Shown: piece by piece, positions 1 through 40,242 of the stretch | How the letters are laid out: each line of letters opens with the position of its first letter | How positions within the stretch are numbered: position 1 is the stretch's first letter | Assembly: GCF_038025025.1 (NCBI RefSeq) | Contig: NW_027117343.1 | Location: forward strand, 2,418,001 to 2,458,242 | Direction: 5' to 3' | DNA length: 40,242 nucleotides | Source: Phyllosticta citribraziliensis | Taxonomy: Eukaryota | Program-made: the position numbers and the translations under genes | The notes under the pieces: model-generated | The model's input: the letters and a program-made list of their open reading frames with translations, nothing else | The model's database searches: none | Told to the model about the DNA's origin: nothing

Positions 1-1806
1 TGCATTGCTTCCTTGGTCACCTGCCTTTGACTGACCATTGCACAGAAACATGCCATCTTGGAGGCCATACTCAACCTCAACCTCGACGTCAAAGATGAGA
101 GCGGACATTCCTTCTTCGACTTCTTCTCCTCGCTTTTGGTACGCGGTCTCTCAGTCTTAAACACCATATCTCCCTCTCTCATCATTTGGTCCATCGTCCT
201 ACCCTACCTGACATTCAGTAGTACCAGTGCACAGAGGCCTCAGCGACGACTGCTGCAAGTTCGGCAGAGGAGCTTGCCATCGAGCTGTGGAACCGCTTCC
301 CCGGACGGCACAAGTCGTCCTCGCCCTGGACGCATCCTCCTCTTCTGAATTTTACTTTGCTGGCGCTGTACCGCAGAGGGGCCGCTTGGTATGGCTGGTA
401 CAAGCCTATCGAGGAGGCCGCAATGAGTAAATGGCTCGCCCACGTAGGGCATAGCATGCCGTTGTGCGTGGGTTCTTGTCGGATTTGCGAGGCATATTCG
501 CGGATCCATGGAGGTGTCGTGTGAATTTGGAGCGAGTCAAGAGAGGAAAAGGCAGAACTTTAGCAATGCGGATTCTGGCTTGGGTTAAGTTCGTCAGAAA
601 AGGATTTCGCGCTAGTCCACGACTTTGAACACTGGACAGTTGGCCCTTCCAAGTCGTGTTGTTTGTATTGGGAATTTGTTCGATCGTGGCTGGTTCTGTA
701 CTCGACAAGAAGCACGGCATACCTGAATCGCAACAACATTTTCGCGTCTGTTTCGAAAGCAAGGGAGCTGGGGGACAATTTGGAACTGTTTTCGCAGCTC
801 TTTCGGAAAAGTGGCATACTTTTCTTCTTGACCAGTCGACATGCTGCAGCAACGTTTGATACTTACGAAAGGTGGCCCTGTCAATCGATGAGTCATCTGG
901 ACCTTGTTCGAACTGGAAGAGCAAGAGTATCAAGAAGTTGCTGGAACAGTGCGTAGTCGTGCGATCCAAGGAGGTGGTGGCTCAAGGACGTTCTCCGGAA
1001 CAACTGCGTTATTCCCGATTTCATTTTCCAATGCTCAAACAAAATATTCGGCTTCGGTTTCGGAAGCGAATGATGGTTTGGGGGGTCTGAGAGCTGTGAA
1101 GGGGTTGCCCTGGGTCTGGTGCCTGGGTCTTTGCGTCCAAATCCTACCTCTGCTCCGTGGCAAGTACATAGCGTCAGACGACACGACCCAATTGCAGCAG
1201 ATAGCCATGGCCTGGACGATCTGGAAAGCTTGGACACCCGAAAAGTGACATGATAGTGATTCCAAAGGATCAGATCAAGCCTCAAACGAGCCATCTCAGC
1301 GGTACACATGCCCAAGTTGCTCTCTAGTGCAGGGTAACCACATCTGACCCAAGAGCCAGGTTGCCAGAAGCGTGAGCCAGCGTGGCAGATTGGGGTGGCA
1401 CAGTTGCGTCTGGGGGCGGAGGACCATATCGTGATAAACTTCCTATTGGTTCAAAGAGACACGGGACAACAGTTGGAGTGCGTTTGCGGCGTCTGCGGCG
1501 TCTGTTGGCGTCATCCATGGCCAATCGAAGGCGCCACAAAAGTCCCACAGCGGTAGATGGTTTCGGGGAGTCGGGGGTTTTTTGAGCATCATCAACGCCT
1601 GCTGTGGTGCTGCAACAGTCGGTTTTTGTGCAGCCGTCAAGTCGAGTCGAAGATGTTTGGCTCGCTGGCGGTGGAACGGGAGACGTCCATCTCTAAGTGG
1701 AGACACAATGGCGCGTGTGATTCGATGCAACAACTGCCTGAACCAGAGCAAGCTACAGTAGAGCAGATGGTGATGGTCGAAGACGAGTTGGTGGTTTGGC
1801 GACATA

Positions 1807-1823
1807 GATGAGCTAGTCACGTG
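1807..1823 (+). promoter_or_regulatory. Putative promoter elements of the snoRNA host gene: PAC-like GATGAG (1807-1812) and E-box CACGTG (1818-1823)
   Basis: Both motifs lie just upstream of the CT-rich leader (~1880-2022) that precedes the first snoRNA intron. PAC (GATGAG) is an established fungal ribosome-biogenesis promoter motif. Function here is inferred; short motifs can occur by chance. Confidence 0.3.
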
Positions 1824-2055
1824 GAGACTTTTCGGGTGGGACGCGGTCCGTGCGCGCTAGCGGCTTACCTAGCGCGACCGCTTAATTTCTTCCTTTTCTA
1901 CCGCTCAACTTTCGAGTCTCTGCACTTTCTCTTCATCCTCTCCATCGCAAACCCCCAGGGCCTCTTCCGCCACTTCGCGCATCTTTGCCGACGGAGAGGC
2001 CCTTCTTCAACTCTTCTTTCGTGTAAGTTGCCATTGCCCCGCGTTCTTACCTCGC

Positions 2056-2142
2056 ACCGAGTGATGAGAAATTCTTATCAACGAACAATCCAACTCTTAT
2101 TCCTCCATGAGGATTCACAAGCTCTAGAATTACCCTGACCGC
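2056..2142 (+). ncRNA. Box C/D snoRNA, U45/SNORD45-like (18S guide) with a second guide to the 25S A-loop region
   Basis: Box C GTGATGA 2061-2067, D' CTTA 2096-2099, C' ATGAGGA 2107-2113, D CTGA 2135-2138. D guide AGCTCTAGAATTACC (2120-2134) is the 15-nt reverse complement of 18S GGUAAUUCUAGAGCU, in the same register as human U45 (Am159). D' guide GAACAATCCAAC (2083-2094) complements 25S GUUGGAUUGUUC. Confidence 0.9.
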
Positions 2143-2398
2143 GCTTCATGCGGACTTCGCACATCACAAATCTCTTGGTCGAGTCAGAAGCTAATTCGCC
2201 ACTCAGCATGCTCTAGTACTTGTTCTTCGTTCAACGCGCTCGACGCGTCTCAATTCACGCTTCCCGCTGCTGCCAGCTTGGAACTCGCACCTGTCGGCTA
2301 GAATGTTGGTTGGACATTGTGGGTTCCATGACTCGGGCTTGCGACCGCTTTGAAAATTGCATTAAAAGGTTGGTACCACTTGTCTATTTCATGGATAC

Positions 2399-2497
2399 GC
2401 TGGGAGTGATGATCTACCGACCCGGAAAGGCATTCCTCAATCTGAACACATGTTGTCGAATCTGTCGTTAAAAGTTTCAGCCTTGTCTGACCCAAGC
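2399..2497 (+). ncRNA. snR41: Box C/D snoRNA snR41-like (18S Gm1126 equivalent)
   Basis: Box C GTGATGA 2406-2412, D' CTGA 2442-2445, D CTGA 2487-2490, terminal stem GCTGGG/CCCAAGC. D guide AAGTTTCAGCCTTG (2472-2485) complements 18S CAAGGCUGAAACUU; the D+5 rule gives the first G of AAGG, the yeast snR41 target. D' guide AGGCATTCCTC complements 18S GAGGAAUGCCU. It is first in the conserved snR41-snR70-snR51 order. Confidence 0.88.
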
Positions 2498-2594
2498 AAT
2501 CATCCATTTTTTTATTAAACGAATGATTGAAAAGCATTAGCTAACTCGGCTTTGCCGCAGGTACTACTCCCCTCGCACCTTCACCGTACCACCT

Positions 2595-2737
2595 CTCGCA
2601 TATCATGAGGAAATTTGAACGAACGGGCGGACAGACTGTGCAGCTCTTGGACGACACCCGTTAAAAACAAGGCGTACAAACCTTGGGGTGTTGCGCTAAG
2701 GGATTGCTTGTTGAGAATTCGTCAGCTGATCCGCGAG
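2595..2737 (+). ncRNA. snR70: Box C/D snoRNA snR70-like (18S Cm1639 equivalent, decoding site)
   Basis: Box C ATGAGGA 2605-2611; guide ACGGGCGG (2623-2630) before D' CAGA (2632-2635) complements 18S CCGCCCGU, and D'+5 is the C after CCG. Long internal hairpin ACACCC..CAAGG/CCTTG..GGGTGT, D CTGA 2726-2729, terminal stem CTCGC/GCGAG. Middle position of the cluster. Confidence 0.85.
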
Positions 2738-2828
2738 CGATTGCACGGCATCTGTTGTTCAGGTTTTGGAGCTTCGAAACTAACAATCAAGATGCAGGTA
2801 CGATTCACGACGCTTTTCTTCACCTACG

Positions 2829-2996
2829 GCCATCTTTTATGATGATCACTATTCACACTGTTTGATCCGGCTTCGTGTAACGAACGTTGCCGGGCATGAG
2901 ATTTAAACACTGAAAATTCTGATTTAATGAGGTTCGTTGCCCTTCGCTCACGACAAATATACCTGCTGACATGCGACACAGCCTGAATACGATGGC
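2829..2996 (+). ncRNA. snR51: Box C/D snoRNA snR51-like (25S Um2729 and 18S Am100 equivalents), interrupted by a predicted internal intron 2932-2981
   Basis: Box C ATGATGA 2839-2845. Guide TATTCACACTG (2850-2860) with D' TTGA 2862-2865 complements 25S CAGUGUGAAUA. Hairpin CCGGC/GCCGG 2867-2893. Guide CTGATTTAATGAG|C complements 18S GCUCAUUAAAUCAG. D box CTGA 2983-2986 follows the guide only after splicing out 2932-2981. Terminal stem GCCATC (2829-2834)/GATGGC (2991-2996). Confidence 0.88.
2932..2981 (+). other. Predicted 50-nt spliceosomal intron nested inside snR51, itself inside host intron 2798-3065
   Basis: Donor GTTCGT at 2932, branch GCTGAC 2965-2970, acceptor CAG 2979-2981. Its removal joins ...TTTAATGAG to CCTGA, restoring the exact D+5 register on 18S A100. 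Confidence 0.78.
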
Positions 2997-3137
2997 TTTG
3001 GCCGCAGCTTTTTGCAAGTTTTGTTTGACGTCAGAGCTTGCGCTGACCCATGTGCGTCGCTGCAGATACCCAGCATGGATTTACGCCGTTCTTTCGATTA
3101 TGAGTAAGTCTACCCGTTTGCTTTCAAGATGCACTTG

Positions 3138-3225
3138 GCTTCCTGATGAACCGAATATTCGCTGTGTTCTTCCTGAGACACGACGTTGAAGAAAAAAATA
3201 ATATTCACCTTGGAGAACTGAAACA
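3138..3225 (+). ncRNA. Box C/D snoRNA, U55/SNORD55-like (25S) with a second guide to 5.8S rRNA
   Basis: Box C CTGATGA 3143-3149. D' guide TTCGCTGTGTTCTTC (3158-3172) with CTGA 3173-3176 pairs with 5.8S GAAGAACGCAGCGAA (one G-U). C' TTGAAGA 3186-3192. D guide TTCACCTTGGAGA (3204-3216) with CTGA 3218-3221 pairs with 25S UCUCCAAGGUGAA in the U55 register. Distal stem AGATGCA/TGCATCT. Confidence 0.88.
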
Positions 3226-3631
3226 CTTCCATCTCTGCATCTCTGAAAACTCGCTGTCGTTAGTTTCAGCTGCTGATTGGTCAACAGTACCCATATCGCT
3301 GGATAGAACAAGTAGATAGCAAATGCAAGGATTTGAGCTGTAAATTATCGTGCTATGAACATGACTCGCAACGTGAAGTAGACTCCCTCGGCAAGGCTTG
3401 ATACAAATATGCTCGACAGATAGCTTTGATACGCGTCCAACACATGGTGAAGCAGACTCGAGGTGTTGGTGCCAAATTTGTGTTGCTCCCCGACAGCTCG
3501 CTGGCGGGTGATCGGCGACGGGCAAGCGAACAGTTGCTGGCAACCTGAAAGGAGGACGCAGTCCGCCGCAAGCTCGACCTCTCCATGTCCCGCAACATGC
3601 CGCCACAACAACACATGGCTTCTCCCGTACT

Positions 3632-6600
3632 ATGGAACTCCGTCGCTGGGATGTGATCCTCGCCTGTGTCGCACTCTTCATTGCTTGGGGATACGTCACT
3701 CACTGGGCCCCGTCGTTGCGCTATGCTCCTCACGCCTTCATCGCTGGAATCGCCGTCACGATAGCCGGAACGACCTACGTAATCCTGTCAACCACCCGCG
3801 CACCTCACCATGGCGACATTCGACCGATTCGCGCTCCGCATCACGTTTCCTTTGTTTCTGCGCAAGCGTGGCAAAAGGAAACCGCCTCGCTGAAGCAGAG
3901 ATCCATCTACCGAAGAGAACCGCTGTACCCGTCCTCCTTTCTCGTCTCCGACCACCTCGACAAGCTTCTCGACCTGATACTACGCGACTTTGTACAGAGC
4001 TGGTATGGAAACATCAGCCCGCGGCCGACCTTTACAAATGAAGTGGACAGAGCAATTCGCGCGGCGCTGTCCAGCATCCGCGACAAGCTGCTGGCGGTGG
4101 ACCTGGTCGAGATGACCATATCGCGGCTGGTGCCCATGATAACGGCGCACATGAGGGACTTTTACGAAGCAGAACGTGTCGTGCGTGGCCGGAAGCTCTC
4201 GAGGGACATTACAGAATCAGAGGAGCTTGACATGGCCATAGCAGCCAAGTATCGCGATGGCAAGCTGCACCCGGCGGCTTCTCTCACGTACAATAATCCC
4301 AAGACTGTGCAGCAACAGCATCTGCGAGGCATTGTGACGCGGCTCATGTCCCAAGTTCTGCCACGGAATATGCGAACGAGCCTGGCTGTCAACACGTTGA
4401 TCAAGGAGATTGTTGCTTGCGCGGTCCTCTGCCCAATCATGGAACTGCTCTCGGATCCGGATACATGGAATCAGATGTTGGAGGGGTATGGACGTACACT
4501 GCTACAGGACCGCAAAACAGTGCGAAAGCTCCGAGCTGCCCTCGACGAACACGCTCCACAGTCGCCCAAAAATCCGAACCCCACCTCCTTTCCACGGCTT
4601 GCTCCTGGGGATAACGAACGCAAGTTTGAGCGGTTCATACGAGCTATACGCCAGTGTAGCTCGCTGTCTGATGCCCGAAGAGCTAGGAGTGAGATTGCCA
4701 GTCAATACAAGAAAGAGGTGCGAGTGGAGGGACAAGACCAGCTATATCTGCGTCGCTTGGAGACCGCTCGTCGGATCTTGGATCAAAGGGTTGTCCATCT
4801 CAGCGCCGGAGGTACTGCTGCTCAAAAACCCTCGCTCCAAGTCCCAGGGTCTTTGCCGCGCGAAAATTCAAGGCTGGAAAACGCTACGCTTCAACATGTC
4901 TTGCATGATTCCTCTGGCTTGTCATACTTTATGGAGTTCATGGATCGTCAAGGGCTGATGCCTCTTGTCCAGTTCTGGATAGTGGTCGATGGATTCCGGA
5001 ACCCCCTTGAAGAAGACATGGGCGAAACTGATGAACCGGGTCTTGACCATTCGTTTGGTGGATCGGACCGCGCTGATCTGGCTCAAATCTACGAGGCCTA
5101 TCTGGTCAAGCCTGAACTTGCAGTGCCCGATCATCTGCGTCGCACCGTCGACGACTTCCTCAAGGCGGGCAAGAAGGCGACAAGCGCACAGTATCTCGCA
5201 GCTAGGCGTGCTGTTCTGCAAACACAAACATCCGTATATCTGGCCATGCAAGATAAGCATTTCCCTCGATTCAAAAAGTCGGATCTCTGGTACAAGTGGC
5301 TGGCATCCGACGAAGCTTCTGCAATGTCCAAGAATCTTAGTCCGACCAAAGGCCCTATTCACACCAACTCGTACAGTGGACCACCAGCACTAGGAGCAGC
5401 ACCACCCTCTCTGCCTCGGACACTGTCCAGTCAATCTATCGATCTTCGGCGGGCGGCGGTTTCGACATCTGACCTCAAAAGCGCAAAGCCAACATCAGCA
5501 GGTCCGCTGCGGAGATCTTTGGATGACACAGGGAGACCACCACTGTTCGATGACGACATGGAGAATGATCCTCTGGCGGGCTCGACGCAAAGTGTGGATT
5601 CCGAGTATGATGTGGGCAGAGGGCGCGATGACAATGCGCAGGTCGTCGATGCCATGCAAGAGGCCCTGAACGACATCATGGACAATGAACCTGACAGAGA
5701 TTCTCTTTTCTCTGATGGACCAAAGTCTGTACAGGAGAATGAATCAATGCGGGGCTCATTGGAAATCACTCGGTCCTCATCGCCTGCCTTTCTCAAGAAA
5801 GACTCGAAGGACAAACCGAATATCGCATCCCTTGGACTCGTGGGCGCACCAAAGACCAGAGGTGTTTTTGAAGATGACTTGTTTGGAGATGAGGAGGAAA
5901 AGTTTCTTGAGGACGAAATAGAAGACTCGGACCCGAATGATAACGAAGAAGACGCAATTCATGAAGCGGCCCCCGGCGACCTAGGTCTGGCAGAGGCAAT
6001 TGATGCCTTGACGCTCGAAATCGACCGTCTGTCGAATCAAGAATCTATCGTCGACTCTCTCACGAACAAAGCTGAACTCACAAACAATGCGGCGGAGTTG
6101 AGAATTTTAAGGAAGTCAAAAGCAAGTCTGCAAAGAGAGATCCATCGAAAAGAATTGCAGCGCCAGCAGTATGTCATTCAAGAGAGCGACAACAGTTTGT
6201 ACGGTCGGGCAACTGTGTCTATACAGTCTATCATGGTCGGCAAGGACGAAGAAGGCGGAGAATTCGCTCTATGTAAGTCAAGTTTCTGGTAATTGATGTC
6301 CGTAGCTTACAGTGTCAGATGTCATCGAGGTCCGTCGAGCACCTGGAGAACACATGCCGGCCGCCACCTGGGTCGTTCCGCGACGATACAGCGAATTCCA
6401 CGAGCTTAACAAGCGCCTTCGTTCCAAGTACCCCATGATTCGCAACCTCGAATTTCCGCGCCGCCAAGTGATGCTGAAGCTCCAACGAGACTTTTTGCAA
6501 AAGCGACGAGCATCGCTCGAAAAGTGGCTTAGAGAATTGCTCCTCATTCCGGCCATCTGCCGCAGCCGCGAGCTACGGGCATTCCTCTCCCAGCGTACCA

Positions 6601-7650
6601 TCTCGACTGGAGGCGACGCTGGCGCTGACCAGCGCGGGGACATTGTCTCCCGCATCTACAGCTCCGTCACGGACGGCATGGAGGAATTTCTGGGCAACAT
6701 CCCCGTCCTCGATCAGCTATCTCTCGCAGGCCAGAACCTCATCTCTGCTGCCACGACACAACTGCAGCAAAATGCAGCTGGATCCGGAGGTCCAAACAGC
6801 GCCTCGTCCAATGGAACCGGCACGGCCAGTCTATCAAGTCCAACACAGGGACCTCCGCCTTCAGCAGCCCTTGCTGCTGCAGCGACAAGTACTAGTCCCC
6901 TCGTCAACGACCCTCAGACTGCGGCGGAAGCCGAAGCTGAGCTGCGGGCATACGAGAACAGTCGCAACGGAGTCGGCGGGGATCTTTCGAGCGGTCCGCC
7001 GTCCTTTATCAAACCGATATGCGACCTCTTTCTCGAAGCCTTTGAGCTGAACCGCGAGAACAACTGGCTGCGCGGCCGGGCCGTCGTTATGGTGCTGCAC
7101 CAGCTGCTCGGCGGCACGATTGAGCGCAAGGTGCGCGAAAACGTGCGCGCCATGGTTGCTGACGAGAGCATCGTGAAGTGGGTCGGCGTCGTCAGGGGCG
7201 CGCTGTTCCCCGAGAACATCAGCCCTGCCGGCGAAAGCAACGGCGACGAACAGCGCCCGGGCATGCTATCACCGCTCGGCGACGATGGAGGCATTGCCGG
7301 TGGTCCTGGCGGCGTCATCATCGGCGGCGTCGCCGAGGGCGTCGTCAAGGAGCGCCGCAGGGACAAGCAGCCGCGCACCTTGGCGCAGCGCGAGCAGAGC
7401 CGCAAGGAGGCCGGCTTGCTGCTCGCCACGCTCATTCCGGACCTGGCGGGCAGCGTGGTGGGCCGGGCGAATGCGCAGGCAGCGAGTCGGAGGGTGTTGG
7501 CTACGCTGAACAATCAGCGCTTGAAGTAAGTCGCAGGTTTCTGTCCCTTGTTGCTGGTTGCGACCATGTGCTGACTTTTTTCTCCTTTGAAGCACCCACC
7601 TCGTCTTCTCCTTGCTGGACGAAATCATTCAGACCGTTTTTGGCGCGTAG
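3632..7650 (+). CDS. MDM1: PXA-RGS-PX-PXC sorting nexin of the Mdm1/SNX13/SNX14/SNX25 family, ~1301 aa
   Basis: Exons 3632-6272, 6319-7525, 7593-7650, joined by GTAAGT..AG introns with frame kept. Two N-terminal TM segments, PXA (LLDLILRDFVQSWYGNIS), RGS-like (LSYFMEFMDRQG..LVQFW), PX (WVVPRRYSEFHELNKRLR..LEFP), nexin C-terminal (NNWLRGRAV; LNTHLVFSLLDEII). Confidence 0.93.
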
Positions 7651-8009
7651 GAGCTGAAGAGCGAGCATCGTATTTGGCAGGCGATTCCATTTGACCACAT
7701 TAGCGAGTGCATCCATCACATCACCACAACACCTAACCTCCCCTAATGTTTGCTCCCTCATTCAACCAGCCTCAAAGCACTTTTCATTGTAGACAAGCGG
7801 GTCAAGAGGACGGAGTGGCGAGAGGAGTTTTAGAGACAGCCTGTATCACCTGTACTGGAACCTTGTGTTGCTTCATTTCATGTCGATTATTCGAAGCTAC
7901 CTCTTTCCTAATTTTGGGAATGGGTTTGAGCATTTCAAACAGCCCTGACTTTCTGCTTTTTGGTGATTGTTGACACGAAATGATGTAGGCACAGCAGAGC
8001 TTCGATCGT

Positions 8010-9522
8010 CTAGCCAGGCGACAAGCCACCCTTCCAGTATTTTGAGGGAACAAACGGCATCTTTGTCACCTGTGCCTTGCGGCTCTTGCCTCGGATAATA
8101 ACTTCGACCTCCGTCCCGCTCTTGTGGAATCCGTCCTTGATATATCCCATGGCGATGTTCTTCTTGAGCGTCGGGCTCGGACAGCCGCTCGTCACCTTGC
8201 CAATGGTGACGCCCTTTGGACCCTTGGGCTCTACGATCTCGGCGCCCTCTCGCGCTGGTGGGCCTTCCACGATTAGGCCCACGCGTCTCCTGGACACGCC
8301 TGTCCCGCCGTTCTTCTTGGTCTTGAGCTGCGCCAGGATCACGTCATCGCCGTGGAAGCCGCCCTTTTCACGACGCTCCTTGGCAACGATCCATCCCAGG
8401 GCCGCTTCGACGGGCGTCGTCGTGTCGTCCAGATCGTGTCCGTACAAACACATTCCGGCCTCCAGGCGCAAGCTGTCGCGCGCACCGAGCCCAGCAAGGC
8501 GCACCTTCTCGGGCCCTGCTGACTCGAGTAGCCATTCGGCGAGTGCGGCGGTATGCTCGGCAGGAATGCTTATTTCGAAGCCGTCTTCGCCCGTGTACCC
8601 ACCGCGGCTGACCAAGATGTCGTGGACAAATTGACCAGATGGCAGTTCGACCGAAAAGTAGCGGCTTTGTCCAAACAGCAGCGTCTCCAATTTGTGGGCA
8701 ACGCCCTTGGGCAAGGCGTCGTTGAGGATTTCAGCGGAGAGCGGGCCTTGAAGGGCGATGAGCCCGCGGCCGTCTAGCCGCTCCCACTTGACGTCTTCCT
8801 CGGTGCTGTGTGTCTGCTCGCGGAAGTCAGCCAGCTCGCGGCCCAGGTACAAGGCGTCCTTGTCGCGGCACGCCGCGTTGGTCACCACGTAGAAGCGGTT
8901 GCCGGGCAGCGCGGTGATGATGGTGTCGTCGACGATGCCGCCGGTTTGCGGGTGCAGCAATGCAGACAGAGTCGAGGTGTGCGGCGCGAGGGTCGTGGCG
9001 GCGCTGGGCGTGATGCGCTCGAGGAAGAGGCCGGCTTTGGGTCCGGAAAAGTAGTGTTGGACCCTGTGAACAGAACAAGGGCGCAGGGTCAGATTGACAT
9101 GCAATTGAAGCACAATCAATACAGAATATGGCTTGGTGGACGTACATGTGGCTGACGTCAAAAAGACTGGCCTTTTCACGGGTCCAGTTGTGTGAGTCGA
9201 CCAGACTCAGGTCCTTGTACAGCACCGGCATGGCATAGCCGCCAAAGGGCACGATTTTGGCTCCATAGCTGAGGTGAAGGTCGTAGAGCGGCGTCTGGGC
9301 GAGTTCAAGGTCATGGGCGACGTCGGAGACGTGGCGGACGGAGTGTTGTTGTTGTGCAATGGTAGCTGATGGTATGAGGTAATTGGCAATCGGGCCCGGC
9401 GAGCTGCCATGCGGGGAGAACAGCTTGGTCCGCAGCGGCCGGCTCAGCGTCGAGAGGTTGCGAGGGCGGGCAATGCCTTGGGCAAGAGGCGCAATGAGCG
9501 ATACTCCTCTTCTAGAAGCCAT
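8010..9522 (-). CDS. GCV1: Mitochondrial aminomethyltransferase (glycine cleavage T protein), ~476 aa
   Basis: Exons 9522-9146 and 9063-8010 (intron 9064-9145, GTACGT..CAG). Motifs TPLYDLH, FDVSHM, SRGGYTGEDGFEI, GLGARDSLRLEAGMCLYG, VTSGCPSPTLKKNIAMGY. Arg/Ser-rich N-terminal presequence. Confidence 0.97.
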
Positions 9523-9739
9523 TTTGAGGGATGCAGAAGAAAAAAAAGGGCAGAGCAGACCAAGTGATAGATAAGGTGCATGGGTCGAGCTCATGGCGGC
9601 CGACTGGGGTCCCGCACTCAACTTGGCTCGAGCTCCACGTCGGGTCTGGGCAGCACCGCCAGCAACCATCGCCGGACCACGGCTCCATCATCTACCAAGT
9701 CGAGCTCTACTCTCCTCCGCCATCGACCCGACGCCCACC

Positions 9740-11151
9740 ATGTCCAAAGGCACGACCTACCTGTTGGTGTCGCTACCCACGTCCATCGTCCCCTCCAACG
9801 ACCGCGAGGACGCCCTCAACGCGCTGCGCTCCGCCGTCACCTCCGACTATGGCACCACCTACCCCTTCCAGATACCCGCCTTCAAGATTGGCACCCTCGA
9901 CGCCCTAGTCCAGCAGGCCGATGACCTGGCCAAGCTCGAAGGCATCTGCTCTGCTGTGGTCGGCAAGGTTGGAGACACACTGCGGACTATATTGGACAAT
10001 GACGAGGACAAGATTGCCCAGCAAAAGAACATTAACGACAGTATGTGCCCATCTTGAGCTTGGGGCTACAGAGAACTGTTTTAGTGACCGACTTGAGCAG
10101 AGCCCGTGGACCACTACCTCCGCTCCTTTTCCTGGAACAAGGTCAAGTACCGCGCGGACAAGCCAATTGCGGAGCTTATAGATTCCTTGCAAAAGGTACC
10201 TATGGTGAACGCTCACATTCGACGCTCTCTCTGACACGCCTTAGGAAATTGTCGGCATTGACAACGATGTCAAGGGCAAGTTTAACCAGTACAACTCGGT
10301 CAAGACGAATCTGGCTGCATCGCAACGGAAACAGACGTAAGCTTCCCCAACACCCACGCACGACATCTTCTAACAAGGCAAAAACACAGCGGAAACCTCG
10401 CCACCAAATCTCTCGCCTCCATCGTTCCGCCCTCAGCCTTGATTCAAGAGTCCGAGTATCTTGAAACGCACCTCATTGCCGTCCCCAACTCTCTGACGAA
10501 GGAGTTCCTCAAGACCTACGAAACCCTGTCAGAAATGGTTGTTCCGCGCTCCGCATCCCAGATCGCAAAGGATGACGAGTTTACACTGTTTGCTGCGACA
10601 ACGTTCAAGAAGCATAGCGCAGACTTCATTCACAAGTGCCGCGAGAGGCGCTGGACGCCCCGCGACTTCAAGTACAAGGAGGGTTCAAAGGAGGAGGAAG
10701 CACGCGAGGTAGATCGTCTAGAAAAGGAGGAACGCAAGGTGTGGGGTGAAGCGTTGCGGTTGGGCCGGACAGGATACAGCGAGAGCGCCATGATTTGGAT
10801 CCATGTGCTGGCATTGCGCGTGTTTGTCGAGACGGTGCTGCGGTACGGTCTGCCGTTGGAGTTTGTGTGCGGCCTCGTCCAGGTATGCTCCGTCCGAATC
10901 TGGTTCTCCTGCTCCAAATTTCGACCAGGCGGCATTCTAACATGTGGCAGACAACCAGCAAAGTTGCCAAGAAAGCAAAGGCAAATCTCGACGTCAGCTA
11001 CTCGTACTTGGGTGGAAATGCCTTTGGTCGCGACAACAAGGGCCGTGTGAAAAAGGACGAGGCGGTCAATGCCGAAATGGCTGCCGCCGGCCACGCAGGC
11101 GACAGCAACGAATACACCGCCTACGTTTATTACGAATTCGACATCCAATAG
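9740..11151 (+). CDS. VMA5: V-type H+-ATPase V1 subunit C, ~393 aa
   Basis: Exons 9740-10040, 10101-10195, 10245-10336, 10390-10882, 10951-11151, frame consistent. Motifs FKIGTLDALV, FSWNKVKY, ESEYLETHLIAVP, YETLSEMVVPRSA, WIHVLALRVFVETVLRYGLP, C-terminal YVYYEF. Confidence 0.97.
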
Positions 11152-11729
11152 AGTAGCAGTACATAAAGAGGACGGTTCTGAAAAGCTACTTGGACGACTT
11201 GTCGGCAGCGGAGCGAAGAGGGCGTTGAATTGTTCTTGTTGTGTATATTATGTCGTGGATAAAGGATATGGATGCCAGTGCTTTCGGGGGTTCAGGGCAA
11301 CTCTTCGACCATGTGTCAGCCTGACATGTTATTCCCATGCGTTTGTACGACAAGGCTAATCAGCTTGCAGTGTGGGGCAGATGGAGCGAGGTTGGGCGCG
11401 GCTTAGCATGGTACGTTGACTTGCTTTTGGAATCGTTCTGAACAGCGGAAATAATCTGACGGTCTTACAGTAGTAAGACTACCCGCACCAGATCTTCGAC
11501 CTGTCGGATGCTCCTGCTGGTCACATTTGTCTCCCTTTACCTATCCCACAACCTGTTTCTCATCTTGGTTATCTTTCTCCGTTCCGTGAGTTCGTCATGT
11601 ACGCTGCATCTTCCTTTTGAAGCTTTGAGCACCGCGTGCGACCACCCCTGGACGTACAACATCACTCCTCGCATGATACATACCAATACTTTCCACAACT
11701 TCTGGTCATCCGGCGCGAGACCCACGAAC

Positions 11730-11762
11730 CTTGGCAGATTTCCGATACTTGGCAGATTTCCG
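11730..11762 (+). repeat. Perfect 15-bp direct repeat CTTGGCAGATTTCCG x2 in the MFS promoter
   Basis: Copies at 11730-11744 and 11748-11762. Each contains GCCAAG (PacC consensus GCCARG) and a CGG triplet on the minus strand. Confidence 0.7.
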
Positions 11763-12241
11763 GGGCGCGTACGTGCGGTTCCTTTCCGCCGTTATCACCA
11801 TGAGCTGACAAGACAGTCGCCTGACTCCGCACTTTCGGAAAATGTAGCAGCGAAGGGGTTGCGTCATGTGGTGATTGATAGGCGGCGGGCACCAACCCCA
11901 GCTTTTCCCTGCGTCCCCAGAGCCCCACTGTACAACAAGGGCCTCCAACGCTGTGCTCCTTCCCCACGCCCCACGGTTCCTCCATCATTCGATGATCCAT
12001 GCCAACGGCAGCAATTCCAAGCGCCGCTCAGACGTTCAGGAGAATGAAACGGGGACATGCATCGGCTAAGTTCCCCTGCCATGCACGAACGGCCAGACAA
12101 GGCACTTGCCGAGGGGCTGGAGGCTATATCTTTTGTTTACCCCTAGTCGTTTTGTTGTTGACTCCGCGTCCTGGCTGTTGCTTCTGATCGCCAGTTTGAA
12201 AATTTTGTCCCTAACACGCACCTGAACCCAGAGATTCAATT

Positions 12242-14043
12242 ATGGCGCAGACAGACGACAAACCACCAGTAGACCTCGTCGAGTACCTGGAGAATGAATC
12301 CACCAAGGACGGCGGTGTTGAAACTGCCTCGGACAAAGACGAGGCGGCTTGGAACAGACACTTTCGGAGCAAGGATGAAGAGTACATAGCGCATCTGAGG
12401 AAGGGGATGTTGCGAAAAGTCAACATTCATCTGCTTCCGCTATTGGGTCTCATGTATCTCCTGAACTTCCTGGACAGAAGGTACGTGTTCGTAAAACCTC
12501 TGTACAGAATTGGGCTAACTCGTCCCCAGCAACCTTGCACAAGCTCGACTGGGAACTTTGGAAAAGGATCTCAACATGAAGGGTTCAGACTTCAACCTCG
12601 CCACTTCGATCTTGTTCGTCGTACGTACTTTCTGTCTTCGTCAATCGAATGCTTCAAAATTGACTCGAGAAAACAGGGCTACATCCTCATGCAACTCCCA
12701 TCGAATCTCCTCCTCACGCGAATCCGACCATCTCTGTCAGTCCCTCCGTACCCGCAGTAGCAGGTCTCTGACTCCTGAACAGATATCTTGGCATCTGTAT
12801 GGCCATTTGGGGCACCATCTCAACAGCTCAAGCCGGTGCACACACATTCGGCGGCCTTGTCGCCGCGAGATTCTTCCTCGGTTTCGCTGAAGCCCCTTTC
12901 TTCCCTGGCGCCATCTTTCTGATGAGCAGCTGGTACACTCGCGCAGAACTTGCGAACCGCATCTCGTGGTTTTACGTCGGGGCAACGCTAGCCAATGCCT
13001 TTGGAGGGCTGCTCGGAGCAGGCGTGCTGGGCAATCTTGAAGGTGCCCACGGCATCAGTGGGTGGCGGTATCTTTTCATCATCGAAGGCGCTATCACCAT
13101 CGCTTTCGCGGTTCTGTGCGCCTTTGTGCTGCCAGACTATCCCATGACGACGCGGTGGCTGACGCAAGAGGAGCGCGCATTTGCTGCGTGGCGGCTGGCA
13201 GTGGACGTGGGCGAAGGTGACGAGGCCAAGGACGTGGGTGTGCTCGAGGGACTCATGATGGCGTTGAAGGATCCAAAACTCTACGTTTTTGTGCTGTTCC
13301 AGCACTGCAGCCTCTTGACGCAGGCCTTCCAGTACTTCTTGCCTACCATCGTCAAGACGCTAGGCTACAACAATATTGTCAGTACCTCCAACTCTCAAAT
13401 CGGCACGACATCCCATCGCAGTGCTTACTCCTTTCCAAACCGCTCTCGTCACTGACACGCTACACAGACGACGCTCCTCATCACAGCGCCCGTCTGGGTC
13501 CTGACCTTCTTCGCCGCCTTAGCCGTCACGTTCTCGTCCGGCCGCACCGGCGACCGCAGCATCCACATCGCCTGCCTCAGTCTCGTGTCCTTGGCCGGAA
13601 ACGTCATCTGCGTTTCCACACTCAGCACGCCCGCACGTTTCTTTGGCATGTTCCTCATGCCGCTCGGGGCCATCCCCGCCTACCAAATCCTGCTCGCCTG
13701 GCTGGCCAACACATTCCCCCGCCCGCTCGTCAAGCGCAGCGCCACATTGGCTATCTGCAACCTCCTCGGGAACGCGAGCAACATCTACGCGCCCTACATG
13801 TACCCGTCGGCCGACTCGCCGCGCTACATTGCCGGTGGCATCGCGACGGCGGCTGTCAGCGGCCTCGTTGCCATTCTGGCCATCTGTATCCGCTTCTGGC
13901 TCGCCGCTGAGAATCGCAAGCTGGACCGTGCCGAGGCGGATGAGTTCGGTATTGCTGCTGTTGACGAGGAGGCGGAGGTGAGGGCGACTGGCGGCGCGGT
14001 GGAGACAGAGAACGGGGATGTCCGGTTTAGGTACATCTTGTAG
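12242..14043 (+). CDS. MFS transporter, anion:cation symporter (Dal5/Tna1 allantoate-permease-like) family, ~519 aa
   Basis: Exons 12242-12480, 12530-12620, 12677-12735, 12783-13377, 13468-14043. Motifs YLLNFLDRSNLAQARL, GYILMQLPSNLLL, RFFLGFAEAPFFPG, SSWYTRAEL, GWRYLFIIEG, LPDYP..TRWLT, C-terminal FRYIL. Confidence 0.93.
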
Positions 14044-14560
14044 ACTTGGGAAGGGCGTGAGACGTGCTGGCCACACTAGTCGATCGGATAATCTGTCGGT
14101 TGGACAGAGTCGCTCAATACCCGCTGCCACAGTTAGATAAATCACCACAAGTAGAGACATGAAGAACGGAATGAGAAAGGCGTTATCATATTTTGGTGCA
14201 GATGAGAAAGCAACAGGTGAGAAAACAAAGCAAGCCATCGAAATTACTCCGTGTCTCTCCTTCTACTACAATGTGGGGAGCAAAAGCAGATCCAATACAT
14301 TCCCAATGCCGTTCTTTACCAACCGTTACCGCTCCGCCCAAGATCCGTGTTCAACTTACAGATGTAAGACAAAGGGTATATCTATTGTGCATGACAAAAT
14401 GAAACAGGAAATAAATATGAAACAGAAGTTTTCTGGAAAACAAGATGTGTGAGTGCATATGGAAAATGGGGGAAAATGTCGTGAGAGAGAGGGTTTCCGA
14501 ACACCAGGAGTCGAGAAGACAGGCCAGGCGTCAAACCCGCCGGCTAGCGGATTGACGTCT

Positions 14561-17500
14561 TTATTCGACGTAGAAAGTGCTCAGCCCTCTGTCGTCATAA
14601 TCTCCGTAGCCGCGGCCAGAGTACAGGTCGTCCTCAGAAACCATTTCGTCATCGTCAAGTTCACTCTCCTCGTCCTTTTCCTCAGCGTAGTACATCAACA
14701 CGCTCTCGCCCTGACTCATGACACTCTCCCTGTTGCCCGGCTCGCCTTCATCCGGCACTTCAGTCTGCGTACCATCATCATCGGCGGTGACCGCAGACGC
14801 AGTCGCAGCCTCCTCGTCCTCATCCTCTTCCCGCGGCGTCGACAGACGAATCGTGCGGCCGTCATCCTCGTCCTCGTCTTCTTCCTCCAGCACTGAATTT
14901 TCGTCCCACCGCTGCTGGTGCGACCAGCGTTGTTGGCGGTGCGTGCGCATGTACTGGCGGTACAGTTCGCGCTGATGCGCCAGCACCTGGCTGCGCCGTT
15001 GGCGCTGAGCCTCTGCCGACACGGACGCCGCCGCTGCAATGTCTTCGTCGTATTGTCCGTCGCGGTCTTCGTTTTCGTATTCCGTGACTGCTTCCAGCTC
15101 GTCGCCATACCCCGTGTTTTGGCTGAGGCGGTAAAGATCGTAATCCGAGTCGGCCGACGCGACGCTGCTGCGGTCGCGTCCGTAGTCGCCGGCGTGCGAG
15201 TTGCTGCGGCGGATCGCGGCGCTGTTGTGGCCGAAGCGCTGCAGCGCGGGCGCTGGGAGTGGGAGCGGTGGCGGCGTCTCAGCTGAGCGACCGGGAAGAT
15301 TGCTGTTGCTTCCATTGCCGCCAGACATGCTGTAGTAGCTTTCACGGACCCCAGAGGCACGAGAGTCTCGATCGCGGAAGGAGGAAAAGGGGCGTGTGTA
15401 GCGGAATTGGCTGCTGCGAGGACCATTGCCGTTGTCCATGACAGATCCTCTTTGCGACGGGGAAATGAAGGTGCTGCCCGTGTCCCCTGCCCGCGACTCG
15501 CGCGGATTCCAGAAGCGTGTGTTTCGTTGAACAGCGGTCAAGTCATGACTGTCGCGCGTAGCGGTGGAGAAGCGGTCGGCGGAGGTGGAGGGCGGCTCAC
15601 GGTCGCGGACCGTGGTCGTGGAAAGAGTGCGACTATCGCGAGGAGGTTGCCGATTTGTGTTGCGGCGTCTGAATGACGGGTTGCGCGTTGAGAGCCAAGA
15701 GCGGCTGTTGCGTGCGCTTGGGGCGGCGGTGCCGTTGGTGTTTTCGGCTTCGTTCTCATCCCATGCCTGCGATTGCGTGAGTACGCCGCGCTCCATCAAG
15801 CTGAGAACGTCGCGACTGCGGCGGCGCATGCTGCTCGACCTCTTTGGCCAATCGCGCAAAAGTGATATTCCGCCTCTTTCCATTAAGCTGCCGCGATCAA
15901 GGAATGTCATTGACGTTGGCAGCGCCGCGGAGCGACGAGAATCTAGCGCCTCGCTCGCCGTAGACTCGCGGGGTCTGCTGTTTGCTGGCAACGTCCCAAA
16001 CATGGTTTGTCGAGGAGTGGGATCATAGACATGCTCGGGTTCGTTGAGTGCTTGTGCGATGGGAGTATCGGTGTCGTTTTCGAGCATGTCTTGCGGTTGC
16101 TGAATGTCGTCGTTGCCAAAGAGGTCTTCCATCAGGCTGTCGTCATCGTAGCGACTAGATTCTTCGGTCCTGGGTGTGTCCGGCACCTGTTTCGAATCGA
16201 CATACATGCTCTCCGTTCCAGGGATTGTAATGGGGTGCGGAGGCGGCTTTCTCGGGTCCACGTAGATGCTGTCTTCAGGGTATCGGCTCGATGCAGCTAC
16301 GGATGTGTATTTGCTGGATGCTCCGCTTGGTGGAATGTTGGCATCTGTGTATGTGCTCCCAGCCCTGGTTTTGGTGACGATAGAGATTGGTTTTGGAGGT
16401 GGCTGTCCTGCATCTGTGTAGATGCTCTCGTCATATCTGCTCGAGGTTGCAGAAATGACGGATGCTGGTTTTGTTGGCGTTTGATAAATGCTCTCGTCAT
16501 CGTACTTGCTGGAAGCTGTCGTGAGATGGGTCTGCGGTCGGCTGGCAACGGTCGCCATGCTTTTGGTGTTCTTGCCCGAGGGAGATTTGGGCGGAGGCGT
16601 AGGAGGAGGTGGGCCGGGGTCAAAGTCACTGAGGTCAGGAGTAGGGGTAGTCGTGATTTCGTTTCCGGTGAAAGGGTCCGTGGTGGCTCTACTTGTTGCT
16701 CGACTCTTCGAGCGTTCACTCCCTTTACTGCTTGGTGGGGTCATCGGGCGTGGGGGTCGGTCCATGTCAGCCAGATTGACAAAGGAGCCAGTGACTTTTG
16801 GGTCCAATGTTGGTGGCCTGCCCATAGTCTGCATGGCCCCGGTTTGCGGAGGAGTTGGCGGCGGCGGTCCAGGATCAAAGTCACTAAAGGTGGGAGTGGG
16901 AATGTGTAGCCGGTTTGCGAAAGGATCCAGACTTCTTGTGTCGTCTGGATACGTCTTGACTCCTTCTCCTCCACTCATATCATATGCGGTTGCGGGAGTC
17001 TGGAGACTCCGACTCGGTAGGCTTTGCTCCGTGGCAGGCGGAGAACTTGACAGCAGCCGAGTGAAGAATAGCCTCAACGACGGGAGGCACGAGCAACCGA
17101 TTCCAACGTGCATTTCGACGGCGGTCCAGATCCACAAGTTGTACAGTGCCCAAGTGTTGTCGTAGGTTTTGTGATAGTACTGGTAGATGAGGACGCACCG
17201 AACGGTTCCGCAAGCGCACACACTGTTCTGGTTAGCGCCGTCTTTATTGGGTGGTGTCCAACTTACAACAGTCCCAAAAAGAAAATGATTCCCAAAGCAG
17301 TATGCTGGCGACCCGAAAATTTTAGACCCCAGAGAATGATCATAGGAAGGATGCAAGCCAAAAAGTCCTGCGCGACGCTGATGGCAGCTTCTGCAAGAAA
17401 GGCGGTGGATTCGTCAAAACAGCGGTAGCTGGTATAGTCCGGGTACATCTGCTTCCAAAACGCGTCTAGAGGTTGGCAATTTACAAAGAGCATAACCTCA

Positions 17501-18167
17501 CAGACGGTCATGTAGCAGGTGACGAAGCCGATGGAGGCCCAAATTACCCAGTAGAATATTACGGAGAAGGTGGAGGGGCTGACCCGCCGGTAAAAGCAAA
17601 AGACGGAAATCTTGGTCAGGGACGTGCTGAGGATATAGCAAAAGGTTGCCGTCCAGTGCATAAGGCGCGCGTTAGCGGCTTGTGCATGCGAAATATCCCA
17701 CGCGTGTTTTCCAACACCGTAGCGATTCCATCCTGTCCAGCCAAAAGTCAGCAAGGCGCAACACGGTTCGCGAGTCAGGAGTAATAACAGAGGCGAAGGG
17801 ATGTCCGTGGACAAGCAGTCCGACTCCATCCTTCGGTTGCTTAATTGAAACCTCGCTAATATCACATACCTAGAATGACCGAAACGTCGAAGCCAACCAT
17901 TGGAAGCTGCATATGTCAGTCGAATCTTCAACTCGTGCATGCTATACGTACAATCGCAAGCGCAATCAGCGCGTCGTCAACACCCGCGTTCCGGCGAAAC
18001 TTGAGGCGCGCAACCAGTCTCGCAACGACGACAGCAGAAGCGAACGCGATGAGGAAGCCCAGAAGGATTACAATCCCCGAGCCTTTGCTCTGAGCCCGAG
18101 GATACTGGTCGGTGTCGGAAGCCCACGCATCGAGAGTCGCCTGTGGCGGATGGAGACCTCCGCCCAT
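14561..18167 (-). CDS. PTH11-like (fungal rhodopsin-domain) 7-TM membrane protein without CFEM, with a very long disordered C-terminal tail, ~1126 aa
   Basis: Exons 18167-17952, 17906-17870, 17732-17267, 17222-14561; total length divisible by 3. Family motifs VVARLVAR..GVDDALI, GVGKHAWD, LTKISVFCFYRR, CQPLDAFW, DFLACILPMIILWGLK, WTAVEMHVGIGCSCLPSLR. Confidence 0.85.
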
Positions 18168-21100
18168 GTTGTAGCATCCCTCAGTCCCTCTCGGTCGTCC
18201 TGGGCGTGGTGTTGGAGGTGGACAGCTCGCGCAACAGGTCGATCAGATGGTTACAGTGCGGGCAATGGTTTTTCAAAGTCCAAAGCCACAACAGAATAAG
18301 GCTCGGTGGGCAAGCAAGGCCAAGTGCATGGAGCATCGGTCCCCCAGGTGCCATGGATGCCCTGGTGGCGTTGCGGACCTACCGGACTGTCGACGAATTG
18401 GGTGGCTTGGTTACATGAAGATGGCTGCTTGCAAGCATTGTAGTGGCTAAAAGTGAGCATTTTCAGTGGACAACGAGTGCTGTCCTGACGCCGCACCTCC
18501 TGTTTTGCAGTTTTCGAGAGGTGTGTAGGCGGCGGGACCGACTAGCATATGATTCTACATGGCCTGCAGATCGCACAACCGCCCAGGGATGCGCGGCCGG
18601 GTCCAACCGCCCAGACGTCAACAGTCTAGGATACCTCTGCCTATACTGCAGCTCAAAATGCTGACTAGCTGCGACAGGCTCTGGACGAGGGCCGCAGCGG
18701 CACTGGGTCAATTACCGAGCAAATGCCCATGGCGCCTGCGCTGCTGGCTAGTGGACAATGCACAGCTCATGGTTCTGGGCGTGCAGAGTTGAGGTAGCGT
18801 CCAGGAACGACAGGCTTCAGGATGTGGAGGTTTAGGGATGGGGATTGACGTATGTCTGCGGTATATTAGCTTTGGCGGAAGATTTTCCCATTGGCCGAGG
18901 TGCAAAAGAACGGTACAGGCTCTCTCTTGAAACAGTGAACAAGGTCAATGTTGAAACCAACCCCGCGCCGCTCGACTCTGCGCGCGCGCGATGGTTCTGC
19001 GCGGAGTCGAGATGGTGCATGTGGTTGGGCGATGGAACGCTGTCGAGCTGTCAGGTACAATCTGGTGCAGCATGGGCCGTGCGCGACGCCGGCGGCCAAT
19101 TGTTTCTGCATCTTCTAGCTGAACAGAAGCATCCCTCAAATTTCATGCGCCCGGGGGTCGATCAGACAGCAAAGACGAGACCCTTTTGGGCCAGGATGCG
19201 GAGAGGGCGACACTCCCACAGCGTGCCCTCGACACGGGCCACTGCCCAAACGGGACAAGCGCCGAGCTGCGTGGTCCAACGCCCGCTCCGCTGCAGACGC
19301 TCTGCTCTGCTCAACAACAACAACAAAGCAAGCCTTATCACCGCTTCAACAACAACCCTTGATCGTCGCTGTCCAATTCGATCCCGTCCAACCGTAATGA
19401 TCCAGGCCACCACTACAAGCGAAGACGCGGTCCGCCAAACTTTCCCAAGCACACAAGCATTCCGTAGGCCCGACAAGACCCCATCGCAACCGTTGCCGCA
19501 CCCGTCCGGCTGGCGACAAATTTGGCACCGCACACCCATCACCCAGACCGCATCGGCCCGGACAACGCGCGCGGCCGGACGTTGTCAGCGTGACCAGAAG
19601 CCATTTTTTGCAGGCAAGGAACGTTTAAGGTTTGTATATTGTAAAGTGCGGCTCACAGCGTCAAAGCGCAAAGTCTTTGATATAAACGGTCAACGGCTGC
19701 TCTGCGTCGTTTGCCCAACGCTTTCGTGCCTATCTTTGGAGCAGGTCTGAACGAGTGCCGTGGTAGGCTGCCAGGCACGCAGGTGACTGATTTCATTCAT
19801 GGATCTCTGCAGACAATCCGGGCTCTCCCAGTCCGCAGCCGTCTACGCTGCTACCGTCGGTGATATTCATGGCCGCCGAATTTTTTCACAACAAGCCTTG
19901 AGGATTGGCAGCAGCCATTGACGTACGCTCTACGTCGGCCAGCAGGTCCGCGGCTTGTACCGCTCTGTCTACGCCCGCCGCAAGAAGCACGCTTGGCCGA
20001 CGTGACGAACTGAAAGCCTACCGAAACGTCTCCGCGGTCGATTGATTTGCGGCAGGCATCTTCACCTCTTGGCTTGACATCTACCCGTGGCACGTACGCG
20101 ACTGGGCACTTTGACACGGCTGCTGTGCCTGCGCCCAAACCACCACCTCTCGAAAATATTTGAAATAGTTGCGTCCCGTCTTGCTTGGCATCACACACCC
20201 GTCACACCCACCACTTGCGCGGAGAAAGTGCATCCACACAGACCACTTGCGGCGCCGGCATGCTCCCAGTTCGCGGTCCGGTTCGCTCGGGTAGGTGGGT
20301 GTGGCAACCCGCAACCGTCATCTCTCTCTGTCGACAACACACACATAGCGGTGTCGGAATGGAGCGAACAGGCCCGACTAATCAGCGCCAGCTCAGGCTC
20401 TGGCGGCCTTCGGTCGAGATGCCGGACGAGTGAAAGCCATGCATTTGCACGTGTTCGCTCGCCTGGCCCGGCCTTCAACAGCATCCAGTTCATGGCCAGG
20501 AACAAGAGACGCACAGACTCGGCCTCAGACTCGGACTCGTCAAGAAATCAAGACCAGCCGCGCAGCGAGATTTGCCAACAGAACGTTGGCGAGTCACTTG
20601 GAAAGTACTTACTAAAGAAAAGCCTGTGTAGATGACTTGGCAGGGGGGCTTCATAGGGCGTGTGGGGGTAGAGTTTGAAAGGCGCGATTGGAGGCGCGGG
20701 TGCGAGGGGAAAAGTTGGTAGGGTGGCTGGTTCGCTAGCTAATGTAGCTTTAGCTATAGGTAGGTAGCTGGGTGTCGATGAAATGAAAACAGTCATTGTC
20801 TTTTAGCTTTCTTGCGTGTCACTCAACAAACATACCAACCAAATGACGGGGGAAAAAGTGTAGTCTGCCAGGATTAAATCATGCTCCCCTCCTCCATGCT
20901 CTTACTTCACCTCCATAACATCCTCCATGTCACCCCAGGGACCGAGTCCACTCTTCCTTGACATGTCGACGGATTTCGAGGGCTTGTTCGCCATGCACCC
21001 CTTCCAATGGAGCGCCCTCACCTTCGCGCACCTGGAGAACGTGGACGGCACCAGGGCGGCAGACTTTGATGTTCTCCGCCTGTGCTGCGCCATGCGCCCT

Positions 21101-21280
21101 CGCGCCTGCCACTTTCTACCACGCTAGCATCTCGCCTCCCGGCCTCACCTCGGCCCCCCCGTTCCCCACACCAATTCCACCCCCTGCACCCCCTGAGCCC
21201 CTGAAACCCCCCTAAACATCACCACACGCTCCACAACACATCCATGAGGGTTTGACAGGATACAAAAGGGCAAAAAGAAT

Positions 21281-21384
21281 TGCGTCGGCCGGGAATCGAA
21301 CCCGGGGCTGATCGAGTCATTTTTCGACCTTTGGAGGGAGGGTGAGAATGGCAACGATCAATTTTACCACTAAACCACCAACGC
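21281..21384 (-). tRNA. tRNA-Gly(GCC) with a 33-nt intron (21316-21348)
   Basis: Minus strand reads GCGTTGG TG GTTTAGTGGTAAAAT T GATCG TT GCC A [intron] T CGATC AGC CCCGG GTTCGATT CCCGG CCGACGC A. Acceptor, D, anticodon and T arms all pair; mature length 71 nt; T-run terminator downstream. Confidence 0.95.
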
Positions 21385-22312
21385 TTTGTTGTTGTTATGG
21401 AAATGGGGGCGGAGACAAGTGTTTATAATTTGCAAAACAATGGGGAAGGGGCGGGAGAGGGGCGGGGGAGCAACGAGGAGAGGAGAGGAAGGAGGGAAGG
21501 GACGAGAGTGTGTCGCAGTTATGAGGAGGAGGAGAAAGAAAGGAAGGGCGAGGATGATTTAAGTGGCTTAGCGGTGCCTCTTACCGCGGCATAAGAATGT
21601 GTTGTCCGCTGTAATGGCTTGCGTCTTCAAAAGCAGGAAACCCATTTTCATTTTTCATCCACAGATTCTGCGTGTTCGCTTTACCACCTTGATGCCGCTT
21701 TGACCTTTTTGTTCTTTGTTTCCTATTCGTCCGTTCAACTGGCTACAGATGTGTTGATCATGAGTTGACCAATTGGAATGCCTCGTGTCCCACCTACCAC
21801 AATATGAAGATAGTGCGCGGTGGTCTGGCGCGGAGATGTGTACACCGCAATCATCACTTCAAAGACTTGAAGAAGGGAGTGTCGGGACTTTGCGCTCTGC
21901 AAGTCGCGTGCAGAGAAGAGATCATCCCAAATTGTCGATACATGACTCACGGAATCATCGTCACGTCGAGTTTCCCTTGCTTTCACTGACCTTGAGTTGA
22001 CGCATTGTGTCTCAATTTTGTTGAAATTCTTTTCTCTTTTGTATATTCTTGTATATTTTCCTCTCTTCACACGCAATTGCAACTCGCATCGAATGTACAC
22101 GCGTCATGTACATACTTACAAGCTCTGTACAATCCAGCCCAAACGCACACGCCCTGAAAAAATCCCACTCGCTCTCTATCCAAACGCGCCAATCAATCAA
22201 TCAAACAACCCACCAATGCCAACGCCATCCCTGTCCCTCTATTGCCACTGTGAGGACTCCAATTTCCAAAATGAAACAACGAAAGAATGCGCCGACCCAT
22301 GAGCGATCCGAC

Positions 22313-25300
22313 CTACCCCCTGAGCCAGTCGACCTCGGCCAATCCGCCAAAGTTGAGCCCCAATCCGCCAATCGACTCCTCGCCCTTGGTGGCGTCGTCG
22401 CCGGTGCCAAAGTCGTTGAACGAGAACGAATTGCACACGTCGCCCATGGCGTCCATGTTCATGAGCGCGTCGAAATCAGCCGTGACGCCCTCCTCGGCCA
22501 TGGCGGCGCCGTGCGCGGGGCCCGCCGTCGCCGTCGTGACGGGGTTGGTCGAGGAAGACGTCGTGTCGAAGAGGTTGGAGAAGCAGTAGCCCTCGTCGGC
22601 GGCGGCGGCTTCGAGGGAGATGTTGGACCAGGGGAAGAGAGAGGAGGAGGGGTCGTTGGATGTTGTTGTTGCCGCGGCGCCGTCGCTCGCGGTGCTCGTC
22701 AGTGGGTTTATGTCCATGCCTGACACAGTCATGGCGGGAGACTCGCCCGTGCCGTTGGCCAGTGTGACGGTGTCGAGGTCGGGCTGCGAGGCGTCGCTTG
22801 CGTGGTGGTCCGAGGCGGGCGGTGTCGAGGCCAAAAAGGTCTCTAGGCGACGGGCAACCTCCTCATCAGACGTGCTGTCGCCGCTTGCGTTGCCAATGGT
22901 CGAGCTGGGATGAACATGTTCGGCAAAACTGTCGGGAGGCGGCGTGATGGTGTTGTAGGGCGTGCTTAGCGAATTGGGGTTTGCAGTGCCATCGAGCTGG
23001 CGGCTGACTGCAACGAGGTCGTCGACTGAAGCCGCCGCGTCCGCCTTGGATCGAGCATTCTGGGATGGTTGTGGGGGTGGGGGAACTGGGGCAATGGTGA
23101 TGCCGGCCTTGCGAATTGCAGCCTCCAAAAAAGCGGTGCTATAATCGGCAGCGGCGTAAAGATCTCGAAGCTTACCCATGACGAGCATGCACTGGCAGAA
23201 TCCGCGAAGGCTGGAGCGGCGCGTCTCCTCATCCTGGGCTTTGATATCGAGAAGGTGAATGATGATGGCCGGCAAGAGAACCGTAACACCAGTTGTGGGC
23301 AAGTATCTAACGAGGTCCAGCGAATCCAGTTTCTGGGCAATGCAAGTAATGGCAACTGCAGCACGGCGAACGTGCCGACGGGAACCCTCAAGCATTTCGA
23401 CGGTTTCAGGATCATCAGCCCCGCTAACGGGCGTGGGAGCAGAAGGAAGGACTTGGGGCCGATGGAGGGCAGACAGCGTCGTGTAAAAAACCATGTGCAG
23501 CAAGGCCTTGTGGAGGTCAATCGACCGGTTTCCCGAGGGCTCCTCTTCGTACTTGGCCTCGTCCGGGAGCTCATTCTGCCACCGCTGTAGCTCTTCGTCG
23601 CAAGCCTGCACGTCACATTTCTGCGAGTCGAGCTTCTTGGGAAGTAGCATCATCGTGGTGCGATCATTCATCAGACCAAGGTTGTTGTTGAGCACACAGT
23701 ACTGCTTGGACAAGACATGACTGATGCATAGGCACAACTTGGCCTTTTGAATGCACAGCTGAGCAAGCTGGCGTTGCTTGGAGACGTCACGGGCAATGAC
23801 GCACGTGCTGGGTATGCAGGTAACGTGCTCCGGAATGGGTTCAAAGTGAAAGTCGTCAAGCGTCATCATTGGAACGTCGTAGTCCTCGTCCTTTATTCGC
23901 GTGGGGCGTCGCATGCCCAGCGCAATGAGGCGGTCACGCATGTACGTGGACCACCAAATGCGCTTCCACAGCCTGACTCGCTTCGGGTCCATGTTGGCCT
24001 TGTTCGGATTCCGGTGGAGTCCAATAGTGTGGGCCACCGAGGTCGCCACGCCCATCCAATGCCAAGTGTCCTTTTGGTCATCGGGGGTCTCGTAATAATA
24101 CGTGAGGAGGAGCAAGGCCTGCACAAGAGAGACACGGTCTTGCTCGTAGTCAAAGTCATACAGAAGCTGGAGGACAGTCAATAACTGTCAGTGCATCCGC
24201 CACTGCGGAGCAATCATCCGTCTCAACTCACCCTAGTCTTTTGGAAAAAGTCTTTTCTGGCTTCTTTCCTGTTCGAGTAGCCGGCCTTGCGCAGGAACGA
24301 CATGTCTGCAAAGGCGCTGCCTGCAAACATGACGGCCTGGAACAGGATCAGGCTGATTTTGCCATTGCTACCGTCTAGCGAGTCGGCCGCAATGAGAAAG
24401 TCGTGCAAGTCTAGCAATGGCATGAACGGATGCACAAATTCGACGTATGCACGCAGCAACTCCGTCTTTAGCTCGGGATTAGGAATAGTCAGGGCGCCCT
24501 TCTTTTCCAGGTACGCAATTTCGTCGGGCCCGATCCGGGGCGGCAGCGGCTTGATGTACAGGGGCAGGCCAGCGGGTCCGTGGGTTTTGGGCGCAATGTT
24601 TGCAAAAAAGGGTTGCTGAGAGCCATTGGATCCGATTCCCGAAGTGCTGTAGCCAAAGGGGCCGTAGGTGGTTGAGGTCGATGCCGTCGACATGCGGCGG
24701 TCAAGCTCGGAGAAGCTGTAGTTGAGGCGCTGTCCGTGGGTCGCATCTGCCGTGCGTCAGTATCCACACTTGGGTGCGCGATTATCGTCAACGGAAGACG
24801 GCGAAACTGACAAATGGAGTGTGGCACGTGTTCCTCGAGGTTGAGAGCGTCATCATGTGACTGGCGCTGGCCATTCAGGGTCGACAAGCCGTCGAGGGCG
24901 TCGCGCGAGGCCAGTTTGCGCTTCCCCACATTGGCGGCGGTGATGTCGACGGGAGCGGCTGCGGGGTTGGAGTCGTCGTCCTTGGTCCACTTTCTGTTGC
25001 GACGTCAGCTTGACGGATCAATGGAGGAACAAAGTCCGAAAGGATGGCTGTTTGGTTCTGCATGCAACGTGGGACGCAAGCCTGTCAGCTGCAGCGCCCC
25101 GCGGACCCTTGCTTGCCGTGGCTGCCAATGACTTTTGCCGGTCCCAAAAGTCCCAAGTGCCGACTTGCCATGGCAGAACAACAACACAATTCAAGGGAGA
25201 CATACTTTTTCCTGCGCGACTCTGACACGATGCACTCGACCTCGTCCAGCCTGCAGTTGGTGCACGGCGCCCCGTGCTCGGTGACGTTACACCGCACTTT

Positions 25301-25486
25301 GCGCGCTCGGCAGCATTGACACGCCTTGGAGGCCCTCCTCTTGACAGAACGCCCGTGGCCATGGCTGTCGAGGCCGGCGGCAGATGCTTTGCGCTTTTGC
25401 TGCTGCTGGTGGGATTGCTGAGATTTTTGCGGGACGGGGTGAGGGCGGTCGACGTGGTCTGCTGTAGAAGCCGGAGAGGCTGACAT
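22313..25486 (-). CDS. farB: Zn(II)2Cys6 transcription factor, cutinase transcription factor 1-beta / FarB family, ~943 aa
   Basis: Exons 25486-25206, 24993-24812, 24746-24232, 24166-22313. Zn cluster KRRASKACQCCRARKVRCNVTEHGAPCTNCRLDEVECIVSESRRKK. Middle homology region LYDFDYEQDRVSLVQALLLLTYYYETPDDQKDTWHWMGVA..IGLHRNP..LWKRIWWSTYMRDRLIALGMRRP, typical of CTF1-beta/FarB. Confidence 0.9.
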
Positions 25487-27326
25487 GATTGCGGCAGTGA
25501 GGCTCAATGGGAGCACTGGCAAAGGAGCGGGAGAGAAGAGAGGATCGAGTTTTGAAGCTCTGAGAGCAGCAGCTGAGGATTTTGATTGCTAGGGCCGGGT
25601 CAGGGCCGGAAGCGGGTAGGGGGGATGGTGGAGGCTTTGTAGGGCGCGATGGATTCGGCGTCTTGTTCTGTGGAGAAGCGGCGGCACCCCGGATTCGCGC
25701 AGATATGGGGTCGTTGGCCGCCGCTAAGCTCGGGCGTGCCCGGGTGGAGGCTTGATAAAAGGCGGACCAGAGACGTCAAAGGAAACGCAGCAAACAGTCA
25801 CACGCCGGGCCAACGTCATGCATCGATGGTGGTGCTGGACTCTGTTCCCAGGCGGCCAAACGGGCGGACGGCAACCAGGGCATGCCTCTGACTGGCGCAG
25901 CACCGCAGCATGTGAGATGATTCCATCGTGACCCTTTTGAAGCTGTGGCGCTACGGCCGCAAAGCCGTCGCCTTTCACATGCTTTGCAAACCATGGCTCG
26001 TTGCTGGTCGAGAACAGCTATTTAGAATTTCCAGGAATCCACCTCGCCGTCGACTCTGACGCACGCGGACGGCCAGCTCTGCGCGCAGTCAGCACCACTC
26101 TTGCTGCTGCGCTGTGCTCTCGATTCAATGCAAACGGAGAAGACTCGGATCAGCACCATCATGGTACAGTAGTCTAGACGGATATCCCTCACTGCGCTCA
26201 CTGCCTCTGCTCGACGACGCGAGTACCCACCCAGATGTGCAAGACAGGGGGACGCTGCGTCGGCGGCGCCCTGTTCATGTCATTCTGGACCCGCACAGCT
26301 GTGGGTCCCGTTTGGGGACGGACCTCGAGCCTCGAGCTCTCGACCGAAAACTCAACAGAAGCCGTGTTCGAAATACACCCCTTGTGCCACGCATGGCGGC
26401 GCGGCTAGACCCGGCATAATTGCACCAGACGCGTGAGGACAGGACCAGGAAGCTGAGCTGAGCTGAGGAAATGGACCAAGACCCGACATCCATGTACATT
26501 TCGACCCTCGTGGCTGAGCGACCTGCCAAGGCCGGAAAAGACTACTGCCGCCCGACCTCGATGCAGTCAGTAATGCCTGCGTGTGTGTGCCAATTGAAGA
26601 CGCGCCTTTCATCCGTGTTGCAGCAGCGAAACAGCGTCGAGTGATTAATACACAGCCCCGGCGATCAGCACCGCACCGCACACGACCGACGCCCAATCCC
26701 AATCCCACCTTTAACTACACCAGGCAGTCTGTCTCTGTGCAAGCGAGCATGCATGTCCGTCACAATGCGCCCTCACCGGATTACTCACCAATCCGGCCGT
26801 ACCTGCATGCCCCTCCGCATCTGGGTTTCTAAGCATCGCGCAAGGCGGTCAGCCTGGACCTTTTCCCTGTGGCGGCAGAATCCGGCTCTTATGGGCAAGC
26901 AGGCCTCCCTCAAGCTGTGGCGTCCGACATGTGCGGGGTCCCCGCAGCAAGCACCCACGGCACGACTGACAAGACGACCGGGCGCCGTCATCGGAGCATC
27001 AAAGAAAATGACCATCGACTCTCATCGCTGTCGACTGCTGCTCGACCTCGACTCTGGTCGGCGTCAGATTTGACTCCCACGTGCCACCTCCCAGACGCGC
27101 CATGGCCTCCGCCATGTTTCTTGACCGACGCCTCAAACACTTGATCTCACCTGAAGACTCTGATCCAACGCCGTGGTCGAAACAACACCCCTTTCACCTC
27201 CCCCACCACCCCACCACCACAAACTCAACCAGATCCCACTCGGCACTCGCTTCTGCCGCTTCCCGCATCAACACCAACCAACACCATCGCCAGTCATCCG
27301 ATCTCCCCCATCTCGTCTTGCGCAAC

Positions 27327-27355
27327 TCGCATCGCATCGCGTCGCATCGCATCGC
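27327..27355 (+). repeat. Imperfect (TCGCA)n microsatellite in a C-rich tract
   Basis: tcgcatcgcatcgcgtcgcatcgcatcgc read directly from the sequence. Confidence 0.8.
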
Positions 27356-27853
27356 CCTACCCGCCTCCGCCCACTACACCATCGCCACATGCCCCATTTC
27401 CGACCCCAATTCCCGTCCCGCCAAACCGTCCTCTCCCCACCCCAGACATCCCCGTCTCCCATCTCCCGCCTGCCCGCCTTCCGTCGCCGTCCTCCCCACG
27501 TCCCGCTGTTCTCTCGTCCGTAGTGTATAGTTGCCTAGTCTCTCGCGTGCCTCGATGCCTCAAACCACGCTCCCCTCTCTTCCTCGCTACCAGAGCCTCC
27601 ATCGTGCATCGGCATCGCCGACCCGCCGACTTCGCGCTGCCGTGTTTCCGTTCCGCCCCCCCTCCCTCCTCAATTCCGCCCAGACACCCCACAACACCTT
27701 AGCCCAGCGCGGCGGCTCTCGGCGCGGGACGCGCGCGCCCTCCTGCTTCCGGTGCGGGAGCTCACTGACCTCACCGCCGACGGAGAAGGTCCACGCGCGC
27801 GCGCTTTCGCTTCCCCTTTCAGATGGCGAAAGAGGTAGGTAGGTCAGCAGACG

Positions 27854-27873
27854 GGCAGGCAGGCAGGCAGGCA
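27854..27873 (+). repeat. (GGCA)5 microsatellite
   Basis: ggcaggcaggcaggcaggca read directly from the sequence. Confidence 0.8.
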
Positions 27874-28496
27874 GGTCCGCCACACGCAGGAAGCCGTGCG
27901 GGCGGTAGCGCTACCGGATGCGGTAACGTAGTCGCCCGACGGGTTAGGATCGTAGCGTGTGATGAGTGATCTGATCGGTATGATCCCATGCCGCTTCTGC
28001 TTTGGGGTCGGGTTTGTTGGGAAGTGGTCGTCATGGGGAGGAGTGCGAGTTGTGGGGAAGGCCGAGATTGAGGGGGTGGTGATTGGGGGGAAACGAGGGG
28101 GTGGTGACGTGTGGGGTCTTTTTTGACAAAGTTGGTTTTGATTCATTGGCCTTGATGCCCTCGTTGCTGTAGTCAGTGCTGTTGCGCAAAATGACGACTT
28201 GTCCACTCCAACCGTGGATGTCTTCCTTGCTGTACTGCACCAAGCACTTGCTGCTTCTCAGGAATCAGCTCCGTGTCGAGAAAACAGAATTCTGCTCTCC
28301 ACACATTTCCAAATCAATGCCTTCACGCAGATCCAGCTTCCACGGGCGACTGGATTTGACACAACAGATCGACGAGTACCACGTCATCAATTCGCTTGCG
28401 CTGCTGATCTCAACTTTATTCTCTTTCCAAAGTCTTTCCACTGCCATCGTCCAAGACCTTCATGCCCCAGGAAGCTCGGACATCTCGGAAACTCTT

Positions 28497-30123
28497 TCAC
28501 AGCTTGGCGCTTCCCTTTGCGCCCAGCTTCTTCATCTCCACCTGGTAGTTCTTGACCAGCTGCCTAACAGCCAAGTCGAGCATGACGTCTTCGGAGCCGC
28601 CAGGGATGCGCTGGCCGGGGACTTCTCTGTAAAGACCTGTGGATTGGAGCGGTCAGCAGCAGTTTCATTTGTCACGGACCACGCAAGCCAGGTCAACTCA
28701 CGTTCAGCAATCTCGCCCAGGCCGGTCCGCGTGTATCCATTCCCGCCAAACAGCAGCACCGCGCAGCGCGCACACTCGTCAAACACGATGCCCGCGCGGG
28801 CCTTGACCAGCGCCGTGAGGCCGCCCAGCTTGACGTCCGCCTCGGACCGGCTCAGATGACACATCTGGTACACAAACGAATCGACCCACGACTGCAGCGA
28901 CTCGAGTTCCGCCCCAGCTTTGGCAATGCGGTGCCGCACCACGGGCTGGTTGATGAGCGGCGCCCCAAAGGCCTCGCGCGCCATGACGTACGACACGGCC
29001 GAGGAGAGGGCGACGCGGGCGTAGCGGGTTGCGCTGATGGCAATGGACAGACGCTCGTGGTTGAAGTTCATCACTATGGGCAGTCGGTTAGTGATTTGCT
29101 GCTCCTTCTCGCGGTCCACGTCTGGCGGAGCCACATACTGATGTACTTCATCCCCATGCCTTCTTTTCCAATCAAGTTCTCCACTGGAACCACCACATCA
29201 TCCAGCTCAATAAACGTCGTTCCCGCCGTATACTGCCCGCCCAACCTCAACCGCCGCATGTTGACGCCCTTGTGCCCCTTCAACGGTACTACCACCATGC
29301 TCAGTCCGGCGGCACCGCTTCCTTCCGGCCCCGTTCGCACTGCCATGCTTGCGTAGTCGCTCCATATCCCGTTCGTGATCCATTTCTTCGTGCCGTTGAT
29401 GACGAAATTCTTTCCGTCGGGCGTGCGGACAGCGGTGGTCGAAATGTTGGCCACATCGGACCCAGCACTGGGCTCGGTAATGGCGATGCAGATGCGTTTG
29501 CGGCCGCTCAGGAGGTCGGGAAGGAAGCGGGACTGGAGCGATTCGGAGCCAAACTTGACAATGGGCGGAACACCGTACGCCATGCCGACGGTGAGGGAGC
29601 CACCAGGCCCGGAGATGCCAACGCGGGAGAGCTACGCGTTGTCAGACGAGTTTGAGCTAGCTCCGGCATATTCCCATGCGCGTGTGCGTCCATCTCCTCC
29701 AGGGTCATGGTACCATGGCCCCAGCTTCTCAAAGATCAAGCCCACACGGCGGAAGTTTCTGCCAAAAAATGTGGCTCAACTCACCTCATCCCACCAGATC
29801 CCCGCGTGCAAGTAGTCAAACTCTTCTATTTTCAAACCGCCGGGCAGCTGAGTCATCCCGCTCTTTTTCAACCACTCGATGGGCAACGGCGCCGGCAGGC
29901 TTGGCACCAGCATTCCAGCCTTTGAAAACGTCTCGTAGAGATGTGACGGGACGTCGCCCGCTTCCTCCCATTCAAAGGCATTCGGAAGGAGGTGTTCGTC
30001 AACAAAAGCTCGAACGGCCTTTTGCCAGCGGAGGTGTGACTCGGAGTAATAGGGCGAAGGAAGCCCCGCGAGGTAGGCCGGTTCGGCGAAGGGGACCGGG
30101 TACGTGGGGATCGTTGGCGCCAT
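28497..30123 (-). CDS. Acyl-CoA dehydrogenase with C-terminal PTS1 (-AKL), probably peroxisomal, ~447 aa
   Basis: Exons 30123-29785, 29631-29139, 29073-28702, 28636-28497. Motifs PFAEP..LAGLPSPYY, CIAITEPSAGSDVA, INGTKKWITNG, ENLIGKEGMGMKYIMMNFNHERL, FGGNGY, RIPGGSEDVMLDL. The protein ends ..GSAKL*. Confidence 0.95.
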
Positions 30124-30260
30124 CTTGGAGGAGGGTCGGGTAGTTTTGGCCGGGAAGAAGGTGGACGAGGTCAAGGAGGGAGGTCGAGAAGCAACGGCGC
30201 GCTCATGATGGACCTGAAGGAGGTGGTGTAGAGCTGAGGTCTGGCATGGCTTTGCCGGAC

Positions 30261-30317
30261 GCGGGGCGGTCAGTTAGCCGAACCCCAGGCGGAGTAGCGT
30301 GGGACGGCCAGCCGAGG
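30261..30317. promoter_or_regulatory. Putative FarA/FarB site CCGAGG (30312-30317) and CreA-type site GCGGGG (30261-30266) upstream of the acyl-CoA dehydrogenase
   Basis: Motifs lie 140-195 bp upstream of the ATG at 30123. CCGAGG/CCTCGG is the established FarA/FarB core in fatty-acid and peroxisomal gene promoters; SYGGRG is the CreA consensus. Confidence 0.45.
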
Positions 30318-31260
30318 CTGCGAGAGTCATGAGTCTGGGATGCTGAAAGCGGTTTGAGTCGTTGACATTGACCTTTGATCCTGCCAACTTTTTTTCGTCC
30401 TCACTCCGACATCGCCTCTCGAAGAGGCTTGTTTTGCAAAGTATTCGACCTAGGGCCTCGCCACGCTATTCTCAGTCCTGAAAATGCACCATCTGCGGCA
30501 TGCTGGCCGACCAAGGATCGTCTTGCACTCCTTGGTGGCATCAACACCATTACCGTGCTACTCTAGGGTGCCGACTTCCAGCAATTTCTAATCGTTTCCC
30601 TTCTTACCTCGCTCCATCTGTCGCCTCTCCTTCAGAGCCGCACTGCGGCCTTCCACGTTAGCTCAGAAGGGCCATCGCCACCACAATTCTCTCCATTGCA
30701 GCTGGTGAGACGCGCCCCATCTCCAGGATCCGCTCATGCAACACGTCATCTACAGTGCCGGAGCAGTCACATACCTCTTCTCCGGTCATGGCGTCAAGTC
30801 CTCCAGCTACCACCTGCACTTGGCCCAGTTCGGGGCGCGAAACCCCTCACGCTTCTACGTCCAACATGGAAACTGCTTTCTAGCGTCACAGCTGCACCAT
30901 CCGGAGTTAGTGGCCCTGGATCATTTCTTATGTCCAGCCTCGATCTATCCGTCTATCCGTCCTCCTTTCCCCGCATTCTTGATCCTGTTTGCTTGCATGG
31001 ACAGTTGCGTATATCAATGTCAAAGAGCATGGGTTTGTTTGCTTCTCCATATCCAAGTGGGATCTCCCCGAGTCCAAGCAGGTCTGTCTGGGTCGTCAGT
31101 GGATAGATTATCATGTTCTAAGCAGGAAGTTCAATCGCAACGAATAGGCGCCATATACACATGTATGCAAATAATTGTGAGTATCAACAATGAAGAAAAT
31201 TTATTACATGTCTACCAGGAGGGGGGGTGACGGGGTTCACCACACTAACTCCAACATCCC

Positions 31261-31659
31261 CTAATTGAAAGCCTCGTCTTCGAACAGCTTCTTCGGATGC
31301 ACATCTCCCCAAGCCAACCGCCTCCCCTTCTCCTCCTCCTTCTTCCCAAACATGGCCCTCGCCCAGAGCGGCTCCTTGTCGCTCCTATCCGCCTCCGTCC
31401 ACGGGCCCTGCCCCTTCCCCGCCGCCTTCGCGTCTTCGATCCAGCGCTCGACGGCGTCGACGCACTCCGCGCGCGAAGCTTCGAAACTGACTTTTTTGCC
31501 ACTTTTTGTCGCTGAGGCGCCAGGGAGTGGTGTCGCGAAGGCGCGCAGCAGGACGCGGGTTGTCGTTGTGGGGCTGGGGGTTGTGAGGGTGAAGGTGACG
31601 GTTGACTTGATGGCGGAGGGCTTGGAGGTGCTTTGGGTAGCACGGTGTGAAGGGGCCAT
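31261..31659 (-). CDS. Hypothetical protein, ~132 aa (start uncertain; ORF open to 31905)
   Basis: Intronless ORF with GC-rich third positions: a Thr/Ser/Pro-rich N-part, then a charged W-containing domain (AECVDAVERWIEDAKAAG..PLWARAMFG..LAWGDVHPKKLF). No family recognised. Confidence 0.45.
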   Translation of the reverse strand: MAPSHRATQSTSKPSAIKSTVTFTLTTPSPTTTTRVLLRAFATPLPGASATKSGKKVSFEASRAECVDAVERWIEDAKAAGKGQGPWTEADRSDKEPLWARAMFGKKEEEKGRRLAWGDVHPKKLFEDEAFN

Positions 31660-32714
31660 GATGGGGAGGAGTTGCGAGGGCTCGGCCAGCATTATTATTG
31701 GTGGTGGTATGTGTATGGGCTTTATGAAATCGCAAGGGTGTGTGGTGAGGATGGTTGCAACAGTGCTGCCGGCAGCGCTGTTTGTGGCGTGGGTTTGCTG
31801 GGCAAAGTGGACGACGAAGCAAAGGCATTGGGAACGAGGACCCAGCAGCCTGGCCTTATCTATCCTGTGAGTTTTGATCATGGCATAGATGACGTGGTGA
31901 CTCATCTGTAGACAAAGGACTCCTTGTGAGGCTTGTGGAAAGACGTGAGTCTTTCATGACGGATCGGAAGACATACGGGCAGAGCGAACAACGCGGCTTT
32001 GTGGGCAGTGATAGAATATAGAAGACAAAGAACATTACTGGAGCAAGGCTTTCACGGCTCCTTTGACGCAGGGGTTCTTTTGTCTTCTCCCAAGGGGCAG
32101 AATACAATGTAAAAAACCAAAACACTGAAGAATTAGAGTTTAATGGAAAAATCCGAGGGCTTGGTATTCGAATCGTTCTGACCTTGAAACGCACACGAAC
32201 AAACCATCCTGATGATGAAGAGTCAAGAAACTTTTTCTTGCCCATTTACGCACTTGTAGAATGCACTTTGCAATTGGATGATGATTGAATGGTAGCTGAG
32301 CAGCCAAGTGCAAGGCTCGAAATCTCGAGGGTGGCCTTGATCATCAAGCAATCATGAAAGCTTGAAGGGAAAAATTGGATAGGAATGGGGGTAGAAATTA
32401 CGAGAAATCAAGGAAGTCTGATGTGAGGAGCACTAAAATGTAGAAAGGCAGAGTTCTCTTCACAGGCGGTTTGAAAGATACAACTTTGTCCTGACGTTGC
32501 GGACATATCTATGAAGCTCTTCTCCAACACTCCAGCGGATACAGGGAATATTTCACCAAATACATACTACCATCACATTACGTCATTTGCACCAAGCTTG
32601 CTCATGAGTACAACTCGATTAAGCTGTTTGATATTACCGACTCGCTGATTCCCCAGTTTGTCCAGCAAACTTTTCCAACTCACTTACCTACACGAGACAC
32701 AAACGTCTGGATAC

Positions 32715-34394
32715 CTACAACACGTCTGACTGCTCGTACTGCACGCACTCGCGGCAGCCGGGAACACAAGGCGCTTTCCAGGGCCGGAAGTGGACAACCT
32801 GGCCCTCCGAATCTCTCTGCAGATGCCCCCCTACGGTGGGGTCGCCCCCATACTTCTCGACTCGGAAGAGCTGCGCAGCGTGCATGAACCTAGGATAAAA
32901 TGACTCCTTCTTCTCTTCCTGTGGCTTCTTGAAGGCAAGAGGAATGGTCGCGGCAGCAGGCTTGACAGGACTCTTGATGCCGGAAAAGAGTTGCGAGGCA
33001 TAATCCGGCTTCGAGGCATAGTTGACGCCAGCGGGGTTCAAAGAAGCGATGGTCGGAGGAAGATAGGCCCTCTCAGTTGGCATGGCCTCGCCAGCGTCCA
33101 TGCCCAAAAACTCGCGACGCTGCTGCTCGAGGCGTTCGTTGAGCTTTTGCAATTGCTGCTTTTGATGCTTTTCGAAATCGAGTTGCGCCTGCATCTCTCG
33201 GTGAACCATCCGAAGCCTCTCCGCTTCAAGTCCGCTTTCAAACGTCTCAAGCTTCTTGCGAGCCTCAGGATGCACGCGCGCCACGTTCTGAAGCACTCTC
33301 TTTTGCGCATCCTTGGCCCTCGACAAAGCTTGAGCGGCCTGGTTCTGCGCAGTCCAGACGATGAATGCGTGCTCGGCGGCCCGCAGGATTGCCGCGTCGT
33401 TGTTTATGTTCTTGTGGCCCTCAAGCCCCACGTAACCTGGATGGCCGGCAATGTCCACGAACCTACGCTCCTTTTTCTTCTCCTCTTCAGTGGTGGCACA
33501 AAGATATTGGTAGTAGACCGTGTCACTGGTGACCCTGATGGCACTCACGCCATTTTGTCTCAACCAGGCATCATAATTCTTGAGGAGATCGTCGACGTGG
33601 ACATTTGTCTGATATGTCTGATTCGCAGGCTCGGGCTGCTTGGTAGGCGACGCAATCTTTGGAGGCTGGAGATCGTTTAGAACCCGCAAAAGGGGCTCAA
33701 ACTCAAACCCGCCGTCTCCATGCTGCGACATCGACGAGGCCATTTTCGTGATCAAATCGGAAATAGTCGTCCATAGCCGGTCAACAAGTGCCGAGTCGGT
33801 TATCACAGCAGTGGGGTACGTCCACATGTACCCGAGTAGGGTACTCAAGAGCTGCTGAATGGTTTCGTCCTTGTGGGGTTGCTGGTTGAAGTGAGACTGC
33901 ATCGCATCGAAGGCTTTGAGCTTGTGATCCAGTTCGCTCGGTGATAGATCTCTGGTCATCTGCATGTGAAACATCTCTTTCAGGGTTTGAAGAGCCAGTA
34001 TGGTCTCTGCGGACAGTGTGAATGACCTCGCCAGGAAGTCGTTCTGCTCTTTTTGTAGGAGTTCAGCTGTCTCTCTTTCCAGTTTTCGCTTCTGGTCATA
34101 TTGCTGCTTTAACCAGGCCGCGTGGAGCTCTTGCTGCTGAGGGTCCAATTTGCTGTAGGGTTTGTCGTTTTGCTTTTGTTCCTGCTGGCCTGCTGGCTGG
34201 TTCTGAGACCCGTCGGTGGGGTTGTATTTATGTCCTGCCTTCGGTTTCTTCCCTTTGTAGTTTGGGCTGATGTAAGCGCCATTGCCATTGTTGGGATCAT
34301 TCTGTCCATTCTGTGCCTGGTTATTTGGCTGCTGGTGGTTCGGCTGCTGCTGGGTTTGCTGCTGCTGGTTACGGCGGTTCTTGTTGTTTCCCAT
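32715..34394 (-). CDS. Hypothetical protein, ~559 aa, with Q/N-rich N-terminus, coiled-coil segments and C-terminal CxxxCxxC
   Basis: Uninterrupted 1680-nt ORF from ATG 34394 with protein-like composition. No family recognised. Confidence 0.7.
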   Translation of the reverse strand: MGNNKNRRNQQQQTQQQPNHQQPNNQAQNGQNDPNNGNGAYISPNYKGKKPKAGHKYNPTDGSQNQPAGQQEQKQNDKPYSKLDPQQQELHAAWLKQQYDQKRKLERETAELLQKEQNDFLARSFTLSAETILALQTLKEMFHMQMTRDLSPSELDHKLKAFDAMQSHFNQQPHKDETIQQLLSTLLGYMWTYPTAVITDSALVDRLWTTISDLITKMASSMSQHGDGGFEFEPLLRVLNDLQPPKIASPTKQPEPANQTYQTNVHVDDLLKNYDAWLRQNGVSAIRVTSDTVYYQYLCATTEEEKKKERRFVDIAGHPGYVGLEGHKNINNDAAILRAAEHAFIVWTAQNQAAQALSRAKDAQKRVLQNVARVHPEARKKLETFESGLEAERLRMVHREMQAQLDFEKHQKQQLQKLNERLEQQRREFLGMDAGEAMPTERAYLPPTIASLNPAGVNYASKPDYASQLFSGIKSPVKPAAATIPLAFKKPQEEKKESFYPRFMHAAQLFRVEKYGGDPTVGGHLQRDSEGQVVHFRPWKAPCVPGCRECVQYEQSDVL

Positions 34395-34407
34395 TGTCGA
34401 AATTTTA

Positions 34408-34437
34408 TCTGTATCAAACAGGGTCTGTATCAAACAG
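34408..34437 (+). repeat. 14-bp direct repeat TCTGTATCAAACAG x2 just upstream of the orphan ATG
   Basis: Copies at 34408-34421 and 34424-34437. Confidence 0.7.
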
Positions 34438-35000
34438 AGCTTATGTTGGGCTGAAAAGAAGAGGGGCAGGAAAGATTACGAAAAGAGCGTGGTGTTGTGT
34501 CGAGTAATGAAAGAGTTCTGTCATGAGATCTGCGCGTCCCGTCGGGATCTTATAATCTGGGCCTTTTCTCCACGACAGGGCATGTGGCGGAGACTCATTG
34601 TTCGCTGAAAGAATGAGTCTTTCAAAGGAATCAGCCAAGTGCGGGCACCACAAATAGGCTTGCCGTTTTGGAAATGTGGCTCAGACCTCAGACAAAGACA
34701 TCCATGCCTCGTTCAATCTAGACAAAGAAAGAAGAACAGGACCAGGCCTAAACGAAGACAATTGGTTTGAAAATACTGTAAGCACAAAGCTACTGAATCT
34801 CTCGAAGCTGCTAAACACGAAGACCTCCAAGTACAATGGGAAGAGAGGACACAGCGTCAAAGACGTAGGTGATGGAGCAATCCCAGCGGCATAAGACGAG
34901 AAGTGAACGGAGAATCTGTAGAGAAACGGAGCCTGAGTCGAAGTTTATGCAGAAATCGCGTAATCTGCCCTACTGCACATGCTCAACACTAAGTAGATAC

Positions 35001-37586
35001 TATAAATTCTGAGTATTTAGTAATTATAAGGTAATAAATAAGTAGATAAACTAGTTTTATAAGTACCTAATTTACTTCTATATAAGTAGCTAAGATAGTA
35101 AATAATTAAATAGATAAGATAATATCTTCCCCTTATTATATAATTAAATTATATATATAGATACCCTACTAAATCTATAATTATTATAAGCCTAGAATTA
35201 CTAGAATATACTAAATAGATAAATTAGAGCCTTATAGAAGGCCCCCCTCCCTTAATATATATTTAGTACTATACTAAATTAGAAAAATTCTATAGAATCC
35301 TTAGAGTTTTATACTTTAGACTCTAGCTCTATAAAACCTAGACCTTTCTTAATTTAGTAACTTTAAGAACTCTTTTAGTATTTTCTATATAAGAAAGACT
35401 CTTAGAACTTACTCTATAATAGCTACCCTACTAATAGTTATCCTTAACTCTATAGATAATTAGGATAAATAGCTTAATTAGACTATTATTCTCCTTAATT
35501 AGTATAAACTTATTTAATATATATACCTCTATATAATAGGTAAAGCTTATTTTAAGCCTAAGGAACTAGTTTATACTAGTCTTAATCTTATTAAACCTAA
35601 GAGTATAATTAAATAAAAGATATATATAGCTATAATTCTAATCTATAAGGATTTTACTATAAAGAAGCTTACTATTATTAATAGAATTATAGATATATAC
35701 TCTTATATTACTAGATAATAAGCCTATAGAAAGGAAACCCTTAAAATAAGACTCTAAACTCTTAAAGCTTACTTTACCCTAATTAGTAACTACTAGAAAA
35801 TAAGTCTCTTAAAGGAGCTTTATAAGCTTTAAAAGGGTTCTAGAACTTAGGACCCTATTAATTAGATAAATAAGTAGAAGTATCTTTAAAAATAAATAAT
35901 AGATATAAAGCTCTTAAAGAAGGATAGAATAATAGACTACTTTATCTAAGCTATCTATAATACTAGAGAGTAAGAAGTAGCTAGCTCTTTCTAAATAAGA
36001 AAGGATCTTATCTCTAACTTTAATCTTTTTAAGGCTATTAATATCTACTTATCTTATAAAAGAGACTTTATCTCTAATACTTACTCTTTAAATATAGCTA
36101 TTCTCTAAGGAGTTTCTAGTAGAAATAAAGACTCCTCTAAACTAATAAATATAGACTCTATAAGGCTAATTAAACCTAAGAAGCCCTATAGGGACCTAAT
36201 AGATAAATCTAAGAAGAGATAGTACCTAATATATACCTTCTATAATATTATTAACCTATATAAATATAAACCTATAGTAGAGTATACTAAGGAGGAGAAG
36301 AACTAACTAGCCTACTATATTAATAAAGTTAAAACTAAATAGATAGACTATATATCTAAAAGATTTAAAGACTAGAAGGTACTTAAACTTATTAAGACTC
36401 CTATAACTTCTATACTATATAAAGAAAATATATATATTACTTAAAGCTACTTAGTTTAAATAAACCTAGATAAGGGATAGATCCTAGATATAGGCTTAAA
36501 CCTATATATTATTAACTATTACTCTTAGATAAACTTCTAACTAATAAAGCTCCTATCCTATAAAGATATTAATATAGGAAGTAGGACTATTAGTATTATA
36601 GCTTATAGGTATATTAAACTCTATCTATAAGATATAAATAGACTCCTCTATAATCTAATCCTTTATAATATTACCTATATTCTAGACTTCTATATTAATA
36701 TTATCTCTAAAGGATATCTTAAGAAGGCTAGCTTTATTTAGAACTCTAGAGAGGATATAATCTTTTAAAATAATAAGGTACTACTATATCTTATATATTC
36801 TAGAGGCTATATCTTATACTTCTAAGTAGATACTCCTATTTAGCTACTTCTATAAATCCTTTATTAGCTAGCTAATAAGTAGGGAAAACCTCTTCTAGTA
36901 GACTAAGTTCTATAACTCTAAAAGTAATAAGCCTTTACTTTAATTCTAAAGGATCTTAAAACTATAACTCTCTAAGATTAATACTAGCCTTAGGCTTATA
37001 TAGATAAAACTATACCCTTTATATTAGTAATAGCTTAAAATAGTATTAATTAGGCTTATACTCTCCTCTTATAAGCCTAGTATATACTCCTTAGCTATAT
37101 TAGCTAAGAGTAAATTAGTTAACTTAAGGATAATATTAAAGATATTTCTCTTATAACTCCTATAGATAATATTCTAAGGATAAATAACTATAAGACTTAT
37201 ATAAGATCTAAGAGTATAATTACTAATAATAAATATATAATAGCTTATCTTCCTACTCCTTAAGGAGAGATTATAGTAGATATAATATATTTTACCCTAG
37301 CCTATAATAGAGACCTCTTCTTATTCTATACCTATAACCTAGATACTAGTACCTACTTTACTACCTCTTATCTAGCTAATAATAGCTAGTACTAGCTTAA
37401 AATCTAGGATAAACTAGTATTCTTTATCTATACTCTAAATAGAAATATTTATATTTAGTATATAGATAATAAACCTAAAGTAGGCCTTATATTTAACTTA
37501 ATACTCCTTTAAAATAGTACCTAAATTAAATAAATAGTACTATATACCTTAGTTTAAGACCTAGCTAAATATACTAGGGGGGTAAT
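35001..37586 (+). mobile_element. RIP-degraded Ty1/copia LTR retrotransposon (5' part: putative LTR, gag, protease, integrase), cut off by a nested insertion
   Basis: After mentally reverting G>A and C>T changes, one reading frame gives: protease WILD(T)G(S)N.H (tag atc cta gat ata ggc, from 36478), L.NV.Y.PDF..NI.S (36661), WH..LGH (37078), CxxC (37189-37200), core D..F.PAYNGD, H(T)DN(E), and PYT..Q..AE..GGV (ending 37585). The PR-INT order is diagnostic of copia. Putative LTR ~35001-35179 is followed by a TTATAAGCC PBS-like motif (low confidence). TpA is strongly enriched and CpA/TpG almost absent. Confidence 0.85.
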
Positions 37587-40242
37587 TGTCACGACTTATA
37601 TTATAATAGGCGTATACGCGCCTATATAAGTACTAGGGCCAGCACAGATAAACCTAGCATTATATAGTTATAAGAAGTATAAGCCTCACCTTAGGTAGCA
37701 GCCCGCTATAGCTTAGGCTAAAACCTACAGGCTAGCACCAGCTACTACAGCCTGGCACCAGCTACTATAGCCCTAGGCAGATACTATATAACAGCCCATT
37801 AATACCTTACCTTTATAACTCACCTAACAATAACTAAGGACCCTTATATAAAGGATAAGAGGTAGAATAGTATAAAGAAAGGACTAGGAAATATATAGGT
37901 AGTAAGTATCTTTTATATTTTATTCTTTTAACTTATTAGATTTAATTAAGATATATATATATTCTCTAGTAGTTTACCTTTAGCCCTCACCTACATAATA
38001 AGAAATCTATAAGTTATAATAAATATAAAAGATTATTCTAAGTTTTAGCTCTATCCTACTTCTTTACCTATAAAGGTATTATAATATTTAACCTAAGTAA
38101 CATTATATACAGCTATAGTCTTATATAAGACTGCTTATTACTTTTCCCTAATAAACCTAAGTTATCTTTATTAGGCGCATTAGTATTATCTAAGGACTAA
38201 GGAGTATTAAGCATATATTAACTATAGAAGTCTTTAGTTAAGGCTATAGGGCAGTATATAAATATCTAGGAGGCATCCTATCTATAACCTACTTAAGGGA
38301 CATTCTAAGTAGAAGACTATAAAGATAGTATAGCTAAGAATAAAGCTAATACATCTAGTACTACTAAAGGTATTAGTACTAGTTAATTAACTTAATAAGA
38401 TTTACATAAAGGCACTAAAGATTTACATAATACTAGACACTTATTAAATAATAATAAGAGAGGACCTACCCCTATTCTCCTATATAATTTCTACTTAGTC
38501 CTAGTAGTAGAGGTAGAAGAATATACCTAAGACCTAGGGTCAACTTATACAGTTTAAGCTCTAGTTATAGAGGCGTTTATAAAGGTACCGCGCTTAGATA
38601 TTAATTAATTTAAATCTAAGATTACATCCTTAAACAAGTCTTAAGTATAGCAGCAACTAAACTATATATAAAGGTAAAACTAGGCTCTTAAGTAAACACT
38701 CTTAAACTATACTAATAGACTTAGGAAAGTTCTAAGGGAAGGATATATTAGGCCCTCTTTATTAGCTTAGCACCTAAGACCTATTACCCTCTCTTAAGAT
38801 CCTTCTACTAGTAGAGTTATAAGGACTCTTAGACCTCCTCCTAACTATATAAGGGAAACTACTACTAAAACCTCTACTTTATCTTTAAGTAGTAAGAAAT
38901 ATTAAAGTAGTAAGGTTCCTAATCCTCCTCTTCTTACTAATAGAGAAGACCCCTTATATAAATACTAGACCCTCCTTATATAAAATAAAATTAAATAAAA
39001 CTACAATTACTTTACTAAAGATATAGTAGAGGAGACTAAATAGAACATTATAGGTTATATTATTTCCTATATTAGTAGAGAAGTCTTATATTACCTAACT
39101 CCTTTCCTTACTTCTTATATAAAGGCTAATAAAGTTACTCTAGATAAGGATATCTTTAAATTCCTAGATAACCTCCTCTAGAGTCTATATAAATATAAGG
39201 ATATAAAGAAGTAGTTATACTCTCTTATATACTACATCTCTATAGACCTTTAGAAGTTTTAATTAAACTTTATATAATTAGCCTTAGATATAGATCTTCC
39301 CTAGGAATAGTAGAAAGAGGACTTTTATAATATAATAGATCCTCTCCTTTAAACCTATATAGTTACTATAGAGTAAGATAGGGATATTAACTTTTATAAG
39401 TACCTCTAATAAGCCTACCCTATTACTTAAAGTCTTAGTAACTACTATTCTAACTATAGAAAACTAATACTCACATCGCATAAGGAATAAGTAAAGAAGA
39501 GATAATAAGAATAAGTAAAGATAACTACCTTAAGTAGTATAAGTACTTTATCTTCTAGTTATACCTAGGCACGATCTATATCTAGGGCTCCCTCATATAA
39601 TATAACCTATAAAGGTAAAGTAGAAGTCTATATAGAGATTAGACTATATAATCGCTATAGCCAGTTTAGCTATTTATAGAGGCAATGCCTACAACTAGAG
39701 ATAAAGGCAATAGAGTTAGTAGAAGAAGAAAGCGCTAAAGATATCTATATAAATAAAGGAGATTAGTCTTTATTAGAAAATAATAAGACCTAGGTAAAGT
39801 CTCCTACTATAGGTCTAAACTTAGAGTAATATATATTAAGGGTTCTTATATAAATCTTAGTTACTTTATTAGAGGTGTACCCTTTACTATATAAACCTTA
39901 ATTATATCTAATAGCCGCGCCTTAGAAATTCGTGCCCTAGCTAATACTAGTACTAGTAGTATAAGTTTTATTTACCCTAAGCTACTACTAACTCTCTAGT
40001 CTATAGGTGCTATAAAAAAGAGAATAATAGGTAAAGGGCTTAATATTACTAGGTTTAACTAATATATAAATAAGAAAGTCAATTTTTACTTTTATCTTTA
40101 ACTCTATTTCTAAGATTAAATAGTTTCTACTTATACTTTTATTTATAATATTAGCTGTAATAATATAATTCTTAGGCGATAGTTTTTTAACTAGCATGAT
40201 GTTCTTCTAGACTATAAATATTACAACTTGCAGATTTCTCAT
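37587..40242 (+). mobile_element. RIP-degraded Ty3/gypsy LTR retrotransposon (5' LTR, gag, start of pol protease), running off the window
   Basis: Begins TGTCACGAC, a typical fungal gypsy LTR terminus. TATA-like site ~37845, AATAAA ~38018, possible LTR end GTAACA at 38097-38102. De-RIPed gag KVP(D)PPLLT(DG)EDP..(W)..M..K (38912), zinc knuckle CX2CX4HX4C (39647-39688), gag end ~39793. Protease EIRALA(DTG) (39925-39951) and ILGR..F..HDVLLD (40168 onward) lie in the -1 frame. Confidence 0.88.
37731..37770 (+). repeat. 20-bp tandem duplication inside the gypsy LTR
   Basis: gctagcaccagctactacag followed by cctggcaccagctactatag. Confidence 0.75.

Follow-up and report, generated by a model that had tools for sequence, protein, structure and literature searches.

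Three snoRNA units, snR41, snR70 and snR51, follow one another on the forward strand of Phyllosticta citribraziliensis, and the introns that hold them touch: the acceptor of one is followed at once by what looks like the donor of the next. How can three snoRNAs be released from introns that have no exon between them? The first-pass annotation of this DNA had proposed stepwise splicing, with each snoRNA leaving in a lariat of its own. We examined the locus within its stretch of 40,242 nucleotides (the window) and conclude that it is probably the non-coding host of fungal snoRNA cluster III in its Pezizomycotina form, spliced recursively from 5' to 3'.

The host gene, its snoRNAs and its splice junctions

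The features of the locus are listed in Table 1. The order snR41-snR70-snR51 that makes up cluster III is found on one strand of the window. Two flanking introns, A and C, each hold a further C/D-type or Rfam-matched unit, for which the putative labels 'U45' (intron A snoRNA) and 'U55' (the Afu_294 unit in predicted intron C) are taken from Luo et al. (2013, PLoS One 8:e58547; PMC3596301). The 5' limit of exon 1 (1954) is the first base under RNA contigs, and exon 3 lies under them solely as unspliced RNA. Intron III encloses snR51 together with the nested intron B. No rDNA lies within the window.

Table 1. Features of the snoRNA host locus, in window coordinates
Feature	Position	Strand	Evidence and motifs
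Exon 1	1954..2022	+	X2 record 8 from 1954, X1 record 2 from 1962; both run to 2022, then 2207
Intron A	2023..2206	+	GTAAGT..CTAAT..CAG; joint 2022>2207 in X1 and X2
C/D-type snoRNA inside intron A	C box 2061-2067, D box 2135-2138	+	boxes read in the sequence
Exon 2	2207..2368	+	ends AAAG; X1 record 2, X2 record 8
Intron I	2369..2560	+	donor GTTGGT, branch CTAAC 2541-2545, acceptor CAG 2558-2560; joint 2368>2561
snR41 homologue, Rfam Afu_455	2402-2492	+	68.1 bits (gathering score 48); D box CTGA 2487-2490
Intron II	2561..2797	+	donor GTACTA, branch CTAAC 2780-2784, acceptor CAG 2795-2797; joint 2368>2798
Middle C/D snoRNA ('snR70')	2600..2734	+	C box ATGAGGA 2605-2611, D box CTGA 2726-2729
Outer intron III	2798..3065	+	donor GTACGA; predicted branch CTGAC 3043-3047, predicted acceptor CAG 3063-3065
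snR51 5' part	2828..2931	+	stem strand GGCCATC 2828-2834, C box TGATGA 2840-2845, guide CTGATTTAATGAG 2919-2931
Intron B (50 nt)	2932..2981	+	donor GTTCGT, branch CTGAC 2966-2970 (A at 2969), acceptor CAG 2979-2981
snR51 3' part	2982..2997	+	linker C, D box CTGA 2983-2986, stem strand GATGGCT 2991-2997
Exon 3 (predicted, 38 nt)	3066..3103	+	between predicted acceptor 3065 and GTAAGT at 3104
Intron C (predicted)	3104..3287	+	GTAAGT..CTGAT..CAG motifs; carries Afu_294
Afu_294	3139-3224	+	75 bits in Rfam (gathering score 43)

The identities of the units rest on several kinds of match. On the snR41 homologue, the Rfam model named snR41 itself reaches 27.1 bits and stays under its threshold. For the middle unit no Rfam family was found at E values up to 10, and its name, snR70, follows from its position in the cluster order given in PMC3596301; of 105 metagenome loci, 77 have an nhmmer homologue of 2598-2735 on the downstream side of snR41. 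The + strand of the intron A snoRNA likewise matches no Rfam family at E up to 10, and nhmmer found its homologues upstream of snR41 in 41 metagenome loci. Weak minus-strand Rfam matches to sR52, snoR1, sX6 and sR43 were dismissed as noise. The distance from the D box to the branch A is 56, 54, 54, 60 and 55 nt in the five C/D snoRNA units, counting from the spliced D box for snR51.

The splice motifs named by the first-pass annotation (CTAAC, CAG, GTACTA and GTACGA, GTTGGT and GTACCA) are all present at the places it gave, and CTGAC stands at its proposed branch points near 2969 and 3046. At the junction of introns I and II, the branch motif CTAAC (2541-2545) and the acceptor CAG (2558-2560) are followed directly by GTACTA (2561-2566), and at the junction of introns II and III the same two motifs (2780-2784 and 2795-2797) are followed directly by GTACGA (2798-2803). 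Acceptor and next donor thus abut at 2560/2561 and at 2797/2798. Judged by positions +4 to +6, GTACTA and GTACGA are weak donors. The donor of intron I, GTTGGT (2369-2374), overlaps the motif GTACCA (2373-2378). The predicted end of intron III consists of CTGAC at 3043-3047, with the A at 3046, and CAG at 3063-3065.

We compared these sites with Logan contigs of the same organism from four runs; such contigs show the presence of a form and not its absence. Four GT..AG joints were observed: 2022>2207, 2368>2561, 2368>2798 and 2931>2982. The second was found in one contig of X1 as 2366>2559, which becomes 2368>2561 when the cut is moved two positions to the right; this contig is co-linear on to 2825 and retains intron II. 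The third was also found in one contig of X1, as 2366>2796, equal to 2368>2798 with the GT..AG cut. These are the two intermediates that the first-pass annotation had expected, and with the acceptors 2560 and 2797 both in use its claim that no exon separates the three units is borne out. In the independent RNA-seq runs X5 and X6, contigs start at 2559 and 2796, the two junctions. The locus combines juxtaposed 3' and 5' splice sites with RNA that joins the upstream exon to them, as a recursive site does, and the arrangement is real and expressed in Phyllosticta citribraziliensis.

Depth is a single figure per contig, and the forms are not ranked by it: the contig of exons 1-2 has 3449, the two junction contigs have 476 and 683, the contig with snR51 has 912 and unspliced intron I has 40. 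Products that have lost intron I and products that have lost introns I and II were seen, and none in the reverse order, among contigs that record presence only. Removal of intron III (2368>3066) was not among the contigs of the four runs, nor was removal of intron C or a joint 2560-2798, and no contig covers positions 2930-2979 and 3276-3349; gaps of this kind in contigs are not evidence of absence.

Two variants of the arrangement were rejected. A micro-exon downstream of 2560, for instance one ending at a donor GTACCA at 2586, was the finding that the first-pass annotation had said would speak against zero-length exons. The 2368>2798 product contains no sequence from 2561-2797, so the micro-exon is absent from it, and no contig joint starts within that interval. 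The other variant, also suggested by the first-pass annotation, is a stwintron-like donor at 2373 nested within the first donor. It does not hold: in the contig 24 exon letters run straight into 2559/2561 and no GTTG intervenes, the exon is joined at 2368 and not at 2372, and just 14 of 46 homologous clusters have a GT at +5/+6 of the first donor.

Conserved sites and the proposed order of splicing

For the homologous loci we used a metagenome set of 105 loci, and the junction counts leave out the 28 that have no snR70-like match. The junction between the snR41 and snR70 units reads YAG|GTA in all 63 sequence clusters. The strict pattern CTRAY..YAG|GTA occurs in 61 of the 63 first-spacer clusters compared to a mean of 0.19 (maximum 2) out of 63 in 200 shuffles, and after the other YAGs of the first spacers GT comes next in just 1 of 87 cases. 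The junction pattern is far beyond chance. Between snR70 and snR51 we observed AG|GT in 41 of 42 clusters (GTA in 37) and AG|GC in one, with the sites of four of the 42 second spacers (L032, L055, L077 and L009) assigned by eye from the sequence. GC is the usual variant donor. Past the spliced snR51 D box, a branch motif and YAG follow in 41/41 clusters at 43-197 nt, mostly at 67-95 nt.

The exon end that precedes intron I is conserved as well. With the first donor in homologues defined by AAG|GT alone, exon 2 ends in AAG in 46/46 clusters and in AAAG in at least 42 of them, and a G at +5 is present in 43/46 first donors compared to 12/63 abutting donors (Fisher p = 1e-15). Apart from this end the host exons show no conservation. 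The missing +5 G at the abutting donors would agree with donors that depend on the exon end ligated to them. All signals of the arrangement are conserved. Acceptors that face a real exon do not show the pattern: after the acceptor downstream of snR51, GTA comes next in just 16/41 clusters, and in the 28 loci without an snR70 unit GT follows the acceptor in 2 of 17 scorable cases. Several of these 28 loci are truncated; the rest resemble lineages that have a real exon or lack the intron.

The strongest competitor to stepwise splicing is a single donor at 2369 with three alternative acceptors at 2560, 2797 and 3065, where the GTs at 2561 and 2798 never act as donors. Lariats with two or three snoRNAs would then need an endonuclease to part them. 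Both observed joints begin at 2368, and one donor would yield 2368>2561 and 2368>2798 just as well; the weakness of the abutting donors at +4 to +6 also agrees with it, and Luo et al. left the model open in the text of PMC3596301. It nevertheless gives no reason for GTA in 63/63 and GT in 41/42 clusters after the acceptor, nor for the invariant AAG exon end. A conserved donor dinucleotide after each acceptor is predicted by stepwise splicing and not by pure alternative acceptors, and acceptors ahead of real exons lack the pattern. In addition, a product that retains intron II or III would yield no snoRNA from that intron, and recursion at a zero-length exon is described as biochemically shown in a snoRNA host of S. 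pombe (bioRxiv 10.1101/226894). We consider a single donor with alternative acceptors unlikely.

Recursive splicing from 5' to 3' is the most likely mechanism, and the conserved GTA and AAAG exon end appear to favour it. In the first step, exon 2 with its AAAG end would be joined past the acceptor 2560 and the snR41 lariat released. The ligated AAAG|GTACTA would form a new donor, spliced to 2797 with release of snR70, and AAAG|GTACGA would then serve as the donor of outer intron III, spliced to 3065. The nested 50-nt intron B (2932-2981) would have to leave before intron III does. Each lariat would finally be debranched and trimmed to the snoRNA. The donor roles of 2561 and 2798, the order of events, the use of 3065 and the processing of the lariats are what we infer from the junctions and their conservation. 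Under recursive splicing, two exons that once stood between the three middle introns would have shrunk to zero, and every recursive step would draw again on the AAAG end of exon 2 as its 5' exon. The abutting donors, which have GTA and mostly no +5 G, may be competent only when ligated to this AAAG; if so, AAAG-dependent donors would enforce the 5'-to-3' order and one snoRNA per lariat. The interpretation in the first-pass annotation is thus supported in part: its zero-length exons and its inner snR51 intron are retained here, and its alternative for the first unit, the nested donor at 2373, is given up.

snR51 and its nested intron

The snR51-like match at 2835-2938 scored 34.9 bits in Rfam, under the gathering score of 44, because intron B stands in place of the D box; the D box of the Rfam snR51 model lands on intron sequence. 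The inner snR51 intron of the first-pass annotation is real: contigs of X1, X5 and X6, which also cover the 5' part of snR51, contain the joint 2929>2980 (2931>2982 with the GT..AG cut). One contig consists of 2796-2929 joined to 2980-3093, with intron B out and the remaining intron III still in. The distance from intron B to the outer donor is 134 nt, and to the branch motif of the outer intron it is 62 nt. It sits between the 3' guide of snR51 and the D box, and splicing yields the guide 2919-2931, a C and then CTGA.

Splicing also brings together a 7-bp terminal stem, in which 2828-2834 pairs with 2991-2997. A terminal stem of at least 5 bp is found in 36/38 clusters, compared to 9/38 when the 5' part of the intron is used as the flank; the control across loci is weak, since partial conservation of the stem sequence lets 673/1406 mismatched pairs reach at least 5 bp as well. 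A homologous intron B is present in 39/44 metagenome guide segments, where its removal restores guide plus CTGA. Its position is shifted by 2-3 nt in L042, L039 and L032. Four guide segments have no intron B, and in these guide and CTGA are contiguous. We dropped the idea that intron III ends at 2981 and shares its acceptor with intron B: the CCTGA after 2981 is a conserved D box, and the spacing from D box to branch instead fits 3046/3065.

Spliceosomal introns are also carried by the U3 snoRNA genes of S. cerevisiae. Both U3 and snR51 here are snoRNA genes split by such an intron, with the difference that U3 is independently transcribed whereas the split snR51 lies inside a host-gene intron.

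A second competing explanation accepts only two abutting introns. The segments 2798-2931 and 2982 onward would then be an exon bearing snR51, which would be cut from spliced host RNA, and 2797/2798 would be an acceptor only. The sole contigs in this region, which attest presence only, do keep 2796-2929 joined to 2980-3093 and have no 3066 joint, and the N. crassa homologue CD6 is annotated as exon-encoded in PMC2780460. An exonic snR51 is at odds with the GT after acceptor 2797 in 41/42 clusters, with the branch and YAG past the spliced D box at a spacing like that of the other four units, and with the 10/42 ESTs of other Euascomycetes that lack all three introns as reported in PMC3596301. We regard it as improbable. 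In a third competing explanation the splice-like motifs arise by chance and an RNase III-type endonuclease cleaves an unspliced polycistron, as reported for the homologous cluster of S. cerevisiae (PMC5033589, PMC3596301). It is already contradicted by the GT..AG joints in the contigs and by signals conserved far beyond shuffles, and we give it next to no credence.

Returning to an intronic snR51 released by recursive splicing, intron B parts the 3' guide from the D box, and the C/D pair and terminal stem that snoRNP assembly needs are thus confined to the spliced RNA. Assembly of the snR51 snoRNP may hinge on earlier splicing of intron B, because D box and terminal stem exist solely in the spliced RNA. 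There may also be two forms of snR51. In a short form the internal CTGA at 2919-2922 may act as the D box for an snR67-like guide upstream, and in the long spliced form the D box at 2983-2986 may serve the snR51 guide. The combination of a ratchet wired into the sequence, snR51 assembly gated by intron B and two snR51 forms is a tentative reading, which we find plausible while leaning slightly against it as a whole.

Relation to known systems

Mitrovich et al. (2010) reportedly described yeast snoRNA polycistrons whose splicing is recursive and nested. The architecture of our locus is already known and matches the cluster III of Luo et al. (PMC3596301), who describe three introns in direct succession with a nested intron B in all Euascomycetes; abutting snoRNA introns are ordinary for the clade. 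Their cluster and our locus have the same snoRNA order, lack the same two interior exons and carry intron B between the snR51 antisense element and box D. The Euascomycete cluster is flanked by introns A (U45) and C (U55); at our locus intron A is spliced and intron C is predicted. There is no essential difference, and the locus adds one more species. Among the 42 ESTs reported in that paper 18 lacked intron I, 14 lacked I and II, 10 lacked all three and none showed the reverse order, and its authors did not decide between stepwise splicing and one donor with alternative acceptors.

To this account we add RNA contigs of Phyllosticta citribraziliensis and counts over divergent metagenome lineages, about 40-60 of them. 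Further additions may be the invariant AAAG end, the abutting donors without +5 G and the shifted or absent intron B, some of which the supplements of PMC3596301 may already show; its main text does not use the words AAAG, consensus, lariat or debranch.

In the polycistrons of the Candida clade, Debaryomyces and Yarrowia described by Donovan et al. (2016; PMC5033589), snoRNA introns are split by exons sized 0, 1 or negative, and ordered splicing regenerates splice sites as proposed for our locus. Those cases mostly concern cluster II, with a 1-base exon in cluster III of C. parapsilosis, and, unlike at our locus, snR51 has no internal intron in the systems presented there. Spliceosome-bound RNA ends have been reported for a zero-length exon in an intron of S. 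pombe SPNCRNA.445, the host of snoRNA61 (bioRxiv 10.1101/226894). There and in C. neoformans BOT1 (bioRxiv 10.1101/224170) a 3' site abuts a 5' site in a short intron and is conserved among relatives, as at our locus. For these two the reports show recursion by spliceosome-bound ends, branches and junctions, whereas our locus is known from first-step junctions and conservation.

The ratchet points of Drosophila and vertebrates (Duff 2015, Sibley 2015) have YAG|GT, stepwise 5'-to-3' removal and a re-used upstream exon end, like our model. Their introns are described as tens of kilobases long, whereas the steps here span about 190-270 nt with one snoRNA per lariat, and the regenerated donor here keeps only GTA. 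In stwintrons of filamentous fungi (PMC8469720) the inner intron is removed first, as intron B would be here. What the inner intron of a stwintron breaks is a splice signal of the outer intron, whereas intron B breaks the snoRNA and leaves the outer donor, branch and acceptor uninterrupted.

The locus offers a compact natural case of recursive splicing in short introns, in which three rRNA-modification guides, one of them with a split gene, would be set free by four or more splicing events in about 700 nt. For annotators it is a confirmed expressed case, neither one long intron nor an unspliced polycistron. It is also a tractable system for the question left by the 2013 paper, true recursion or alternative acceptors, which the counts of GTA after the acceptor and of the AAAG exon end tilt towards recursion.

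Splice joints and signals at the locus

We placed the contigs of four sequencing runs (X1, X2, X5 and X6) on positions 1500-3700 and recorded joints with a GT..AG cut. The X1 and X2 contigs match the window with full identity; RNA is not named in the records of these runs, but the contigs contain GT..AG joints and do not cover 1796-1943. For X5 and X6 the declared type is RNA-seq, from a relative with ~90-99% identity.

Signals, snoRNA units and contig joints at the locus
Feature	Position	Strand	Evidence or remark
C/D-type unit in upstream intron	boxes 2061-2067 and 2135-2138		
Exon 2 end and first donor, AAAG+GTTGGT	2368/2369	+	read in sequence
Afu_455 (snR41 homologue)	2402-2492		Rfam 68.1 bits, gathering score 48
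CTAAC branch motif; CAG, GTACTA adjoining	2541-2545; 2558-2560	+	read in sequence
Middle C/D-type unit	~2600-2734		ATGAGGA 2605-2611, CTGA 2726-2729
CTAAC branch motif; CAG, GTACGA adjoining	2780-2784; 2795-2797	+	read in sequence
snR51	2835-2938		Rfam 34.9 bits, under gathering score 44
Inner intron: GTTCGT; CTGAC; CAG	2932; 2966-2970; 2979-2981	+	read in sequence
Predicted outer third-intron end: CTGAC; CAG	3043-3047; 3063-3065	+	read in sequence
Afu_294	3139-3224		Rfam 75 bits, gathering score 43
PXA/RGS-domain protein gene	3632-6292		next gene downstream
Joint, intron A out	2022>2207		X1, X2
Joint, intron I out	2368>2561		X1
Joint, 2369-2797 out, none of 2561-2797 kept	2368>2798		X1
Joint, 50-nt intron out	2931>2982		X1, X5, X6

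Reading the sequence confirmed the motif map of the first-pass annotation, including both CAG/GTAC junctions with their branches and donors. The same annotation had claimed that no exon separates intron I (snR41) from intron II (middle unit) or intron II from the outer intron III (snR51), and the two joints leaving 2368 bear this out. The contig with the first of them is co-linear to 2825, so intron II was retained in it. Contig starts in X5 and X6 also fell at 2559 and 2796, the two junctions. The contigs of the four runs held no joint to 3066, none from 2560 to 2798 and none removing 3104-3287, though contigs show presence, not absence.

Removal of intron B, the 50-nt intron nested in intron III, was observed with the outer intron still present. 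One X1 contig joins 2796-2929 to 2980-3093, with the sequence to and past 3065 still there, and an X5 contig with the same intron removed is then unspliced to 3250.

Rfam searches with E up to 10 gave no match for the middle unit or the upstream-intron unit. Intron II contains a second CAG followed by GT (CAG/GTTTTG, 2760-2768), 35 nt 5' of the real junction; no branch motif precedes it and no joint in the contigs uses it. A 5984-nt X1 contig over the downstream PXA/RGS gene stops at 3392 against adapter sequence, which may mark the start of that gene's transcript or a fragment end. Elsewhere in the window a tRNA match on the minus strand (21281-21384, 49.1 bits) spans 104 nt against the 71 positions of the model, a length that points to an intron in the tRNA gene.

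Conservation of the abutting junctions

With the conserved snR41 3' end as query, a scan of metagenome contigs gave at least 105 loci, 80 of those listed with 1500-nt flanks. Of the 105 loci listed, 77 have a middle-snoRNA homologue downstream of snR41. The remaining 28, which are incomplete or apparently differently laid-out lineages, were kept out of the junction counts. Spacers were clustered by shared 8-mers so that near-identical sequences were not counted twice.

For the snR41/middle junction this left 63 clusters with 69 distinct spacers, which are 111-177 nt long and could not otherwise be aligned. Among the matches listed, a branch motif followed by CAG or TAG and then GTA occurred in all 63 clusters. 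The strict motif was present in 61 of the 63, compared to a mean of 0.19/63 in shuffles, and at other YAGs in these spacers GT came next in only 1 of 87 cases (both among the matches listed). The middle/snR51 junction reads AG/GT in 41 of 42 clusters and AG/GC in one (L020), the 41 donors beginning with GTA (37), GTT (3) or GTC (1) among the matches listed; four of these sites were assigned by eye after the automatic rule had failed there. In L020 and L064 the abutting donor is GC rather than GT (TAG/GCACAA); L051, a close relative, has TAG/GTACAA.

As a control we used the acceptor after snR51, where a real exon comes next: GTA followed in only 16 of 41 clusters among the matches listed, and the window has CAG/ATA at 3065/3066. 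In the 28 excluded loci, GT followed the snR41 acceptor in 2 of 17 scorable cases among the matches listed. The 16 clusters with GTA after snR51 (L052, L027, L006, L035, L036 and others; matches listed) carry it despite an exon ~35-60 nt long downstream, with a strong donor of GTAAGT type after it. There GTA may be an extra, optional recursive site by which exon 3 is skipped, or this exon may be in the course of being lost.

The host exons are otherwise unconserved among the matches listed, yet all 46 clusters have AAG/GT at the end of the exon before the first intron, and at least 42 have AAAG there. Donor strength also differs: a G at +5 was found in 43/46 clusters for the first donor, 12/63 for the second-intron donor and 16/40 for the third-intron donor (matches listed; first versus second, Fisher p = 1e-15).

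The intron inside snR51

In the homologue loci among the matches listed, the snR51 guide, ending in GATTTAATGAG, is followed by an intron of 46-62 nt, and directly after its acceptor come a C (or another base) and CTGA. The matches listed gave 44 guide-like segments in 43 clusters. Removal of intron B restores GAGCCTGA in 32 segments and GAG-N-CTGA with another linker base in 7 (by eye); 4 have a contiguous guide and D box without intron B (L079, L022, L055 and L018), and the last is an unrelated match. Intron B lies 3 nt farther upstream in L042 and L039 and 2 nt in L032 with an unchanged spliced product; L067 as a further shifted form is a doubtful assignment. Judged from these sequences, the shifted and absent forms show cleanly that an intron within an RNA gene can slide and can be present or absent. 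In the Rfam snR51 consensus the D box comes after this guide; in the window the model places its D box on intron B sequence, which accounts for the sub-threshold score.

Sequence on the 5' side of the C box forms a terminal stem with the 3' flank of the spliced D box, as GGCCATC (2828-2834) does with GATGGCT (2991-2997) in the window. Stems of at least 5 bp formed in 36/38 clusters with this flank but in 9/38 with the intron's own 5' part (both among the matches listed), in 254/760 trials with shuffled flanks and in 673/1406 with flanks swapped between loci, a weak control because the stem sequence is partly conserved. The distance from the spliced D box to the branch A at 3046 is 60 nt, like the 56, 54, 54 and 55 nt of the other four units, which supports 3065 as the outer-intron acceptor.

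A 3' guide resembling that of snR67 is also present in the snR51 unit: AAACACTGAAAATT, with CTGA next at 2919-2922 (region 2902-2931 with 2982-2986; Rfam snR67, 27 bits, E 0.0073). These four letters also open the snR51 guide, and the spliced RNA therefore has two D-type boxes at a distance of 10 nt. In L071, L022 and L067 each guide has a snoRNA to itself, and each of these snoRNAs has an intron of its own. The cloned N. crassa CD6 RNA is 76 nt long, and the D' target is the only one listed for it (PMC2780460). Short unspliced and long spliced snR51 forms may coexist.

Proposed order of splicing and published relatives

The best reading, favoured but not proven, is a 5'-to-3' recursive ratchet. 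Exon 2 would be ligated successively to 2561, 2798 and 3066, the AAAG exon end and the next GTA would rebuild a donor at each step, and each step would free one snoRNA per lariat. Positions 2561 and 2798 would serve as donors and 3065 as acceptor in a strict order of events, with debranching and then trimming. Intron B would leave before the outer third intron, giving snR51 its D box and stem. The splice signals with their conservation, two of the three ligations and the loss of intron B from RNA that keeps the outer intron are shown; the other parts of this scheme are inferred.

The main rival is a single donor with three alternative acceptors. It accounts for the observed joints but leaves the conserved GTA and exon end unexplained, and would put several snoRNAs into one lariat. 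Alternatively snR51 might be exonic here, as an N. crassa annotation (PMC2780460) has it and in keeping with the contigs; against this stand the conservation of the donor at 2798 and that of the branch and acceptor 3' of the D box. The interpretation in the first-pass annotation is supported in part. Recursion, which it had also proposed, is favoured on the conserved GTA and exon end, whereas its stwintron option with a donor at 2373 is rejected, as the exon joins from 2368 without extra letters in the contigs and GT stands at +5/+6 in only 14/46 clusters among the matches listed.

Exactly this type of locus is described by Luo et al. 2013 (PMC3596301): introns A (U45) and C (U55) are added, while intron B sits within snR51 and separates the antisense element from box D. 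Their 42 ESTs comprised 18 without intron I, 14 without I and II and 10 without all three, none in reverse order, and the choice between stepwise splicing and alternative acceptors was left undecided there. Its main text holds no occurrence of the terms AAAG, consensus or lariat, and neither the invariant AAAG exon end nor the systematic lack of +5 G at abutting donors was found in it; its supplements may contain them. For Candida-clade species, Donovan et al. 2016 (PMC5033589) report that such clusters are spliced in classical, nested and recursive ways, and for C. albicans they cite ordered splicing from Mitrovich et al. 2010. Zero-length exons were described in a snoRNA host-gene intron by S. 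pombe spliceosome profiling (bioRxiv 10.1101/226894) and in a protein-coding gene of C. neoformans (bioRxiv 10.1101/224170). The locus in the window is an instance of a published, clade-wide design that is already known.

Follow-up and report, generated by a model that had tools for sequence, protein, structure and literature searches.

An snR51 orthologue of Phyllosticta citribraziliensis is interrupted by a spliced 50-nt intron and probably lies within a host intron

Introduction

The U3 snoRNA genes of Saccharomyces cerevisiae carry introns, and Canzler et al. are said to have reported in 2017 on introns in the U3 snoRNA genes of fungi. These introns resemble the one studied here in being spliceosomal and in lying within a snoRNA coding sequence. 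However, U3 is independently transcribed, its intron is not nested in a host intron, and U3 is not a methylation guide. Another related system is that of the stwintrons, the spliceosomal twin introns of Pezizomycotina, in which, according to the part of that literature available to us, a U2-type intron lies within another and the two are removed in consecutive reactions.

The snR51 gene of S. cerevisiae is uninterrupted, and the RNA is processed from a polycistronic transcript. Yeast snR51 guides 18S Am100 and 25S U2729, and methylation at Am100 is partial, with the level of snR51 as the limiting factor (PMC3938493). The closest described arrangement is that of Luo 2013 (PLoS One 8:e58547, PMC3596301). 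As set out in the sections of this paper available to us, cluster III is without two interior exons in all Euascomycetes, giving an intron-intron-intron order, and U45- and U55-associated introns have been added to it. The intronic snR51 of the cluster contains a non-snoRNA intron, “intron B,” between the antisense element and box D, which was probably gained once, in the Euascomycete ancestor. Among 42 ESTs, intron I was removed in 18, introns I and II in 14 and all three introns in 10. These ESTs were read as stepwise splicing or alternative acceptor use, and the pair was named “snR51-associated nested introns.”

We have analyzed a locus of Phyllosticta citribraziliensis for which a first-pass annotation had proposed an snR51 split by its own intron and placed inside another intron, an arrangement that it presented as possibly undescribed. 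The arrangement is not new, having been in print since 2013 (PMC3596301), and its presence is thus expected in a Pezizomycotina genome. The locus shares with the published intron B the position, the cluster and the three abutting introns, and nothing structural differs from the description in the available sections of that paper. A literature search on nested or twin introns with snoRNAs, and on intron-containing or spliced snoRNAs, revealed no other paper on this arrangement besides Luo 2013 among the texts and excerpts available, and a 2023 review of snoRNA maturation makes no mention of snR51, nested or Neurospora. Relative to the available text of Luo 2013, the present analysis adds contigs in which the inner intron is gone and the outer one kept, signal and stem statistics over 92 loci, and two intronless lineages.

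The snR51 pair shares with the stwintrons, as these are described in the material available to us, the presence of one U2-type intron within another. In a stwintron, however, one of the outer splice signals is split by the inner intron. Here, the outer donor (2798-2803), branch motif (3042-3047) and acceptor (3063-3065) are all left intact by the inner intron (2932-2981), which is separated from the donor by 134 nt and from the branch motif by 60 nt and instead interrupts a snoRNA guide. A guide RNA that would become functional only after its own splicing, still within a host intron, would be a case of layered RNA processing.

Materials and methods

The window, that is, the whole stretch of DNA analyzed, comprises 40,242 nt of P. 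citribraziliensis (GCF_038025025.1, NW_027117343.1, positions 2,418,001-2,458,242, forward strand). All coordinates are those of the window.

Four public runs (X1, X2, X4 and X17) were compared with window positions 2200-3400. The declared library type of X2 is RNA-Seq; X1 and X4 bear only the label “RNA?”, and X17 is DNA-like. The run data are assembled contigs, in which rarer variants are dropped and RNA ends are invisible. For the X1 inner joint, the “+2” cut reported by the tool places the intron at 2932-2981, i.e., a 2931/2982 joint.

Relatives were collected by scanning metagenome contigs with the 21-nt guide stretch 2910-2930, which gave 92 loci. The terminal stem was assessed in 62 unique loci as the best helix between the 18 nt preceding box C and the 20 nt following the post-intron box D, with 200 permutations of the partners.

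Results and discussion

The region 1990-3300 (forward strand, as are all features of the cluster given below) is a non-coding snoRNA host gene, the Pezizomycotina cluster III (snR41-snR70-snR51, plus U45-like and U55-like introns). Its intron A (2022-2206) was delimited by contig starts, with X1 and X2 contigs beginning at 2207 with loose letters that match 1993-2021. This intron contains a probable U45-like box C/D snoRNA at 2056-2142, recognized by its boxes (box C TGATGA, 2062-2067; box D CTGA, 2135-2138). The snoRNA matched no Rfam family at E<=10, and its name follows the cluster description in the sections of Luo 2013 available to us (PMC3596301). The next host exon spans 2207-2368, as covered by an X1 contig (2207-2370) and delimited by joints leaving from 2368. 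Intron I (2369-2560, 192 nt), defined by a GT..AG joint in X1, hosts the snR41-like Afu_455 at 2402-2492, where RF01860 scored 68.1 bits and the snR41 model 27.1 bits.

Intron II (2561-2797) abuts introns I and III. It starts with GTACTA, carries CTAAC at 2780-2784 and ends with CAG (2795-2797), and its end is supported by the X1 joint 2368/2798. It contains an snR70-like snoRNA at ~2600-2733, with a box C-like ATGAGGA (2605-2611), the guide ACGGGCGG (2623-2630) and box D CTGA (2726-2729). The guide and box D are also found in the seven relatives inspected, and the Rfam snR70 model gave no match in 2561-2797 at E<=10. The outer intron III (2798-3065), which would host snR51, was placed by sequence signals: a GTACGA donor, GCTGAC at 3042-3047 and CAG at 3063-3065. 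Downstream, a short host exon is predicted at 3066-3103, with boundaries set by splice motifs; an X1 contig reaches 3093 and an X2 contig runs through it. A predicted intron C (3104-3287) starts with GTAAGT at 3104, has its acceptor CAG at 3267-3269 or 3285-3287 and hosts Afu_294 at 3139-3224 (RF01506, 75 bits). X1 coverage ends by 3102, and the four runs contain no joint for intron C, nor one for 2798-3065, an absence that reflects coverage only and carries no weight. Intron C corresponds to the U55-associated intron of Luo 2013, as far as that text is available (PMC3596301).

The segment 2829-2996 is an snR51 orthologue. Both of its guides align to the Rfam snR51 model, Afu_455/snR41 lies upstream, and the snR70-like guide is found in 2561-2797. 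The 5′ strand of a terminal (external) stem, GCCATC (2829-2834), precedes box C TGATGA (2840-2845), which aligned to box C of the model. The D′ guide TATTCACACTG (2850-2860), followed by a T and a D′-like TTGA (2862-2865), matches the Rfam consensus and corresponds to the 25S U2729-type guide of yeast snR51; by rRNA numbering, we take its targeted nucleotide to be the U2729-type site. For CD6, the N. crassa homologue, the same site in 26S rRNA is given as the D′ target (Liu 2009). The region 2866-2902 contains an internal hairpin (2867-2893) and a degenerate C′ box TGAGAT (2897-2902), assigned by position, with a fold of -15.7 kcal/mol for 2862-2902. The first 13 nt of the 18S-A100 guide, CTGATTTAATGAG (2919-2931), 12 of them identical to the Rfam consensus guide, form the last exon-like segment before the inner intron. 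This intron (2932-2981) has the donor GTTCGT (2932-2937), GCTGAC (2965-2970) and the acceptor CAG (2979-2981). The last guide nucleotide, C2982, and box D CTGA (2983-2986) follow, and the 3′ stem strand GATGGC (2991-2996) closes the element. The motif coordinates of the first-pass annotation (stem halves, guide, intron signals and box D) were all correct on the sequence. Box C TGATGA and the post-intron box D CTGA, the defining pair of a box C/D snoRNA, are conserved in the 62 unique relatives, one of which has CCGA.

The Rfam snR51 model (RF01214), whose gathering score is 44 bits, reached only 34.9 bits in a permissive scan, over 2835-2938. Box C and both the D′ and A100 guides are matched, and the alignment breaks where box D is expected; the genomic score is low because no box D follows the A100 guide in the genomic sequence. 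A comparison of Rfam scores with and without the intron, which had been suggested as a check, could be made on natural sequences. The intronless loci L039 and L075 scored 46.3 and 39.5 bits, against 32.7-35.6 bits for the interrupted ones (window, 34.9; L049, 35.6; L002, 32.7). The Rfam consensus places the target opposite the fifth nucleotide upstream of box D, and the 2931/2982 joint brings back exactly this register, as the earlier annotation had claimed for the spliced form. Judged against this consensus, the D guide follows the box C/D rule (at least 10 nt, target opposite the fifth nucleotide) only once 2932-2981 is removed. Compared with S. cerevisiae snR51 (RF01214), which also belongs to an snR41-snR70-snR51 cluster, the window aligns in box C and in both guides, D′ and A100, whereas it has a 12-nt snR67-like element in place of the A-rich spacer and a genomic score under the gathering score.

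Removal of the inner intron was observed in the run data. A 248-nt contig of X1 consists of 2796-2929 and 2980-3093, with no differences from the window and a GT..AG skip of 50 nt. The same 2931/2982 joint is present in a 277-nt contig of X4, which comes from a relative (20 substitutions, one gap). Ahead of 2796, this contig has 28 unaligned letters, 23 of which agree with 2341-2368; introns I and II have thus been removed there too. A 301-nt contig of X2 shows the joint as well, although its shorter side is only 24 nt, with a likeness below 95%, and the joint was flagged as weak. X1 has further GT..AG joints at 2368/2561 (192 nt skipped) and 2368/2798 (429 nt skipped), along with an unspliced contig covering 2389-2564. 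These skips, and the loss of introns I and II in X4, indicate that both runs behave as RNA despite their “RNA?” label. The two X1 joints correspond to the “I removed” and “I+II removed” EST classes given in the available text of Luo 2013 (PMC3596301). Positions 2938-2978 are uncovered by any contig of the three RNA-type runs (X1, X2 and X4), yet contigs join across them. In X17, a single uninterrupted contig spans 2423-3057 and includes the 50 nt, with substitutions inside them. Other joints of X17, at depth 13.5 (2491 to 2611, 2633 to 2850 and 2933 to 3192), lack GT..AG and were taken to stem from other organisms or paralogous snoRNAs.

In the three RNA-type runs, every contig that has lost the inner intron still contains 2798-2828 on one side and at least 2997-3072 on the other. 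Thus, the spliceosome removes 2932-2981 while the surrounding outer-intron sequence is still present. With its GT..AG ends, its branch motif and its joints in three runs, the segment has the features of a U2-type spliceosomal intron. The central proposal of the first-pass annotation, that an intron of its own separates the A100 guide of snR51 from box D, is borne out by these joints, the junction it asked for being present in contigs of X1, X4 and X2, and by the relatives described below. The order it proposed, with the inner intron spliced first, fits contigs that have lost the inner intron and kept the outer flanks, but the removal of the outer intron was not seen in them. The same annotation suggested that the order of splicing could switch 18S A100 methylation on or off, a hypothetical consequence of the arrangement.

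Among the 92 loci found with the guide stretch, 79 have an intron at the same site, three are intronless, one breaks off after GGTGAG because its contig ends there, and nine are unrelated AT-rich chance matches. In the 79 intron-bearing loci, a G is followed by a GT...AG segment and then by C (T in two) and CTGA. When the window is included, the G before the intron and the C or T plus CTGA (once CCGA) directly after it are kept in 80 of 80 intron-bearing sequences, although both lie outside the search pattern. Such an insert with GT, branch and AG at the same position in 79 of the 92 loci, together with RNA contigs skipping exactly 50 nt, makes the observation more than chance. The 59 unique introns (window included) are 46-66 nt long (median, 54), with G1 in 59/59, T2 in 58/59 and G5 in 59/59, and a CTRAY branch motif is found 8-16 nt from the 3′ end in 58/59. 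Mean pairwise identity is 0.61 for the introns and 0.76 for the snoRNA body. The 3′ ends of these introns are AAG in 29, TAG in 16 and CAG in 14, the window having CAG. An AAG acceptor is unusual among fungal introns, and here it occurs together with many different stem types. Within the terminal stem of many loci there is also a YAG, 8-15 nt downstream of the inner intron.

The three intronless loci (L039, L089 and L075) read exactly as the predicted spliced product, with guide, one nucleotide and box D contiguous. In L075 (593-699), all other introns are intact, and the locus contains the full derived cluster (snR70-like snoRNA, AG/GT junction, Afu_455 and Afu_294). These unspliced introns, and the presence of a 63-kb contig in the same data set, indicate that L075 is genomic DNA without the inner intron. 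As the intron is present in all of the loci most closely related to L075, a precise secondary loss is suggested. Two lineages without the inner intron in snR51 were thus encountered, one represented by L075 and the other by L039 and L089.

The terminal stem provided a measure of which box D partners box C. The best helix between the flank before box C and the flank after the post-intron box D averaged 7.11 bp in the 62 unique loci, against 5.44 ± 0.15 bp with permuted partners (permutation maximum, 5.89 bp). When the flank after the internal CTGA was used as the partner, the mean helix was 5.48 bp, no better than the permuted value. The stem sequences vary by lineage and stay complementary (CATCT/AGATG, GCATGCGTCT/AGACGCATGC, CTCTGCA/TGCAGAG, and a 13-bp pair in another group). 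In the window, the 6-bp stem formed by 2829-2834 and 2991-2996 is present in the minimum-energy fold with or without the intron; the pairing of these two segments had been claimed beforehand, and its covariation in relatives now backs it. The covariation of the 5′ flank with the post-intron flank indicates that the functional RNA spans the intron and that box D at 2983-2986, not the earlier CTGA, partners box C. Hence, the locus has the terminal stem of a box C/D snoRNA; since the stem begins 4-5 nt from the boxes, part of it may be precursor-only.

Good support for an intronic position of snR51 comes from conserved signals and from ESTs of other species in Luo 2013. In 58 of 62 unique loci, box D is followed at a distance of 67-90 nt (79 nt in the window) by a branch..AG acceptor, and, with a loosened donor pattern, 51 of 63 have a branch..AG/GT 34-60 nt ahead of box C. 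When the donor pattern required G at +5, AG/GT was found in only 23 of 62 loci, and six of the misses, when inspected, were AG/GTA without G5. Many relatives have such a weak donor, lacking G at +5, at the junction before snR51. The host intron 2798-3065 had been proposed at the outset, and its own donor, branch and acceptor signals stand, with a small correction of the branch motif to GCTGAC at 3042-3047; the abutting intron II had been overlooked. As 2797/2798 is used as an acceptor site and 2561-2797 is itself an intron, the outer donor abuts the previous intron, with zero exon between. Removal of intron I, or of I and II, joins the exon end to a new GTAC (2366-2370, 2559-2564 and 2796-2801), so that every step recreates a donor, a pattern resembling recursive (stepwise) splicing.

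We assign a probability of about 0.85 to the reading that snR51 of cluster III lies in the third of three abutting introns and is interrupted by a 50-nt U2-type intron, as in the intron B arrangement of Luo 2013. The segment 2932-2981 would then sit between the 13th and 14th nt of the 18S-A100 guide, one nucleotide before box D. Its removal would make the guide contiguous with box D and place the A100-facing nucleotide fifth upstream. Boxes C and D and the covarying stem would then define a predicted snoRNA of ~106-118 nt. The snoRNA may be released by trimming, either from the outer intron or from intron-retaining transcripts, and would guide 18S-A100 through the D guide and a 25S U2729-type site through the D′ guide, like yeast snR51.

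Several other explanations of the same data have been weighed. The 50-nt skip might reflect a DNA polymorphism, i.e., an intronless allele or strain in the runs instead of splicing. Intronless genomic versions do exist in other lineages, one of them with its remaining introns intact, and two of the runs carry the uncertain RNA label. However, the joined contig of X1 agrees with the window at 100% identity, and this run has two more GT..AG skips in a stretch of 600 nt. Introns I and II are likewise missing from the X4 contig, X2 was declared as RNA-Seq, and the DNA-like X17 keeps the 50 nt; we consider a polymorphism extremely improbable. An exonic snR51, in which 2798-3065 is not removed in this organism and the snoRNA, its own intron lost, is cut from the spliced host transcript as in polycistronic yeast clusters, deserves more attention. 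The contigs with the 2931/2982 joint keep their flanks in three RNA-type runs at a depth similar to that of the upstream exons, and no outer-intron joint (2797/3066 or 2368/3066) was found in the contigs of the four runs. In addition, the donor GTACGA lacks the usual T at +6, and the N. crassa homologue was called exon-encoded in the available part of Liu 2009. Against this stand the 10 of 42 Euascomycete ESTs with all three introns removed, as reported in the available text of Luo 2013 (PMC3596301), and the acceptor and donor signals conserved around snR51 in the relatives. Contigs drop rarer variants, and a second, AG-ending path joining at 3066 would break a 31-mer graph at 3093, the very end of the spliced X1 contig, which would fit outer-intron removal. 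On balance, an exonic snR51 seems unlikely.

The other alternative concerns the snoRNA itself. The mature RNA could exist as a short form only, ending at the internal CTGA (2919-2922 or 2910-2913), with the 50 nt an ordinary host intron and the A100 guide a relic. Such an RNA would guide two 25S sites five nt apart, a U2729-type site via D′ and a U2724-type site via the 12-nt element ACACTGAAAATT (2907-2918), which is followed by the internal CTGA (2919-2922) as a D-like box. It would agree with the sections of Liu 2009 available to us, where the snR51 homologue of N. crassa, CD6, is a 76-nt cDNA with a 26S D′ target only. It would also agree with Canzler 2018, where the D box of the snR51 family is assigned the target 25S-2724 in Onygenales and some Dothideomycetes, which implies a shorter RNA ending at the internal CTGA. 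Window positions 2904-2924 can be aligned to the 3′-terminal guide and box D of the Rfam snR67 model, and the ACA just upstream of the search pattern is ~90-100% conserved in relatives. The CD6 length, however, is that of a cDNA from an anchored-primer library; according to the same sections, there is no northern blot for CD6 and another snoRNA is represented by an incomplete clone. Our guess is that the 76-nt clone is an internal-priming product at a CTGA followed by A's. The N. crassa table in the available part of Liu 2009 lists no other guide for A100. The relatives likewise speak against a short form: box C flanks pair beyond chance only with the post-intron flank, the G before the intron and the C/T plus CTGA after it are always kept, and the intronless orthologues retain an uninterrupted guide, single nucleotide and box D. 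We regard a short form as the sole product as very improbable.

Under the preferred reading, that of an snR51 spliced across its A100 guide, a role for the 12-nt element can still be envisaged. The segment 2907-2918 and its CTGA match the D guide and box D of snR67, the 25S-U2724 guide that corresponds to N. crassa CD49 (Canzler 2018, Liu 2009); in contrast with snR67/CD49, the element of the window lies within an snR51 orthologue, upstream of and overlapping the A100 guide. The internal CTGA doubles as the start of the A100 guide, and the annotation of 2907-2922 as the D guide of the family (Canzler 2018) conflicts with the spliced model. Judging from these matches, the element could act as a third guide, provide accessory pairing for the neighboring D′ target, or serve as D guide in a shorter isoform. 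A more elaborate scheme, to which we give little credence, has one gene producing two guide RNAs: a spliced long form for 18S A100, and a form left unspliced or trimmed at 2919-2922 for a 25S U2724-type site. If so, splicing efficiency would set the balance between a small-subunit and a large-subunit mark, and the AAG acceptor of about half of the unique introns (29/59) may tune that efficiency. Such a scheme would also reconcile the annotations of Luo 2013 with those of Liu 2009 and Canzler 2018.

The interruption also bears on annotation. Covariance-model scans score the interrupted snR51 under threshold (34.9 vs. 44 bits), and the surveys of Liu 2009 and Canzler 2018, in the parts available to us, list the family with the short form and no A100 guide.

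Elsewhere in the window, a long ORF of 886 amino acids (3632-6292, forward strand, translation table 1) starts ~350 nt downstream of the snoRNA host gene. A tRNA gene (21281-21384, reverse strand, 49.1 bits) carries a 35-nt insertion in its anticodon-loop region, presumably a tRNA intron.
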